A DNA stretch of 64,000 nucleotides, taken from positions 39,828 through 103,827 of IMG/VR virus record IMGVR_UViG_3300042564_006100; one strand, 5' to 3'. The translations under genes were made by a program, and so were the position numbers. Each line of letters begins with the position of its first letter. The stretch's first letter is position 1. The stretch is from a virus. This document shows, one piece after another, positions 1-64,000 of the stretch. Below the pieces are notes generated by a model that searched no databases, was not told the origin of the DNA, and saw nothing but the letters and a program-made list of their open reading frames with translations.

Positions 1-521
1 GTGTATCTGGCGGTGGAAACCTCGTCGCGACGCGGGAGCAGGATGTGGACATTGACCGCCTGAACGTCGGGGAGCTTCTCCAACACGCCCAGCGCGTAGC
101 ACTGCATCTGAACGTTTTCCTCGGCATCGGCCACCGGGTTGCGGCCGAATTTGAAGTCAATCAGGTCAGCGACGGTGCCTTTGGCTGAAACCATCACGAG
201 GTCGGCAGTGCCGAAGGTGAGTCGGCTAGCGATTTCGAGCTTCACCTCACGCATGATCATGACCTCGCCATGGACACGGGCATCAGCCTCGATGCTGGCA
301 GCATAGTCGCGGCACATGCCGACGACCTGGAGCTGCTCGTCATCAAGCCCGTCGTCGTTGCCGGTTTCAAGGGCGAGGTGGCAACGGGTGCCTTCCTCGC
401 TCGCCACCGATGGAGTGGAGTCGGATCGATAGCCCGGGCAGACTTCTTTGAGTGCGAGCGAACTTGGCGAGTGTTCGGCATGGGGCCGATCCTCGGCGGG
501 GGCGGTGATGATCTCAGTCAT
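1..521 (-). CDS. DUF2800-like PD-(D/E)XK (Cas4-like) nuclease, runs off window edge
   Basis: Hand translation from ATG 521 (overlaps helicase stop): HAEHSPSSL...EEGTRCH...TFGTADLV...IDFKFG...QMQCYALG; paralogous to 56767-57771. Confidence 0.8.
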   Translation of the reverse strand, partial: MTEIITAPAEDRPHAEHSPSSLALKEVCPGYRSDSTPSVASEEGTRCHLALETGNDDGLDDEQLQVVGMCRDYAASIEADARVHGEVMIMREVKLEIASRLTFGTADLVMVSAKGTVADLIDFKFGRNPVADAEENVQMQCYALGVLEKLPDVQAVNVHILLPRRDEVSTARY

Positions 522-1858
522 ACCATCTCCTGCGCTACCGGCATTTGAAGTTGGCCCTGCAAATCTCCGTCGTTGAGGGTGTCGATCTGAGCGAGCTTCG
601 TTGCGACAGCATCACAGGCATCCTCCTCACAGGTTCCGGCAGCAAAGACGATGCGCTGAATTGAATGAGCACCACCCGCACGATGGACGCGACCGAGGGC
701 CTGTCTAAGATCCTGCGCGGAATACGTGGGCGAAATAAGCGAAAGCCTCGGTTTCCCACACGTCGGGTCATGCAAACTCACACCCACTCCACCGGCGCGG
801 ATATTGCACACGATGAAATCCTCCTCGTTGTTCTGGAAACTAAAAATCGCCCGTTGGCGTTCCGATTCTTTTTGGTTTCCACGAATGACGCAGGTGGTCC
901 CCAAAGCCTTCGCAACCTCATCGATCGTCGAGTCAAAGTTGACGAAAATGGCGACCGACATCCCTTCTTCGACGCCATCCTTGGCCATCGCGACAATCGC
1001 TTTTGTTTTAAGCGACTCAATCTCTTGCCGTGCCCGCAGGAGGATCGTTAGGTGGTTCGCTTTGGAAGCGTCCATCTGGTTGGCGAGATCATCCAATTCC
1101 TGATCGTCCTCAACAGCCATTGCCCGATTGAGGTCTCTCTTCATTCGATCATAGACCGCCTGAATTTTCCGCTCCGCGCCGGTGTCCACTGGCTCGGCGA
1201 TGATCTGGGTTTTAGGGAACTCAGGAATATCCGCGATCCTGAGACGAGAGCCGGGGCCTCCAGGCCTGAAGATTCGCCCGTGCAGCTGCTCCAAGGCATA
1301 AAGGTCGCCGTCAAACTCCATGCCGAACCGCCCCTTCGACACCCCATGGCGGGTCGCCCAGCCCCAGTAATCGAAAACACGATGAAGTCCGAGGGCGTAG
1401 CCGATCGCCCGCATCTCAAGCGGGTTGGACGCCGCTGTCGCCGAGCACATGAGAAGCCGAAGACCCTGGCGCTTCGCGCCGATCAGCATTTCAGCGGCCT
1501 TGCTGCTGCGCGCCTTGCACCGCTGTGCTTCGTCAAACACGACTAAGGTGTTCGGCGGGACCGACCAGATGAATTGGTCGCCAACGAAGCGCCCATAGGG
1601 GGTCTTCCCGAGCCGGATCTGCTCATAGTTGGTGATCGCGACAACCGGAGCGCCGAAGGCAGCGGCCACCTTTCGCCACGCAGGAAGGACGGCTTTCGGT
1701 GCGACCACGAGCAGGGAGTATCCGCCCTCCCTCGCGACGTGTGCCGTGACGTAGGTTTTTCCGACTCCCGGATCGCTCGCGTCGAGCGCAACACGGTTCT
1801 GGCGGACGGATTCAAGGACACGCTTTGCGTGCTGTATTTGGAATGGTAGTAGGTCCAT
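518..1858 (-). CDS. SF2 (SNF2-like) helicase
   Basis: GVGKT Walker A, FDEAQ, SATA, GGVGVSL, QALGRVHR. Confidence 0.85.
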   Translation of the reverse strand: MDLLPFQIQHAKRVLESVRQNRVALDASDPGVGKTYVTAHVAREGGYSLLVVAPKAVLPAWRKVAAAFGAPVVAITNYEQIRLGKTPYGRFVGDQFIWSVPPNTLVVFDEAQRCKARSSKAAEMLIGAKRQGLRLLMCSATAASNPLEMRAIGYALGLHRVFDYWGWATRHGVSKGRFGMEFDGDLYALEQLHGRIFRPGGPGSRLRIADIPEFPKTQIIAEPVDTGAERKIQAVYDRMKRDLNRAMAVEDDQELDDLANQMDASKANHLTILLRARQEIESLKTKAIVAMAKDGVEEGMSVAIFVNFDSTIDEVAKALGTTCVIRGNQKESERQRAIFSFQNNEEDFIVCNIRAGGVGVSLHDPTCGKPRLSLISPTYSAQDLRQALGRVHRAGGAHSIQRIVFAAGTCEEDACDAVATKLAQIDTLNDGDLQGQLQMPVAQEMV

Positions 1859-1952
1859 GTCCTCTCACTGCGGCGACCACCAACCGATTTGGCCCCTGAT
1901 GCTGGACAAAAATTGCACCCGCCTCGGTGGCCCGAAGCGGGTGCCGCAAGCG

Positions 1953-2528
1953 TCAAGCATCGCGCAGCCAGGCCATCGCGTGCTGGAGACGAGTCAAGCG
2001 GATGCGGGCCATCTTGCGTGATATCCCAAGATCACGAGCGGCTTCCGAGAGATTGCCGCCGCTTGCATCGAGCTTCTCAGCCATATCACGGAGTTCGCAT
2101 GGCAGATTCGCCAGAGCGTCATCCAGATCCATCGACATCTCACGGCGCTCGGGCCACGAAGCCGGCCGACCGAAGGCGACGTCGAACGCCTTTGCCAGAT
2201 CCATTAGATCAGAAAGGCACTCATTCTCGTCATCGGAATCTGAGGCAAAGTCGTTCATAGAGAACGCCACTTGCCGCCAGTCACGGCACGCCCGTTCCTG
2301 TCGGCGGAGCAGGTCTATCATCGCGTGTTTTACAATTTGGCAGACCGCAGCCTCCAAGATAGCTTCGTCCAAACCTTTCAGCGATCGCCACACCTTGAGA
2401 TGCAGCTCCTGCTCGATGTCTGGAACGTCCGAGGCAGTGAAGCCGTAACGTCCAATTAGTTTTTTTACTTCCCGTCCAATGACGGCGACGATGTGCGGGT
2501 CGAGGCCCGTGTAGTTGTTAGTTTTCAT
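1953..2528 (-). CDS. ECF/sigma-70-like factor
   Basis: DVPDIEQEL..KVW (region 2) and NLSEAARDLGISR (region 4 HTH); start MKTNN at 2528 lies 18 nt after TTGACA. Confidence 0.7.
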   Translation of the reverse strand: MKTNNYTGLDPHIVAVIGREVKKLIGRYGFTASDVPDIEQELHLKVWRSLKGLDEAILEAAVCQIVKHAMIDLLRRQERACRDWRQVAFSMNDFASDSDDENECLSDLMDLAKAFDVAFGRPASWPERREMSMDLDDALANLPCELRDMAEKLDASGGNLSEAARDLGISRKMARIRLTRLQHAMAWLRDA

Positions 2529-2600
2529 CCGGCCTGGGTGGCCGGGTGTCAAAAGGTGGTTGTTGGGATGGCGCGGATGGCGACTGTGCGGATGGTGCCG

Positions 2601-2661
2601 AAAACAAAAGGGCAGGCCGTCGTGGATCGCTTACTGCGACACCCACAACGACCTGCCCCTT
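2601..2661 (-). terminator. Long hairpin plus U-tract (terminator/attenuator) upstream of the sigma gene
   Basis: Minus-strand RNA GGGGCAGGUCGUUGUGG...CCACGACGGCCUGCCC-UUUUGUUUU; the mismatches become G-U pairs on this strand. Confidence 0.65.
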
Positions 2662-2708
2662 GGGCCCGGCCTATTGTCTGGTTAGTTAGATAATTTACGG
2701 ACTGATGA

Positions 2709-3029
2709 TTATGCAGCCACTTCGCGGATCATGCGAAACGGCAGGCCACCCTTGACTTCGAGCGTGAGGAGTTCACCGCTCCCGATTTTTTCGAGCTGCT
2801 GGAACAGCTCGACGTGCTCTTTCTTCATGACGAAGTCGGCCAGTCCCGCTTCACGGCGCGGCCCGTCTGCTGCGCCGAATTTGGTTTCGGCGATAATCTT
2901 GGCTCCCGGGCCGAACACCGGATCGCCGCTGACGACGGTGAGGTGGTCGATTCGGGAATACGGATACTCCTGCATGACGCGCAGGAGGTTTTGGCGTGCG
3001 GCAGAGAGGCCGCGGAATGATTGGTCCAT
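2709..3029 (-). CDS. Hypothetical protein
   Basis: 106 aa ORF in operon, AC-rich leader. Confidence 0.7.
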   Translation of the reverse strand: MDQSFRGLSAARQNLLRVMQEYPYSRIDHLTVVSGDPVFGPGAKIIAETKFGAADGPRREAGLADFVMKKEHVELFQQLEKIGSGELLTLEVKGGLPFRMIREVAA

Positions 3030-3121
3030 GTTGTTTTAGTGGTTAGGTTCGAATGGAGGCCGCGTTGTTGATAGACCCGTGTCCCGTGCGGCCTGCCTCG
3101 GGCCGGAACACGGGAAAGAGG

Positions 3122-3463
3122 TCACTCGGGGGAGCCGGGGAACTCGCGGCTCAGGTCTGCGGCGGCGCACTCACCCGCATCGGCGTCGTTTTCGTTGGCG
3201 AGGTCGGCCAACTGCCTGGCGCGCTCGTCTCCAGGTTGAGGACGATCCTCGCCCGAAAGCCAGGCGCGCACCTTGGCTGGAATAAACCGCACCATGCCAC
3301 CGACCAAAATTGCCGGGAGGCCTTGCTGGCGGAGGGTGAATACTTGACGCTCCGAGCAACGGAGGTATCTGGCAACGTCTGGGGTTGACCAGAGGACTTC
3401 GAGTGAATCAGGCGGATTTTTGCGGAAGTGGTTTGTAGGCTTCATGAATTTGCTGGGGTTCAT
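3122..3463 (-). CDS. Excisionase-like HTH DNA-binding protein
   Basis: WSTPDVARYLRCSERQV...GLPAILVGGMVRF. Confidence 0.75.
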   Translation of the reverse strand: MNPSKFMKPTNHFRKNPPDSLEVLWSTPDVARYLRCSERQVFTLRQQGLPAILVGGMVRFIPAKVRAWLSGEDRPQPGDERARQLADLANENDADAGECAAADLSREFPGSPE

Positions 3464-3472
3464 GGAGCTGGG

Positions 3473-3508
3473 CGGACAAACCGTGTCCGAATCCGGACAA
3501 ACCGTGTC
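3473..3508. promoter_or_regulatory. Tandem operator-like sites
   Basis: CGGACAAACCGTGTC at 3473 and 3494 (21-bp period), each with GGACA-N5-TGTC dyad symmetry. Confidence 0.6.
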
Positions 3509-3577
3509 TTTGTGAAAAAAAAGAGCGGCCGTAATGGCCGCCCTTTTTGAACTCGGGGGTAGATGGAAGCTGATTTC

Positions 3578-4852
3578 TCATGTCAGCCATTGCAGCCGTG
3601 GCTGCTCTTTTGGAGGCGAATAGCTGAAGCTTGTGCAGCGAATAATTGTTGTATCGAGGTGCCCTACCAAATCACCAAGGCTTGAATCCTTGTGTTGGAT
3701 TATCCAGCGATCTATTGATCTTTTCAGCGTTTCGGCTTCTTTGGTCACATCGTCATTCTCAAGTTTCACGATTCCCTTAAAATAATCGGAGAGTCGGTTG
3801 TTGCTGCAAAAGTCCTTCCACTCTTTTTCTGCTTCCTTATGTTCGCTACTGCCTTTACCAAAATCACTTTTGGCTCGTATCACTTCTTGCATGATTTCTC
3901 TCCCATCAGCCTGTTGCTCTGGCGTCAGATCCTTAATCGTTCTGGCGGAGGTTCCTTTTGATCTTTGATACGCTTGATCCGTGGTTTCCGCCTTACGGTT
4001 GAATAACCGGTCATCAGATGTGGCGTTCAATTGATTCGTGATCTCCGACGCTGTGAATTCTTTTCCGGGATTTCTGAGGAGTAACCAAATGCGATCCATA
4101 GCAACCCCATGCGGGAGAGCAACCGGAGTCGTCGTGTTGAAACCCACCTCCCAGGAATTCGAACCTTTGACTCTGCGGAAGAAGTATCCAGATTTCCTGC
4201 CCGCGCCCTCGTCAGGAAGTCGTGCCAGTTCGAGATCCAAACTCTCTTCGGTGGTAATCTGGTAAAGATTCTCCAGAAACAACCCCTGCTTTCCCAATCG
4301 CGACGCCTCGGGTGCGGCGACAGTATTCGTAAATGGCAGCAGAAGAAGGTGCTGATAGCCTGCTCCGTCGAGATCAAGCGTCCTGATCGCGGCTAACAAT
4401 TTTTCAGTTAAGGCCGGGCCTGGGTAGTAGAGGATACGAAAAAGCCTTCCACTTAGGGATGTCGTGCCAACTGTCCAGAGTTGCCCCTCCGTGCTGACCT
4501 CGCGTTCTGTGCCGCAGAGACGTGCGATCCACCTAGCCATCCCCTGATGGCTGAATCGGAGACGCTCTACTTCGGTCGCCTCAACCTTGATCCAGTCACG
4601 TCCCGGGTCTGACAGGTCTACCAAAAACAAGCCGCCAGCGGTTTTTCGGACCGCGACGCGCCCAAATAATGGGTGATCCATTTCTTCGGCCACTCCGATC
4701 TTCCCCAGAACCTTTTCAATACGGAGAAGATCGAAGCCAACCGGTGAAATTGCCTGCAACTCGGCAACAGTGAAGCACGGGCTGGTTGTTTGGCCTGCGC
4801 GATCAACAAGTAACCGCATCAGGCTCCGGAAGGAGGAGGACATTGGCGTCAT
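3578..4852 (-). CDS. Hypothetical protein with possible C-terminal winged-helix domain (start uncertain)
   Basis: 424 aa ORF; LLLRNPGKEFTASEI and LVGHLDTTII..SFSYSP resemble wHTH regulator tails. Confidence 0.65.
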   Translation of the reverse strand: MTPMSSSFRSLMRLLVDRAGQTTSPCFTVAELQAISPVGFDLLRIEKVLGKIGVAEEMDHPLFGRVAVRKTAGGLFLVDLSDPGRDWIKVEATEVERLRFSHQGMARWIARLCGTEREVSTEGQLWTVGTTSLSGRLFRILYYPGPALTEKLLAAIRTLDLDGAGYQHLLLLPFTNTVAAPEASRLGKQGLFLENLYQITTEESLDLELARLPDEGAGRKSGYFFRRVKGSNSWEVGFNTTTPVALPHGVAMDRIWLLLRNPGKEFTASEITNQLNATSDDRLFNRKAETTDQAYQRSKGTSARTIKDLTPEQQADGREIMQEVIRAKSDFGKGSSEHKEAEKEWKDFCSNNRLSDYFKGIVKLENDDVTKEAETLKRSIDRWIIQHKDSSLGDLVGHLDTTIIRCTSFSYSPPKEQPRLQWLT

Positions 4853-5960
4853 GAAGTTTTGAGATAATTTGAGAGGTGTCAGCCCCCCGTTTGAACTCGA
4901 TCTTGTTTGGCGAGGTGAGGATGACTTTACGGCGGCGGGTGACCCCGTCGACGGGCATTTTCAGGGTAACCCTTCGTATTGATGCCTGACGGACCGTATC
5001 CAAGCGCTGATCACGCCGCAGGATCTCAAGTATGTCGGAACCGGTGATACGGTAACGGGCCATCATCTCATCATGTGCCGGGGAGTAGTCCACTTCAGTG
5101 AGGAGAGTGCGATCCTCCAGCGCCTCAGGTAGATCTGGGTCTTCAGCAAAGAGCTCCGACAACTGCAGAATGGAAGACGCACCGGACCATTCATAGGCAC
5201 CCGGATCTGCAAGGAAGGACTCTGCAAATGCGCGCCGCATAGGATCGGTCAGCCGACCGTAACCGGAGCGAATGCCCAGCATGCCGGTGGCTGGTTCAAA
5301 AAGAGCGGCATCGAACTGGAGGTCCCTTGCCTCTTCCCTGGAAAGGCTAGGCGAGGTTTCCGTGCCGCTGAGTCGACGCTGGGCGCGAGGTGATTTCTCA
5401 AAATAAAACCCGATTGTGAACATCTCGGTATCCTCGAACCGGCGTAGTAAGATCCTGCGGCTGCCGAATTTACTGCCGCAGCTGGCGGCAATGAGGGTCC
5501 GAAACGTATTGGTGGCGGTATTCAAATCGGTGACCAGTGTGACGGGGCGGCAAGGTTTGAACATCTGCAGCGAATCGCATTTGCGCACCTCATCCAAGCT
5601 CAACGCCGTTTCAAAAAGGTCGCGCCGTGTGGAAAGAACGTGGAGTGCAAGGCATTCGGAGGTCAGACCAAGCGTGTACGGGCTGGACAAGCGTGAAGCT
5701 CGGAGAGCCGCTAGGATTTGATCGTGACCTTCAGGGGAGGTCATTTCCCACGCTTCCACCATACCAGACGTCAAAACGCGGTATTCCTCAGGAGAGCAGG
5801 TGCCCAGATGAGCTGAGAATGCGGCAGCGGAAACGACGGGTCGGGCCACTGTCAGGCCTGCGGCGGGTATGGATTGGAGGTATTCTTCGAGAATTTCCTC
5901 GTGCCCTGCAAGGGTATGAAGGAAAGCCTCATGGTCGAAGTGGTTCAGGTTACGTGACAT
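4803..5960 (-). CDS. Hypothetical protein
   Basis: About 385 aa from MSRNL; size and position mirror 60138-61289. Confidence 0.7.
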   Translation of the reverse strand: MSRNLNHFDHEAFLHTLAGHEEILEEYLQSIPAAGLTVARPVVSAAAFSAHLGTCSPEEYRVLTSGMVEAWEMTSPEGHDQILAALRASRLSSPYTLGLTSECLALHVLSTRRDLFETALSLDEVRKCDSLQMFKPCRPVTLVTDLNTATNTFRTLIAASCGSKFGSRRILLRRFEDTEMFTIGFYFEKSPRAQRRLSGTETSPSLSREEARDLQFDAALFEPATGMLGIRSGYGRLTDPMRRAFAESFLADPGAYEWSGASSILQLSELFAEDPDLPEALEDRTLLTEVDYSPAHDEMMARYRITGSDILEILRRDQRLDTVRQASIRRVTLKMPVDGVTRRRKVILTSPNKIEFKRGADTSQIISKLHDANVLLLPEPDAVTC

Positions 5961-6132
5961 TGTTTTGGTTATTTGCTTAGGGGCGACACGTCGCAACCGC
6001 AGGAACGTCCTGCGGTATAGCTTGCACCGCGCGACAGAATTTTCACGATTTTGCTTGAATGGTCAAATGGTTTCTGAAACTTTCCTTCCACAGTGCTCGC
6101 TATACTGCGTGCATCGATATCCAATCTCCCGC

Positions 6133-6741
6133 GTGAACCCCATCTACAAACACCCCACGATCAAGGATCTCGCACAGGTCCGGGCCGGCTACCAGACCCG
6201 GAAAGAGGTGAAATCCACCCCGACCGGGTCGCATGCCCTACTCCAAATCCGAGACTTCAACGACGAGCGCACCCGGATCGATCTCGAAAACATCGTTCGC
6301 ATTGAGCCGGGGGCAATCAACGAGGACCAAGTGCTCCGCGATGGAGACGTGATCTTCCTCTCGAAGGGCAGCAAGAATTTCAGCTTTGCGCCATCCTCTC
6401 TCCCTGAGCCCGCGCTGGCGGCATCATATTTTTTCATCCTCCGCCCGTCACATTCTTTATCCTCCGACTACCTCGCATGGTTCCTGAACCTGGAGAGCAC
6501 CAAAGACCACTTACGTAAATATGCGACTCAGGGCGCGCACATGTCTGTTGTTCGTCGGGACGTTCTCGAAAGCTTGGAAGTCCCACTGCCGGATTTGGAG
6601 ACCCAGCAAAAAATCGTCGAGCTTGCCACGCTTGCCGAACGGCAGCATGCGCTGCACGCGGAACTTGCGGAGAAGAAGAAGAGCCTAGCGACTGCCGCAT
6701 GCCTTAAAGCCGCCAAACAATCTACCAACCAAACACAATGA
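6133..6741 (+). CDS. Half-size (single-TRD) type I specificity-like subunit
   Basis: LRDGDVIF..KG, DYLAWFLN, LEVPLPDLETQQKIV; GTG start at 6133. Confidence 0.75.
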   Translation: MNPIYKHPTIKDLAQVRAGYQTRKEVKSTPTGSHALLQIRDFNDERTRIDLENIVRIEPGAINEDQVLRDGDVIFLSKGSKNFSFAPSSLPEPALAASYFFILRPSHSLSSDYLAWFLNLESTKDHLRKYATQGAHMSVVRRDVLESLEVPLPDLETQQKIVELATLAERQHALHAELAEKKKSLATAACLKAAKQSTNQTQ

Positions 6742-8246
6742 CCGACCAACAAATTAAAGACGAAATCTTCAACGTCGTGTGGAGTGCCTGCGATACCTTT
6801 CGCGGCGTCATCGATCCCAGTGGCTACAAGGACTACATCCTAACGATGTTGTTCGTGAAGTACCTGAGCGACGTCCGGAAGTCGAAGCTCGAAGAATACG
6901 AGGTGAAATACAAACGCGATCAAACCCGCATTGATCGGGCCATGTCCCGGGAGCGCTTCACTGTTCCCGAGGATTGCACCTTCGAGTTCATCTACTCCAA
7001 CCGTGATGACAGCAACATTGGCCAAGTCATCAACACCGTCCTAGAGAAAATCGAAGACGCCAACAAGGCCAAGCTCCACAACGTCTTCCGCAACATCGAC
7101 TTCAACAGCGAGTCCAACCTTGGTAAGACCCGCCAGCGCAACCAGCGACTCAAGACGGTGCTGGAGGACTTTGCGAATAAGAAGCTCGACCTTCGGCCCG
7201 AGCGCGTGGGCCACATGGACATCGTCGGCGACGTTTACGAATACCTGATTTCCCGGTTCGCGGCACAGGCTGGAAAGAAGGCTGGCGAGTTTTACACCCC
7301 GGCTGAGGTATCCGAGACCCTCGCCCGCTTGGTTGCCCCTCAGGACGGCGACCGCATTTGTGATCCAACCTGCGGGTCGGGCTCGCTCCTCGTCAAGGCC
7401 TCAAAGCAGGTCCCCACGAAGAACTTCTCGCTCTTCGGTCAGGAGATGAACGGTAGCACATGGGCGCTGTGCAAAATGAACATGTTCCTGCACGAAGTCG
7501 ATGCCGCACGCATCGAGTGGGAAGACACGATCCGCCACCCGATGCTAGTCGAGAATGACGCCCTGATGAAGTTTGACGTCGTCATCGCCAATCCACCTTT
7601 CAGTCTCGACAAGTGGGGGCAGGAGATCGCGGCCAGTGATCAATACGACCGCTTCCACGCCGGGATTCCACCGAAGAGCAAGGGCGACTGGGCCTTCATC
7701 AGCCACATGATTGCCACCGCGCTTGAGGGCAAAGGGCGAGTCGGCGTCGTCGTCCCTCACGGTGTCCTCTTCCGTGGCGGGCAGGAGGGAACGATTCGTC
7801 AATACATGATCGAGCAGAACTACCTTGCCGGGGTGGTCGGCCTGCCTAGTAACCTATTTTATGGAGCCGGAATCCCAGCGGCGCTACTGATCTTCGATAA
7901 GAGCCGAACGACCGGGGCGAAGGAGGACGTCTTCTTCATCGACGCCTCTCGCGAGTTCGAGCAGGGCACCAACCAGAACCGACTGCGGCCGCAGGACATG
8001 AACAAGATCGTCGAGACCTTCCAGAAGCGGACCGTCATCGACAAATACTCCTACCTCGCAAGGTTCGACGAGATCGCGGAGAACGACTACAACCTGAATA
8101 TCCCGCGCTACGTCGACACCTTCGAGCCCGAGGCAGAGATCGACATGGCGGAGGTACAGAAGGACATCGGTCACATCAAAAAGGAACTGGCCGAGGTTGA
8201 GGCGCAGATGGAAATTTACCTGGAGGAACTCGGATTCAAACCATGA
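6738..8246 (+). CDS. hsdM: Type I RM methyltransferase subunit
   Basis: GEFYTP, DPTCGSG, ANPPFS, YNLNIPRYV. Confidence 0.95.
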   Translation: MTDQQIKDEIFNVVWSACDTFRGVIDPSGYKDYILTMLFVKYLSDVRKSKLEEYEVKYKRDQTRIDRAMSRERFTVPEDCTFEFIYSNRDDSNIGQVINTVLEKIEDANKAKLHNVFRNIDFNSESNLGKTRQRNQRLKTVLEDFANKKLDLRPERVGHMDIVGDVYEYLISRFAAQAGKKAGEFYTPAEVSETLARLVAPQDGDRICDPTCGSGSLLVKASKQVPTKNFSLFGQEMNGSTWALCKMNMFLHEVDAARIEWEDTIRHPMLVENDALMKFDVVIANPPFSLDKWGQEIAASDQYDRFHAGIPPKSKGDWAFISHMIATALEGKGRVGVVVPHGVLFRGGQEGTIRQYMIEQNYLAGVVGLPSNLFYGAGIPAALLIFDKSRTTGAKEDVFFIDASREFEQGTNQNRLRPQDMNKIVETFQKRTVIDKYSYLARFDEIAENDYNLNIPRYVDTFEPEAEIDMAEVQKDIGHIKKELAEVEAQMEIYLEELGFKP

Positions 8247-9496
8247 GTGATCGGAACAAAAACAAGCCCGGCTATAAGGAGACCAAAGCTGGGTGGATGC
8301 CAAGCGATTGGCAGTGTCGAACCTTGGATTCGATAGCAACCCGCCTAACTGGGCATACCCCTGACAACAATGTTCCGGAGTACTGGAACGGTGGAGTAAA
8401 ATGGGTTTCTCTGGCCGACTCAGATCGTCTTGATCGAGGCTTGATTCTTAGCACCGACAAGGAAATCAGCGATCTGGGCATCAAGCACTCCTCTGCCCGT
8501 CGACTGCCATACGGCACGGTAGTTCTGTTGAGAGATGCTTCGGTCGGAAAGGTCGGGATTCTTGCTCAAGAAATGGCTGTTAGTCAGCACTTCGTGGCAT
8601 GGGTCTGCGGTGGAGAACTTGAGAACCGCTATCTCTACTACTGGCTATTGTCGCAACGGAGGCTTTTTGTTCGCGTGGCTGTAGGCACCACCATCGTCAC
8701 AATTGGAATGCCATTTTTCGCTAAGCTCACGGTGCCTGTGCCACCCCTGCCCGAGCAGATTGAAATCGCTGACATTCTCACCACCTGCGACGAGGTTATT
8801 GAGAAGACGAGCGCGCTGATAAACTCAAAGAAGCAGCAGAAAAAAACACTCATGCATCAACTACTCACCGGTAAGAAACGCCTGCCAAGGTTTGAGGGGG
8901 AGTGGACCAAGGTTGTGCTGGCTAATCTTTGCACACGACTGAAGGAGGTTGCAGAGAATCCCGATGGATACCCCGTTCTCAGTATTACAGCCAGAACTGG
9001 ATTCGTTTCCCAGGAAGATAAGTTCAGCCGCGTGATCGCGGGCAAGCAGGTTGAGAACTACGTTGTACTGAAGCGTGGAGATTTCGCTTACAACAAAGGA
9101 AACTCTTACCTGTATCCACAAGGCTGTGTCTATCAGCTATCAGAATACGATGAGGGTCTTGTTCCCAATGTTTTTTACTCATTCAGGCTCGATGAAGCGT
9201 GTGCGGATGCTGATTTCATCAAGCAGTACTTCCTTGCGGGCTTGCACAACAAGGATCTGTACCGCTGGATCAACTCCGGGGTGCGGAACAATGGATTGCT
9301 TAATTTGAACGCATCGGATTTTTTCAAACTGCCGATCAGTCTCCCACCACTGCCTGAGCAGAAAGCCATTGGAAATGTTTTCCGTGAGGCTGACACCGAG
9401 ATCAGAGCGCTCGATGCGAAGCTGAAGTCACTCAAGCAGCAGAAAAAAGCACTGATGCAAAAACTCCTCACTGGCCAAGTCCGCGTGAAGGTCTGA
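8243..9496 (+). CDS. hsdS: Type I RM specificity subunit
   Basis: Two TRDs, each followed by PPLPEQ and KK.LM..LLTG conserved helices. Confidence 0.95.
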   Translation: MSDRNKNKPGYKETKAGWMPSDWQCRTLDSIATRLTGHTPDNNVPEYWNGGVKWVSLADSDRLDRGLILSTDKEISDLGIKHSSARRLPYGTVVLLRDASVGKVGILAQEMAVSQHFVAWVCGGELENRYLYYWLLSQRRLFVRVAVGTTIVTIGMPFFAKLTVPVPPLPEQIEIADILTTCDEVIEKTSALINSKKQQKKTLMHQLLTGKKRLPRFEGEWTKVVLANLCTRLKEVAENPDGYPVLSITARTGFVSQEDKFSRVIAGKQVENYVVLKRGDFAYNKGNSYLYPQGCVYQLSEYDEGLVPNVFYSFRLDEACADADFIKQYFLAGLHNKDLYRWINSGVRNNGLLNLNASDFFKLPISLPPLPEQKAIGNVFREADTEIRALDAKLKSLKQQKKALMQKLLTGQVRVKV

Positions 9497-9508
9497 CCCC
9501 ACCAAATC

Positions 9509-12500
9509 ATGGAATACGCAACGCATTATCAGACCCCGAGCTACCTTGAAAAGGTGCAGAGCCAGCTTCCGGCTTTGCAGCTGCTCATCGAGATGGGGTG
9601 GGAATACCTGCCGCCGGAAGAATGCAACCGCCTGCGTGGAGACCGGTTAGGAACGGCCATTCTGGAACCGATTCTACTCGACTTCATCCGCAAGAACGGG
9701 CGCTACACCTTCAAGGGACGGGAGCATGTCTTTACCGAGAACGCTGTTGCCAACGCAGTTCAGGTGCTCAAAGCCTTCCGAGCCACCGGTGCAATTCACC
9801 AGAACGAGGAGGCCTACGACCTACTCTGCCTCGGCACCAGTGTGCCACAGACGGTGGATGGTGACACCAAGAGCTTTTCCATTGGCTACATCGACTGGAA
9901 GCACCCGGAGAACAACCGTTATCACTGTACCGCCGAGTTCAAGGTTGAGCGAGTTGGCCTGCAAAAGCACTACATCCCGGACATCATCCTATACGTCAAC
10001 GGCATCCCGCTGGTGGTGATCGAATGCAAGCGGAGCGCCTACAACGACCTCAAGAAACAGCCAATCGATCTGGCGATTGACCAGTTGCGCGGCTACCAGC
10101 AGAAGGATGGCATCCCCCAGGTTTTCCTCTATTCGCAGCTCCTTCTCGCCCTCGCGCGAGACAAGGCGGAATACGGCACCACTGGCACGCCTCGGAAATT
10201 CTGGACGGTGTGGAAGGAAGACGGATTGGACAAATCGATCCTTGAGCTGATCCATCGCCCCATGAAGGAAGGTTCGCCACTCCTCGATGCGCCCTTCCAG
10301 CAGGAAGCTGCTGAGTTTCTAAAACTCCACAACGGGAGACGGGCCATTTATGCGCAGGACCGAGCCCTCTACTCCCTTTGCCGGCCCGAGCGCCTGCTAC
10401 AGCTGACCTACCAGAATATCGTTTACGACAACGGCACCAAGAAGATTGCCCGCTACCAGCAGTTCTTTGCGGTGGCAGACATCTTGAGGCGGATCCGCAG
10501 CGGCGGGTCGTCCGAGCCTAGGGCTGGCGGCGTGGTCTGGCAAACCCAGGGCAGTGGGAAGTCGCTCACCATGGTGATGCTGGCCAAAGCCCTTGCGCTA
10601 GCCCCAGATGTTCTCACACCCAAGGTGATTCTCGTGACCGATCGGATCGACCTGGACGACCAGATCTGCGGCACCTTCCGTGCCTGCGGTCTGGAACCCG
10701 AGCAGGCCAGCACTGGCGAGCATCTCGTCAAACTCATGAACGATGACAAGGCTCACGTCGTAACCACTCTGATCCACAAGTTCGAGGCAGCGACGAAGAA
10801 CCGCGGACTGGCGGAGGTCTCCCGCGATACATTCGTCTTGGTGGATGAAGCCCACCGAAGCAACTACTCAGAGCATCATGCTCGGATGAAAATAGCGCTA
10901 AAGGGGGCCTGCTTCATCGCCTTCACCGGAACGCCGCTGGCGAAGGACGCGAAGAAAAATACCTTTGGCAAGTTTGGCGCTTTGTTCACTCCGCCCTACA
11001 CAATTTCGCAAGCGGTGGCCGACGGAGCGGTGACGCCACTTCTCTACGAGGCCCGACATGTCCCCCAAAACGTCGATCAAGGGCCGATTGACAGTTGGTT
11101 TGAGAAGTTGACGCTTGGATTGAACGAGAAGCAGCGGGCTGACCTGAAGCGAAAGTTTTCCTCCGCGAGGCAATTGAACAAAGCTGAGCAGAAGGTGCGC
11201 ATGGTCGCATGGGATGTCACCCGACACTACGTAACGACCTACCAGGGAACCGGTATGAAGGGCCAGCTGGTGGCTCCCGACAAGGCTACTGCGCTACTCT
11301 ACAAGAGCTTCTTCGATGAGTTTGACCAGGTTAGCACCGAGATCCTGATGTCCGGGCCGAACACCGCTGAGGGCGAGGACGGCAAAAAGAAGGAAGTCTC
11401 CACGCACGAGAAGACGTTCTGGAATCGAATGATGGACCGCTATGGCTCCGAGGATAAATACAACAAGCAGCTGATCAATGCATTCAAGAAGGGTGACGAG
11501 CCAGAGATCATCATCGTGGTCGATAAGCTGCTCACTGGTTTCGACGCACCCTGCAACGCGGTTCTATACCTCGCCAGGACCCTGAAGGGGCACACCCTGC
11601 TGCAGGCCATCGCGCGGGTGAACCGTCTTTTCGATGGCAAAGAATACGGTCTCATTCTTGACTACAGCGGCGTGATAGAGGAACTGGACGAGGCAATTGA
11701 TTTCTACTCTCAACTCGCCGATTTCGATGAATCGGATCTCGCGGAAACCGTGCACACCGTTGAGGAGGAAGCTGCCAAGCTTCCGCAGTATCATTCTGAT
11801 CTCTGGGAACTCTTTGCTGCTCTAAAAGGAAGCGCCGACCCGGAAGTGTTTGCCCAGAGCCTGCGCGATGAAGAAAAGCGCAACCGGTTCTATGAGCGCT
11901 TCAGCCTCTTCGCTCGAACTCTTTCGATGGCGCTGTCATCCACCACTTTTCTGACGAACACGCCGGAGAAAACAGTCCAGCGCTACAAGACAGACCTGAA
12001 GTTCTTCGCCAACCTAAGGGCTGACGTTTCCATCCGATTCCAAGAGCGCATCGATTTCTCCGAGTATGAACCCAAGATCCAGAAGCTGCTCGACACGCAT
12101 GTGGGTGCCGGGGAGATTGTGAAACTTTGCGAACCGATCAACCTGTTTGATGCCAAGGAGCGCCAAGAGGTGCTGGAGGACCAGGGGAAGAGCGCGGAGG
12201 CCAAAGCTGACATGATTGCCTCGGCCACGCAGCGCACAATCGAGAAGGAGATGGAGAAAGATCCCGCATTCTACACCAAGTTCTCGAAGATGCTTCGGGA
12301 CGTGCTGGAGGCTCTCCAACAGAAGCGGATGGAGGCTATCGAGGCGCTGGAGAAAATCAAGGACATCGCAACCAAGGTAGCTACCCACACCGACGACAGC
12401 ATCCCCGAAGAACTCGTAACCCGCGACATGGCTAGACGATACTACGGAGTGATCCGGGAAGAAGTCCGCGAACACAACGCCCAGCCCAAGGCTGCGATCC

Positions 12501-12706
12501 GGATTGCCATGGAGATCCAGAGCCGAATTGGGGATCACAAAATACGGGACTTCCGGGATAATCCCGATGCCCTGAACCGGATGCGGAATGAAATCGACGA
12601 CGTGTTCTTCGAGGTGATCGAGGAGATGGGGCTCGAGATCCCATTGGACGTTCAGGATAAGTTGATCGACAAGTGCATTGAAATCACGATCGCCAATGAG
12701 GACTGA
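9509..12706 (+). CDS. hsdR: Type I RM restriction subunit
   Basis: PDIILYVNGIPLVVIECK, QGSGKS, DEAHR, FTGTP, LLTGFDAP, QAIARVNR. Confidence 0.95.
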   Translation: MEYATHYQTPSYLEKVQSQLPALQLLIEMGWEYLPPEECNRLRGDRLGTAILEPILLDFIRKNGRYTFKGREHVFTENAVANAVQVLKAFRATGAIHQNEEAYDLLCLGTSVPQTVDGDTKSFSIGYIDWKHPENNRYHCTAEFKVERVGLQKHYIPDIILYVNGIPLVVIECKRSAYNDLKKQPIDLAIDQLRGYQQKDGIPQVFLYSQLLLALARDKAEYGTTGTPRKFWTVWKEDGLDKSILELIHRPMKEGSPLLDAPFQQEAAEFLKLHNGRRAIYAQDRALYSLCRPERLLQLTYQNIVYDNGTKKIARYQQFFAVADILRRIRSGGSSEPRAGGVVWQTQGSGKSLTMVMLAKALALAPDVLTPKVILVTDRIDLDDQICGTFRACGLEPEQASTGEHLVKLMNDDKAHVVTTLIHKFEAATKNRGLAEVSRDTFVLVDEAHRSNYSEHHARMKIALKGACFIAFTGTPLAKDAKKNTFGKFGALFTPPYTISQAVADGAVTPLLYEARHVPQNVDQGPIDSWFEKLTLGLNEKQRADLKRKFSSARQLNKAEQKVRMVAWDVTRHYVTTYQGTGMKGQLVAPDKATALLYKSFFDEFDQVSTEILMSGPNTAEGEDGKKKEVSTHEKTFWNRMMDRYGSEDKYNKQLINAFKKGDEPEIIIVVDKLLTGFDAPCNAVLYLARTLKGHTLLQAIARVNRLFDGKEYGLILDYSGVIEELDEAIDFYSQLADFDESDLAETVHTVEEEAAKLPQYHSDLWELFAALKGSADPEVFAQSLRDEEKRNRFYERFSLFARTLSMALSSTTFLTNTPEKTVQRYKTDLKFFANLRADVSIRFQERIDFSEYEPKIQKLLDTHVGAGEIVKLCEPINLFDAKERQEVLEDQGKSAEAKADMIASATQRTIEKEMEKDPAFYTKFSKMLRDVLEALQQKRMEAIEALEKIKDIATKVATHTDDSIPEELVTRDMARRYYGVIREEVREHNAQPKAAIRIAMEIQSRIGDHKIRDFRDNPDALNRMRNEIDDVFFEVIEEMGLEIPLDVQDKLIDKCIEITIANED

Positions 12707-13439
12707 GCCGGCAGAGTGGATACTCGTATATGGCGAGCGGCGCATCCCCTACCAACTTCGATTCTCGGACCGAAAGCGAATGCGCATCGTAGTGAAGCCG
12801 GATCTGAGTGTCATGGTAGATGTGCCGAATGGATTCAACGAGGACGAGGTCAGGGATGCCCTGCGCTCGAAGGCCCGATGGATCGTACGGCAACTTGGCG
12901 AGTTTGAAGACTACCTCCCGCTACCGACACCCTACAAGTTCATCAGTGGCGAAACCTTTGTTTACCTGGGTCGGCAATACCGACTGAAAGTCGAGCAAGG
13001 GGCGAAAGCACCTGCAAAGCTCCGTGGGCGCTTTCTTCATGTCACAGTTCCGGAAAGGGCTGATGATAAAGCGGTTCGCTCTGCCGTTGATTCCTGGTAT
13101 CGTGAGCGGGCAGACGACGTTTTTCGCCGCTACCTCGCAAGTTGCATGACTGTGGCTGGCCGCCACGGGGTGAATGAGCCTTTCCTTACGATCCGGGAAA
13201 TGCGCACTCGGTGGGGGAGCTGTAGCGCTGCTGGCCGAGTGACTCTGAACCTTCGTCTCATCTATGCCCCGGTCCACTGCATCGAGTATGTGGTGATGCA
13301 CGAGCTCTGCCACCTAGTCCACCACGACCACTCGCCGCAGTTCTTTCGACTCCTGACCCGCTGCATGCCCGACTGGAAGAAGCGGCGAGCTGTTCTCAGC
13401 CGCGTGGTTATTCCCATTCAGCCGCCACCAAAAGCCTAA
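12696..13439 (+). CDS. M48/DUF45 (YgjP-like) metallopeptidase
   Basis: RWGSC, YVVMHELCHL..HDHS; typical position after hsdR. Confidence 0.9.
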   Translation: MRTEPAEWILVYGERRIPYQLRFSDRKRMRIVVKPDLSVMVDVPNGFNEDEVRDALRSKARWIVRQLGEFEDYLPLPTPYKFISGETFVYLGRQYRLKVEQGAKAPAKLRGRFLHVTVPERADDKAVRSAVDSWYRERADDVFRRYLASCMTVAGRHGVNEPFLTIREMRTRWGSCSAAGRVTLNLRLIYAPVHCIEYVVMHELCHLVHHDHSPQFFRLLTRCMPDWKKRRAVLSRVVIPIQPPPKA

Positions 13440-13522
13440 ACCTCGCGTGCTTCTCTGATTACGCACCTTTTTTGGGCAAGCATTGCCTTGCGCCCCGCAC
13501 TGGATTCTGCTGAGGTCCGCCC

Positions 13523-13723
13523 ATGGAGTCCAACGGATCAGATTCTCACAACCAGCCCAATGCGGACACATTTTGCGACCCTGTCTCGTTCTCGGGCGGA
13601 TTTCTCGTTGGGGTCAAGCCGCCTCTCTGGTTCACCCCTCACCACATCGTCACGATGATACAGGGAATGGAATCGAGGATTGTTGCCAATCCGCCATTTG
13701 GGGCACCGACACGGGACTGCTGA
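13523..13723 (+). pseudogene. Possible collapsed HsdM-type methyltransferase remnant
   Basis: WFTPHHIV and IVANPPFG only 9 aa apart. Confidence 0.4.
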
Positions 13724-13749
13724 TTTCACCTGATTGGGTTCATGGGCGG

Positions 13750-13900
13750 TCATCCCACCCTCATCCGCTCAATCGCCGCCGCCACATCCACCACCCGGAA
13801 CCGGACGGCCTTGTCCATTTTGAAGTAGGGGATCAGGCCACCCACGCGCCAGTTCGTGAGCTGGCAGTCGCAGGCTTTGAGGTTGCTATGAACGTGGTGG
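13750..13900 (-). pseudogene. Excisionase-like HTH remnant
   Basis: LTNWRVGGLIPYFKMDKAVRFRVVDV with no clear N-terminus. Confidence 0.5.
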
Positions 13901-14331
13901 AGGCTAATCCGTGCGGTTGAGGTTACTACCGAAATGACCTTGATCCGACTCGCCGATCTGGCAGATGTATGACGGATGGAAGAGAACCTGACCAGACATG
14001 CTGACTCCCGGATTCGTGGGAGTGCGGCGGTGCTCGGCAAAGGTTCAAACCCTCTCATGGTCCGGGACAGAATCCCCGGATTCCATGAGAATTCCATGAA
14101 AACCGCCGTGTCGCTAGGCATCGCCCTTCGCCACCGGCAAACAACCAACACGCACAAGAGCCAGTAAATATGAGCAAAAGCAGACAAGCAGGTGGGGTCC
14201 TAACCCCTCCGCCATCTGGTTGCTCAATCGACGCAACTGATACGCCATCAACAACTTGCGAGCCTTCAGAGCAAACCGGGACAGATTTTCCTGACAGTTT
14301 TTCTGACAAGTTGACTCGAAAGCCGGGGTCT

Positions 14332-15660
14332 ATGACCCGGAAACGCAAACGCCGTAGCAGTGTCGTGGAAATCGGCAACGGTCCCGCGAGAATCAAAATC
14401 TACACGATGAACCGTCGGGATGGTTATCCCGAGTTCACGCTTTCATGGAAGGAGGCGGCCAGGCGCAAGACGCGCAGCTTCTCCTCGATGGACGAAGCAC
14501 GGATGATCGCCCAGCAGATCAGCGTCCGTCTGACCAATGGCTGGACGGCCGCCGATGAAGCGACCCGCCGCGACATCGACCTGCTCCGCCACTGCGAGCA
14601 AGTAGCTCGTGAGCATGGAGTCGGTCTTTCCGCCGCGATGGACGAATGGGCCAGCGCACGGAAAGCCGCAGGTGAAATCCCACTGTCCGATGCGGTGCGG
14701 TTCTATCAAGCAAACCGGGCAGATCTATTTGCCGTCCGCACCAACGTCCAGGTAGCCGCCGAGTTCGTCGTGTCGCTGAAACGCAAGGGCGTGAGTGCCA
14801 TCTATGTTCGGAACGCGACTAGCAGCCTCAAGCGGGTCACCGATGCCATGCCGGGAAATATCGCAGATGTCAGCGTGGCCGACATCAACCGGTTCCTCGA
14901 CAGCCTCAAGACGCTTGGGCCGGTCAGCAAGAACGGCATTCGGCGCAACCTCGTTACGATGTTTGGATTCGCCAAGAAACAGGGATACCTCCATCCCGAC
15001 CGGAAAACTGCTGCGGAACAGAGCGACTCGTTCAAGGAGCCTGAGAAGGAGATCGAGATTTTTACGCCGGACGAGATGCGTGACATCCTGCTCGCCGCCC
15101 ACGCCCGCATCCTGCCGCTCATCGCCATCGGCGGATTTTGCGGAATTCGGTCTGCCGAGGTCGAACGCCTCACCTGGCAGGACATCAAATGGGATCGCGG
15201 CCACATCGAGATCGCCGGCCACAAGGCGAAGACGGCGGCGCGGCGACTCGTCCCCCTCCCCGAGAATCTCAAGGCGTGGCTTGCGCCATGGCGTGATGAA
15301 ACCGGCCCTATCCTCACGATCAGCGATGTATCGGGTGCCTTGGGTGATACCGCAGTGAAGGCGAAAATCCCCGGCGGATGGCGTCAGAATGCCCTCAGAC
15401 ACTCGTTCATCAGCTATCGAGTATCACTGACAGGCGACGTAGCTCGAACCTCTCTGGAGGCAGGCAACTCCCCGAAAATGATCTTCCGCCACTATCGGGA
15501 AATCGTGGATGAGGAAGCCGCCCGGACATGGTTCGGGATGACGCCTCCCGATGGCTGGATGCCGACGGGACTCAAGCACAGCCTGCGGGAACGGATGTGG
15601 CGCTTGCTGGCACAAGATGGGACACCGCGTGTTGACAGCGATAACAGTGAGCAATCATGA
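14332..15660 (+). CDS. Tyrosine recombinase/integrase
   Basis: GIRSAEV..L.W.DI, KAKT, NALRHSF.SY, RHY; start MTRKRK 15 nt after TTGACT. Confidence 0.9.
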   Translation: MTRKRKRRSSVVEIGNGPARIKIYTMNRRDGYPEFTLSWKEAARRKTRSFSSMDEARMIAQQISVRLTNGWTAADEATRRDIDLLRHCEQVAREHGVGLSAAMDEWASARKAAGEIPLSDAVRFYQANRADLFAVRTNVQVAAEFVVSLKRKGVSAIYVRNATSSLKRVTDAMPGNIADVSVADINRFLDSLKTLGPVSKNGIRRNLVTMFGFAKKQGYLHPDRKTAAEQSDSFKEPEKEIEIFTPDEMRDILLAAHARILPLIAIGGFCGIRSAEVERLTWQDIKWDRGHIEIAGHKAKTAARRLVPLPENLKAWLAPWRDETGPILTISDVSGALGDTAVKAKIPGGWRQNALRHSFISYRVSLTGDVARTSLEAGNSPKMIFRHYREIVDEEAARTWFGMTPPDGWMPTGLKHSLRERMWRLLAQDGTPRVDSDNSEQS

Positions 15661-15884
15661 AAACACTCACTCACACCACCAACGATCCGGCGACGAAGAA
15701 CGATCCCATTCTGATCAAAAAGAAGGAACTCGCAAAACGGCTCTCAGTCAGCCCCCACACGATTGATGCGTGGGTTCAGCGTCGTGAAATACCGTGCATC
15801 AAAGTGACTCCTCGACTTTATCTCTACGAAGTCGAGGCAGTCATGGACGCCATCCGGAGGAAATACGGAACCAACGCCGCCTGA
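15657..15884 (+). CDS. Excisionase-like HTH protein
   Basis: KKELAKRLSVSPHTIDAWV...IPCIK; ATGA overlap with integrase. Confidence 0.8.
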   Translation: MKTLTHTTNDPATKNDPILIKKKELAKRLSVSPHTIDAWVQRREIPCIKVTPRLYLYEVEAVMDAIRRKYGTNAA

Positions 15885-15895
15885 TTCCTGAACAC

Positions 15896-15933
15896 GAAAA
15901 ACCCCGGACGGTGAAAGCCATCCGGGGTTTTTC
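15896..15933. terminator. Bidirectional intrinsic terminator
   Basis: GAAAAACCCCGGA...TCCGGGGTTTTTC between convergent genes. Confidence 0.85.
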
Positions 15934-15939
15934 ATTGGT

Positions 15940-16128
15940 TCACTTTCGCCTCAGTTTTCGAGCCATGCTGACGAGCGACATGATACCGACGGCCAGACCC
16001 ACAAGTAGAGATGCCACCCGCAAAGTCCATTCGACTTGCTCTTGAAGAGACGTGATTACACCGAGCACCGGAGAAGCGATTCCGACGATGGCCTTGAATG
16101 TGTAGTCGATGTCGATTGGGTGGCGCAT
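15940..16128 (-). CDS. Small two-TM membrane protein (holin-like)
   Basis: Two hydrophobic segments, basic C-terminus RKLRRK. Confidence 0.6.
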   Translation of the reverse strand: MRHPIDIDYTFKAIVGIASPVLGVITSLQEQVEWTLRVASLLVGLAVGIMSLVSMARKLRRK

Positions 16129-16146
16129 GGCGACTGGTGGCCGGTG

Positions 16147-16527
16147 TCAATCGCCCTGCGGCTGATAGGGTCCCTCTCCCACGGTGATGGTGCCATCCGG
16201 ATTCATCGTGAACTCGTGGGTTGGCCGTACGATGTCCGGCAAGACTTCGTCCAGTGCTGCAATGGAGTCGATCACCTCGGTGAGTGCGCCATGCGCCTGT
16301 GCGATACGAACAGCATCGGTGCCGAGAGCGTCCACAGCTTGCTGCGGAGTGAGTCTAGGATGGTGCCAGATTCGGCTAGCGCCCTGCTTTTGGATCTGGC
16401 AGAGCCGTTTGTATCCTTCGCGGGCGTCGGCGAGAACGGCGGCACGAAGCCGCGATGCCTCACGGGCCAAGCTGATTTCCGGCACTTCGGGCGAGGCCGG
16501 GGTGGCGAAGATTTTGGTGTTGCTCAT
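16147..16527 (-). CDS. Hypothetical phage protein
   Basis: 126 aa, ATGA-coupled to upstream gene. Confidence 0.65.
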   Translation of the reverse strand: MSNTKIFATPASPEVPEISLAREASRLRAAVLADAREGYKRLCQIQKQGASRIWHHPRLTPQQAVDALGTDAVRIAQAHGALTEVIDSIAALDEVLPDIVRPTHEFTMNPDGTITVGEGPYQPQGD

Positions 16528-17657
16528 GGTTTTCTATCGGTTCCGGTTTGTTTTAGAATGGCGATCTCACGCGAGACGCCGGGTTGGTTGAATTTGCCGA
16601 TCGAGTCGGCTGCACGGGTGGCGGATCCGCTGAATCCAACCCTTGTCAGTTGGCATCCGGCCCGGTGGAGCAGGTCGCAGGCGAAGGCTCCGGTGGTCAG
16701 GTGGTTGCTGAGCGGCTCTGAAATCCGCCGGATTTCGACGTGCTTACCGCAGATCACGGGGAGTTGATGCCGCAGCCAGTCGCCGGTGCCGTTGTCCCGG
16801 ACAATTACCAGGCGGGCCTTTGCCGCGACTTCCTGCGTCGCCGGGCTGATGCCATGCTGTTGAAGGTGAGGGTTTGCGATCAGGAATAGAACGTCGGCTC
16901 GTCCCCCGTCCCAGCCGTGGCAGTGATTGATCCATGCCACCGGGAACTGTTGAGGGATGGGCAAACCGTCCGGCCGTGCTACGAGTGTGATCGGCCCGCA
17001 AAGGCCGGCGTTGCACAGCGCCGCCACACAGGCAGATGAGTCCGCCTGGCCAAGCGGATTGGTGACCAGCGCGGTTCTGGCCGCACAAAGACACGCCTGC
17101 TCGTATTCCTCTTCGGTGTCGATTTGAAGGCTGTTCAGGTGGCTGTTCGTGACCGGGATGACGTTGGAGAAGTCTCCGACCATTCCCGCAGGAAAGATTG
17201 CCACGCAACCGTCCCACAGGAGTTCCTCTCCGGTGTTCTCGCCACCGATGACGAAACGGTGGACATGCCGCGAGCTGAGGACGGTCGCATCCGGATGCTG
17301 GACCGCTGCTTCAAGACACCGGCGGAGGATGCCGTCGCTCCGGAATGGACTGGTCGGTTGGAGCAGGACGCACTGCCGCCCGGTGGTGCCGGTGGCTTCG
17401 AGCGCATGCCTGATAGAATCAGCGTGCGAGCAGTCTGCGGTGGCCAGGTAATCTGGGCGTTTCACCGCACGCGCACCGTGACGACGGGCGATGTCGAGCA
17501 GTTCCGGAATGTCGGAAGTGACCACCGTTTCGAGTCCCGCTTCGAGAGCGTGAAGGATCGACCACTCCGCGAGCGGACGACCTTCCAGAGGAAGCATATT
17601 CTTGAAGCGGAGCCTCACGCTGCCCGCACGAGCTGTGATGACTGCGACCGGTTTCAT
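16524..17657 (-). CDS. Acylneuraminate cytidylyltransferase (NeuA-like) fused to a sialyltransferase-like domain
   Basis: VITARAGSVRLRFKN, LLQPTSPFR, QIDT; C-terminal LTTG...C....GF; true start 17657 overlaps upstream stop. Confidence 0.8.
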   Translation of the reverse strand: MKPVAVITARAGSVRLRFKNMLPLEGRPLAEWSILHALEAGLETVVTSDIPELLDIARRHGARAVKRPDYLATADCSHADSIRHALEATGTTGRQCVLLQPTSPFRSDGILRRCLEAAVQHPDATVLSSRHVHRFVIGGENTGEELLWDGCVAIFPAGMVGDFSNVIPVTNSHLNSLQIDTEEEYEQACLCAARTALVTNPLGQADSSACVAALCNAGLCGPITLVARPDGLPIPQQFPVAWINHCHGWDGGRADVLFLIANPHLQQHGISPATQEVAAKARLVIVRDNGTGDWLRHQLPVICGKHVEIRRISEPLSNHLTTGAFACDLLHRAGCQLTRVGFSGSATRAADSIGKFNQPGVSREIAILKQTGTDRKP

Positions 17658-18889
17658 ATCATCGGGAGGGTTGCGGTTTTGAGCGTGCCAGCGGCGTTTA
17701 CATAAATTGTCAGGCTCCCGCTGATCGCCGAGTAGGCGAACATCATCATGCCCGGCGGGATGGTGCCTGGGGCGTGATTGAAGACCGCGCCACCATGCAG
17801 GGCCGTCGGGCTGAGTCCGTGGCCGTCGGTGACTGAGAACTGCATGACGTTGGCTCCACCCCACACATGACCACTCAGACGGGGGCCGGTGCTGCCGTAG
17901 GGGGCTACCTCCAGCCGGCCATAGCCGTGCATCGTGTTCGTGTCTCCGGTGACTACCCCGTTGCCAATCGCGATGCAGTTGAGTCCTTCGGTTCGCGCAC
18001 CGAACCCAAGGGCGATGCCGTGGCTGTAGGCCATCGTGTTGTTGCCAATCGCTACCGCTTCCCCATGGCTCACCGATCCGAAACCGACTGAAACTCCGTA
18101 GCCTGTAGCAAGCGCACCAATAAGGGTCGCCGATCCGTGGGCGATGGTGTTATTGCCTACGGCGACCCCATGAGTAGTTACTTGGATGCCATGAATCGCT
18201 TGGAGAGCAGGCAGACGAGTCGCTGGCACAAAACCATGTGCATCCAGTTCGGCATAGCCGTGCGGCATCCCCTTGCGACTGGTCAGTTCGACCAATTGCG
18301 GAAGCTGGCCGACAGGCAGGGTGCCGCTGGAATCCAGCTCGGCATACCCGTACGCCGCACCCTTGCGACTGACCAGTTCGATGGATGTAGCTGCCGGATA
18401 GGCGGGATCGGCGTCGGTGGGCACGCCTTCGGTGCCGCGGTTCACGTCATTCTCGACGACCACAAGAAAGGTGCGCGTGCTGGTCGGTTCACCCGCGCCT
18501 TCGCGCCAGGTGATCTCCCCCATCAAGGTAATTTCGGGAAGCTCCTCTGCCGTGGGTGAGCCGATGTTGAGCGCCGAGTTGAGTTGCAGCGTGTTGAAGC
18601 CGAGAGCGCATTCGTATTTGGGTGTGTCGTCGCCCTCCGATGGCATCGACCAGTCTGCTGTGTGCGCGAGATAGGACCGGTCGAACTGATTGCGCGGCTT
18701 GATACCGATCTGGATTTCCAGAGTGCCCGGATCGCCTATCGTGACAGGTGTAATGCCGTTTAGGAGAAAGGCCACCTGGAGGCGGGCGTAGTCGCCACGT
18801 TTGAAACGGAGGGTGTTGACCGCGCTACGCTGGCCCGGTCCCTGGATAAGTTGGAGCGTTTCAAGATCGACGTGGAGCTTCACGCCCAT
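17654..18889 (-). CDS. Tail fibre/adhesin-like protein with YadA-head-like repeats
   Basis: RKG...GYAELD..G..P...LP twice; GVAVG/AVAIG/IALG/IAIG repeats; start may be GTG 18883. Confidence 0.7.
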   Translation of the reverse strand: MGVKLHVDLETLQLIQGPGQRSAVNTLRFKRGDYARLQVAFLLNGITPVTIGDPGTLEIQIGIKPRNQFDRSYLAHTADWSMPSEGDDTPKYECALGFNTLQLNSALNIGSPTAEELPEITLMGEITWREGAGEPTSTRTFLVVVENDVNRGTEGVPTDADPAYPAATSIELVSRKGAAYGYAELDSSGTLPVGQLPQLVELTSRKGMPHGYAELDAHGFVPATRLPALQAIHGIQVTTHGVAVGNNTIAHGSATLIGALATGYGVSVGFGSVSHGEAVAIGNNTMAYSHGIALGFGARTEGLNCIAIGNGVVTGDTNTMHGYGRLEVAPYGSTGPRLSGHVWGGANVMQFSVTDGHGLSPTALHGGAVFNHAPGTIPPGMMMFAYSAISGSLTIYVNAAGTLKTATLPMI

Positions 18890-18907
18890 GCGTGCCTGTC
18901 AACCGGA

Positions 18908-19465
18908 TCACTTGGCTGGCCATTTGCGCAGCGGGCATGTCTGGGATCTGAAACGTGCCTTGGCATCGACAAAACACCCGCAGCGGGCGCAGGTCCGGTT
19001 CGACCGAAGCTGGTTGCACGATACACAGACGGCAAGCCGTGCGGCCACTTGCTGTGCGGTCAGAGTCGGTTGGCCTTGGACCATGGCCTTGGTTTCCGAA
19101 CCAATCGCCTTGGCCAAGCTGCCAGCCCTCTTGAGCAATCCCGGTGGTGCTGGCTGGTTGGCGTTGGCATGCGCCGATTTCCGCGATTTCACTCCACTCC
19201 GCCAAGATGATGCGCGTGCAGCGATCATGTCGCCGCCATGGGTTGCTAGAGTCGCTTCCACAACCGACAAAGCAGCGTTGAGTTCCTTGATGAAGGCATG
19301 TCCCGCCTGCGACATCATGCCGTTGGGCAGAAACATTCCTTCGCGTTGCACAGCGTGGAATGCCCGATGTGATTTCACCGGCATTGCCGATTTCAGCAAA
19401 ACGCGAAATTGCGGGTCTTCCTGAAACGACTGGAGGCACGAGGGGATGAGGTCTTTCTTGTCCAT
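18908..19465 (-). CDS. Protein with C-terminal Cys cluster (DUF6171-like)
   Basis: RLAVCVSC...CARCGCFVDAKA....CPLRKW; start MDKKD overlaps upstream TAA. Confidence 0.7.
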   Translation of the reverse strand: MDKKDLIPSCLQSFQEDPQFRVLLKSAMPVKSHRAFHAVQREGMFLPNGMMSQAGHAFIKELNAALSVVEATLATHGGDMIAARASSWRSGVKSRKSAHANANQPAPPGLLKRAGSLAKAIGSETKAMVQGQPTLTAQQVAARLAVCVSCNQLRSNRTCARCGCFVDAKARFRSQTCPLRKWPAK

Positions 19466-21366
19466 TATCCGAAGCAGCTTGGGTAGTAGGTTCCATTTTC
19501 CGCCGTGAACGATCTGCGGAACGACGGGCTGCAATCCCCGGCGGTTTCGCAATAGCCGTCGCAGCAGCCGTTGCCGACATTGTTGCAGTTGTCCCCTTCG
19601 TCGGAGTCATTCGGGATGCAGTTTCCCGCCGAGGCGCAGGTGATACAGGAGCCATCGTCGTCGCTGATCTCCGGATTGTAATTGGCCGCGTAAGGGTTCG
19701 TGCATCCCGATCCGCACATTTTCGGGAACTTGAACTCGTGCTGATCGTTGGACTGCAACTTCTTGATTGGGAGGTAGGCGTTGGCGCGAATCAGGACGGA
19801 TTTTCCCAAATCCTGCTGCACCGGCACCGAGTAGTCGATGGACTGCCCTGGAGTCATGTTGGGATTGTCGATCTTCTTGCCGTGGACATAGACCGACACC
19901 CAATAGGTGCCGTTTGCCTCCGGTGAAGGAGCCGCACCAAGAGTCACCCGGAATCCAAGCTGGATCTGGAACGGCGGTGCCGTGCCGTCAAGGAAGCACG
20001 GTGGATGCCACGTCACGTTCTCAATGGTGATCTGTGCTGGTTGAAGTGGCGGCGGAGGGGGCGGCGGCGGAGGGGGCGGCGGCGGAGGGGGCGGCGGCGG
20101 AGGGGGCGGCGGCGGTGGCGGCGGTGGCGGGATGAATACGCAGGCGTAAGTTGGGCATCCCCTGGCATCCATGCCTGTGACAACCCGCACGGTCCCGGCA
20201 GGACAGTCCGGTAGCGGAGGGCATCCGACCGGAACGCAAGCATAGATCGGGCACCCGTCTGCATCGACTCCGGTTTGCACGCGCACCATGTTTGGTCCGC
20301 AGATGATAGGCTCACCACAAGGGTTTCCGATAGGCTCGCACGGACCCCATATCACGCAGCCGTTTTCATCAACTCCTTTGCCTATGGAGACTTCACCCGG
20401 AGGACATGCGGGAGGATCACCGCAGGCGACGGGCACGCAAGCATAGGTAGGACACCCCTTCGCATCTTGCCCGGTAATGACGAGTCTGCTGCCCACACCG
20501 CACATCGGCGGGTTAGGACAAGGTGGCTGGCAATTCCACAACGCACAGCCGACATCATCGAAGCCGATGGCAACCGCGATCTGTCCGTCTGGACATACGG
20601 GCGGGTCGTCGCAAAACACGGGCTGGCAAGCGTAGGTAGGACAGTCTCGCTCATCCCTGCCCGTTTCTATCACCTTCGAGTCGGGTCCACAATTCGGCGG
20701 ATCGCCACATGGTTGACGGTCATCCGGGGCACAATACCAGATCGCACAGCCGAGGTCATTGAAGCCGCTGACTCGCGCAGTGAATCCTTCCATGCACGCG
20801 GGCGGGTCGTCGCAAAACACAGGTTGGCAGAGATAGATTCGGCAGCCGCAGGTATCGAAGCCTCCGGTCACGAGCTTGAAGTTTGGTCCGCAATTTGGCG
20901 GAACTTCGCATGGGGTGGCGCAATCGTCAGGATCGACAGGCGGGTAAATCGGCGGAACGACCGGGCACTCGGCGGGTGGCGGGTTTCCTCCGGTTGGTGG
21001 GATAAACGGACTTGTGATAGGTGGCGAATCGACGGGCGTCGGGTATTGCGCCTTTCCCTGCTGATCCCATCCGTCATAGACGGTGCCGCACTGTGGCGAA
21101 TAAACCGTCCAGTCGTAGGCAAGAAACTCTTCAACGCCGAAGTCGGCGTTCCGAACCACTCGGCTCACCGCAGCTCCGGTGGTGGTCGAAGACTTGGTCA
21201 GGTAGGTGAGATGAAACAGTCCGTGATGATAGACGATCCACCGTTGCGAGGTCGCATGGTTGAACGGATCGGTGACGGGGTCAGCCCATCCGTTCCGGCG
21301 CACCGCCCAACCTCTGCGTGCGTATTCAGCCGCCAGCGGCCAAATCATGCCATGTCCCACGCTCAT
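19465..21366 (-). CDS. DUF2829/Tad2-like N-terminus, eight Cys-rich repeats, poly-Pro linker, C-terminal domain
   Basis: 633 aa ORF; repeats C-x5-C...G.D..GC....C; GCTNPYAANYNP...DDGSC near C-terminus. Confidence 0.8.
   Translation of the reverse strand: MSVGHGMIWPLAAEYARRGWAVRRNGWADPVTDPFNHATSQRWIVYHHGLFHLTYLTKSSTTTGAAVSRVVRNADFGVEEFLAYDWTVYSPQCGTVYDGWDQQGKAQYPTPVDSPPITSPFIPPTGGNPPPAECPVVPPIYPPVDPDDCATPCEVPPNCGPNFKLVTGGFDTCGCRIYLCQPVFCDDPPACMEGFTARVSGFNDLGCAIWYCAPDDRQPCGDPPNCGPDSKVIETGRDERDCPTYACQPVFCDDPPVCPDGQIAVAIGFDDVGCALWNCQPPCPNPPMCGVGSRLVITGQDAKGCPTYACVPVACGDPPACPPGEVSIGKGVDENGCVIWGPCEPIGNPCGEPIICGPNMVRVQTGVDADGCPIYACVPVGCPPLPDCPAGTVRVVTGMDARGCPTYACVFIPPPPPPPPPPPPPPPPPPPPPPPPPPPPLQPAQITIENVTWHPPCFLDGTAPPFQIQLGFRVTLGAAPSPEANGTYWVSVYVHGKKIDNPNMTPGQSIDYSVPVQQDLGKSVLIRANAYLPIKKLQSNDQHEFKFPKMCGSGCTNPYAANYNPEISDDDGSCITCASAGNCIPNDSDEGDNCNNVGNGCCDGYCETAGDCSPSFRRSFTAENGTYYPSCFG
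20047..20130. repeat. In-frame tandem repeat encoding 28 prolines
   Basis: (GGCGGCGGAGGGGGC)x4 at 20048-20107 followed by GGC/GGT runs. Confidence 0.95.
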
Positions 21367-21815
21367 TGTGTGCTTGTGGGTTGGAACGTCCTGCGGATGT
21401 CCTCATACAAAGGGACAATCGGGCAGGTTCCATAAACGGCGTTCGGATACATCGGATCAATCGCGGGGGCTGTGTCAGCAGGGCGCGGGTAGGGCTTCTT
21501 GCCCTGCCAACGGTCGCCGCCATAGCCATAGCCGCCCTGCATCTCCAGGCACGCAGGAGTAAGCACGGTCCAGTCTTCGGCATAGAAGTCCTCGACGACG
21601 AAGTCCGTGTTGCGAATGACTCGAGTCGCCTTGTTGCCGGTGACGACTTGTCGGTAGAGCAGCCAGAACAACGCGTTTTGATAGACGACCCACCGCAGGG
21701 CACGTCCGGTGTCGCCGAACAATTCGAGCTCATCCCATCCGGCACGACGCACCGCCCACCCGCGACGGGCGTATTCGGCGGCCAGAGGCCAGATCATGCC
21801 GGTGCCGTAGGTCAT
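21363..21815 (-). CDS. DUF2829/Tad2-like protein, paralog of the next gene's N-terminus
   Basis: MIWPLAAEYARRGWAVRR.GW and RN.DF.VE.F.A.DWTV shared by both; start 21815 by ATGA overlap. Confidence 0.7.
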   Translation of the reverse strand: MTYGTGMIWPLAAEYARRGWAVRRAGWDELELFGDTGRALRWVVYQNALFWLLYRQVVTGNKATRVIRNTDFVVEDFYAEDWTVLTPACLEMQGGYGYGGDRWQGKKPYPRPADTAPAIDPMYPNAVYGTCPIVPLYEDIRRTFQPTSTQ

Positions 21816-22558
21816 GGGTTCGGAACGAGGTCGCGGTCGATGGCGAGGCGGAAAGTCTTGGACGAGCGGATGACCTCGTCGGAGAGAGCACCCGGTTCGA
21901 GGTAGTCCACGCGCCACTCGATTTCGGCGATGGAGTCGAAGGTGGTCTGATAGTCGGCCTGATAGTTGGCGAGCGCGTTGAGGAGATCCGGCGTGTCGAG
22001 ATCGACTAGGATGCGGTAGCGCGGGCGGTCGCTGGTGCCGATGATTTCCAAGCCGCCATTGCTCTGAACCAGCACCGTCTCACCTTCGAACTCGCGGATG
22101 TTCATGATGATGGATGCCATCGCCATCGTTTGCAGTTCCTCGCCCTTGAGGAATCCGATGTCGAGAAACACCTTGTCGCCGTATTTGAGGAACATCACCG
22201 CCTGGCTGGCCTGCGATGATGAAGGCGTGATGCCCGGAACCGAAACCGCGCCTGATCGCAGGTCGATGTTCACCTCGATGCCGATGCCATCGTTGAAGTT
22301 GGTGTCCTCAATGCCCATGGCCACCTCCAGCGGGGTCGAGGGGCCGGTAGCATTGCTGGCGATAACCTTCACGAGATAGACGCCAGCGGAGATTGCCGCT
22401 CCACTGACAAGACCGGACGAGTTGATCGACATGCCGGACGGCAGGCCATCAGCGGTCCATGATGTCGGCGTGTTGGTCGCCTGCATCTGATATTCGAAAT
22501 ACTGCCCTTTGCGATAGCCGAGGACGGAGGTGGTGTTGGAAATGACGGGAATGGCCAT
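21812..22558 (-). CDS. Tail protein with putative Ig (He_PIG-like) domain
   Basis: WTADGLPSGMSINSSGLVSG...GVYLVKVIASN. Confidence 0.75.
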   Translation of the reverse strand: MAIPVISNTTSVLGYRKGQYFEYQMQATNTPTSWTADGLPSGMSINSSGLVSGAAISAGVYLVKVIASNATGPSTPLEVAMGIEDTNFNDGIGIEVNIDLRSGAVSVPGITPSSSQASQAVMFLKYGDKVFLDIGFLKGEELQTMAMASIIMNIREFEGETVLVQSNGGLEIIGTSDRPRYRILVDLDTPDLLNALANYQADYQTTFDSIAEIEWRVDYLEPGALSDEVIRSSKTFRLAIDRDLVPNP

Positions 22559-22560
22559 GA

Positions 22561-24912
22561 TTATTGGATGGTTACTTTGCCGAGGCTTTCAGGTTCATCG
22601 CCGGTGAGAGTTGCCTTGAGTCCGTTGAACGCGACAAGTCCGCGGGGATCGGTCTGGTGGTCATCGGTGTCGAAGCGAACGAGACGGCCGCGCAGGATAA
22701 AGTTGGCGGTGGTCATCGTGGTTTCAGTCGCCTCGGTGGCTCCGTAGATCACACGGTCCACGACGCAGGTATCGACGGAATTGACCGGCTTGCGGACGAT
22801 GCGCAGGCCGAAGCCGTGCGATGACGGAACACTCGTCAGCATGAAACTGTGATCGAGTGAAGGAGGCAAGAACGTGACATCCGCGATGTTGCTCGGGCTT
22901 GGCGGGTTGCCCGATGGCAAGCCGATGTCGATGGCGACGCCCCAATGAACGAGGGTGTTCGAGTTGAACACGGCGGCGACAAACGAGAAATCGAGCGAGA
23001 GCCGCTTGCCGAGTCGCAGTTGCTTGCCGTTGACGTGGATGCGGAACAGCTCGCGGGAGAAGTCCGTCGGGTAAAACACCTGCTCGCCCGCGATGACCTG
23101 TTCGACCTGATAAAAACCGCGCCCGTCCCATGCAAAGAATCCCGGCGCGTTGAGCTTGGTCGAGCGGCGGCCGAGATAGCCGGGAATCACCAGTGGCGCT
23201 GCGGTGTTGGTGTATTCGTAGATCACGCCGGACTGCGGGACAGTCGGCAGCGCGGCAACCGTGGTTGTGACCAGCGGATCGACATGCACGGCGGGCAGCA
23301 GGCCACCCACTCGCGGAAGGTCGGCGGGTTTGATCGACGGGACATCCTTCGCCTCGATCTTCTGGCGCGTCGGAAACACCTCAAAGAGTTCCGGCAGTTC
23401 CCACGCGGCGATGACGGTTTGTGAAGTGGAGCTGACGCCGGGTGGCGAGGTAGGGATGAATGTTTCCAGGTCTTCGACGCGCTCGCCAAGGTCATCGAGG
23501 ATCAGTTGCAGCCCTTCGATTTGAGCAATGGTGTGACCGTGCGCCTGAAATGCGGACACCGGGCCTGCGGTGGAGATAATGACGACGTATCCATTCACCG
23601 CGGGCGGTTCGGCAAACGTGATGCTGAGATCATCCTCGCCATCGAGCGTGACGGCCAGTGGTTCGACGATGGCGCGGCTTCCTCCGTTCTGGCGCACGGT
23701 GACATGAAGATCGCGGGTGCCGAGGTTGTGACTGATGGTGAAGTCCGAGTTCACGCCATCACCGATGGGCGCGACGTAGTGCTGTGAGCCGGTGATAATC
23801 TGGTCGGGCGTGAACGGCACATACGTCCTGCCATAGGGCGGCCGTAACCAGTCGATGTTGGCGGCGGTTTCGAGTCCCTCCCAGTTGAGTTCGCGAATCA
23901 GCGAGATCGGAGCGCGGAACGGCGTGAGCGTGTAGGTCTTGTCAGGGTCGTTCTCATCTTGAATTGCGACTTCGATTTCCAAGTCGGGCTTTAATTCGGG
24001 AGCACCACGCAATGCAGCGGCGATTTCGGCAGTGTTGAGATCGAGGATGACCGTCGGATCGCCAGGCGGTGCGGAAAACACAGCGACTTCGATCAACTCC
24101 TGGTCAATGCCGGCCATCTCGCCGTTGAAGGTGATGTGGGCGATGTTGGTCGCCGGGTTGCTGACGGAGAAAGATCCTCCATCGTCAGCCAGCACTGTGA
24201 GCGCGTCCTGAATTTCGTCGGGTCCGTCATCCACGGACAATTCGCGGGTTTTCTTGAATCCACGACGCAACTGATAGGTGCCCTTGAAAGTCGGCTGGAT
24301 TTTGAGTGCCTGGATTTCGGGCCAGAGCGTGGTGGCAGATGCTCCGCCTGCTTGCACCTCGCTCACCGTGGGCGCGGGCGGCACGATCAATTCAAAGCTC
24401 GCCGTGGATGCAAGCGGAGCCTGAACGAGCCGGACCTCATGGCGATATTGTCCCGCCACCTGTGTCGAGCGAACGCGCACGAAAGAGACGGGCCGCAATT
24501 CGGAAAGCAGTCCCCCGGCGGAGTATCCGGATAGTGCGATTTCCTGCAGGCCGGTTGAAATGATCCACGAGCCATCCTGTTTGCCGACCACCGCGTCATC
24601 CAATCCGACGGCGGCAAGTGCTGTTTGCACAGCGCCCGCCGTGGCGTCATGTGGGATCGGCGCGGTATCTTGGCCGTCCACGCGCAACACGAAGAATCCG
24701 GACGTTGGCCGTGCATCGACAAATCCGATGGAGGCGCGGATGTGCGTCAAAATCCTCTGGACCTCGATGGGCGATCCTTCGAGCGATTCGGCGAAGCGCA
24801 GGCCGATGCGCACCTTGTCACCCTGGACGAAGGCCGGGAATGAAATCGCGCTACCGCCAAGCGTCGTGGTCAGCCTGCGGGTGGTGAGATTGGCGTAAAC
24901 GGTGGCCTGCAT
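22561..24912 (-). CDS. Large tail/baseplate protein
   Basis: 783 aa, beta-rich, GDG...FTISHNLGT motif; position in tail module. Confidence 0.7.
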   Translation of the reverse strand: MQATVYANLTTRRLTTTLGGSAISFPAFVQGDKVRIGLRFAESLEGSPIEVQRILTHIRASIGFVDARPTSGFFVLRVDGQDTAPIPHDATAGAVQTALAAVGLDDAVVGKQDGSWIISTGLQEIALSGYSAGGLLSELRPVSFVRVRSTQVAGQYRHEVRLVQAPLASTASFELIVPPAPTVSEVQAGGASATTLWPEIQALKIQPTFKGTYQLRRGFKKTRELSVDDGPDEIQDALTVLADDGGSFSVSNPATNIAHITFNGEMAGIDQELIEVAVFSAPPGDPTVILDLNTAEIAAALRGAPELKPDLEIEVAIQDENDPDKTYTLTPFRAPISLIRELNWEGLETAANIDWLRPPYGRTYVPFTPDQIITGSQHYVAPIGDGVNSDFTISHNLGTRDLHVTVRQNGGSRAIVEPLAVTLDGEDDLSITFAEPPAVNGYVVIISTAGPVSAFQAHGHTIAQIEGLQLILDDLGERVEDLETFIPTSPPGVSSTSQTVIAAWELPELFEVFPTRQKIEAKDVPSIKPADLPRVGGLLPAVHVDPLVTTTVAALPTVPQSGVIYEYTNTAAPLVIPGYLGRRSTKLNAPGFFAWDGRGFYQVEQVIAGEQVFYPTDFSRELFRIHVNGKQLRLGKRLSLDFSFVAAVFNSNTLVHWGVAIDIGLPSGNPPSPSNIADVTFLPPSLDHSFMLTSVPSSHGFGLRIVRKPVNSVDTCVVDRVIYGATEATETTMTTANFILRGRLVRFDTDDHQTDPRGLVAFNGLKATLTGDEPESLGKVTIQ

Positions 24913-24944
24913 GGGGATGTCCTGCCCCTGCCTGCCGCGTCAAC

Positions 24945-25106
24945 TCACAGCTCGAAGTAAGCAGCGTCGAACTTCGTCATGCCGTAGGGAAACGGCGGCT
25001 CCAACCCGGCCGCCTGCTCCGCTTCCTCCTCTTCCTTACCCAAGCGCTTGGCGAGAAGTCGCTGTTCCTTGTCCAAGCCGAAGCCGTCTTTGGATTCATC
25101 ACTCAT
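24945..25106 (-). CDS. Small hypothetical protein (53 aa, not in ORF track)
   Basis: MSDESKDG...AAYFEL; ATGA-coupled. Confidence 0.55.
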   Translation of the reverse strand: MSDESKDGFGLDKEQRLLAKRLGKEEEEAEQAAGLEPPFPYGMTKFDAAYFEL

Positions 25107-26155
25107 AGCGACCAGAACCTCCCTGCCAAATTGCGGTTGCGCAGCACTTGGAGTGCTTCGTTGAAGGCGTCGTTGCCGGGTGCGAGCAGGGTGCTGAAAA
25201 TCGAATCAGCGATGCCGCCCAAGAGGCCGGTTCGGAGTTGGATTGGCTGGATGGGTGTCGGGTCCGGAATCCGCTGCGGCGCGTGGCAGAGGTTCCAGAA
25301 CTGGTCATGCTTCACGAACGCGGTCCATGTGTCATCCATCGGCAGATCGGGCGAGTATCCGGGTGGCGAGAGAAAATAGATGGTGGCGATCTTGATAGCG
25401 TCGAACTCGGGATCGGGGGTCCCTTCCAGCAGATTTCCCATATCGACCTCTACAATCGGCTTGTATTTGGATGTCACGTCCAGCCACGGGCGTTTCCGCG
25501 GAGGCGTGGATCTGCCATAGTTGATGACGAGCAATGCACTGTAACTGTCGAGGAAGGGATTTCCTTGGATGACATCCAGCTTGGCCGCCGCACGGTCCAC
25601 GTAGAGCACTACGTCGCAGGCACTCAGAAGCGGCGACTCGCCGGCCGATTCGTATTGGACCTCCTGAATGCCGGAATTGAGGTTGCCTTGGAACACGACC
25701 TTTTCATCCGTCACGCCGAACTGGATGAAGAACTCGGGCACGGCTTCGAACTCCACGGCGATGTTCCCCGACATTGAAACTGAAACCGATTCGGCATCCG
25801 CTCCCTTGCCGATGATGCGGGTTCCGGAGACGATGATTTGCGGCGACTCAGTGATGAGCGCGTCCACCGATTGATCCTTTTCGGGGCGTGTTCCGGTTTC
25901 CTCTTCGATCCGGTCCAGCGTGCGCTCGGTGACGAGCATGGCCAAAGTCGAAATCTCCGGTTCCACCCCGTTGACGAAGCCGGGGCGGATGCGGAACACC
26001 CACTGTTCGGCGGTGTCGCTCCATTCCGGCACGATGGTCCACGGATGCACCCAACGCCGCGACGTTCTCACGAACCGCAATGGCAATCGGCGCGACACCT
26101 CGTCGATCATGGCGTTCCATGTCTTGTGATTGATGATGGGAATTTTGCGCTTCAT
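25103..26155 (-). CDS. Tail-associated protein
   Basis: 350 aa; HPW...RIRPGFVNG resembles HPF...VSPGTVN of its neighbour. Confidence 0.7.
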   Translation of the reverse strand: MKRKIPIINHKTWNAMIDEVSRRLPLRFVRTSRRWVHPWTIVPEWSDTAEQWVFRIRPGFVNGVEPEISTLAMLVTERTLDRIEEETGTRPEKDQSVDALITESPQIIVSGTRIIGKGADAESVSVSMSGNIAVEFEAVPEFFIQFGVTDEKVVFQGNLNSGIQEVQYESAGESPLLSACDVVLYVDRAAAKLDVIQGNPFLDSYSALLVINYGRSTPPRKRPWLDVTSKYKPIVEVDMGNLLEGTPDPEFDAIKIATIYFLSPPGYSPDLPMDDTWTAFVKHDQFWNLCHAPQRIPDPTPIQPIQLRTGLLGGIADSIFSTLLAPGNDAFNEALQVLRNRNLAGRFWSL

Positions 26156-26832
26156 GTCGGGATGAACAGATGGCGACCTGCGGCTTTCGCGTTCGGGTCT
26201 TTCTTGAGATCAGCTTCGCTCGGACGGCGCTCTTGGAATTCGTAGCGGATGTTGTGGTGAACGATCTGGAACACCTCCTCGATGGAACCGCCGTGGCTGG
26301 ATGCCCGCAGGAACGCGAGCGGATAGTAGCCGAAGCCGTCGAGTGGTCCTTTGGCGGAGTCGGTCTGAACGATTTCGACGTTCTCACTCACCTGCTCGCC
26401 GGCCTTGTTTTCCTTCACACCGGAAATCCCGCCGCTCACCGATTGCTTCACCTTGAGCGAAATGTAAATCCGCCCGTCCTTGGATGCCTTTTTCGGATCC
26501 AGCTTGAGTGCCGGGTAATCCTTTCCGGTTTCGCGATTACCATCCTTGTCGCGGTTGTCGATGCGGCGTTTCTGCCCGCTCTCGGTGATGACTGGAATTA
26601 AATCGTTGACGGTCCCGGGCGAGACTCGCACCGATGATCCACTCACCATGACGCGGAACGGATGGCGGAACATCTGGTGGTCGCGGACGCGCACGATGGT
26701 TCCGTGAGGTGTGACCCGCACGTCGATCCCGTCGTCAGGGACGATTTTGAGCGAATCAACCCAGCGCACGAGGCGCTCCCACGCGTCGCGGACTTTCTCG
26801 CCCTTGCGCACTTTGATTTCACGCGTCGTCAT
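26152..26832 (-). CDS. Tail-associated protein
   Basis: 226 aa coupled ORF. Confidence 0.7.
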   Translation of the reverse strand: MTTREIKVRKGEKVRDAWERLVRWVDSLKIVPDDGIDVRVTPHGTIVRVRDHQMFRHPFRVMVSGSSVRVSPGTVNDLIPVITESGQKRRIDNRDKDGNRETGKDYPALKLDPKKASKDGRIYISLKVKQSVSGGISGVKENKAGEQVSENVEIVQTDSAKGPLDGFGYYPLAFLRASSHGGSIEEVFQIVHHNIRYEFQERRPSEADLKKDPNAKAAGRHLFIPT

Positions 26833-27560
26833 TGCTTGCTGGCCTTTTCATAGATCTCCTCAACCCAACCGTTCGGCGGTGAGAGCAGCCATTCGTTTTC
26901 GATGCGCCACACGTCGCCGTTCTGCGAGATTTTCGGCGGCATCGCCATCCATGTGCGGCTGCCGAAATCGACTTCAGCAATCGAGTCCGGCGCACCCGGG
27001 ATGCTGGAATAGACCTTGCCGATGTCGTTGATCGCGTTCTTGGGAATCTGCTTCGCCGACCATGTGCGGGTGACGCGCGCGGTCATCACGGCATAGGTCG
27101 AGGTGCCAAACATCGGATTCTTCTCGCCCGGTTTGGCTTTGCCCTTGCCGCCGAGTCCGCCCTTGCCCTTGGCCTCCTTGGGCATGAACTCAGGGAACTT
27201 GAGCGGGCCACCCGGTTCCTCGTAATAGCCGCCGTAGGTCGCCTTGATTTCCTTGAGGTTGGGATGCGACTCAAGCGGCTCCTCGGAAAAGTCGAAGCCG
27301 AGGTTCCATTGCTCGGTTTCCGCAGGTTCGGGTTCCTCGTCACCGGCGTATCCCTTGTAGGTAACGGTGACGATCCAGCCGTCGGTGCCGTCGTTGAGCG
27401 CCTGCCAGGTGCGTCCCTGTTCGACCAGTCCGTGAAAACGTGCATGTCCGACCGTCGTGACCTCCGCGATGCTTTTGGCGTGATACGAAACGGCGAATGA
27501 CGAAATCATGTTTTCGTCCCTGCCGCCGCTCGCGCCTTCGAGGATGGTGTTCTCAGCCAT
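26829..27560 (-). CDS. Distal tail-like protein
   Basis: Directly after tape measure gene. Confidence 0.65.
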   Translation of the reverse strand: MAENTILEGASGGRDENMISSFAVSYHAKSIAEVTTVGHARFHGLVEQGRTWQALNDGTDGWIVTVTYKGYAGDEEPEPAETEQWNLGFDFSEEPLESHPNLKEIKATYGGYYEEPGGPLKFPEFMPKEAKGKGGLGGKGKAKPGEKNPMFGTSTYAVMTARVTRTWSAKQIPKNAINDIGKVYSSIPGAPDSIAEVDFGSRTWMAMPPKISQNGDVWRIENEWLLSPPNGWVEEIYEKASKQ

Positions 27561-27563
27561 GGC

Positions 27564-29252
27564 TTACGCAAAAACCGCCTCCGCCGGTGCCGGGGGGGTG
27601 CCCCTGTTCTTGGTGTTGTCGTGGATCTTTTTGAGCCAGTCGGTCTGCCGCTTGTTTTCCTCTAGCAGCCCTGCGTTTGCGCTGCGGCCGAAGAGCATGT
27701 TCATGGATTGTGCAAAAGAGCCTAACTGTCCTGACCCGCCCGCGATGACTGCCGGAGCCGTTGGCTTTTCGTCCGCTGCCGCCATTCCGATTTGCTTGCC
27801 CGTCTTCACCGGAGGAATGGCCGCTTTGATGCGCTCCACGGTGTCGCCGAACTCGCGCTTCATGCCGGACGTGTCGATGGCCTCCGCGGTATTGGCGAAA
27901 GTCTCGCTGAATCGGGTCTTCACGTTCTCACCGGCTTCTACCAGACGTTGGGCGATTTTCTGTGCGGCAGGTTCCAACAGGTCACCGGCCTTCGAGAACC
28001 GCGCCGCCGCGTCTTCATCGAGGATCGCCGCGCTCTCGCGGATCGTCTTCTGGATGCCGTTGAACGCATCCTCTTTGCCAAACAACTCAGCCAGCGGACG
28101 CGCCACCTCAATGATTTCCGAGAATCCCTTCTGCAAGAAGCTGATGGCTGATAGAAAAATACCGATGATGGCATTGCCCATCCCGCTCCAGAACTCGGGA
28201 GTCGTGAGGATTTGGAAATAGGTCACCGCCGTCTTGAAATACTCGACGATGTATTGCCCGGTGGCGGCGATGGTCGCCCGCAGGGTGGCCCACAGGAAAT
28301 TCACGCTCTGTGCGAAGGCCAGCTTGAGCGACGACCAGACAAGATTGAGAGCCTCGCCACTGCGGAAGATCGCGACCAGGAATTGGCCGGCTTCGGCAAG
28401 CTTGGGCTTGGCCATTTCGACGAATTCAAGGAACTGCGGCGTGATGGATGCGAGTGCTGCCGCCAGTGGTTTGCCCACTTCCTCAAAACCCTGATTCAAC
28501 GCGGCCTTGATCTGGACGGACGCATCCGCGGTCGCCGCCGCCGTGCCGCCGACCTGCTTTTCGATGGCGGCGAGCACCAACGCCTGCGCCTCGTGCATCC
28601 GGTTGGATTCGGCCAGAGTCTTGATCTTCGCCTTCTCATCTTCGGTGAAGGTAATGCCCGAACGCCGCAAGGCCGCGAGGCCATTGACCGGATCGTTCAG
28701 AGCCTTGCCAAGCTGGACGGCGTTCTGTTCGGCAGCGCCGAAACCGGCCGCCGCCATGTCCACGGCCGCTTGGGTGGCCCGATCAAAATTACCGCCCAGC
28801 TCGTCGGCGGTGTTGGCGAGTTCCTTGAACGTGAGCAGTTTCGCCTGGGTGAGTTGGATCGCATTGCCATCCACTCCGGTTTGCAGCTCGATCTTGTCCG
28901 CGAGGTTGTTGAGCCGTTCGGCCACCGCGTCGGACTGGTCGCCAAACAGACCCATCGATTTGGCGATGTTGCGAACGCGGGCGTCGGCGGAGTTCGCCGC
29001 CTCACCAGATAGGATCAGTTTGTAGGTCAACGCGCCAATCGCCGCGCCTGCGGCTGCCACAGCGGCGGCGACAACTGCCGTTCCCTTAGCCACGGATTTC
29101 ATGGCGCTGCCCATCGACGCGAAACCCTTGGATGCGCCCGACGACATGCCGGCCATCGAGTTTTTCAAGCCGCTGGTTTCCGACTTGGCAGTCTTCAACG
29201 CGGACTGGAATCCAGCCGTGTTGAGTGTCAGCAGTGCGGTGAGCTTGGCCAT
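27564..29252 (-). CDS. Tape measure protein
   Basis: Ala-rich helical, QLGKALNDP..GL.AL.R.GITF motif. Confidence 0.85.
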   Translation of the reverse strand: MAKLTALLTLNTAGFQSALKTAKSETSGLKNSMAGMSSGASKGFASMGSAMKSVAKGTAVVAAAVAAAGAAIGALTYKLILSGEAANSADARVRNIAKSMGLFGDQSDAVAERLNNLADKIELQTGVDGNAIQLTQAKLLTFKELANTADELGGNFDRATQAAVDMAAAGFGAAEQNAVQLGKALNDPVNGLAALRRSGITFTEDEKAKIKTLAESNRMHEAQALVLAAIEKQVGGTAAATADASVQIKAALNQGFEEVGKPLAAALASITPQFLEFVEMAKPKLAEAGQFLVAIFRSGEALNLVWSSLKLAFAQSVNFLWATLRATIAATGQYIVEYFKTAVTYFQILTTPEFWSGMGNAIIGIFLSAISFLQKGFSEIIEVARPLAELFGKEDAFNGIQKTIRESAAILDEDAAARFSKAGDLLEPAAQKIAQRLVEAGENVKTRFSETFANTAEAIDTSGMKREFGDTVERIKAAIPPVKTGKQIGMAAADEKPTAPAVIAGGSGQLGSFAQSMNMLFGRSANAGLLEENKRQTDWLKKIHDNTKNRGTPPAPAEAVFA

Positions 29253-29270
29253 CTGGCCACGGGAGGCATG

Positions 29271-29945
29271 TCAATCGAAGCCGGATTTCCCCTTCACGTT
29301 GGCGAAGAAATAGAGCAGCCGTTTTTCCATGGAACGTGTCTGCACCCTGAGCGCGGCATTCACCCGCGCCCGCAGGCCGTTGACCTTGGCGGCCCACTCC
29401 ACCGCGTTGGTGATCGACGCGCTGATTTCGCCATCCTTCACCGTGATGTCGGTGCTTCCGGGCGCGGCGTGGCGAGACACCCAAGCGGGCACGCGGATCT
29501 TTCCAACGCTCTGCGCCGCCGTGGCCCATGCCGATGCCAGATAGCCGACCCGCGCCTTCTTTGCCTTGATCAACTCGGCGATCAACGCCTTTGGAGCCTT
29601 GAGCTTGGTGCCGCCCTTGGCCACGCGCATAGTCCCGCTCTTTCGCCGCGATTTGAGCACCGAGCGCATTTGCGCCAACGAATCCACATCCGCCCGCTTC
29701 GGATCGGACACCCCGCGAAACACGGCGCGGATGTCGCCGGTGATCGCCTGCTCACCCAGCTTCTTTGCCTTCACTCCGCGTGTGCTGCCACGGTTGGGCG
29801 GAGTGAAGTCCAAAAGGTGCCGGATGAAGCCGCGGACCTGTTCCTTCATGAACGTCTCGCCGTCGCGCTTCGAGTAAGCAGCGAGTCGGTCGGCGGCCCG
29901 CTGGAACTCATCGACATGCAGTTTGAATTTCACCTCATCACCCAT
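29271..29945 (-). CDS. Putative tail completion protein (HK97 gp10-like)
   Basis: Basic; ..FTPP, GYLASAW, ITNAVEWA. Confidence 0.55.
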   Translation of the reverse strand: MGDEVKFKLHVDEFQRAADRLAAYSKRDGETFMKEQVRGFIRHLLDFTPPNRGSTRGVKAKKLGEQAITGDIRAVFRGVSDPKRADVDSLAQMRSVLKSRRKSGTMRVAKGGTKLKAPKALIAELIKAKKARVGYLASAWATAAQSVGKIRVPAWVSRHAAPGSTDITVKDGEISASITNAVEWAAKVNGLRARVNAALRVQTRSMEKRLLYFFANVKGKSGFD

Positions 29946-30599
29946 CGTCATCGTCGCCATCGTCAACCATGCGGTCGATGAGTCCGATCAGATCGTCCGG
30001 CGCGAGTGCCTGCATCGACTCTTCGGTGGGTGGTTCAAGTGTCCAGAGATTGGCCGCTTGAAGCGAGCAATGGTAATACTGGAGGGCACGCGCCATCGGC
30101 AGCCGCCAGATGATGAAGTCCTCGCTCCAACCGGTGTCTTTGGCGATGGTGAACACCGCACTCGCAAGCCAGCCGGGGTTCAGGACTTTCCCGGCGCATC
30201 GTCCTCGCTGGAGGGATACTTGCTTTCGACGCGGACGCTGGATGCGGCAAGCATCGCGTTGATCCGGTTGATTTCCGCCATCAACCCCGGGAGCATGTCG
30301 AAGGTGACATTGAGAGAAAACTTGAGCACACACCGATCCACGGTGTCGTCCCGGACGGCGTCCGCGATGTCATCTTCATCCGCCGACTGCATCCATGCAA
30401 AGGCCATGATCTGCCGCTGCTCTTCCAAATCATCAAGCTCCAGCGGTGGATCATCCTTGCCACGGGTGAACATGGTGAGCTTGAGAAGATAGGCCAGTTG
30501 CATCGAGCCCATGGTGTAAGGACGAAGCTTGAGGTTGCCGATCCGGCGTTCCCCGCTGTCGATCATGCCGGTGGCAAGTTGAAGTTCGCGGTCGTTCAT
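29938..30599 (-). CDS. Tail assembly chaperone with -1 frameshift extension (gpG/gpGT-like); short form 30180-30599
   Basis: GGGAAAG slippery site (30186-30192) just before stop; -1 frame continues GKVLNPGW... to 29938. Confidence 0.8.
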
Positions 30600-30603
30600 G
30601 ATG

Positions 30604-31071
30604 TTAGAATTCGGAAAGGATTTGCTCGCGGGTGGCTTTCGATGCCTCGTCGGAACCGCTCGGCACGATGGCGATGCGCTTGCCTTTGCGGATGAGCAGC
30701 ATCGGGCGCATCGTCTTGACCTTGTCGAGCAGCCGGTTGTGCTGGTCGTTCATGGCCCGCAGATAGGCAATAGGGTGATTGGCGTTGGCCTCGCACCAGG
30801 CGAGCGATTCATAACGCTTGCGGAACTCATCGAATGTGATGCTTTCCGCGACCTCGATGGGTTCGAAGCTGAGTTTGGCCGCGCCGTCCATCAGCCAGGT
30901 GACGGTGCGCTTTGCGCCGTTGGGCGTCTGTTCGACCGTGTCGGAATACGCGGCTTCGGTGGCGAACATGCCGCCGCTTGAGAGTGCCGCAGCGACAAGC
31001 CGGGTGTTGCGGCTTTCGGTGGGTTTCGTGTCGTGATCGCGCACGACGCTGATGGTGGTTCCTTCTTTCAT
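30604..31071 (-). CDS. Hypothetical phage protein
   Basis: 155 aa in tail operon. Confidence 0.7.
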   Translation of the reverse strand: MKEGTTISVVRDHDTKPTESRNTRLVAAALSSGGMFATEAAYSDTVEQTPNGAKRTVTWLMDGAAKLSFEPIEVAESITFDEFRKRYESLAWCEANANHPIAYLRAMNDQHNRLLDKVKTMRPMLLIRKGKRIAIVPSGSDEASKATREQILSEF

Positions 31072-31106
31072 GGGTGATTTTCAGGTGATCGTTGAAAATG
31101 GATTTG

Positions 31107-31442
31107 TCATACCGCGCCTGCGGCGGGATGGTTCACTCCCGACAGTTCGAACGAGTTGTAATCCTCGTTGGTCTGGGAGTTCTTGACGGTGGTGATGATG
31201 GTGGTTCCGCCCGTGATCTGTTCAGGCACGTAGGCGGCGGAGGCTCCACCCAGCAGGGATTCATCAGCGACACCCCGGCCCTTGACGCTGAAACTGAAGG
31301 ATGGATCGTAGCGGTTGCCCGTCTCAAACGCACCGTCGTTCTTCTTGATGATCTTGTGTTCGAGCTGCTTCTGCACGTCCACGCTCTCCACCAGGGCGGC
31401 GGTGACGCACTTGACTCCGATTTCGTTGAACGCGGCGGGCAT
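31107..31442 (-). CDS. Putative tail tube protein 2
   Basis: Beta-rich 111 aa; paralog of next gene. Confidence 0.55.
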   Translation of the reverse strand: MPAAFNEIGVKCVTAALVESVDVQKQLEHKIIKKNDGAFETGNRYDPSFSFSVKGRGVADESLLGGASAAYVPEQITGGTTIITTVKNSQTNEDYNSFELSGVNHPAAGAV

Positions 31443-31456
31443 GGAAGTGATGGGTG

Positions 31457-31771
31457 TTAGATGTCGTCGTAGGCGACGGCCTGAATCTCGAAGCCTGGAA
31501 AGTCGTCGTTGCTTTCCGTCACCTTGACGGAGGTCACGAACGAGACGCCCTTGGTGATCGCCCCTGCGGCGACATCACCAAAATTCACGGTGCCTTTTCC
31601 GGATAGCGTGATGCTGCGGGTGATGAGCTTCTTCGGCTTCGCTACAACGGTCACGCCAAGCGAATCCCGCAGCGTAGCCACTTCGATGGATGAGTCCGCA
31701 GACGCTTCCTGGGCGTGGCCGGTTGCGGGCGCGAGTCCGTGCAGGTTGGTGACTCCGAAGGTGGCGGGCAT
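31457..31771 (-). CDS. Putative tail tube protein 1
   Basis: Shares IT.G....T.VK....N.D...FE with 31107-31442. Confidence 0.55.
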   Translation of the reverse strand: MPATFGVTNLHGLAPATGHAQEASADSSIEVATLRDSLGVTVVAKPKKLITRSITLSGKGTVNFGDVAAGAITKGVSFVTSVKVTESNDDFPGFEIQAVAYDDI

Positions 31772-31776
31772 GACTC

Positions 31777-32178
31777 TTACGGCGTGTTGTCAACCGGCGT
31801 CCAATCCACACCTAGAATCCCCTCGATGGTGGTGAGCCATCGATCATCGTCCGTCACGGCAGTCGAGTTGGCTTTCGTCCTGAAACCACCGATGGTGAAA
31901 CCATTCGCCGCTGGCAACACACCTTCCATGATGCTCTTCACCGTATGGGCGAGCGCGGCGTGTTGGGTCCGGTTGTCGGTGGGTGACGAGACGAGGATTT
32001 TCACCGTCGCTCGATGCAGTGGGCCGACCACGTTTTCAATCGAGTCTGCCAGCACGAGAATCGCGTGGGATTCGGGCGTGCGGATGTCGGCGGATGTGCC
32101 GGTGAAAACCTCGGGCGCGGGAACAAGCTGCGCGGAGGTGAAAAGGCCGGCCAGGTAATCTTCGATGGCTTGGTTCAT
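31777..32178 (-). CDS. Putative tail terminator
   Basis: 133 aa; position before tail tube. Confidence 0.55.
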   Translation of the reverse strand: MNQAIEDYLAGLFTSAQLVPAPEVFTGTSADIRTPESHAILVLADSIENVVGPLHRATVKILVSSPTDNRTQHAALAHTVKSIMEGVLPAANGFTIGGFRTKANSTAVTDDDRWLTTIEGILGVDWTPVDNTP

Positions 32179-32189
32179 GATGGTGATTT

Positions 32190-32498
32190 TCAGCGACGGG
32201 CCACCCGGTATTCGATGATGCCTGCGCCGGGTTTGCGGTTGATTTCCTCGATCTTGTGGCGGTCGCCGCCGATGAGGATCGTGTCGTTGTGGGCGGGCGG
32301 CGGAGTTGGCAGGTGTGCCACGAGCAACCTCACGGTGAGTGCGCCGTCTTGGGTGAAACCGCCTTCCTCAAGATCGACGGCCAGTCCGCTTGGCGAGACC
32401 ATCGCCTGATAGTCCTTGCCACCGATGGTCACTGGCACGCCAGCGTCACGCAGGATTTCAACGAAGGCTTCTGCAGCGGCGGCTTGGATCGCGTTCAC
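32190..32498 (-). CDS. Putative head closure protein (gpFII-like)
   Basis: 102 aa beta-rich, follows capsid. Confidence 0.6.
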   Translation of the reverse strand: MNAIQAAAAEAFVEILRDAGVPVTIGGKDYQAMVSPSGLAVDLEEGGFTQDGALTVRLLVAHLPTPPPAHNDTILIGGDRHKIEEINRKPGAGIIEYRVARR

Positions 32499-32525
32499 CC
32501 ACCGCGCACGGTGTCAATCGCGCTG

Positions 32526-32564
32526 AAAACAAAACACCCCCTCCCGGTTTCCCGAGAGAGGGTG
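32526..32564 (-). terminator. Intrinsic terminator after major capsid gene
   Basis: GAAA-loop hairpin followed by UUUUGUUUU. Confidence 0.8.
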
Positions 32565-32592
32565 ATGGATGCCAATCGAACTCCAAAGAAGC

Positions 32593-33489
32593 TTATGGTT
32601 TGACGATGCGCTTGAGGGCGTCGGTTTTCGCCGGGGCGAAGCCATAGAGGCATTCGAGGGTGACGAAGATCTTGTTGGCGCGGGTGTCGGTGAAGCGCAG
32701 GTAGCCGAAGGTCATGCCCGTAGTGGGATCGGTGACGGCACCGGCTTGCTGGTAGTCGGCCACCGGCTGAAGGTAGCGCATGGCCACCGCTACGGCGCTG
32801 GAGTGAGCGGCGAAACCAACGAGCTTTTCCGCGTGATCCGACGGGATGAGGGTCGTCTCATGGAGGTTGAATCCGGCAATCCGCTTGACCATGCCCTCGG
32901 TGACCGCTGGGGCGTTGAGGTTCAGGTTGAAACTCTTGGCCACCACATCGTCGGCGAGCATGTTGGTGTAGTAGCCGGCATCGAGCACCAGCGAACGCGG
33001 GTTGGGCGGCATCTTGGCATTGCCGCAGGCTTCGCGCAGGCTGAGCACCTTCTTGTAATCGAAGGCGGTGGCGGCGAGCGCGGCGATGCCCGGAGCGCCG
33101 AAGTTGGCGAGCGTGATGCAACTGAAGATGTCCACCAGCACATCCTGGGCAAGTTGTTGGGCGGCGGCTTCCACCAGGGCTTCGAGCGCGTTGAGCGAGG
33201 TCTCGGCGGATTCCCTGGCGGTGACGTGGACAGTCTTGTATTTGTGGCGGTTGAGCGTGACAGGAACCACGGTGACCGTGGAGTCGGCATTGGCCGAGTA
33301 GTCACCTGCGAAGTCGCTCGATTCACTGGGCGCGCCGACGAGCGGAACTCGCACGGTGTCGAGCTTGTCGGCGGGCTGCGGACTAAAATCGGTGGAGAAC
33401 GCCGTGACCGGCAGGAGGTTCGACATGAAGGGCATGAGCGCCCGTTGGGCGACCTTGATGTCTTTGACGTTGGTGAGGGTGTTGGACAT
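32593..33489 (-). CDS. Major capsid protein
   Basis: 298 aa after protease; DTVRVP and LECLYG, P22-coat-like pattern. Confidence 0.8.
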   Translation of the reverse strand: MSNTLTNVKDIKVAQRALMPFMSNLLPVTAFSTDFSPQPADKLDTVRVPLVGAPSESSDFAGDYSANADSTVTVVPVTLNRHKYKTVHVTARESAETSLNALEALVEAAAQQLAQDVLVDIFSCITLANFGAPGIAALAATAFDYKKVLSLREACGNAKMPPNPRSLVLDAGYYTNMLADDVVAKSFNLNLNAPAVTEGMVKRIAGFNLHETTLIPSDHAEKLVGFAAHSSAVAVAMRYLQPVADYQQAGAVTDPTTGMTFGYLRFTDTRANKIFVTLECLYGFAPAKTDALKRIVKP

Positions 33490-33498
33490 GGCTTTCTA

Positions 33499-34809
33499 TC
33501 AGGCTTGGTGTTTGAGGATGAGGGCTTGTTGTTCGGGAGTGAGCTTGCGCCAGAAGGCGGTCTGCTCTGCGGGATCGGTGATGGCGGCGAAACGCGCATG
33601 GAGGTCCGCAGCCTGGGAGGCATCTCCGGCAGGGGTCACTTGGGCGGGCATCGTGGTGCCGGTGGAGGCGACGACGCGGGCGACTTCGAGTTGCAGTTTG
33701 CGGTCGAAATCAGTTTGCGATGCTTCCAGATTGGTGATGCGTGATTGCATCGAGGTGACTTGCACCTTTGCGGCATCCCGCTCGGTGATGAGATTGGCGG
33801 CTTGGCTCTTCGCGTCATCGCGCTCCGCTTTCAGCGTGTCGATTTCGGCGGCAAGCAGCTCCACTTCGCCGCGCAGGGAATCGACGCTGGTCGATGCTTC
33901 GTTGAGCAGTTCGGTCTGGGCTTGGTGGTCCCGCTGGAGGTTCACTACCTGGGTGCGGGCTTCGGCGAGTTCGTCTTCGATGGTCTTCATCGACCGTGAT
34001 CCCGTGTCAACCGACGCGTGATAGACGCGCAGGCGGCGCATCGCGTCGGCGCGGTCGGGAACCATACCCGCGAGGTTGTGGCGCTGGGCCTGTTTGCCAC
34101 TGAAGGTCTGTCCTTCCATGGCCTCGGCAGGAATCGCACGGCCGCGGGAAAGCACAGCGTCGTGAAACTCAGCGGCGATTTCGGCGAGGTTCGATTGAAT
34201 CAACTCGCGCTGATCATCTGTTAGCGGAGTGCCGGGCGCACCCATCGCCTTGTATTTGCCGACGGAGAAGACCTCGACCTTGATGCCCGCTTTATCGAGG
34301 GCCGCGCTATTGTCGATCACCGCCTGCACGACGCCAATGGATCCGACCTGGGCGGAGGGCGTGGCGTAGATCGCGCGGGCCTGGCTGGCGATCCAATAGG
34401 CCGCCGAACACATCAAACCGGAAGAGAACGCATAGACTGGCTTGCTTCCATTCAAAGCCTTCACCGCCGCCGCGAGTTCCGGAGTGCCGGCCACGGTGCC
34501 GCCGGGTGAGTCGATGTTGAGAAACACCGCCTTGATGTCGTCGCGTTCCCCCGCTTCACGCAAAGCTTCACCGATGTCTTCGGAACTGGTCGCACCGAAG
34601 AAGATGCGTGCAAAGAGGTCGGGCTTGCGAAGGATCGGCCCTTCGATGGCAACCACGCCGATTCCATCCTCAATCGAAAGCAGCGGGCTTTCGGCTGCCT
34701 GTTTCGGAAGGAATCCACCGCGATCCACCAGTCCCCGCAAGGACGCGGCCATGGATTGCAGCGCTTCAGGTTGGATCAGCCACTCGCGATGTTGAATTAC
34801 CGGGTTCAC
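33499..34809 (-). CDS. S49 head maturation protease with C-terminal scaffold
   Basis: IDSPGG, MCSAAYWIAS, VGSIGV; coiled-coil tail. Confidence 0.9.
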   Translation of the reverse strand: MNPVIQHREWLIQPEALQSMAASLRGLVDRGGFLPKQAAESPLLSIEDGIGVVAIEGPILRKPDLFARIFFGATSSEDIGEALREAGERDDIKAVFLNIDSPGGTVAGTPELAAAVKALNGSKPVYAFSSGLMCSAAYWIASQARAIYATPSAQVGSIGVVQAVIDNSAALDKAGIKVEVFSVGKYKAMGAPGTPLTDDQRELIQSNLAEIAAEFHDAVLSRGRAIPAEAMEGQTFSGKQAQRHNLAGMVPDRADAMRRLRVYHASVDTGSRSMKTIEDELAEARTQVVNLQRDHQAQTELLNEASTSVDSLRGEVELLAAEIDTLKAERDDAKSQAANLITERDAAKVQVTSMQSRITNLEASQTDFDRKLQLEVARVVASTGTTMPAQVTPAGDASQAADLHARFAAITDPAEQTAFWRKLTPEQQALILKHQA

Positions 34810-34824
34810 GCCCGGATGTCGGTG

Positions 34825-36261
34825 TCAACGACCAGGCGGTGGCTCTTCCTGCTCCGGAAGAGTCACAGGCATGCCATTTGGTTTCCAGAGCATGTCCACC
34901 GGCACGCCGTACTTCGCCGCTGTATCCAGGATGAGCTTGGCATCGCTGGCGCGGCGTTCGATTTCCTCACCGAAGTCGGCACCCTGTTCATTGAAGTGAT
35001 CAGAGAGGGTTTTCAGGCCCATTTCCACGTCGGCACGGTTTTGTTGAGCCTCGCGTCCGGCGTCCACGGTCACGCGCTTGGGAGGAACTGAGCTGATCTT
35101 CCACCAGCCTGGCACCGGTGGGAGGAAGCCGCGGGCAATGGCATCGCCGATCACATAGGCCCAAACCGGTTTGATGAGGCGACTTTCGAGAATCATCTGG
35201 CGGAATGAGAAGCGGCGATCCGCCTTGGCGACGATCAATCTAACGCCCGCGCCTCCGACCTTGCTGGAATCCGCTGCAAACTCGAAGGGAATCATGCCGA
35301 GCGCGGAGTCACGCCGCAGGTGTTCCAGGAAACCGGTGAAGGTCGGCGATGGCCGATTCGACTGGAAGCTGTCGAGCGACTCGTCGGGTTTGAGCGCCAC
35401 CAGTTTGCCGCCTACAATGCGTTGCAACGAAACTGGGTCGCTGGAATCACTGCCGGCCGCGCCACCGACCACGAAGTCACCGTTGTCGTCTATCTCACCA
35501 CGAGCCGTCTTGAGGATGCGAGACACGTCGGCATTGTCCTTCACTGCGTGCTTTTCGAGAGCTAGCAATTCCATTTCATCGAGCACGTGATTGATCGAAT
35601 GCTGGATCGTCGGGTGAGACCGGACACCACCAGCCCACTCAGGCTCATGAATATGTAGAATCGACGCGGCTGGCAGATCACGGGTTTTGCCGTTGTCTTC
35701 CAATGTTCGATAGAAAACCGGTGCGCCCCACGCATCGAGGCCGACTCCGTCGATGGTTTCCTGTGAACCGAACTGGTCGCCTACGCGGTGGGATTCGATC
35801 AACTGGATGCGTGGTTCGCCTTGGGTGTCGCGGGTCTTGTGGATGAAATACTCGCCGTCGATGTCCATGCCGCGACAAACCAGGGCCTGGCATTCCTCGA
35901 ACGAAAACCGCCGCGTCACTTCACAGCGAGGCGACCACATCGCGAAATAGGCTTCTGCGGTACGGTTCCACTGAGGATCGGGTGATTGCGCCTGGACGCG
36001 AATGCCGTCGCCGGTCGAGTAAATCGCCATGTTGGCGACAAGCTCCCGCACGAAACCGCTGTTCTTGTGCATGTATCGCGACTTACGAACCAACTCCGTG
36101 CGGACGCCCGGCGTGAGTTCGTTGCGGGCGTCGGTTGGTGACGCGCCCGGCACACTCCCGCGACGAGGAGACCAGTTTACCGATTCGTATGGTGAGCCCC
36201 ATGCCTTCGGCACGAAAATAGGTGGCAAGAGCAGGTGCGCGATGTGCTTGAGGCGGTTCAT
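34825..36261 (-). CDS. Lambda-family portal protein
   Basis: RKSRYM.KNS, DGEYF, RIQLIE..RV, VD..RE. Confidence 0.9.
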   Translation of the reverse strand: MNRLKHIAHLLLPPIFVPKAWGSPYESVNWSPRRGSVPGASPTDARNELTPGVRTELVRKSRYMHKNSGFVRELVANMAIYSTGDGIRVQAQSPDPQWNRTAEAYFAMWSPRCEVTRRFSFEECQALVCRGMDIDGEYFIHKTRDTQGEPRIQLIESHRVGDQFGSQETIDGVGLDAWGAPVFYRTLEDNGKTRDLPAASILHIHEPEWAGGVRSHPTIQHSINHVLDEMELLALEKHAVKDNADVSRILKTARGEIDDNGDFVVGGAAGSDSSDPVSLQRIVGGKLVALKPDESLDSFQSNRPSPTFTGFLEHLRRDSALGMIPFEFAADSSKVGGAGVRLIVAKADRRFSFRQMILESRLIKPVWAYVIGDAIARGFLPPVPGWWKISSVPPKRVTVDAGREAQQNRADVEMGLKTLSDHFNEQGADFGEEIERRASDAKLILDTAAKYGVPVDMLWKPNGMPVTLPEQEEPPPGR

Positions 36262-36518
36262 TTCGGGAGATAGCCGGAGATGAAGGAAGCAGCGGCGATA
36301 CGGGGTTTGCCGTAGGTGGCAGGATCAAGCACGCGGAGCGCATGGCCGCATTCCTCAAGCACCTGATCGACCGGCATGGTGAACTGCTTCGATGCCGAGC
36401 TGCCCGCCTCGTTCCAGGTCATGAGGGTTTTGCCCTCGATCAGAAATTCCTTCGCCCGCTGCTGGATCGCGAGCACTTCGGAAATCGTGAAGCCGGTGAT
36501 GAAGAGTCCGCGGGCCAT
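36258..36518 (-). CDS. Putative head-tail joining protein (gpW-like)
   Basis: 86 aa immediately before portal. Confidence 0.55.
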   Translation of the reverse strand: MARGLFITGFTISEVLAIQQRAKEFLIEGKTLMTWNEAGSSASKQFTMPVDQVLEECGHALRVLDPATYGKPRIAAASFISGYLPK

Positions 36519-36521
36519 GGA

Positions 36522-36956
36522 TCAGTTGCCTTTCCAAGTGGCGTTGCGTCCCCGCGTGTCGATGTGGACGAAACCGGACGATGGATAGAGGCCGAGGCCG
36601 CCGATGAACTTGCCCGCCTTGCGCCATTCAAGCAGTCGGTCATAGACGCGCTGCGGGCTGATGCCGTCGAATGCGATGTCGAGAGCCTTGAATTCAAGAT
36701 GTTGGCTGAGCGGGGCACCGCCGACCGTCTTGTTGTAAGTCGGGGCGCGATACGAACTCAGGATGCGGCAGGGCTTGCCGAATGAATCGCGGAGATCGTC
36801 CACGATGCGAAGCGTCGGAACGATGTTCTTCCACAACCGCCTCGGCGGCGGGCTGTTCTTCACGCCGTTTCTCTCGCGGGCGAAGTAGCTGGTGAACTCG
36901 CCCGCGCCGAAGTGACGGAACCCCTGGGCCGCGAACCATTCATTGAACGAGTTCAT
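36522..36956 (-). CDS. Peptidase M15 endolysin
   Basis: SSYR...N..VGGA..SQH...ALDI, FVHIDTRG. Confidence 0.85.
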   Translation of the reverse strand: MNSFNEWFAAQGFRHFGAGEFTSYFARERNGVKNSPPPRRLWKNIVPTLRIVDDLRDSFGKPCRILSSYRAPTYNKTVGGAPLSQHLEFKALDIAFDGISPQRVYDRLLEWRKAGKFIGGLGLYPSSGFVHIDTRGRNATWKGN

Positions 36957-36959
36957 GGA

Positions 36960-37337
36960 TTACTTGGAGGTGCGGGGTTCCACGACGATTTCGACGCGAC
37001 CGTCCGGATGAACCCGGATGCGACCGTCCTTGTTGATGAATTCACCAGTGACCGCAGGGGGCGTGGCGCACGAGGCGAGGAACGGAACGGTCAGCACCGC
37101 CATGGCGAAGCAGAACAGGCCGACCTTGAACGATTTGTTGGGCTTGCCGTCGTCGAAGAGGTCGCCAAGAACGACAACCAGTTCCTTCAATGCCAGCGCG
37201 GCGGGACCAGCGATGAGTAGGTATTGCGCCTTGTCCGCGTCGAGCAGGTTGGCGATGCCCGAGAGGTCAATCGCGGCCATTGTGGTGAGACCGGAACCAA
37301 GGAAGGTGAGGAAGCGGAGGATAGTGACGGTTTTCAT
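36960..37337 (-). CDS. Membrane lysis protein (holin-like) with internal lipobox
   Basis: Three hydrophobic segments; third ends FLASC. Confidence 0.55.
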   Translation of the reverse strand: MKTVTILRFLTFLGSGLTTMAAIDLSGIANLLDADKAQYLLIAGPAALALKELVVVLGDLFDDGKPNKSFKVGLFCFAMAVLTVPFLASCATPPAVTGEFINKDGRIRVHPDGRVEIVVEPRTSK

Positions 37338-39154
37338 AACTCCCCGTCCGGGGTGTCAACCGGGGCAGCCGCGATGGACTCCCGTCCGACGATCTTGAGC
37401 ATGGTCGCGGCAGCGGCCTGTTCCGCTTCGCAGTCGAAGTAGTGGTTCGGTCGCGAGCCGATTTGCTTCCACATCCATTGGCCCTTTTCCTTGATGCGTT
37501 GCTCGCTTTCCATCTGTGCGAGGAAGTCGTCGTCGATGTCATCGGGCACTTCCCATGTTGGTCCCTGAGCAGGATCCTGATTGCGACGCAGACGGGCGAG
37601 AGTGTCCTTGATGTTGAGGTTGCTCCAATAGTGAACGTGGCAGTGTTGGCGATGCGACAACACCACCTTGCGCCGGGGCGAATAGAACCGCTGGACGGTT
37701 TTGCCATCGCGCCCCTTGTGGGCATAGACCGGACGGCGGTCGCCGATGAGCGCCACCCATCCTCGCTTGGCGCATTCGCGATAGACGTCGTAGGTCGCAT
37801 AGCCGGCGTCGAGGAAGACAAGACTCGGATGAACTTCGAAACGTTCCTGCAACACGTCGATGTCGGTGAAGGTCAGGATGCGCTCGTTCCACATCAGACG
37901 GCTCGATCCGTCCGCCGACCACGAGCGGACAACGACAAACAAGTGGTCCATCTGGCAGTCCACGGTGATGAATCGAAGCGGAATCAGGCCGGTGCGCTCG
38001 GGTAGCGGGGCGGCGAGAATTTTTCCGGTCTTCGGATCAATCGCGCCTTCCTCTTCCCACGTCTCGCCGCGCTTGTAGCCGGACTTGACGATTTCGAGTT
38101 TGTAATCCTCGACGTACTCGCGCCACGGCAGGCCAAGGCGCTTCTGATAGAACTGTTGCAGCAAGGAAACGTCACCCTTCCGCGCCGCCGCCTTCGCCCG
38201 CAGGTAGAGTTCGGCCAACTGCCCCCAGCTCATCGCGCACAGGGCGTTCCAGTGGAATCCGACGTTTTCTTTCGAGGCTTTCGGATTCTTGGCGACGAAA
38301 GCACCGGTGGAGTTGAGTTCTCGGCGGGTGCGCTCGCCATCGTTGAAGTAGTGGTTGCAAGATTCGCAGCGCATGGCGGCAGTGCGCCTAACTTCATCAA
38401 AATCCCAGTCGCCGGATTCATCGCGGGCAGACTTGCACCACTCGACGCACTCCCACTTGAACGGCTGACGGTGATGGCACTCGGGACAGGCGAACGTCCA
38501 TTCACGCTGGTCGGTCATCTCGAACTTGCGGTGGGTGTCGTCGTCTTCCTCGCCGCCCTGACTCATGAAGATGCACTTGCCCAGCCAGCCGAAGGCGGTG
38601 ACGCGGGCCTCGGCCTCCGCCATGTGCCCCTGTGGCCAGCGCCAGGTTTCATCACCGATCAACCAGCGGATCGAACGGCGCTGGAGGTTGGTCTTGTTGT
38701 GCGCCCCGAGAATCCAGAGCGTCATGCCGTTGGTAAACTGGATCGCGTTATTCTTGCGCTTGTGGCGGTGAACGCCGGTGGGCATGAGCCGTGCGACCGG
38801 CTCGCACTGGTCGAAGAGCTTCTGCAGGCGCGACTCGGAATAATCGCGGGCATCCTCGTCAGTTTGGTCGAGCCAAAGTGCGGGTCCCGGCAGGTTGGAA
38901 ATGATGTAGCAGAGCGTCAGCTCGGGAGCGGTGGTCTTCGATGACTGCACCGACGCAATGATCGAGACCAGGCGAATGCGCGGATCGACCAATGATTCCA
39001 TGACCTCGCGAATCCATGGCGAGTTCTCCGACCGGAAGCGTCCGGGATTGGGCGAATAGGGAATGGCCTCGATGTGATCCTCACACCATTGCCAAGCGGG
39101 GCGACGGTCAGGCGGTTGCCACGCCTCGCGCCAGATTTCCTTGAGGACACTCAT
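37334..39154 (-). CDS. Terminase large subunit, GpA family
   Basis: PPDR....W, SVQSSKT, RSIRWLIGDE, CPEC/CESC, ITVDCQ, NHYFDC. Confidence 0.92.
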   Translation of the reverse strand: MSVLKEIWREAWQPPDRRPAWQWCEDHIEAIPYSPNPGRFRSENSPWIREVMESLVDPRIRLVSIIASVQSSKTTAPELTLCYIISNLPGPALWLDQTDEDARDYSESRLQKLFDQCEPVARLMPTGVHRHKRKNNAIQFTNGMTLWILGAHNKTNLQRRSIRWLIGDETWRWPQGHMAEAEARVTAFGWLGKCIFMSQGGEEDDDTHRKFEMTDQREWTFACPECHHRQPFKWECVEWCKSARDESGDWDFDEVRRTAAMRCESCNHYFNDGERTRRELNSTGAFVAKNPKASKENVGFHWNALCAMSWGQLAELYLRAKAAARKGDVSLLQQFYQKRLGLPWREYVEDYKLEIVKSGYKRGETWEEEGAIDPKTGKILAAPLPERTGLIPLRFITVDCQMDHLFVVVRSWSADGSSRLMWNERILTFTDIDVLQERFEVHPSLVFLDAGYATYDVYRECAKRGWVALIGDRRPVYAHKGRDGKTVQRFYSPRRKVVLSHRQHCHVHYWSNLNIKDTLARLRRNQDPAQGPTWEVPDDIDDDFLAQMESEQRIKEKGQWMWKQIGSRPNHYFDCEAEQAAAATMLKIVGRESIAAAPVDTPDGEL

Positions 39155-39181
39155 GCCCTTGTCGCCAACGTCAACACCCCA

Positions 39182-39802
39182 TCAGCCTTCGTGGAGACAG
39201 CGCAGGACTTCGTCGATGGCGCGGCGGCATTCCCTCTGAATGCCGGTGGCGTCGAGTCCGGAAAGCACGGGCGGAAGCTCATTCTCGAATTTTGCCCGCA
39301 AGATGGATGACGCCTGGGCGACTAGGCCGATCCATTCCTCGCGGACCTTGGTGAGTGGGACGTATTCGCCCTTCTTCACTGCGATGCGTAGCTCACGTTC
39401 CTCCACTTCGGCCAGAAGCTTGCGAGCCTTGAGCGCCTCTTCGTTGCCGACCGGCACGCGTCCGGCATTCAATCCGCGCATCCTGACGAACTCGCGCCAA
39501 TCGGCCACCGGCCAGAGTCCGTTTGATAAAGCCTTGGGCGCGCCGTCTATCTTCTGCCAAGTCGAAAGCGTGCGGCGGGAAACGCCAAGCACGGCAGCGA
39601 GTTCCACGAGTGTCTTGGTGTAGGCCAGCGTATCCGCACTGCCCGCCGCCCGGGATTCGATGCGTGTGCGTTCGGCAACCGTGAGCGGCTTTCCAGCGGC
39701 GACCTTCTTGACGATGTTCTGGAAATCGGCATCGAGGATCTTCTCAGCGATGTCCGGGGCGAGAGTTTGTCGCGCTTCGTCGTGAGATCGTGGATTGCTC
39801 AT
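39182..39802 (-). CDS. Terminase small subunit (Nu1-like)
   Basis: ELAAVLGVSRRTLSTW HTH; RELRIAVKKGEYVP. Confidence 0.75.
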   Translation of the reverse strand: MSNPRSHDEARQTLAPDIAEKILDADFQNIVKKVAAGKPLTVAERTRIESRAAGSADTLAYTKTLVELAAVLGVSRRTLSTWQKIDGAPKALSNGLWPVADWREFVRMRGLNAGRVPVGNEEALKARKLLAEVEERELRIAVKKGEYVPLTKVREEWIGLVAQASSILRAKFENELPPVLSGLDATGIQRECRRAIDEVLRCLHEG

Positions 39803-40521
39803 GGCTTGACCGCCACCCATCCGGCGAAGTTCAGATGCCGCCAGAAGCAATCGACCGATGTGAAACCTTCCTGATGGAGAAGTTCCTCGTTCCAGCGGGC
39901 GGTGACGGGAACCAGCACGCCTTCGAGTGACATCCGCTTGCGGTCGATCTGACTCTCGGAATATCCGTTCTCCCGCTTGATGTTGAGGAAGAGATTCACG
40001 AACGCCTCATCGAGCTTCGCCGTGGCACCGAGCACCTTCTCTACCAGAATGAAGGCACCTCCGGGAGCCAGCGACTCGAAGACGCGTCGAATGATCTGCT
40101 GGCGGTATTCGATGGGGGTGAATTGCAGGGTGAGCACCGAGAGCACGAGGCTGGAGGTCACACCGGGGAACTCGTGGCGCAGGTCGGCAGACTGGATGCT
40201 GACGCGATTGCCGTGAGGGTGGTAAGTGAAGTTCTGACGCGCCGCATCGATCATCGGATCGCTGATTTCCAGGCCGATGTAATCGTTGGCCGCGCCAAAG
40301 TTTGAGACGAACGGCAGCAGCGCCTGGCCACGGGAGCATCCCATGTCGATGATGGCGGTGTCGGGTTGCACGAAGCGCCGGCCAACCTCGAAGGTCACCA
40401 TCCGCATCGCGTTGTATTGCGGGATGCTCCGCTGGAGCATGTCATCGAACACGGCGGTCACTTCCTGATCGAACTGCCAGGCTCCGCGTGGAATCACCTC
40501 GTCACGTTGGGCTTCACTCAT
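39799..40521 (-). CDS. cmoA: Carboxy-S-adenosylmethionine synthase-like protein
   Basis: WQFD.EV..VFDDM..RSIP.Y, DMGCS.G, TLQF, NGYS...I..KR..LE.V. Confidence 0.8.
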   Translation of the reverse strand: MSEAQRDEVIPRGAWQFDQEVTAVFDDMLQRSIPQYNAMRMVTFEVGRRFVQPDTAIIDMGCSRGQALLPFVSNFGAANDYIGLEISDPMIDAARQNFTYHPHGNRVSIQSADLRHEFPGVTSSLVLSVLTLQFTPIEYRQQIIRRVFESLAPGGAFILVEKVLGATAKLDEAFVNLFLNIKRENGYSESQIDRKRMSLEGVLVPVTARWNEELLHQEGFTSVDCFWRHLNFAGWVAVKP

Positions 40522-40537
40522 GCCCGCGTGGCGGATG

Positions 40538-40990
40538 TCAACGCGGCAGCCGCTTCACGATCCGCGTGCCCTCGGTCAGGCAGGTGCCTTCCGCCGTCAC
40601 CCATAAGCAAGGAACCGAGAACCGGGCATACATCTCGCGGGTCCGAGGATTGCTCTCAATCGCGAGGTAGCGGGCGTCATCGCCGTGAATCGGAAACACG
40701 TCTTTTTTCAGCAGATGTTCCTTGATCGCCGGTGGATTCCACCAGCCCTTCGGCGCGAAGCACGCATCCTGCGGACGCCATCCGGTTTGCTCCTCGATGC
40801 GGTCGAGCGTTTTGATCGTCCAGGTTTCCGGGCGGGCGGTGATGAGAACGACCGTGTGAGGCCGCACAAGTTCCACCAGCCATTGCCGGTATTGCTCGTT
40901 AGCGAGTCGCTTCTCCATGCGCTCGGGCGTGGTGCCGTGCTTGGGCGAGTTCGCCACCAGCGTGTAGTTGAGGTCTAGCAGGATGATCAT
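40538..40990 (-). CDS. HAD/PNKP-phosphatase-like protein with degenerate motifs
   Basis: LLDLNYTL, LITARPE, IESNP. Confidence 0.65.
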   Translation of the reverse strand: MIILLDLNYTLVANSPKHGTTPERMEKRLANEQYRQWLVELVRPHTVVLITARPETWTIKTLDRIEEQTGWRPQDACFAPKGWWNPPAIKEHLLKKDVFPIHGDDARYLAIESNPRTREMYARFSVPCLWVTAEGTCLTEGTRIVKRLPR

Positions 40991-42501
40991 AGGGTAATCT
41001 GAAGACGTTGGGAGAAAGAGTCCATGGCGCATTTCACGAGATCCATGCGGGTGCCGTCCGGATAGGGCAGGTTGAATTCGAATTCGATGGCCGCACGCAG
41101 GCGGGCTGGATCGACGGGACGTGCCGAAGCGCAGGCCGCGTTGATGTTGTTGGAAAAGTCATCGACTTTCACCGAACGGAAGAACGGGCCGAAGAGGTCG
41201 CGGAACTCCGAAACGGTGTGATACTTCTGGACCTTGGGCTTGTCCTGAAAATCACCGATGCGGATGCCGGGTTCGTAGTCGAGGCGGAACGCGATGTTAC
41301 CCGCGTTGGACTCATTCATGAACGCCTTGCCGTTGACCTGCCGCCAGCCGGATTCCCCCGCGGACGATGCGCAGGCATAGACCTTGGTGAACGGCTTGCA
41401 CAGAGCGGCGCAGAGGCAGGCGATGTGCTCGCGGTCTTCACGGAACGGCACGGAATTCAGCACGCTTGCAATGAAGATGCTGGTCCACTCCTTGCCCGCC
41501 GCCACTTCCGCAAGGAATGCGCGTGCCAGTTCCACGCTCTCCGCCTTGTTGATGCCGCCGGGGCCAAGGCGATATGGCTCGAAAGGCGTGCAGTCGATAC
41601 CTGCCTGGCGCAGGAGGAAGGTTTCCGTCAGGTGGCCGGCACCGAAGTCGAGAATCGTCGAACCATGTTCCTTGGTCCAGCGGGTGCGGTCGGATGCTTT
41701 GCCGATGTCGAAGTCCTTGCATGGTTTCGCGCCGTGCGTGGCGAAGACGAATCCGTTGCCAAGCTCGCGCCTCACCCGCCGTGCGCGGCGGAACGAATTA
41801 AAGCGGAGCATGTCGGCATAGCGCGTGTGGATGTCGAAATCCATCGAGAGCAGATTCATCATGGCTCGGGCGAATTCAGCTTCCTGCTCGGTGACGAACA
41901 CGACCGGCGCGAAGGCCGCGCCTTTCTCAGCCAGCATTTCCAAACGACCGATTCCGTTGATGACGGTCAGATCCTCGCGGCAAACGATGGGCATGAGGAT
42001 GCCGTGACGATGCAACGTGCGGGCGAGGTTGCGGGCATACTGGATCCAGCGGCCCGAGTTCACTTTGCAGAGATCCTTCACGCTCACTTCCGCAGGCTTG
42101 AGGCAGCGCAGGAATCCATCGCTGCCGACCTCCTTGTCGGGGATGCAGGCAGCGAGCGCCTCAATGTCCAGCGATTGCAACTCACTGGTGACCCTGCCAG
42201 GCGTGCTGTTGAAATCGAAATCGTTGGTCGCCCGGTTGAACACGATGTTGAGCGCTTTGCGCTGGTCGAGGTCGAGCGCCTTGGTCCGGGATACCGGGAC
42301 GTGCGTGGCCCCCATGCGCGATGCGACGAGGTGGCGCTGGTGGCCGGAAAGAATCTCGCCGTCCGAGTCAGCGAAGATCGGGGCGATAAAGCCGAGCTTG
42401 CGAAGCGATAGTTCAATCAGGTCAAGACGCTCGGCAACCGCCGACCGTGGGTTGTAGGTCGATGGTCTAACGGCGTCGATGGATTCGAGGGTGATGTTCA
42501 T
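40987..42501 (-). CDS. Double ParB-like domain fused to SAM-dependent transferase
   Basis: YNPR..ILSGHQR, VINGIGR, LDFGAG, ASVLNSVP. Confidence 0.8.
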   Translation of the reverse strand: MNITLESIDAVRPSTYNPRSAVAERLDLIELSLRKLGFIAPIFADSDGEILSGHQRHLVASRMGATHVPVSRTKALDLDQRKALNIVFNRATNDFDFNSTPGRVTSELQSLDIEALAACIPDKEVGSDGFLRCLKPAEVSVKDLCKVNSGRWIQYARNLARTLHRHGILMPIVCREDLTVINGIGRLEMLAEKGAAFAPVVFVTEQEAEFARAMMNLLSMDFDIHTRYADMLRFNSFRRARRVRRELGNGFVFATHGAKPCKDFDIGKASDRTRWTKEHGSTILDFGAGHLTETFLLRQAGIDCTPFEPYRLGPGGINKAESVELARAFLAEVAAGKEWTSIFIASVLNSVPFREDREHIACLCAALCKPFTKVYACASSAGESGWRQVNGKAFMNESNAGNIAFRLDYEPGIRIGDFQDKPKVQKYHTVSEFRDLFGPFFRSVKVDDFSNNINAACASARPVDPARLRAAIEFEFNLPYPDGTRMDLVKCAMDSFSQRLQITL

Positions 42502-43154
42502 AGTCCGAGGCGGCTGCGGATTTCGTTGAGCACGCTTTCCTTGTCGAAACCGGCGTCTTGTTTCACCCGGTCGCACCACGCGATGAATTCCTCCTGAGTG
42601 ATGCGGAACCGATAGAGTCCGACCGCGACGGTGACGTCGCTCTTGTCGAGTTCCTTGTCGTGGCGGTCGTCGTCATCCTCGTCATCGTCATTGCCACCCG
42701 GATTGAGCAGTCCCTCGATGTCGGCGGGTTCGAAGCCCGCGAGGATCGTATCGAAGTCGATGGCTTTCCACTCGCTGGCGATTTTTTCGAGTTCGTTGAG
42801 ATCGACCGTGGAAAGTTCGGCCAAACGATTGTCTGCCACCAGCACGGCGAGTTCATCGTTCTCGCTGGCGAAGTCCTGATAGTCCACCGGCACGACTTCC
42901 GCGCCGAGGTGCTTGGCAGCCATCAAGCGGCCGTGACCGGAAACGATCAGGCCGGTGAGATTGGAAACGGTGATTGTTTGCCGCCATCCGAAGTAGCGGA
43001 TGTTTTTGGCGAGCAGTTCGATCTGCCGCTGCGGGTGGGTGTTCGGGTTGCGCGGATTGGGTTTCAATTCACCGACCGGCACGAGCTTGTCGAAGCTGCA
43101 CCAGACTTCGATGCCATTGGCGAGTGTGCGAGCTTTGGGAGAATCATCCGTCAT
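42498..43154 (-). CDS. ParB/Srx-like N-terminal domain protein
   Basis: NPRNPNTH, IVSGHGRL.AA, ADNRLAE. Confidence 0.85.
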   Translation of the reverse strand: MTDDSPKARTLANGIEVWCSFDKLVPVGELKPNPRNPNTHPQRQIELLAKNIRYFGWRQTITVSNLTGLIVSGHGRLMAAKHLGAEVVPVDYQDFASENDELAVLVADNRLAELSTVDLNELEKIASEWKAIDFDTILAGFEPADIEGLLNPGGNDDDEDDDDRHDKELDKSDVTVAVGLYRFRITQEEFIAWCDRVKQDAGFDKESVLNEIRSRLGL

Positions 43155-43389
43155 CGTCGCTTTGGATGGTGTCAACGGCATGGGTGACTTGCGCGAGCAG
43201 CGGGAGGATTTCCTTCCACGCATCCGGCGGGCACCATCCGAGGGCAAACCATTCGCGGCTGCCAGCCACGTCGCGCCATTCGACGGTGACCGGTGTTTCC
43301 CGCCGCATGTCCGGCGAGCGGTATCGGAAGACGGCACGGGCGAGACGACCGCTACGGTCGAAGGTGATCTGATGGATTCGCGCCTTCAC
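43144..43389 (-). CDS. Hypothetical protein
   Basis: GTG start overlapping upstream stop. Confidence 0.55.
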   Translation of the reverse strand: MKARIHQITFDRSGRLARAVFRYRSPDMRRETPVTVEWRDVAGSREWFALGWCPPDAWKEILPLLAQVTHAVDTIQSDDDG

Positions 43390-44054
43390 GATAGCCCCTC
43401 CGCGTCCAGCCAGGATTCCAGATCGGCGAGTGCGGCCCGGACGCATCCGCCGCTGCCCACCGCGATCCGCAATGACGTCTGTTCATCGACCGGCCAATGT
43501 CGGCGGAGCATCGTGGCGATTTCCTCAGTGGACGGAGCGGCGAGCTTGATCGACTGGAAGCGCGTCTGAAACCGCTCGGTGAGCAGGTCGAGCTGCAGAT
43601 TGCTCGTGCCGACCACCGCCCGCCCTGGTGGAAGACGGTCGAGATAACTCAGAAGCAAGTCCTGTGCATCCCGCGTGCACCGATCCATTTCGTTGATGAT
43701 CTTCACCGAATAGACACCGAACAGCGAACAGACACCGAGCGTGCCCATCCACTGTTTCACGGTTTCGACGGTGACGAGCTTGCCGTTGTATTCCTCGATG
43801 GCGAAGCGCGTGCCGGATAAGGCATCGGCTACCATGTCGGCGATGCTGGTCTTGCCGACACCCGGCGGGCCGTAGAGTAGAATCTTCACCGGAACGGCAG
43901 GATCATCGTGGAGCTTGCGCGCCTTGGCGACGAGTCGGCGTGCGACGGTGGCGGCGGGGCCGCAGAGGTCATCGGGTCCGGTAGGTCGCCACGCCAGCGG
44001 AGAGCTTGCGGGGCACGGTGTAGGGTTCGGCAGAATCTTGAAGAGTTGTGACAT
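43386..44054 (-). CDS. Clamp-loader/RarA-like AAA+ ATPase
   Basis: WRP, GPPGVGKT, IINEMD, RFQTRF, GCVRAAL. Confidence 0.8.
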   Translation of the reverse strand: MSQLFKILPNPTPCPASSPLAWRPTGPDDLCGPAATVARRLVAKARKLHDDPAVPVKILLYGPPGVGKTSIADMVADALSGTRFAIEEYNGKLVTVETVKQWMGTLGVCSLFGVYSVKIINEMDRCTRDAQDLLLSYLDRLPPGRAVVGTSNLQLDLLTERFQTRFQSIKLAAPSTEEIATMLRRHWPVDEQTSLRIAVGSGGCVRAALADLESWLDAEGLS

Positions 44055-44208
44055 GGGGATCTTGGTTGGAATTGGTGATGGCCCTGGCGACGGCCACCGC
44101 GCCCTTGCGGTAGAGGGTGACGGCGAGTAGTTCGCCATCAACGATCACCGACCAGTAGCGCGTGGCGTAGCCATCGGGTTTGCGGTATTTTTCGACTGCG
44201 ACCTTCAT
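43969..44208 (-). CDS. Hypothetical protein
   Basis: MKVAVEKY..., TGATG-coupled. Confidence 0.55.
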   Translation of the reverse strand: MKVAVEKYRKPDGYATRYWSVIVDGELLAVTLYRKGAVAVARAITNSNQDPHVTTLQDSAEPYTVPRKLSAGVATYRTR

Positions 44209-44543
44209 CAGAAGTTGTAGTCGTGGAATTGGCGGCGGCCGGGAATGACCGGCTCGCCGTTGGTGGTGCGGAACCAACCATCCTTGCGGCGGCTGGCGCG
44301 GTGTGTCGCCCCTTCGGGATTGAGCGAGTATTGGTAGGTCTGCTCGGTGTTGTTGGTGCAATGACCGCCAAACCCACCGGCGACGAACTCGGGTTTCCAG
44401 TCGTCGAGAACGGCGGTGTCCTCCTGCATCCAGAGGGTCTTACCACTGGGGCTGATGCGGATCACCGTGCAGGCGGTGCGGTCGGAGTAGTGGCAGACGG
44501 TCGCGCCACCTCCGACGGCAGGTGTCCAGTCGGGTGCGCTCAT
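44208..44543 (-). CDS. Hypothetical phage protein
   Basis: MSAPDW...GRRQFHDYNF, ATGA-coupled. Confidence 0.65.
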   Translation of the reverse strand: MSAPDWTPAVGGGATVCHYSDRTACTVIRISPSGKTLWMQEDTAVLDDWKPEFVAGGFGGHCTNNTEQTYQYSLNPEGATHRASRRKDGWFRTTNGEPVIPGRRQFHDYNF

Positions 44544-45070
44544 TTGCCCCAGCCCTCCCTCCGACTGCGGGTCTTGATCGTGTTGGGCGAAAGGCCGAAG
44601 TACTCGGCGGTCTGCTTCACGCTGCGGCATTCCTCCCAATGAGCCCGGACCTGCAACCACTGTTCGTCACCGTGGCCGGGATTGCCAGCCTTCTTGGCGG
44701 GCTTGGATGCTTTTGCCTTGGATGCCTTGGCCTTGGGTGGCGTGGTCTCCGCTGGCGTTGGTTCGGGCTCAGCCGCGTCGGCGAACGCGTCGTAACGTCC
44801 CGGGCTGGCCTCGGGTTCTGGACGGGTGAGTGGCACGACGTTCGCGGCTGGCGTGACATTGCCATCACCCCCGGCGAGGATTTCCGCGACGATCTCGCGA
44901 ATCAGTGGCACCGGGATTTCGGTGATGGTGAAGACCAGTCCGTTGAGCGTCTTGCGCCCGATGGTTTGCTTGAGGAACTTCAATGCCTCGCCTCGGGTGC
45001 GGCCCTGGTAGCGGCCTTCGAATACGTTGGTTTCCTTGTCGTCGCAGACGATGTAATACAGTTTGTTCAT
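44540..45070 (-). CDS. Hypothetical protein with C-terminal HTH
   Basis: SVKQTAEYFGLSPNTIKTR...EGW. Confidence 0.7.
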   Translation of the reverse strand: MNKLYYIVCDDKETNVFEGRYQGRTRGEALKFLKQTIGRKTLNGLVFTITEIPVPLIREIVAEILAGGDGNVTPAANVVPLTRPEPEASPGRYDAFADAAEPEPTPAETTPPKAKASKAKASKPAKKAGNPGHGDEQWLQVRAHWEECRSVKQTAEYFGLSPNTIKTRSRREGWGK

Positions 45071-45082
45071 GGTGGTGTTTGG

Positions 45083-45313
45083 TTATGGTTTGGTGTTGGT
45101 GACGTTGCCGTCGGTGTCGATCCGGACGCTGAACGCCAGCAGTCCGGTGGGAGTTTGCTTGGCGAAGTCGGCTCGAAATTCGCGGGCATGAATGCCGGCC
45201 ATCGGATCGACCGGCAGGATGCGCCGGGCGGTGAAGCCGTTTTTCTCAAGACCGCGAATGCTTTGCTGCATCGCCTTGTTCGAATAGGTGTTAGGAATAG
45301 ATGCTGTTGTCAT
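45083..45313 (-). CDS. Hypothetical protein
   Basis: Start MTTAS follows repeated promoter box. Confidence 0.6.
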   Translation of the reverse strand: MTTASIPNTYSNKAMQQSIRGLEKNGFTARRILPVDPMAGIHAREFRADFAKQTPTGLLAFSVRIDTDGNVTNTKP

Positions 45314-45370
45314 AGCATCCCTCATCTGCCCGTCTGATCGGGCACGTCCATGTCTTTTTTCGTCTTTCTG
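45311..45370 (-). promoter_or_regulatory. Repeated early promoter, copy 1
   Basis: AAAGACGAAAAAAGA-CATGGAC-N15-GGCAGAT-N10-ATG. Confidence 0.7.
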
Positions 45371-45381
45371 TTGGATGGTTT

Positions 45382-46083
45382 TCATGATGGAAGCGGGCGG
45401 TTGATTTGGATGGTGCGACCCTTGGTTTCCCCGGCGACGTAGCTGCCGGAATGGAGGTTGCGGCGGCGTTGCGACCGGTTGCGGAGCTTGCCGTAGTGGT
45501 CGGTGACGTAGCGGGTGATGACGGCCTCCTGATCCACCACCACCAGTCCGTATGCCTGGCGCTGGTCGGCGGCGTAGGATTGTTCGGCGCGCTGCTTCGC
45601 TGCTTTGAGTTCAGCGTTGAGTCCGTCGCGCAGTCCCCGGTAGTAGGATGCCTTGTCAGGATTGGCGTGGCTCCGCTTGAATTCGTTCCAACAGCGGAAG
45701 AAGGTCTGCCGCAGGTAGTTGAAGGCGAAGATGGCGAAGTCGATGTCGGCGGCGGCACCGATGATGTCCACCGGAGTCCCGCGCCCATTGGGCATCAGGA
45801 TCGTCTTCACGTTGAAGTGCGCCTGCAGGATCGAGAGGATCATCAAGTCGGCAGGGTTGAGGGTCTTCGGCAGATCGACCTTGCCCTTGTTGACGGTGAA
45901 CGACCCGCCGCCAGATTCGCCGCGTTCCATGCGGAGCAGCGCCGAGTCGATGTTGTGGCGGGTCATCAATTCCTGTGCCTTGGCGAGAGCCACCTTCGCT
46001 TCGTTCTCGGTGGAACCGCGGGAGCGGTCGGCCAGTCGCAGAAGCTTGCGGATTTTATCGAGGATGTCGGATTCGGATTTCAT
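45382..46083 (-). CDS. DUF2786-family protein
   Basis: ILDKIRKLLRLA....STENEAKVALAKAQELMTRHNI. Confidence 0.85.
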   Translation of the reverse strand: MKSESDILDKIRKLLRLADRSRGSTENEAKVALAKAQELMTRHNIDSALLRMERGESGGGSFTVNKGKVDLPKTLNPADLMILSILQAHFNVKTILMPNGRGTPVDIIGAAADIDFAIFAFNYLRQTFFRCWNEFKRSHANPDKASYYRGLRDGLNAELKAAKQRAEQSYAADQRQAYGLVVVDQEAVITRYVTDHYGKLRNRSQRRRNLHSGSYVAGETKGRTIQINRPLPS

Positions 46084-46103
46084 GGGATCTCAGTGGTTGG
46101 GTG

Positions 46104-46394
46104 TTAGATGTCCTCGTCGGGCAGGCCTGCGGTGATGACATCCACCGGGATGTGGGTGGAGCCGTGCGTATCGCAGAGGTCGTCATAGCGGATCTTCGCG
46201 GCCTTGAGTTCGGCGCGTGCGGTGTCCAGATCATCCCAGCTTTCGAGAAAGACCCGGCGCGGACGACCGGCGAGAACCGAGCTTCGTCCGTAGGTCGAGT
46301 GACCGTAGAGCGACGGATTGTTGGAGCGGTAGGTTTCGCCGCGCCCGAATTCGAGAGTCAGGCGGCGGTGCTGTTTGATGTATTCAATGTCCAT
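46104..46394 (-). CDS. Hypothetical protein
   Basis: 96 aa, AC-rich leader. Confidence 0.65.
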   Translation of the reverse strand: MDIEYIKQHRRLTLEFGRGETYRSNNPSLYGHSTYGRSSVLAGRPRRVFLESWDDLDTARAELKAAKIRYDDLCDTHGSTHIPVDVITAGLPDEDI

Positions 46395-46419
46395 GGTGGT
46401 ATTTGGTTGGGGTTGGTGA

Positions 46420-46638
46420 TTAGCGGCGGGCGCGGCGGGAGAACTTGCGGCGACTGGCGGGCGTGTTATCGCGGATGATCTGTGCGACTCGTTCCGTGCT
46501 GCCGTCGGTGAGCCAGATGCCTTCGACTTTGCGGCGTTGAATCTCGGCCTGTGCGAGTGGCAGTTGGTCGCCGAACATGAAATCCGGGGTCATGTTGAGT
46601 TGGGCGTCGGTCCAGTTGGTAAAGTCGATGGGGTTCAT
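46420..46638 (-). CDS. Hypothetical protein
   Basis: 72 aa, AC-rich leader. Confidence 0.6.
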   Translation of the reverse strand: MNPIDFTNWTDAQLNMTPDFMFGDQLPLAQAEIQRRKVEGIWLTDGSTERVAQIIRDNTPASRRKFSRRARR

Positions 46639-46661
46639 GATTGCGGTTCTACTGGTTGAAT

Positions 46662-46829
46662 TTAGTGGGAATTGACGGCTTTTTCGGCATCGCTCATTCC
46701 GAGCTTGGAGTAGGCTTCACCGGAGTATCCGGCAGCGGCCCATTCTTCACGGGCCTCGTCGGTGAGCAGTTCAGCGACTTGCTCGATTTCCTCGATGGTC
46801 ATGGCATCAATTTCTGCGGCGGTGTACAT
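46662..46829 (-). CDS. Small acidic protein (55 aa, not in ORF track)
   Basis: MYTAAEIDAMTIEEIEQVAELLTDEAREEW... Confidence 0.6.
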   Translation of the reverse strand: MYTAAEIDAMTIEEIEQVAELLTDEAREEWAAAGYSGEAYSKLGMSDAEKAVNSH

Positions 46830-46861
46830 GGTTTTTATGGTTTGTTGGGGTTGGTATTATT

Positions 46862-47032
46862 TCAGCGGAAGGTCACTTCATCGGGGTGAATTTCGCGGAC
46901 TGCGTGGACTTCCGCGCCGTTCTTATCGACCCATGCGTTCAGTGCTTCGACGCTCTTGAAGGTCTTGCGCCAGGGGGTGGACTTCATGCCTTTAACTCCG
47001 TGGGCCTCGATGTATTGGGTATTTGCTTTCAT
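46862..47032 (-). CDS. Small hypothetical protein (56 aa, not in ORF track)
   Basis: MKANTQYIEAHGVKGMKSTPWRKTF...; follows promoter copy 2. Confidence 0.65.
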   Translation of the reverse strand: MKANTQYIEAHGVKGMKSTPWRKTFKSVEALNAWVDKNGAEVHAVREIHPDEVTFR

Positions 47033-47166
47033 CGTCCTTCATCTGCCAGTCTGACAACTTGAGTCCATGTCTTTTTTCGTCTTTTTTTGTCCCGTTCCGA
47101 ATGCCAGTTAGATGATGAATTGGCATGGTGCATGAGCGTCATAATGCGTGCCAATCACGCGTCATT
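47022..47166 (-). repeat. Promoter/operator repeat, copy 2
   Basis: 47022-47084 matches 48009-48071 with 2 mismatches; dyad at 47119-47155. Confidence 0.85.
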
Positions 47167-47228
47167 TCACAATGAGGCTTGCGGATTTTTAAGGATGTCG
47201 GATTCGGATTTCATGGGATCTCAGTGGT
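47167..47228 (-). pseudogene. Frameshifted 5' stub of the DUF2786 gene
   Basis: 47192-47228 identical to 46061-46097; reads MKSESDILKNPQASL*. Confidence 0.85.
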
Positions 47229-47242
47229 ATGACTGTTGGGAT

Positions 47243-48019
47243 CTATTCGTAGTTGCGGACGGCAAGGAATGTTGGGAATCGAGGGACTCCATCAGGAGTC
47301 AGTTCGAAGTAGCGGACCGTCACGATGGCACCGATAGCCGGCGGGGTTTCCCTTTCGGCGTCGGTGAATCCGGACCCGGCGCGGAACGTGGTGCCGTCCC
47401 TGAGTTGGCAGACAAGCGCTCCGAGTCGTCCTTCGTGTTTGCCTTCACCGTCTTGATGGCCGATCACGGTGGCCTCGTCGTCGATGAATCGCTTGAGCTT
47501 GCGAAGGTGACCGGACCGCTTGAATTCGTAAGGTGAACGCGGAGCGCGGAGCATGACGCCCTCGCCCTTGCCGTTGAGGATGGACCGCTCGAAATCAAGC
47601 AGTGCGTTGCTGGACTGACAGAGCACCTGCTCGACTATCGAGACATGGCCGGGGAGTTGCAGGGCGAGCAACGTGCGTTGCCGGTCTTCGGTCGGGCCGT
47701 CGGCTTGAACATCAAAGACCAAATATTTAACCGGTGACCAGTCGGCTGTCATGGACCGAACGATGCTCACCGCGTCGTTGAACTTCCCTCGCCCGACGAA
47801 CAGCTCTCCGTCCAGCGGCAGAGCGGGCAGCCCCGCTTTGAACCATGCCGGGGCGTGGAAGATGTTGCCTCCACGGGAGCGGAAATGTTCACCGTCCCAA
47901 ATGGCACGGACTCCGTCGAGTTTCTCTGACATCCACCAGCCGTCCGGCCGCATGGTCTTGTCCCAGTTCTTCGCCAGCATCGGCGGTTTAGTTGTTAGGT
48001 CGGGTGTGTTTGCTTTCAT
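47243..48019 (-). CDS. Minimal ATP-dependent DNA ligase
   Basis: SEKLDGVR, LDGELF, EGVMLR, KLK, PRFP. Confidence 0.9.
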   Translation of the reverse strand: MKANTPDLTTKPPMLAKNWDKTMRPDGWWMSEKLDGVRAIWDGEHFRSRGGNIFHAPAWFKAGLPALPLDGELFVGRGKFNDAVSIVRSMTADWSPVKYLVFDVQADGPTEDRQRTLLALQLPGHVSIVEQVLCQSSNALLDFERSILNGKGEGVMLRAPRSPYEFKRSGHLRKLKRFIDDEATVIGHQDGEGKHEGRLGALVCQLRDGTTFRAGSGFTDAERETPPAIGAIVTVRYFELTPDGVPRFPTFLAVRNYE

Positions 48020-48282
48020 CGTCCCTCATCTGCCAGTCTGACAACTTGAGTCCATGTCATTTTTCGTCTTTCTGTCCGAGTTATCACATGCCCGATAGAC
48101 ACCGAATTGGCACACCTCCTGAACGTCACGATGCGTGCCAATCAGGCGTCATTCGGAGCGCTCCGAATGCCGCGTGATTGGCACGTTTCATGAGTGAAAC
48201 GATGCGAAGATATTATGTCTTTTTTTCTCTAACTCCACTTAGCCATGGACGTGAGGTGGCACCATGGCAGATATTACCCATG
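48009..48282. promoter_or_regulatory. Divergent promoter region (copies 3 and 4) with central palindrome
   Basis: CATGGAC-N15-GGCAGAT on both strands; 52-bp palindrome at 48134-48185. Confidence 0.8.
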
Positions 48283-49086
48283 ACAACGCCAACCATGTCC
48301 CGCCGCTTCGGAGTTGAGATCGAATTCCTCTCCACCATTACCAAAGAGCAGGCCGTCATGAGCCTGAGAGCCGCAGGCATCCGGGTCGAATCCTCCTACT
48401 ACACCCACGACACAACGCCCTATTGGAAGATCGTCACCGACGGCTCCTGCGGTTTGGAACTCGTTTCACCGGTCCTCGAAGGTGAGGCCGGCATCGAGGA
48501 AGTCCGCATCGCCGCCGCCGCACTGGAAGCCGCCGGTGCCCAAGTGGACAAGCGCTGCGGACTTCATGTCCATTTCGACGCCCGCACGATGTCGCTCAAA
48601 GCGGTGAAGAACCTCTTCAAACTCTGGCTGAAATTCGAGGACGTTCTGGACACCTTCCAACCGCAGTCACGCCGGGGCAATAACAACACCTACTGCCGCA
48701 CGAACCTCGAAAGCGGAGTCTCTGACAGCGAGGATCACCGAGGACAATGCTTCCGGGTGTTCCGCAAAATCGACGCCTGCAAGAACATGGATCAAATGAA
48801 GCAGCTCTACCCCTGTCGCTATCGGAAGCTGAACATACAATCCTACTTCCGCCATCAGACGCTCGAAGTCCGCCACCATTCGGGCACCACCGATCCAGCC
48901 AAGATCACCAACTGGGTGCGGTTGATGGCCCGCATGTTCGACGCCGCCGAAGCCGCCGCCACTGTCCGCAACCGCCCGGTGGACACCGGCCTCGGCATGA
49001 ACCGCATGAAGTGGTTCTTCCAAGCCATCGACGCCCGCGGGGTCACCAAATTCTACACTGAGCGTGCCAAAAAACTGGCCGCCTGA
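48280..49086 (+). CDS. Putative amidoligase (COOH-NH2 ligase type 2)
   Basis: FGVEIEF, WKIVTDGS, ELVSPVL, CGLHVH, RY.KLN, TLEVR. Confidence 0.85.
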   Translation: MTTPTMSRRFGVEIEFLSTITKEQAVMSLRAAGIRVESSYYTHDTTPYWKIVTDGSCGLELVSPVLEGEAGIEEVRIAAAALEAAGAQVDKRCGLHVHFDARTMSLKAVKNLFKLWLKFEDVLDTFQPQSRRGNNNTYCRTNLESGVSDSEDHRGQCFRVFRKIDACKNMDQMKQLYPCRYRKLNIQSYFRHQTLEVRHHSGTTDPAKITNWVRLMARMFDAAEAAATVRNRPVDTGLGMNRMKWFFQAIDARGVTKFYTERAKKLAA

Positions 49087-49095
49087 TTTCCACCA

Positions 49096-49374
49096 ATGAC
49101 AATGACCACCATGAACACCGAATACCATACCATCGACGGCGCGACATTCTCCGCAGTCGATGCCACCGACCTGATGACCAAGCTCCGGGCCGACAGCTTC
49201 AACCCGGAAGCCGACCTGCCGTCCTACTGCCGAGCCACCGCTCGTGCGTCCAAGATGCAGACCGGCAAACCGCACCGCCAGTGGCCGCCGAAGGCACTGG
49301 TCGAAGACATGCTCGCCTCTGGCCTGATCGCCACCGGCAAGCGCCATCCGGAATGGGGAACCACCAACGACTGA
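49096..49374 (+). CDS. Hypothetical protein
   Basis: 92 aa in operon. Confidence 0.6.
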   Translation: MTMTTMNTEYHTIDGATFSAVDATDLMTKLRADSFNPEADLPSYCRATARASKMQTGKPHRQWPPKALVEDMLASGLIATGKRHPEWGTTND

Positions 49375-49380
49375 ACGGCC

Positions 49381-49659
49381 ATGGCATACCGAATCATGGA
49401 ACCGCGCTTCCCGCTCGGGAAAACCGTGGCAACTCCCGGAGCGATGGCACTCGGAATCGACCTGGCATCCTACATGCACCGCCACCACTGCGGCGATTGG
49501 GGTGACCTCGACGAATGCGACAAGCAGGCGAACGAGGATGCCCTGATCCACGGCGACCGCATTCTCAGCCACTACAAGCTCGGCGGAGGCCGGCGCATCT
49601 ACATCATCACCGAATGGGACAGGGCCTCGACATGTGTCATGCTCCCCGAGGAGTATTGA
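49381..49659 (+). CDS. Conserved plasmid/phage-related protein
   Basis: F.LG..VATPGA, H..GDWG, RILS.Y, IYIITE.DR..T..MLPEEY. Confidence 0.8.
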   Translation: MAYRIMEPRFPLGKTVATPGAMALGIDLASYMHRHHCGDWGDLDECDKQANEDALIHGDRILSHYKLGGGRRIYIITEWDRASTCVMLPEEY

Positions 49660-49969
49660 TCCACGCGACGATGCGCTCGATGAAGTCGAGATCGAGCTGC
49701 TTCTCAGTCAGACGGATGACGGTCCAGCCCGCCAACACGGCTTCGAGATACTTCTCGGCGTCCTTGGCGTAACCCGCTCCGCGGTTGTGCCGACCAGCTC
49801 CGCGCTGGAAAATCCCGCCCTCGATTTCGATCAGTGTGCGGCTTGCAACATGTGCAAAGTCGGCGCGCCACAAACGGGAAGCATGGAACCTCACTTCCCG
49901 CTCCAGGGGCGGACCTTGCGCCACCCTCCAGAGTAGCAGAAACCTTGATTCCAAGCGGGATGTAGCCAT
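49637..49969 (-). CDS. DUF559/Vsr-like endonuclease
   Basis: E.RFH...WRADFA, IEIEGG, KD.EKY, GWTVIR. Confidence 0.75.
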   Translation of the reverse strand: MATSRLESRFLLLWRVAQGPPLEREVRFHASRLWRADFAHVASRTLIEIEGGIFQRGAGRHNRGAGYAKDAEKYLEAVLAGWTVIRLTEKQLDLDFIERIVAWINTPRGA

Positions 49970-50114
49970 TTCCCTGGCGTCCGGAGTCAACGTCCCGAGC
50001 GTCCGTTATGTGGGAAACGCGAAAACAATTTATCACGTAAATTCAATGAGGGTCGGAACATCCCCGCCAGCAGTCTGGACGGCTAGAAGACTCCCTACTC
50101 GGTTCAGGCCGTTC

Positions 50115-50492
50115 TCAGACATGCCCCTTCTTTCGTGCCCACATGTCGCGGGCGTTGTGGGATCTGCTTGCCCACTCAAGGTTATCGACACGGTTGTTTT
50201 CCCTGTTGCCGTCAATGTGATTGACCACGGGATGGCTCTTCGGATTTTCCAGAAATTCCATGGCCACGACCCTGTGTGCCAACATCCACTTCTGATAGCC
50301 ATCGATCATCAGACCGATGTGGATGTATCCGTTGTGAGCTTTCGTCCCTTTGAGCGAACCTCTGATTAGGTGCCTAAACTTACCAAACGTCGAAACCTCG
50401 TATCCCGGGGCGTAAGTGATGGGCCTCCAGCTCTCTTCGCCAATGCCCATGCCCGGGGATTTCGTTTCGAAGATGTCGAACGTCATCTGCAT
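50115..50492 (-). CDS. NUMOD4-HNH endonuclease
   Basis: WRPI...GYEVS..G, HRVVA..F, VNHIDGNRENN...NLEW. Confidence 0.85.
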   Translation of the reverse strand: MQMTFDIFETKSPGMGIGEESWRPITYAPGYEVSTFGKFRHLIRGSLKGTKAHNGYIHIGLMIDGYQKWMLAHRVVAMEFLENPKSHPVVNHIDGNRENNRVDNLEWASRSHNARDMWARKKGHV

Positions 50493-50683
50493 TACTCTTC
50501 GCCCCTTCGATTCGCTTCAATCGTGATCGTTATCTTGGCGCACTGCACGTTGCAGGTTTGAGCCTGTGCCATCGCGGCAATCACGTCCGGTGTGAGGTCG
50601 ATGGACGTTTGCCCTGGCAGTTCAACCATGAACCGCGCCCCTTCATTGAGGAGACGCGTAAGTCGCTGGATTGGTGTGGTCAT
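50492..50683 (-). CDS. Hypothetical protein
   Basis: 63 aa, TAATG-coupled. Confidence 0.5.
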   Translation of the reverse strand: MTTPIQRLTRLLNEGARFMVELPGQTSIDLTPDVIAAMAQAQTCNVQCAKITITIEANRRGEE

Positions 50684-50694
50684 GATGGGGTGAG

Positions 50695-50766
50695 TGGTTG
50701 CAGGGGCGGGAGTTGAACCCGCAGGGGCGAGAGTATGAGGCTCGCCTGGGACCGTCCCTCCCTGCG
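50695..50766 (-). tRNA. Atypical tRNA-Met(CAT), initiator-like, reduced D-arm
   Basis: CGCAGGG/CCCTGCA acceptor stem with terminal C:A mismatch, CTCATAC loop, GCGGG-TTCAACT-CCCGC T-arm, encoded ACCA. Confidence 0.75.
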
Positions 50767-50771
50767 TTTGG

Positions 50772-51377
50772 TTAGAGTGCTTCGTAGATGTCCTTCACGA
50801 ATTCGAAGTCCTCTTTGAGTGCCTGCCGACGTTCTTCGTCCCACTCATCGACTGGGGCTGTCTCAGTCTGCTCCTGCCACCAACGGCGGATCTTGTTCAA
50901 GAGCGAGAGGTAGGTCGTATGGCGCTTATCGTGTGGATCACCCGCGACTTCCTGTTCGGTGGCGAGTCGCCCAAAGTTGATCGACTTCTGGAGTCGTCGT
51001 TTGCCCAGCTTGTGTTGCACGGCCATCTCAAGCCAATGCCGCTGTTCTTCGGGATCCTTGATCTTGGCGACAACTCGATGGTGCGTGTAATCGAGTTTTT
51101 CGTTCCGGAACGAAAATTGCACTTTCCGCGCCACATAAGCGAAGTCGGCAAGAGTTTGGTAGGCCATTCCGGTGCGTCCCAAAGCTTCTTCGTATTTGTC
51201 GCCCCATCGATTCTCTCCATAGTTGATCCAGTCGCCGATAATGAAGCCGATAGACTTGCCAACGGGTGCAAGTTTCTGGCCCAGCTCGTCCCATTCTTCG
51301 AAACTGAGTTCCTCGTTGAATTTGATGCCAGTAGAAGTGATGGCAAACTTCGGGTCGTTGATTGCGAGAGTGTTCAT
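50772..51377 (-). CDS. LmbU-like DNA-binding protein
   Basis: LSFEEW..LG, IGDWINYG..RWG.KY, YQTL...AYVAR, HH..VA. Confidence 0.7.
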   Translation of the reverse strand: MNTLAINDPKFAITSTGIKFNEELSFEEWDELGQKLAPVGKSIGFIIGDWINYGENRWGDKYEEALGRTGMAYQTLADFAYVARKVQFSFRNEKLDYTHHRVVAKIKDPEEQRHWLEMAVQHKLGKRRLQKSINFGRLATEQEVAGDPHDKRHTTYLSLLNKIRRWWQEQTETAPVDEWDEERRQALKEDFEFVKDIYEAL

Positions 51378-51931
51378 GGATTGTTTTTGAGGTGCTGTTT
51401 GATTTGAGCCTTCTGGTAGATCTTGCGTGCCTTCTCGCTGCGCATTGCTCTCGACGGCAGAACCTTCAGCCGTTTGGTGATGTCAACGCAGCGCTTGCTG
51501 ACTGCCGCACGGGTCACTCCGCATCGTTTGGCGATGGACGTCATGCTCTCACCATTGTAGGCGCTGAGGCCGAGTGAGGCCGCCAAACACTCGATGGTGA
51601 GTCGCATGTTTTCCGCGTCGATGAGGTCGGCAACAAGGTGCCGCAGAATCCGGTTCGCCTCGGCCATGCCTGCCGCGATCACTTCCTCTTGAGCATCCTC
51701 ATCGTGATCGACCAATGCTGCGATGTCCGGCGTGTGACTGGCTCGCGATGATTCGGCCATGTCGTGGTCCGGCGAACCATTGCCGTGGCGTTGAAGGCAG
51801 GGTTTGAGCAGACCAAGCTTCTCCGCCTCCCGACGTTCTTCGAGGGTCATGGACTTCACCCAGGTCTCGTATTCACGTTCGTATTCGGCATCCTTCTTCG
51901 CCTGCTTTTTGGCGTAGTCGTTGGAGTTCAT
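51374..51931 (-). CDS. Protein with sigma region-4-like HTH
   Basis: ESMTSIAKRCGVTRAAVSKR; AAAGGAGG SD upstream. Confidence 0.6.
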   Translation of the reverse strand: MNSNDYAKKQAKKDAEYEREYETWVKSMTLEERREAEKLGLLKPCLQRHGNGSPDHDMAESSRASHTPDIAALVDHDEDAQEEVIAAGMAEANRILRHLVADLIDAENMRLTIECLAASLGLSAYNGESMTSIAKRCGVTRAAVSKRCVDITKRLKVLPSRAMRSEKARKIYQKAQIKQHLKNNP

Positions 51932-52174
51932 TTTGAACCTCCTTTCAGCCGATCTGAAACTGATGGCTCTGGTCCCTGAAAGGGAGAACCAGAGCGCGCG
52001 AATCTCGGTTTACCGATTCGCGCTCTGTTTACCTTTAGGTAAACCATCATCATGCCAATCAGCATGCTAATCAGCTTGTTGCTTATAAGCCGCGCTGCTC
52101 CGTTAGATACGACGGATTCAAACGGGTTCAAACCAATTTGAATCCGGGGTGCAAACCCTGCTGAAATGACGGGT

Positions 52175-54193
52175 TCAAATTCCATGACGACTCCCCCTCC
52201 ATAGGCGGGTTGCTTTATCGAAAACGAAGGGTGATCCCTTCCGCATGTTGGCGAGGCAGTGGAAAACCCTCTGTGCCTCCTTGAGCGTGCAGTCGCCGTC
52301 GATCTCAGCGATCCGGTCTGAAACATAGGCCAGCACGGCTGATTCCTGGGGGACCTTGCCATTGGCGAGCGGCGGCATGGTTTCAACGGCGCTGGCGTAG
52401 CGGTCAGCCGCGCTGCCCATCTTGTAGGTCGCCTTCGCCTTCTCGCTCTTGGGATTGCCCTGAGGAGCCTTGAGCTGGGCTGGGTCGGCGTTCCGGTCGG
52501 TGATGAAGATAGACTCGCACCAGCGGACGACGAACGGCTTGACGGGAGGCAGGGCGCGCAGCGTGAGGTCGATGACATGGGCGTCGTCTTCCTGATGAGG
52601 CGTCATGGTCAGGATCACGTCGGGGTCGCGGGCGAACACACCTGACCCGCCGATCCGGTCGATGGACTCCTTGCCCGCCTGGTTGCCCTTGGAGAAGTGC
52701 GCGCCGAAGACGGCTGCTGCTCCGGACTTCGCCGCGAGTTGCTCGACTTCATTGAGCAGGCTGGCGATGTCGCCGGCGTCGTTTTCATTCCGTGCGCCGA
52801 GGCCCTTGTAGATAGGGTCAATCAGGATCAAGGAATACCCGGTGTCGCGGATACGGCCGAGAATCTTGGGAATGAGTGCAGAGAAGTCGGTGGCATGGCC
52901 GCGCAGGTTCCAGATGTCGAATCCGGTGAAATCCTCGATTTCCTTCGCCGCCGCGATCCGGGTAATCCGGTATTGCAGCGCGAAAGCAGGCAGCTCGAAG
53001 TTGAGATACAAGGCGCGGCCGGGACGCGTCGGAAATCCCCACCACGGCGTGCCGGTGGACACCGAGAGCATCAGGTCGATCAACGACCAGCTCTTGCGTG
53101 CCTTGGACGGGCCACCTAACACCATCTTCGCACCCTGATGGAGAACACCATCAACGAGCTGCGGCGGCTCTGGTTCCGGCTGGCCCATGAAGGCACGACC
53201 GGGCAGAATCGGCGGCAGGTCGGAATTCGAGTGTGCTGCCTCCCATGCCGTCCATGATTCCGCGCCGAATTCGAGCGCGAGCAAGGCCTGACGACGAACA
53301 TCGCCATCGACCGTGCGCCAGCCGTCAGGACAACGCGACAGGCGTGAGGGATTCCGGTTCTGCTTGTCCAGGTTGATCCCGGAAAACCAGCCCCAGATGA
53401 TTTCGACCCGGCGCTTGTATTCTTTCTCGTCCGGAGCATCCACCCGGATCCACGCGTGCAGGCTCTTGTTGCCCGAGTCGATCAAGGCGGCCACCGGCAT
53501 GCCGCTGGCAACGACCGCATGGTATTGCTCTTCCTTGGGGATCAGCTTGCCGGCCTCATCGCGGTCGAACTCGACCAGCACATGGCGGAACGCGGTCACA
53601 TCCTCGTTCTTCGCCCCGCCTTTGGCCATCGGGTTGATCCGGAGAAACAACCCGAGCTTGGTGCCGAACACGCGGTCGATGCCGCCCTTCGCTGCCACTT
53701 TGGATTTCCACTCGCTCGTGGTGAGCGTGACACCACGGCGCGGAACGATCTCGCCCTCTTCGTTCTCCGCCGCCGGTGAGATGGCGACGAATTCATCAGG
53801 CTGGAAGCACGAGTCGATCAGCCTAACAAATCCATCGTCGATGGTGACCGGCAGCGCCATCGTGGACCGCTCGTGCCGGACCGGCGATGGCATGGCACGT
53901 CGTGGCACAGGTGGCGATGCGGCAGGCAATGGCCCGGACGCCCCTAGCGGTTCCCTGGAGGTCCGCGCATAGACCGAGCGGATGGTATGGCGCGCCTCGG
54001 ATTCTGTCAGCCCGTCGGCCAGTGCGCGGGCGAGAAGTTGGCCTTCCGCATCTTCCAGCGCGTGGCCGGCGTCACGAAACTGACAGGCTGCATCGAAGAG
54101 TTCTGCATTGCGCATGCCCTCACTTGCCCCGCGTTGCAGGTAGTCGAGGGTGCGCCGGGGCAGAGCTAGCCCGGTTGATCGGTATTTTGGCAT
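52175..54193 (-). CDS. Primase-helicase (PriCT, primase, AAA_25/RepA)
   Basis: G.RNAELF, LVEFD, SGNKSLHAW, GPSKARKS, ILIDP, HFSKG. Confidence 0.85.
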   Translation of the reverse strand: MPKYRSTGLALPRRTLDYLQRGASEGMRNAELFDAACQFRDAGHALEDAEGQLLARALADGLTESEARHTIRSVYARTSREPLGASGPLPAASPPVPRRAMPSPVRHERSTMALPVTIDDGFVRLIDSCFQPDEFVAISPAAENEEGEIVPRRGVTLTTSEWKSKVAAKGGIDRVFGTKLGLFLRINPMAKGGAKNEDVTAFRHVLVEFDRDEAGKLIPKEEQYHAVVASGMPVAALIDSGNKSLHAWIRVDAPDEKEYKRRVEIIWGWFSGINLDKQNRNPSRLSRCPDGWRTVDGDVRRQALLALEFGAESWTAWEAAHSNSDLPPILPGRAFMGQPEPEPPQLVDGVLHQGAKMVLGGPSKARKSWSLIDLMLSVSTGTPWWGFPTRPGRALYLNFELPAFALQYRITRIAAAKEIEDFTGFDIWNLRGHATDFSALIPKILGRIRDTGYSLILIDPIYKGLGARNENDAGDIASLLNEVEQLAAKSGAAAVFGAHFSKGNQAGKESIDRIGGSGVFARDPDVILTMTPHQEDDAHVIDLTLRALPPVKPFVVRWCESIFITDRNADPAQLKAPQGNPKSEKAKATYKMGSAADRYASAVETMPPLANGKVPQESAVLAYVSDRIAEIDGDCTLKEAQRVFHCLANMRKGSPFVFDKATRLWRGSRHGI

Positions 54194-54208
54194 CTTGTGG
54201 GTGAGTGA

Positions 54209-55729
54209 TCAGCGGTTGGCAAATCGGGCATCGAGGAATTGTTTTGCCTCCTCGAACGTGGCGAGTTCCGGGCGCTTGTGGCCGTAGCGGCGCATCACGC
54301 GGACTTGTTTCGGCGTCGCCAGGCCGAGCTGGCGGCGGGAGATGAGGCGGTCGAGAATCATCGACGCGTGCCCCTTGCTCAGGATACTCATGGTGTTGAG
54401 GCCGAACTTCTGCAGCACATCGAGCTGCTTGGCAGTGGGTGCCTGTGCCTGCCATGCCATGGTCGGGACGTATTCGGCCAACGCCACTTCGTTGAGAGAG
54501 ACGGCGAGCTCCAGGGGATCGAGCACGCTGCCGCTTCGGGACCGGTTCTCATTGAGCCGCTCGGTGAGCGAACGGGTGCGATCCGCGTTCACCTCCTCAC
54601 GTGCCTCTTCGAGGTCGCCCTCGGCACCAAGCTTGTCAGTGAGCGCCTTCGCATCCAGATCGTCTTCGGCGATCAGGTTCGCCGGACGCATCAGGCTGAG
54701 TTCTTCGGCCTGCCAGAGGAAATCGAGCACGAGCAGGTGATCCTTGCCAGGCCAGATACGGGTACCACGACCGATGATCTGGGAATACAGCGCACGGATT
54801 TTGGTTGGCCGCAGGCACACGACACAGTCGATGGACGGTTCGTCGTATCCTTCAGTGAGCAGCATCGCATTGGTGAGGATGCGCGTCTCGTCCCGCTTGA
54901 ACCGCTCAAGCGCCGCCTGCCGCTCAGTAGTCTGGCCATCGACGTGTTCGGCCAGCAAGCCACGGTCGCGACACATTTGCGCGAAGCGTTTCGACACCGC
55001 GATCAATGGCAGGAAAACGAGTGTCTTGCGGTGTCGGTGCTCGACCAAGACGTCGGCGATCTTTTCGAGATACGGTTCGAGTGCGTGGCCGAGGTCATCG
55101 GCGCTGAAGTCACCCGCCGTGGTCCGAACGCCGCGAAGGCTCATTTCGAGCGGCACCGTTTTCACCCGGATTGGTGACAGCCATCCCTGGTTGACCAGAT
55201 CCAGCAAGGTCACCTCGCAAGCGATGTTCTCGAAGTATTTTCCAAGGTTCTTCTTGTCACCACGGTCAGGCGTCGCGGTGACACCTAACACCTTTGCGTG
55301 ATCGTCGAAATGACCCAGCGTGTTGAGATAGCTATCGGCGAGCGCATGGTGTGCTTCATCAACGACCACCAGTCCAAAGTGATCCCGCGGCCACCGCTCA
55401 CGGCGCTTTTCACGCATGAGCGTCTGAACCGAGGCAACAACCACCGGAGCATCGAGCGACGCCCGCTCTTCACCCATTTCCACTTGGGCTTCAAGGCCCG
55501 TGGAACTGCGGAGCTTGTCAACAGCCTGGGTGATGAGTTCCTCGCGGTGGGCGAGGATCAGCGTGCGCGACGGTTGATAGTCCTGAGCCAGTCGGCTGAA
55601 GAGGATCGTCTTGCCTCCACCGGTCGGGAGCACGCCGAGCTGTCGGTCAAAATTCTCAAAACCCTTGTGGATGTCCTGCCGGGCTTTCATCTGATAGGCG
55701 CGCAGGCCCATTTTCGGAGCCTCGCTCAT
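54209..55729 (-). CDS. SF2 DEAH helicase (ResIII/YejH-like)
   Basis: PTGGGKT, DEAHH, TATP, LTEGYDEP, QIIGRGTR. Confidence 0.9.
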   Translation of the reverse strand: MSEAPKMGLRAYQMKARQDIHKGFENFDRQLGVLPTGGGKTILFSRLAQDYQPSRTLILAHREELITQAVDKLRSSTGLEAQVEMGEERASLDAPVVVASVQTLMREKRRERWPRDHFGLVVVDEAHHALADSYLNTLGHFDDHAKVLGVTATPDRGDKKNLGKYFENIACEVTLLDLVNQGWLSPIRVKTVPLEMSLRGVRTTAGDFSADDLGHALEPYLEKIADVLVEHRHRKTLVFLPLIAVSKRFAQMCRDRGLLAEHVDGQTTERQAALERFKRDETRILTNAMLLTEGYDEPSIDCVVCLRPTKIRALYSQIIGRGTRIWPGKDHLLVLDFLWQAEELSLMRPANLIAEDDLDAKALTDKLGAEGDLEEAREEVNADRTRSLTERLNENRSRSGSVLDPLELAVSLNEVALAEYVPTMAWQAQAPTAKQLDVLQKFGLNTMSILSKGHASMILDRLISRRQLGLATPKQVRVMRRYGHKRPELATFEEAKQFLDARFANR

Positions 55730-56082
55730 ACGAACCTCCTTTCAGAGACAATGAACTTGGCCAATTCCACGACCGGTGGTTTTTCCGAGCAGTCGAGCCC
55801 GATGCAGGCGTCGATCCGGAATGCCTCACGGCCGAGAAGCGTGAGCGCGTCAGCCGGGCCATTAGGATGCCGGCCGCATGCATGCCGAAACTCCACACCG
55901 AGGGGATCGGCGGCGGCTCGCGCAAAGCGGCGAACATGGACATGAAGCAGGCTGTGAATGTCCACAAGGAGGCGGGATGCTTGGACCAACGTCTTCCGGT
56001 CCGCCTCGTTGAGTTCAGTCTTGCGGGCGATCTTTGCCAGCCGACGGCCGAGGTTTCTGGGCTTGGAGTTAGAACGGTTCAT
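55726..56082 (-). CDS. Hypothetical protein
   Basis: 118 aa coupled ORF. Confidence 0.55.
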   Translation of the reverse strand: MNRSNSKPRNLGRRLAKIARKTELNEADRKTLVQASRLLVDIHSLLHVHVRRFARAAADPLGVEFRHACGRHPNGPADALTLLGREAFRIDACIGLDCSEKPPVVELAKFIVSERRFV

Positions 56083-56494
56083 TTGAATTGCGGGGTGCGG
56101 GTTTCGCGGTGGACTTCGGTGCTGCGGACGCGCCGGGCCTAGAGGGCAGCCACGCGACGACTTTGTTGCGCTTCTTGCCGTTGTATTCCTCGACGGTGAG
56201 GCGGGCCTTGCCGGTGCGGCCGATCAGGTCGTCCGCGATGATTTCGACTTCCTGCTCCGGTGAAACCTCCTCGCCGGTGGCGGCGCGGAAGCTGTCGATT
56301 TTCCAGAACGCGTTCGGGATGAAGACGAGGAAGTCGTAGAGGTAACTTCCAAGCAGCGTCTTGAGCTTGAGTTCGATCATCTCATGGCCGGTTTTGGAAA
56401 CCGTCTCGATGGCGTCGATGACTTCGACCTGATAGTCGCCCGGATCAACGAAATCGGGACGTTCGGTCGGGGTGGATGCGGTGTATGATGGCAT
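56069..56494 (-). CDS. DUF669 ssDNA-binding-like protein
   Basis: PGDYQVEV, SKTG..MI, EEYNGK.RNKV. Confidence 0.8.
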   Translation of the reverse strand: MPSYTASTPTERPDFVDPGDYQVEVIDAIETVSKTGHEMIELKLKTLLGSYLYDFLVFIPNAFWKIDSFRAATGEEVSPEQEVEIIADDLIGRTGKARLTVEEYNGKKRNKVVAWLPSRPGASAAPKSTAKPAPRNSNEPF

Positions 56495-56539
56495 GATGTT
56501 AGTTCTGTTTGGTTGGTTTGAGATTGGTGAATGGCATGT

Positions 56540-56770
56540 TTATGAATTGGTGAATGTCTCATCGCTCCGCTCGGAGAGCGGGGGCTTGACGTGTGCTTTC
56601 GGCTGGCAGGCATGACGGGCCAGGACGCCACGGGCGGCCTTTTCGGCATCGGCGAGGATTGCGGATGGAAACCGCTTCCTGCCCGTCATCCACTCCGCCG
56701 CGATCCGCAGGTAATAGGCTCGCGCCGTAGTCTTCCTGAGAATCGGCCTTTGATTTTCTTTAGACTTCAT
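56540..56770 (-). CDS. Hypothetical protein
   Basis: MKSKEN..., ATGA-coupled. Confidence 0.5.
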   Translation of the reverse strand: MKSKENQRPILRKTTARAYYLRIAAEWMTGRKRFPSAILADAEKAARGVLARHACQPKAHVKPPLSERSDETFTNS

Positions 56771-57771
56771 GACTTCGCATTGGTTTTGGATTGCTTGAGA
56801 TAGGTCGATGGCGCGGCGTGCTTCACCGACTCCTCCGGGAATGCCTTCTCGCTGGACATCCGCTGGCTCCACAGGTCGCGGAACTTCGCGGCGGATAAAT
56901 TTCCGTAGGCAGCGAGCACCGGGCCGAAACCCATCGCGGAGATGTGGTGGCCGACGGTTTCGCAATCGACGAACTCGTTGCCTTTGCGCGTGACGAGCTT
57001 CCAACCGGGCACTTCCCCGCCGGTCTTGAGTCGTTCGGTCGCGATCTGCTTCGCCCGGTCGCGGAAGTCCTCCACCACCGCACTGGCTGCTAGAAACCGT
57101 CCGAGCTTTTCTGGATCGGACAGCACGGCATCGAAATCGAAGCCGGGTTCCGTGACGGTCAGCGTCTCAGCGACCATCGCCAGCCGCGCCGGACAGGTAT
57201 CCGCCTTGGCGCACCACGAGCAGTATTCGCAGGGATTAGGCTGCTTCGCCGGATCGTTGAACGATTTGACGACCTGATCGACGATGGCATGTGCCTCTTC
57301 GTAGGTGAACTTGTGGGTCTCGATCTCGCGCTGGTCGCAGAACAAGAGATGAGCTGTCCACTCGCCGGCAAAGTGCGCGCCCATCAATCCGAGCGCGTAA
57401 GCCGCCATCTGCTCGCGGTAGTTGCGCCGCGCCCCGGTCTTCAGATCAAAGTGGGTGAGCTTGGTCGGGACGATGGCATCCGCCGTGCCGGTGAGATTGA
57501 GGATCTTCACTCGGCAGTCGTCCTCGCGGGCAAGAACGCGTTCGCGGCCCGACATCGCCCGCACCATCGAGATCGACCAGCTAACAGCCGCGATTTCATC
57601 GGCGGTAAGTTTGTTGGCGATCACGAAGCGTTCTTCGAGTCCGAGCAGTTCGGCGCGGAACGCGGTGTCGAGCAGAGTGCCGCGCTCGGCGGCGGGGCCG
57701 GCCACGGGATTGCTCTCGTAGCAGGCGCACACTGCCAGCTTTGGCAGGTTGGAAGGACGCAGCGCACTCAT
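56767..57771 (-). CDS. DUF2800-like (Cas4-like) nuclease
   Basis: RPS....C, GTADA, DLKTG, QMAAYALG, C..C..C.....C. Confidence 0.8.
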   Translation of the reverse strand: MSALRPSNLPKLAVCACYESNPVAGPAAERGTLLDTAFRAELLGLEERFVIANKLTADEIAAVSWSISMVRAMSGRERVLAREDDCRVKILNLTGTADAIVPTKLTHFDLKTGARRNYREQMAAYALGLMGAHFAGEWTAHLLFCDQREIETHKFTYEEAHAIVDQVVKSFNDPAKQPNPCEYCSWCAKADTCPARLAMVAETLTVTEPGFDFDAVLSDPEKLGRFLAASAVVEDFRDRAKQIATERLKTGGEVPGWKLVTRKGNEFVDCETVGHHISAMGFGPVLAAYGNLSAAKFRDLWSQRMSSEKAFPEESVKHAAPSTYLKQSKTNAKS

Positions 57772-58766
57772 GATGCTGCCGCGACCTCCCTCGCCTGATG
57801 GAATTCCTCCACGGCCTGCAGGAAACGATCCGGTGCGTTCAGCACCCGCTCGGCGTATTCCTTCGGGACAGCATCCCAGCTTTCACCCGCCTTGATCTGC
57901 TGACGGTCGATCAGGAATGGGATCACTTCCGCCTCGCGAGCACCGAATGCCTCGCGGAGCTTGTCGGCCAGCGTCGGTGCCGCTTCCGCTTTGGCTGCGA
58001 CAGTGCCCCCCGACACCGTCGCAGCCGCGCCGAACACCGGGGCGAGAGCCTCGATGGTGAACGGAAGTTTGTCCGGAAGACCGTGACGATTTTTCGCATC
58101 ATAGGCCGCGCTGTGATTTGCAAACAGCACACGCTCCTTGCCGCCAACGCCGCGCATCTTGCCGTTGTCCTTCTCCGCGACCTTGGTGACGAAGTTGCCG
58201 AACAAAACCAGATCAGCCCACTCCTTGAGCAGAGGCGCGTTCTGCTTGCTGAGCTTTAACTCAAAGCGGTCGTAACTGCCCGCCTGATCCGGAGCCTCGA
58301 ATTTCTTCACCGTTGAGTGCGCGAGAAACACGACGTGCATCCCGCGATCCGTTAGGCCATCGAGCGAGGTGAGAAACCGGGCGAACTCTTCGGTGAGAAT
58401 CACCCAGCCTTTGCCGTATCCGAAATCTTCGATGGATTCCTTGTTCGACTTCCGGCACAAGTGCTCAGCCAACCGTTTTTCTAACCAGTCGGCGGTGTCC
58501 AGTACCAGCGTCTTGAACGGATGATCCGCCTTCGCGAGTTGGGTGACGGCGGCGATGATTTCCTCCCAAGTCGTCACCGCATCCAAGCGGGCGACGTCGA
58601 GGTGGTGGGTGCCGCCTTCGGTATCGAGGAAGACGGGTTCTGGCGCTTGACCGGCCAGCGTCGATTTGCCGACGCCTTCGGGTCCATAGATGACGACCTT
58701 CTGCGGTCGAGAGATTTTGCCCCGGCGAATGGCCAGGGGATTGGTCGATTTGGTTGTGGTTTGCAT
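57768..58766 (-). CDS. Sak4-like AAA_24 ATPase
   Basis: YGPEGVGKS, DTEGG, LVLDTADWLE, GYGKGW, EWAD, AKNR. Confidence 0.88.
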   Translation of the reverse strand: MQTTTKSTNPLAIRRGKISRPQKVVIYGPEGVGKSTLAGQAPEPVFLDTEGGTHHLDVARLDAVTTWEEIIAAVTQLAKADHPFKTLVLDTADWLEKRLAEHLCRKSNKESIEDFGYGKGWVILTEEFARFLTSLDGLTDRGMHVVFLAHSTVKKFEAPDQAGSYDRFELKLSKQNAPLLKEWADLVLFGNFVTKVAEKDNGKMRGVGGKERVLFANHSAAYDAKNRHGLPDKLPFTIEALAPVFGAAATVSGGTVAAKAEAAPTLADKLREAFGAREAEVIPFLIDRQQIKAGESWDAVPKEYAERVLNAPDRFLQAVEEFHQAREVAAAS

Positions 58767-58812
58767 CTTGCGAGTGCGGCGGGGTGTCAAATGACCGCCG
58801 TCGCTACGCCTT

Positions 58813-58977
58813 TGTGTGAGTCCTCACACACGCACCCGCCGCACCGCATCCTCCCTAGTCATTCCTCATCGCAACCCATTAGCCCTCAACGGAATATCCG
58901 GAATTGCATCAGTCTCAAACTTCCGGTATTTCCATGTGTGAGAGTCCTCACACATCCATCGCCAGTGTCCTCACACA
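58813..58977. promoter_or_regulatory. Operators of the lysis/lysogeny switch
   Basis: TGTGTGAG-N2-CTCACACA (58813), TGTGTGAG-N4-CTCACACA (58935), half-site GTCCTCACACA (58967). Confidence 0.7.
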
Positions 58978-59043
58978 CCCAGAAATCGCAGGAAGAGAAA
59001 AAACAGAATTGACGCGGCGAGGCATCGAAGCAACGCTGCTTAC

Positions 59044-59400
59044 ATGCCTGAGATGACACTAGGTCAGCGACTTGAGGAACTCCGCCTCGCCAAAGGACTT
59101 TCCTTTCGAGAGATGGGGGACTTGGTCGGCGCGTCCGCTCCACACGTCCGCGACATCGAGCAGGGAAATCGGCGTCCGTCCGAAGCCCTGCTTGAGAAAA
59201 TGGCCGCCGCGCTCGATACCGAGCTCGATCACCTGCTGCAATACTCCACCCGTCCGCCGTCCAGGCAGATGGAGGAACTCATCGAACAGGACACCCAATA
59301 CAGCCTCGCCTTCCGCAAATTCGTCGATGCGGTGCGAGAGAATAACATCCCGCCGTCCGAGATCATGGATCTTTCGGAGCGGTTGCCGAAAAAAACATGA
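59044..59400 (+). CDS. XRE-family repressor
   Basis: LR..KGLSFREM...VG.S...V.DIEQGNR.PS. Confidence 0.9.
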   Translation: MPEMTLGQRLEELRLAKGLSFREMGDLVGASAPHVRDIEQGNRRPSEALLEKMAAALDTELDHLLQYSTRPPSRQMEELIEQDTQYSLAFRKFVDAVRENNIPPSEIMDLSERLPKKT

Positions 59401-60110
59401 ATGCCGGAAGCCAAGCAGCCGGCCCCTTCTGTCGGCGACTCTACATCCCCGAAAACGACATCGAGCGCATGTGCCGCGAGGCTCTTGCCTCGGTAGATTT
59501 GCTGCCCGAAACCCCCGGCCCGATCCGCATCGAGCGTCTCATCTATCTGCTGTTTGGCTTCGAGGAGGAATACGAGACGCTGCCGGATCAAATCATGGGA
59601 TGCGCCAAGTTCACCCGGCGCGGGCTGTGCCGGATCACCGTCAACCGACAACTCGCCGAACAGGATGATCCGGTAAGCCGTCTCCGCGTCCGCTCGACGC
59701 TGGCCCACGAAGTCGGGCATGGCATTTTTCACAACCAGCTTTTCATCGAGAAACTCGAACGCGACGCCACCTCGCGACTGTTGGACGATGGCGACGGCAT
59801 TTTCGATAGCGTCAGCGGCGAGGGATTCATGTGCCGCGCCGAGGCAGGAATGGCACAGGTGCCGAAATTCGAGTGGTGGGAATATCAGGCGAATCTCGCG
59901 ATGGCCGCCATCCTGCTGCCCAAGCAACTCGTGATCGAGGCCGCCCGCGCCCATCTTCCGCGTGTTCTGTCAGGCTCCGGCTCGTTCGAGGCACGCGTGA
60001 CCGCCGCCGAGCGCGAGTTGGCCGCCTTGTTCAAGGTCAGCCGCCGCATGGTTTCGATCCGCCTTGGCAAGTGGTGGTTCGAGCAATCCAGCCAGCCGTC
60101 CCTCTTCTAA
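59397..60110 (+). CDS. ImmA/IrrE metallopeptidase
   Basis: RSTLAHEVGH, EYQAN..AAILLP. Confidence 0.88.
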   Translation: MNAGSQAAGPFCRRLYIPENDIERMCREALASVDLLPETPGPIRIERLIYLLFGFEEEYETLPDQIMGCAKFTRRGLCRITVNRQLAEQDDPVSRLRVRSTLAHEVGHGIFHNQLFIEKLERDATSRLLDDGDGIFDSVSGEGFMCRAEAGMAQVPKFEWWEYQANLAMAAILLPKQLVIEAARAHLPRVLSGSGSFEARVTAAERELAALFKVSRRMVSIRLGKWWFEQSSQPSLF

Positions 60111-60137
60111 CCAGTCCCAACCGTCCCACAACCAGCC

Positions 60138-61289
60138 ATGGCCAAACCCAAAATCAAACGCTTCGGAAACCCCGAATTCCTCCGCAAAATCAAGCCCGAG
60201 ACGCTGCTCAAGCTCTTGCGATGCTTCGACGAATTTTTCCGCAGTCGCGGCATGGACTTCAGCGGAGCATCACTGAACGACGCCCAGCTTGAGCAATTGT
60301 CCGCACTCATCGTATCGCCGCCAAGCACCTGCCCCGGCGCGTTCCTTGATGCCGTGGACATGCTCGACACCCTCAGTTCCAACGCCGGCCTCGACGAACT
60401 CCGCATGGTGGACGGTGAACTGGTGCGCAAGGTGCAGGAAAAAGGCGACTCCGCGGGGGACATTGCCGTCAAGGTCTGGCTGATGGACCGCACCGCGCTC
60501 GAACGCATCTACACCAAGTTCAGCATCGACCGTGGTCGCACCATGAAATGCTTCAGTCCCGGCAAGGGGCACCGGCCCCTGACTCCCGACCGCGCCATCT
60601 GCCGGGCGATGGAAAAGGATCTGGAATTCGCCTGCGCCGATTTCTTCGACAGCCCCACCTGCGAGGTGCTTTCCTTTGACGATGACGACGGCCACGCGTT
60701 CCTCATCCGCCATGGCGAGCATGTGAAGCGATTCGAGATTCTTGACGACGAAAACAAGCGCGACACCCGCGCCCTGCGTCTTCTCAAGCATGACGTCGCA
60801 TTCGTCTATCACACCGGCGAAGTGCTGCTCTCCGGACGCAGCGAGGGAGTGAGGGAAACTTATCGCAGCGTATTTTCGCAGCATCTTTTCGGTGACAAGA
60901 AAGTTCTGGTTCCCTCCAAACGCTTCACCCTCGAACCCATCCGCCGTGGGCGCGATTGCCTGAATCCCACCGAACTGGACGCCTCCGCCATGCCGGTGTT
61001 GCGGGAGCTGCAGATCAAGCGGCGCGGTGTCAATCGCTCGCTCTTCATTCATGGCGACAACGTGTTCGACGAACTTGAAGAACTTGGATCGGACTTCCTC
61101 CGTCCATTCCATCTCGTGCGCGCCCGATTCACTCTCGACGTCGAAGGCGAGCGCAAATCCCCATCCGTCATCATCTGCCCGGATCAGGACATGATCCGCG
61201 GCGACATCCATCACCCGGTCGTCAGGCAATGGCTCGACCACTGTCCGTTCAACCTCCTTTCCCATGCTCCAGCTTTGGCAAACCATTGA
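60138..61289 (+). CDS. Hypothetical protein
   Basis: 383 aa in operon with repressor. Confidence 0.75.
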   Translation: MAKPKIKRFGNPEFLRKIKPETLLKLLRCFDEFFRSRGMDFSGASLNDAQLEQLSALIVSPPSTCPGAFLDAVDMLDTLSSNAGLDELRMVDGELVRKVQEKGDSAGDIAVKVWLMDRTALERIYTKFSIDRGRTMKCFSPGKGHRPLTPDRAICRAMEKDLEFACADFFDSPTCEVLSFDDDDGHAFLIRHGEHVKRFEILDDENKRDTRALRLLKHDVAFVYHTGEVLLSGRSEGVRETYRSVFSQHLFGDKKVLVPSKRFTLEPIRRGRDCLNPTELDASAMPVLRELQIKRRGVNRSLFIHGDNVFDELEELGSDFLRPFHLVRARFTLDVEGERKSPSVIICPDQDMIRGDIHHPVVRQWLDHCPFNLLSHAPALANH

Positions 61290-62361
61290 CCTCTTCGCCA
61301 AGATCGGTGCAACGCGTGCCGCATGGCAGGCGGCATTGGGCGACGATTTCGAGACATGGAGCGCGTTTCTCCAACCTCGCGGCACCGTGGATTCCATCGA
61401 GGATCCGGATTGCCCCAGCGAGATCCTTGAACTCGAAAAACCTCCCACCGGAGACTTCATCGCCTTCAGCACGGCCATTCCAGCGCACCGCCCCCCGCTG
61501 CGGGTGCCACGCGCCTTATGCGTGCGTCTCGCGCCGGATCTCCGGGCGCTCGCCGCGATGCTCTCGGAAAAACTCGGCTTCGATGCCGCCGAATCACCGC
61601 GTTGGAGCGACACCTGCCTCCACGAAATGGGCACTCTCCCATGCGGACGCGAAAACCCGCGCCCGGTCCACCTCTTCATCCCCGACTCACGCTCGCGGCA
61701 GGCCGTCATGAAGGCGGGGATCTGTGGCATTCCTCGCGCCATCGTGTTGATCCCGGTGTCCATCGGCTACACCTCCGACATTGCGGAACTGGCGGCCAAA
61801 CATGATGTCCACGTCCGCGTGCTCGCAACTACGGCAGGACTGGAAAAACTTTCCATCGCGCCCTCCAAGCGACCGCCGCGTGGCAAGCGCAGCGCCACGC
61901 GCAACCAGCTCTTCACCCCGAAGAAGGACTGGCAGTGGCAAGACCTCGTCATCACCATGCGCCGCGATGGGCTGAATTTCAGCATCCGGGGCGAGGAAGC
62001 CTTTCAATCCTGGGCGCAGCTCAGGATGAAACCCATCCACGGCGGAGAAACCAACAAGACCCTGGCACTCATCGGCATGCTCGCCAATGGCGGGCGCATC
62101 ACCCAGCGCCGCCGCGACGAGGCGGAAAGACAGCAAATCTCCGTTGCCCGCAAGCTGCTTGTCGATCTCATCGGCATCCACGGCAATCCGTTCAAAAAAT
62201 GCAGCGATGGCTGGGCCGCCGAGTTCCGCGTCGATGGCACCGTCGCCCGCAAACAAGTCACCGCATGGGAAGCCGACGACAACGAAGAGGAAATCCGCTT
62301 CGACGCCCCGCGCTCCGTCTTCGATGCGGACGAGGAGGGTTATCACAACTTCCGCGCATAG
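61264..62361 (+). CDS. Hypothetical protein with possible C-terminal winged helix
   Basis: 365 aa; RQQISVARKLL..LIG...NPF. Confidence 0.7.
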   Translation: MLQLWQTIDLFAKIGATRAAWQAALGDDFETWSAFLQPRGTVDSIEDPDCPSEILELEKPPTGDFIAFSTAIPAHRPPLRVPRALCVRLAPDLRALAAMLSEKLGFDAAESPRWSDTCLHEMGTLPCGRENPRPVHLFIPDSRSRQAVMKAGICGIPRAIVLIPVSIGYTSDIAELAAKHDVHVRVLATTAGLEKLSIAPSKRPPRGKRSATRNQLFTPKKDWQWQDLVITMRRDGLNFSIRGEEAFQSWAQLRMKPIHGGETNKTLALIGMLANGGRITQRRRDEAERQQISVARKLLVDLIGIHGNPFKKCSDGWAAEFRVDGTVARKQVTAWEADDNEEEIRFDAPRSVFDADEEGYHNFRA

Positions 62362-62406
62362 GTTTTCATTTCATTCACCATCATCTTCCATTAGACATCA
62401 ACCCGC

Positions 62407-62532
62407 ATGCCCACACTCAACCGGATCGGCAAGGACGCCGTAATCAACCACCACCTGGAGGTTCCGTTCCATCTGCTCAAGGACGTGACCGAACTCTCCT
62501 GCAGCGACCCCTGCAGAGGAAATCGCCGATAG
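62407..62532 (+). pseudogene. 5' remnant of a type III RM Mod gene
   Basis: MPTLNRIGKDAVINHHLEVPFHLL resembles the Mod N-terminus; stops after 41 aa. Confidence 0.65.
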
Positions 62533-62648
62533 ATCCGATGAGAACTCGCTATTCACCTATCAGGACGATATTGATCCGGCTGAAATGGCAGGATTCTCCA
62601 CTCACAAGTTTTAGTTATCTTCATCTCTGCCAATAGATATTCCCAATA

Positions 62649-63461
62649 ATGGACCAAGCCACCCACAACAAGATCGTCTCCTTCATCTGGGGCATCGCCG
62701 ATGACGTACTCCGCGACCTGTTCCGGCGCGGCAAATACCCCGATGTTATCCTGCCCATGTGCGTGCTCCGCCGACTGGATGCCGTGCTTGAACCGACGAA
62801 AAAGGCCGTCCTCGAAGCCCGCAAGATGCTCGACGATGCTGGCATCACTGAGCAGACCGCCGCTCTTTGCTCCGCTTCCGGCCAGGCGTTTTTTAACACC
62901 TCCAAGTTCACCCTCCGCGATCTGAAGTCCCGTGGCAACCAACAGCAGCTTCTCGCCGATTTCGAGGACTACCTCAATGGCTTCTCGCCGAACGTGCAGG
63001 ACATCCTGGAAAACTTCAAATTCCGCAACCAGCTCCAGACACTATCGAAGTCCGACTCCCTCGGCACCCTGATTTCCAAGTTCCTCGATCCGGAAATCGA
63101 CCTCACGCCCGCAGGCATCGACAACCACTCGATGGGCACCGTGTTCGAGGAACTCGTCCGCAAGTTCAACGAGGAAAACAACGAGGAGGCTGGCGAGCAC
63201 TGGACGCCCCGCGATGCCGTGCGCCTGATGACCAATCTCGTCTTCCGCCCGATCAGCAAGCAGCTTCTATCAGGTGCTTGCCCGAAAGATCCCCTGAAGA
63301 CGACCCACGACATGCTTACATCCATGCGCGACGCAGGTGAGATTGCAGAGCAAGTTTTCACGACGAGACTTGCCGAAGCGGTCATTCGGGAATTCAACCC
63401 CAGCCAAAAAGCGGCACCAGGCACCAAACAGAAAAAGACTTCAGCCAAGGGCAAGGCATGA
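62649..63461 (+). pseudogene. hsdM: Truncated type I HsdM fused to unrelated tail
   Basis: IWGIADDVLRD...GEHWTPRDAV, then no DPxCG or NPPY motifs. Confidence 0.8.
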
Positions 63462-63585
63462 ATTTGCAGAGTGCTATTTGTTGGAAGCTGATTGGATCCT
63501 CACCCTAGCACTGATCCTGCAAGCGTGCGACAGATGGACGGGAACTCATCCGCGCAGTTACGACTGCCTCGACTGCACATGCGGT

Positions 63586-63621
63586 GAAAACAAAGCGCCC
63601 GGCGATTGAGGTCGCCGGGCG
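63586..63621 (-). terminator. Intrinsic terminator
   Basis: CGCCCGGCGA/TCGCCGGGCG hairpin plus CUUUGUUUU on minus strand. Confidence 0.75.
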
Positions 63622-63647
63622 AGGATTGCAGGTTTGTGACATTCCGG

Positions 63648-63851
63648 TCAGTGCGTGCAAATGTAGCCTTTTCCCGGAGGGCCGACATAATGCATGGACT
63701 TGTGCTCAACTTTGCGTTCCACCTTGGGCGCGTCGGACTTTTTGAAAGAGGATCCGAGCGGGCCCTTTCCCGGAGGCGCGGCGGATGCCGAGGCGGCGAA
63801 TGCGATGGTCAATGCGGCGGTCAACAGTGTTGCGATGCTTTTTGTTTTCAT
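63648..63851 (-). CDS. Small secreted protein, probably host
   Basis: MKTK signal peptide ending ASA-A; PPGKG twice. Confidence 0.65.
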   Translation of the reverse strand: MKTKSIATLLTAALTIAFAASASAAPPGKGPLGSSFKKSDAPKVERKVEHKSMHYVGPPGKGYICTH

Positions 63852-64000
63852 AATATGGGTTGTGGGGTTGAGCGGTGTTCCCGTTGGGAGGGTTTCCCGA
63901 AGGACCTTGAACACCGTCTTCATAGGGTCATACACCTGCCCTTGCGCAAACCCTTGGAAAAATTCCGATTCTTTTCCTTGTGGATTCGCCCGACAAAAAA

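Follow-up and report, generated by a model that had tools for sequence, protein, structure and literature searches.

A remote Tad2-like fold at the N-terminus of two adjacent tail-operon proteins, putative parts of a phage tail adhesin

Two adjacent tail-operon genes of a temperate phage encode proteins (P0001 and P0002) that begin with the same domain. This domain has the predicted fold of the phage protein Tad2 and is homologous to it, but it has lost most of the residues that mark Tad2's ligand site. It stands at the N-terminus of larger proteins, it is encoded at a fixed position in the tail operon, and the parts that follow it are mosaic. We lean toward the view that this divergent offshoot of the Tad2 fold was, most likely, taken over as a protein-protein module of the tail tip in a group of temperate siphophages of Verrucomicrobiota and is no longer a sponge for nucleotide signals. 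Its most likely task is then to dock or pair a tail adhesin that is variable and rich in cysteine. In the literature that we searched, we found no description of this architecture (a Tad2-fold foot on a Cys-rich tail protein).

The gene pair and its place in the tail operon

The DNA that we analysed (the window) is a stretch of 64,000 nucleotides from the IMG/VR record IMGVR_UViG_3300042564_006100. Features of its tail module are listed in Table 1.

Table 1. The tail module around P0001 and P0002, with positions in the window
Feature	Position	Strand	Evidence or remarks
Tape measure	27564-29252		Part of the same tail module
783-aa tail protein with an Ig-like segment	22561..24912	-	PHROG matches to the Ig-like segment
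He_PIG Ig-domain protein, 248 aa	21812..22558	-	Directly upstream of P0001; Pfam He_PIG, E 3e-8; candidate socket or partner
P0001, short paralogue, 150 aa	21363..21815	-	ORF and translation; predicted Tad2-fold N-domain and conserved Pro-rich C-terminal arm
P0001 N-domain, residues 1-88	21552..21815	-	AF2 model, Foldseek, VIA, hhalign
P0001 C-terminal arm, residues 89-150	21363..21551	-	C89, QQGK.YP, DP..PN, and G.C131P.VP conserved
P0002, long paralogue, 633 aa	19465..21366	-	N-domain, linker, 8 four-Cys repeats, poly-Pro, conserved beta-rich domain, exchangeable Cys-rich tip
P0002 N-domain, residues 1-92	21091..21366	-	56% identical to P0001 over the first ~90 residues; family HMM E 2e-32 (hmmsearch)
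P0002 linker, residues 93-140	20947..21090	-	C93 ... QQGK.YP ... C134P.VPP, motifs as in the P0001 arm
Eight P0002 repeats, ~32 aa each	20131..20946	-	C-x5-C-x15-C-x4-C (Cys positions, regular-expression matches)
P0002 poly-proline spacer, ~28 residues	20047..20130	-	Translation; GGN repeat on the plus strand, TRF array 20048-20130
P0002 conserved beta-rich domain, residues 448-545	19732..20025	-	ITIENVTW...ANAYLPI
P0002 Cys-rich C-terminal tip, residues 546-633, and stop codon	19465..19731	-	11 Cys; exchangeable
DUF6171 protein, 185 aa	18908..19465	-	Pfam DUF6171, E 6e-7; phrog_13558, E 3e-15
Tail-fibre-like protein, 411 aa	17654..18889	-	PHROG minor tail and tail fibre families, E 5e-7 to 4e-3

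A sequence-only reading of the window had reported two adjacent genes with a common N-terminal motif inside a tail module. This description was accurate: the coordinates are exact, the string MIWPLAAEYARRGWAVRR.GW ... RN.DF.VE.F.A.DWTV is found in both proteins, and tape measure, He_PIG, and tail-fibre-like genes surround the pair. P0001 and P0002 have about 125 N-terminal residues in common (63/128 identities or 49%, E 3e-34 by BLASTP). The start and stop codons of neighbouring genes overlap, as ATGA between the He_PIG gene and P0001 and also between P0001 and P0002, and as TAATG between P0002 and the DUF6171 gene. Judging from these overlaps, both genes are translationally coupled to the flanking tail genes.

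Short and long copies stand side by side in 10 of 10 related viral contigs and also in about 10 contigs from Verrucomicrobiota MAGs, so the pair is not peculiar to this record. P0001 has 32 homologues of 133–163 amino acids, which start at the same MxYGxGMIWP. A tblastn search with P0001 against 50,697 GenBank phages gave no match, and searches for related loci with the distant members P0080 and P0071 found nothing. (A metagenome scan for further loci of the family yielded a single 1.5-kb contig.)

The gene with the N-domain occupies the same slot, where the tail operon ends and distal to the tape measure, in the related loci L004–L016 and L030. In four subfamilies, it follows a tail protein of ~800 amino acids and then a gene for ~250–300 amino acids. 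Counterparts of the 783-aa protein, with 796–865 amino acids and a similar N-terminus, are at the same position in L014–L016 and L030. Pfam identifies the ~250–300-aa gene as He_PIG in the window and also in L014 and L015, where it is homologous to that of the window; the 274-aa gene at this position in L030 resembles the He_PIG gene by eye only. L014, L015, and L030 represent single-copy subfamilies, which do not have the separate short gene.

Relation of the N-domain to Tad2

The sequence-only reading called the shared domain Tad2/DUF2829-like, and both of the signature motifs that it named are there: G..V.R..W is G19-V22-R24-W27, and D..A.DW is D76-A79-D81-W82. The assignment stands for fold and profile homology, but not for membership in the Pfam family. 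The gathering threshold of PF11195 (DUF2829) is 25 bits; P0001 scored 9.7 bits (E 1.6) and P0002 had no match, so a plain "DUF2829" label appears to overstate the membership of these proteins. Among the close homologues, 11 of 32 had weak matches to PF11195 (best E 0.08), and just one of the 63 distant members matched with E below 0.01.

We compared a 99-sequence alignment of the N-domain to 121 Tad2 sequences (relatives of SPO1 Tad2 only) with hhalign, which gave a probability of 94.8% and E 5.4e-8. The alignment can be extended across the whole domain (residues 3–86 against 1–89 of Tad2). A second, in-house run gave 92.2%, and the controls (reversed and 20 column-shuffled, n = 21) reached at most 0.9%. 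Tad2 was not found when PDB sequences were searched with single sequences or profile HMMs. (Against the same sequences, the family profile, A4, matched Gly-rich linkers only.)

The sequence-only reading had proposed a structural comparison with DUF2829, and this comparison found a match. The AF2 model of the N-domain, whose input alignment contained no Tad2 sequences, has pLDDT 88.9 and pTM 0.78. For P0001, the model has a helix (residues 9–17), strands at 22–24, 41–46, 49–55, and 62–66, a second helix (74–77), and a last strand at DWT. The best 21 Foldseek matches to this model in the PDB are all Tad2 or AcrIIA7, with TM up to 0.66. VIA aligned it to ten Tad2/AcrIIA7 entries with Z of 8.3–9.6 (rmsd 1.5–2.3 Å over 63–68 residues), and the next fold had Z 2.9. 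The entries matched are SPO1 Tad2 (8SME/8SMF/8SMG, 8WJE), HgmTad2, which is AcrIIA7 (8KBI–8KBK), SptTad2 (8WJD), and ModTad2 (8V3E, 9EIB). The best BFVD matches to the model are Tad2-like proteins, and the best three ESM-Atlas matches are PF11195 clusters. (The N-domain model supersedes an earlier AF2 model of full-length P0001, which was made from a narrow alignment and had pLDDT 52.5 and no Foldseek matches.)

From the profiles and the model, then, the shared domain is a real but remote relative of the DUF2829/Tad2 fold. Like Tad2, it has an N-terminal helix and then an antiparallel sheet of five strands, the last of which is preceded by a short helix (alpha3), and the two signature motifs are common to both. 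Unlike Tad2, which is a stand-alone protein of ~90 amino acids, it is the N-terminal module of proteins of 150–740 amino acids that are encoded in tail operons. The new family also has its own invariant residues (R23, W42, R65, D71, F72, T83, P87, and C89).

The ligand pocket

Residues W25, N26, T65, W73, S76, T78, and D79 are invariant in the 121 Tad2 sequences. When we checked the conservation of the pocket, only the first tryptophan and one acidic residue remained of the invariant gcADPR contacts: W27 (Tad2 W25) is kept in 98 of 99 family sequences, and position 76 (Tad2 D79) is acidic in 99 of 99. In the alignment of these 99 sequences to the 121 Tad2s, the contacts N26, W73, S76, and T78 are not kept. 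Asparagine is found at position 28 (Tad2 N26) in just 5 of 99 sequences, and W-x-P-S-x-T-D of Tad2 becomes R65-V-V-x-x-x-D71-F72-x-x-x-[ED], a mapping near beta4/alpha3 that comes from a low-confidence stretch of the hhalign alignment. In HgmTad2, the gcADPR site was disabled by mutating the corresponding W/N (W21/N22) and S/T/D (S90/T92/D93) (10.1101/2023.11.15.567273). In the HgmTad2/SptTad2 subgroup, cyclic dinucleotides are bound by an insertion of 35–41 residues between beta2 and beta5 (10.1101/2023.11.15.567273). This insertion is absent from the new family, and the AF2 model has a tight beta2-beta3 hairpin instead.

One suggestion of the sequence-only reading was that P0001 and P0002 are working sponges of the Tad2 type, made late or carried by the virion, which would sequester gcADPR, His-ADPR, or cyclic dinucleotides and so counter Thoeris or CBASS. 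They do share Tad2's fold and its remote homology, W27 and the acidic residue at 76 are retained, and ThsB_TIR domains are encoded in 15 of 81 sampled genomes from the host family. Also, a canonical PF11195 gene that could otherwise fill this role is absent from the phage record. (The 81 sampled host-family genomes do not have one either; neither this nor the ThsB_TIR count decides the function.) However, the suggestion seems inconsistent with the loss of four contacts that are invariant across the Tad2s and with the missing insertion for cyclic dinucleotides. Furthermore, just 2 of 115 family members stand alone (with at most 30 further residues), the domain is fused to Cys-rich repeats of an extracellular type (P0002 has 48 Cys), and the slot is fixed within the tail operon. 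Judging from the alignment and the model, the N-domain does not look like a signal sponge, and we consider this explanation very unlikely. We also considered that the pocket might have been retuned. The family has several invariant residues of a surface type (R23, R24, W27, W42, R65, and D71), which map to the pocket-forming regions of Tad2 or close to them and might make up a pocket for a different ligand. The N-domain would then be a virion-borne lectin or sensor that aids adsorption by recognising an anionic surface molecule (a glycan that is acidic or phosphorylated) or some other small molecule, and the cytidylyltransferase gene at the end of the tail operon suggests acidic-sugar chemistry. 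But receptor-binding proteins normally keep their virion-proximal end and vary the end that binds the host, and here it is the N-domain that is conserved and the tip that is swapped. Also, the short paralogue contains no functional part besides the N-domain, and none of our searches points to a ligand. A retuned pocket is unlikely in our view. To the same degree, we doubt the broader version of this idea, in which tail-tip Tad2 folds still bind a nucleotide-derived or anionic ligand via these remodelled residues, either as a lectin or as a multivalent signal sponge or sensor that the virion would carry to where its DNA enters the cell. If true, this would directly link tail proteins to the way in which anti-defence sponges arose.

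Domain architecture and a proposed role in a tail adhesin

The family comprises at least 115 cluster representatives with the domain. It is at the N-terminus in 109 of these 115 proteins and is followed by a median of 219 amino acids, with some of the sequences being metagenomic fragments. The C-terminal parts contain He_PIG, EGF, TIL, CBM_14, Flg_new, SprB, and BiPBP_C domains. In P0001, the C-terminal arm is predicted to be disordered or extended (pLDDT 36–41), and its motif columns are nearly invariant in the homologue alignments. Residues 141–415 of P0002 include 34 Cys, and the Cys repeats have no match in Pfam even at E 10. In relatives of P0002, the N-domain is 59–81% identical, the copy number of the Cys repeats varies, and the beta-rich domain is 80–88% identical in close relatives and 36–56% in distant ones. 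Of 13 relatives, 8 have a tip that is 78–94% identical, and in the other 5 it is replaced or undetectable. A search of the ESM Atlas with the C-terminal 186 residues found nothing.

In a phylogenetic tree, the N-domains of the short copies group apart from those of the long copies (support for the short clade is 96/98), so both copies have long been kept. By this evidence, they are an old and separately conserved duplication. In L016, the domain was duplicated independently: the upstream protein carries one copy at its C-terminus, and the following protein carries the other at its N-terminus. P0089 has two domains in tandem. (We left out P0042, an apparent two-domain protein that seems to come from a gene-calling error in which the short and long genes were read through as one.) Tad2 itself is a homotetramer, a dimer of interlocked dimers (10.1101/2023.11.15.567273). 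The N-terminal part of the L016 fusion protein has no detectable homology to the He_PIG protein of the window (blastp E 3.8; no Pfam match), so the Rosetta-stone argument, that an Ig-protein is fused to the N-domain, is one of position only.

We propose that the N-domain and the conserved arm, with its Pro and Cys residues, make up an invariant "foot" that would fix the protein to the tail tip. Given the conserved gene order, which is the basis for naming this partner, the foot probably docks at or beside the He_PIG Ig-domain protein that is encoded upstream. It may oligomerise as Tad2 protomers interlock. The rest of P0002 would project outward as a modular adhesin or receptor-binding arm, with eight disulfide-type Cys repeats, then the poly-proline spacer, the beta-rich domain, and the swappable tip. 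P0001 would be an old truncated paralogue that kept the foot alone, and it probably pairs with the foot of P0002, as an adaptor or as a partner that sets the stoichiometry. We infer that both proteins are present in the virion. The other suggestion of the sequence-only reading, that the Tad2 fold was reused as a docking module, fits the N-terminal position of the domain in 109 of 115 proteins, the fixed operon slot, and the swappable C-terminal tips. As in tail fibres or receptor-binding proteins, the slot is distal to the tape measure, and a conserved N-terminus is joined to a mosaic C-terminus. What is missing is a sequence or profile match to a named family of this kind: P0001 and P0002 did not match the tail-fibre families of PHROG or Pfam, and the 63 distant members had single weak matches only to PHROG.

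This lack of a match would also be expected if P0001 and P0002 were not virion components at all and their genes were morons (accessory or lysogenic-conversion genes) that had lodged at the end of the tail operon nearest the integrase, coding for instance for a cell-surface or exclusion protein. They do lie near where the late operon ends, with the integrase ~4 kb away, and in L016 no other gene separates the N-domain gene from the integrase. However, the stop/start overlaps tie them to the flanking tail genes, a tail-fibre-like gene lies downstream, and the slot is kept across four divergent subfamilies. By inspection, their N-termini also have no hydrophobic stretch that resembles a signal peptide. 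We consider the moron explanation quite unlikely, and it is about as improbable that P0001 is an assembly chaperone for P0002. In that role, P0001 would occupy the N-domain, or serve as its template, only while folding takes place, and mature particles would lack it. A small gene that adjoins a fibre-like gene and encodes the same interaction domain might be expected of a chaperone, and the P0001-type copies form a strongly conserved clade with short branches. But the single-copy subfamilies (L014, L015, and L030) manage without such a gene. Furthermore, the gene of a known tail-fibre chaperone usually follows the fibre gene, and such a chaperone typically acts at the C-terminus of the fibre and is not a paralogue of its N-terminus.

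At present, a Tad2/DUF2829 domain is taken to indicate an anti-Thoeris or anti-CBASS sponge. Our analysis points to a sizeable family, missed by Pfam, in which a Tad2 fold without the ligand signature is built into tail proteins, and therefore fold-based annotation would wrongly label the genes of this family as anti-defence. It also offers a specific example in which to ask whether a small oligomeric phage fold passed from a structural role to a counter-defence one or the other way round. And it identifies a probable modular adhesin for the poorly known temperate phages of freshwater Verrucomicrobiota (Luteolibacter/Akkermansiaceae), whose conserved foot and swappable tips might be of use in host-range prediction.

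In phages with branched or dual receptor-binding systems, a short protein that consists of the conserved N-terminal anchor alone serves as an adaptor. Examples are the gp37-type adaptor of K1-5/SP6, which has the N-domain of T7 gp17, gp66/gp63.1 of G7C, and TSP1-4 of CBA120. Similarly, P0002 has a conserved, putative N-terminal attachment domain and exchangeable distal parts, and a short paralogue with the attachment part only is encoded next to it. Unlike those systems, the putative anchor of P0001 and P0002 is Tad2-like, instead of resembling T7 gp17-N or T4 gp10, and it belongs to a temperate siphophage of Verrucomicrobiota.

A shared domain with the Tad2 fold

The sequence-only reading reported a duplicated DUF2829/Tad2-like domain in two adjacent tail genes, which encode the short paralogue P0001 and the long paralogue P0002. 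The two proteins do share an N-terminal domain: their first ~125 residues are 49% identical (E = 3e-34), and the motif string that had been quoted is found in the first ~90 residues of both, where identity is 56%. The short gene is directly followed by the long gene in all 10 of the related viral contigs, and the same order occurs in MAG contigs from Luteolibacter, Akkermansiaceae, and other Verrucomicrobiota. (In a 178-kb Akkermansiaceae MAG contig, G001 C12, the pair occurs in two related prophage copies (L020 and L023), located at ~14 kb and ~171 kb; in one of them the long gene is truncated and TGA stops are present.)

As for DUF2829 (PF11195), remote homology and the Tad2 fold held up and Pfam membership did not: the cut-off is 25 bits, P0001 reaches 9.7, and P0002 has no match to PF11195. 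A weak match recurs in 11 of 32 homologues, and the language-model neighbors of residues 1–90 are PF11195 clusters. We gathered the tail family (homologues of this N-domain) by exhaustive profile search, with 114 representatives at E of 1e-3 or better; the Tad2 reference set was SPO1 Tad2, taken from its genome, plus 120 homologues (n = 121). With hhalign, a 99-sequence N-domain alignment matched the 121 Tad2 sequences at 94.8% probability (E = 5.4e-8), or 92.2% with an in-house hhalign. Controls (one reversed and 20 column-shuffled Tad2 alignments) gave 0.9% or less. With a lowered alignment threshold, residues 3–86 aligned to 1–89, and both signature motifs were paired.

The N-domain was also modeled with AF2, using no templates and no Tad2 sequence in the input alignment (pLDDT 88.9, pTM 0.78). 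When this model was compared to the PDB with Foldseek, the best 21 matches were all Tad2 or AcrIIA7 chains, with E from 7e-3 to 0.17 (none below 1e-3) and TM-scores of up to 0.66. The best matches in BFVD were Tad2-like viral proteins. The structural match to DUF2829 that the earlier reading had proposed to look for is present: VIA-align against ten Tad2/AcrIIA7 entries gave Z of 8.3–9.6 (rmsd 1.5–2.3 Å over 63–68 residues), versus 2.9 or lower for all other folds. By profile comparison and predicted structure, the N-domain thus has the Tad2 fold and is truly, though distantly, related to Tad2.

Gene context and modular architecture

The IMG/VR virus record is 103.8 kb long, and the window covers its right-hand 64 kb. 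The late region, on the minus strand, is lambda-like.

Features of the late region and its surroundings
Feature	Coordinates	Strand	Remarks
Large terminase	37334-39154	minus	late region
Portal, S49 protease/scaffold, P22-type coat protein		minus	late region
Tape measure	27564-29252	minus	
Unnamed tail genes (n = 4)		minus	between tape measure and 783-aa protein
783-aa protein	22561-24912	minus	Ig-like segment
He_PIG Ig-domain protein, 248 aa	21812-22558	minus	
P0001, 150 aa	21363-21815	minus	
P0002, 633 aa	19465-21366	minus	
Poly-Pro run of P0002	20047-20130		~28 consecutive prolines; GGN repeat on plus strand, TRF score 145
DUF6171 / phrog_13558 protein, 185 aa	18908-19465	minus	C-terminal Cys cluster
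Tail-fibre-like protein	17654-18889	minus	
Cytidylyltransferase-containing protein	16524-17660	minus	end of late operon
Excisionase and integrase		opposite	beyond cytidylyltransferase gene

P0001 and P0002 are coupled to their neighbors by junctions at which stop and start codons overlap (ATGA, ATGA, and TAATG). In three further subfamilies (L014/L015, L016, and L030), a ~800-aa protein and a ~250–300-aa gene again come before the gene with the domain, with codons that overlap or abut. A Pfam scan of the ~250–300-aa upstream gene in L014, L015, and L016 identifies it as He_PIG in L014 and L015 and finds no match in L016.

Just 2 of the 115 family proteins are stand-alone domains; 109 have a single N-terminal copy, and a median of 219 residues follows the domain. 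Appended domains include He_PIG, EGF-like, TIL, CBM_14, Flg_new, SprB, and BiPBP_C. P0002 itself continues with a linker whose Cys and Pro motifs are in common with the tail of P0001, then eight C-x5-C-x15-C-x4-C repeats, the poly-Pro run, a conserved beta-rich domain, and a Cys-rich tip, with 48 cysteines in total. Relatives have Gly-rich or mixed Pro/Gly spacers of varied lengths in place of the poly-Pro. Among 13 relatives, the N-domain is 59–81% identical, the number of Cys repeats varies, and the tip is either 78–94% identical or replaced (5 of 13). The family's architecture, together with its gene context, argues for a structural role.

Directly behind the domain, two cysteines (C89/C131 in P0001, C93/C134 in P0002) are kept in both paralogues, and most of the wider family shares them (C89 in 73 of 99 sequences); each pair may form a disulfide that would hold the arm in place. 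A TAATG overlap couples translation of the DUF6171 gene to the end of P0002, and the tail-fibre-like gene comes next; the DUF6171 protein is possibly an assembly factor. The last late gene encodes an N-terminal cytidylyltransferase domain (CTP_transf_3 / NTP_transf_3; Pfam E = 1.6e-9), and the ~250 residues after it lack a family match; this gene may hint at sugar chemistry of the virion or the host surface.

History of the paired domains

In a tree of the domain, the short-gene copies form one clade with short branches (support 96/98), and the long-gene copies lie elsewhere, on longer branches, so the duplication predates this phage group, with both copies maintained. The short clade has three single-gene relatives at its base (P0041, L027, and L028), which combine a short-type foot with a poly-Pro/beta-rich C-terminus; this suggests that P0001 arose by truncation. 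L016 (9398–11499) has its own duplicate: one copy lies at the C-terminus of a 306-aa upstream protein, the other at the N-terminus of the next protein (393 aa), and these copies are closest to each other in the tree (100/93). The metagenomic protein P0089 (524 aa) has tandem Tad2-fold domains (residues 216–300 and 307–383), the sole such case in 115, flanked by an N-terminal region that has PPGL...G.P..PG.W motifs and by a beta-rich C-terminal part. Since Tad2 is built of interlocked dimers (10.1101/2023.05.01.538930; 10.1101/2023.11.15.567273), these recurrent pairs are most simply read as partners that would bind each other.

Proposed roles: adhesin foot or signal sponge

We propose that a modular tail adhesin has probably taken over a divergent Tad2-fold domain as its conserved foot, and that the foot-only paralogue P0001 beside it would be an adaptor. 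This fits the docking module that the sequence-only reading offered as one alternative, given the N-terminal placement, the fixed operon slot, and the replaceable tips. A literature search found no published description of this Tad2-fold/tail-adhesin architecture. It is quite unlikely that P0001 and P0002 are accessory proteins outside the virion, and the chance that P0001 is a chaperone seems similarly low.

The other alternative, a working signal sponge, is very unlikely given the pocket. The gcADPR site of SPO1 Tad2 comprises W25, N26, W73, S76, T78, and D79 (10.1101/2023.05.01.538930), and the equivalents in HgmTad2 (W21/N22 and S90/T92/D93) were mutated to abolish gcADPR binding (10.1101/2023.11.15.567273). 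These positions are invariant across the 121 Tad2 sequences. In the tail family (n = 99), W27 is kept in 98 sequences and position 76 is D or E in all, but N is found at position 28 in only 5, and W-x-P-S-x-T-D gives way to R65-V-V-x-x-x-D71-F72-x-x-x-[ED], with an insertion of five residues. Residue equivalences in this stretch are provisional (it is a low-confidence part of the sequence-derived hhalign alignment); absence of the W/S/T signature is independent of the exact equivalences. Some Tad2s bind cyclic dinucleotides via an insertion of 35–41 residues (10.1101/2023.11.15.567273); here the AF2 model predicts a tight beta2-beta3 hairpin. That the pocket was retuned to another ligand is unlikely.

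In 81 sampled host-family genomes, ThsB_TIR (PF08937) occurs in 15, mostly within open frames of ~650–1400 aa instead of short ThsB-like genes.

Compared to Tad2, the tail-family domain lacks both the W/S/T signature for gcADPR and the insertion for cyclic dinucleotides, and it retains W27 and the acidic residue at position 76.
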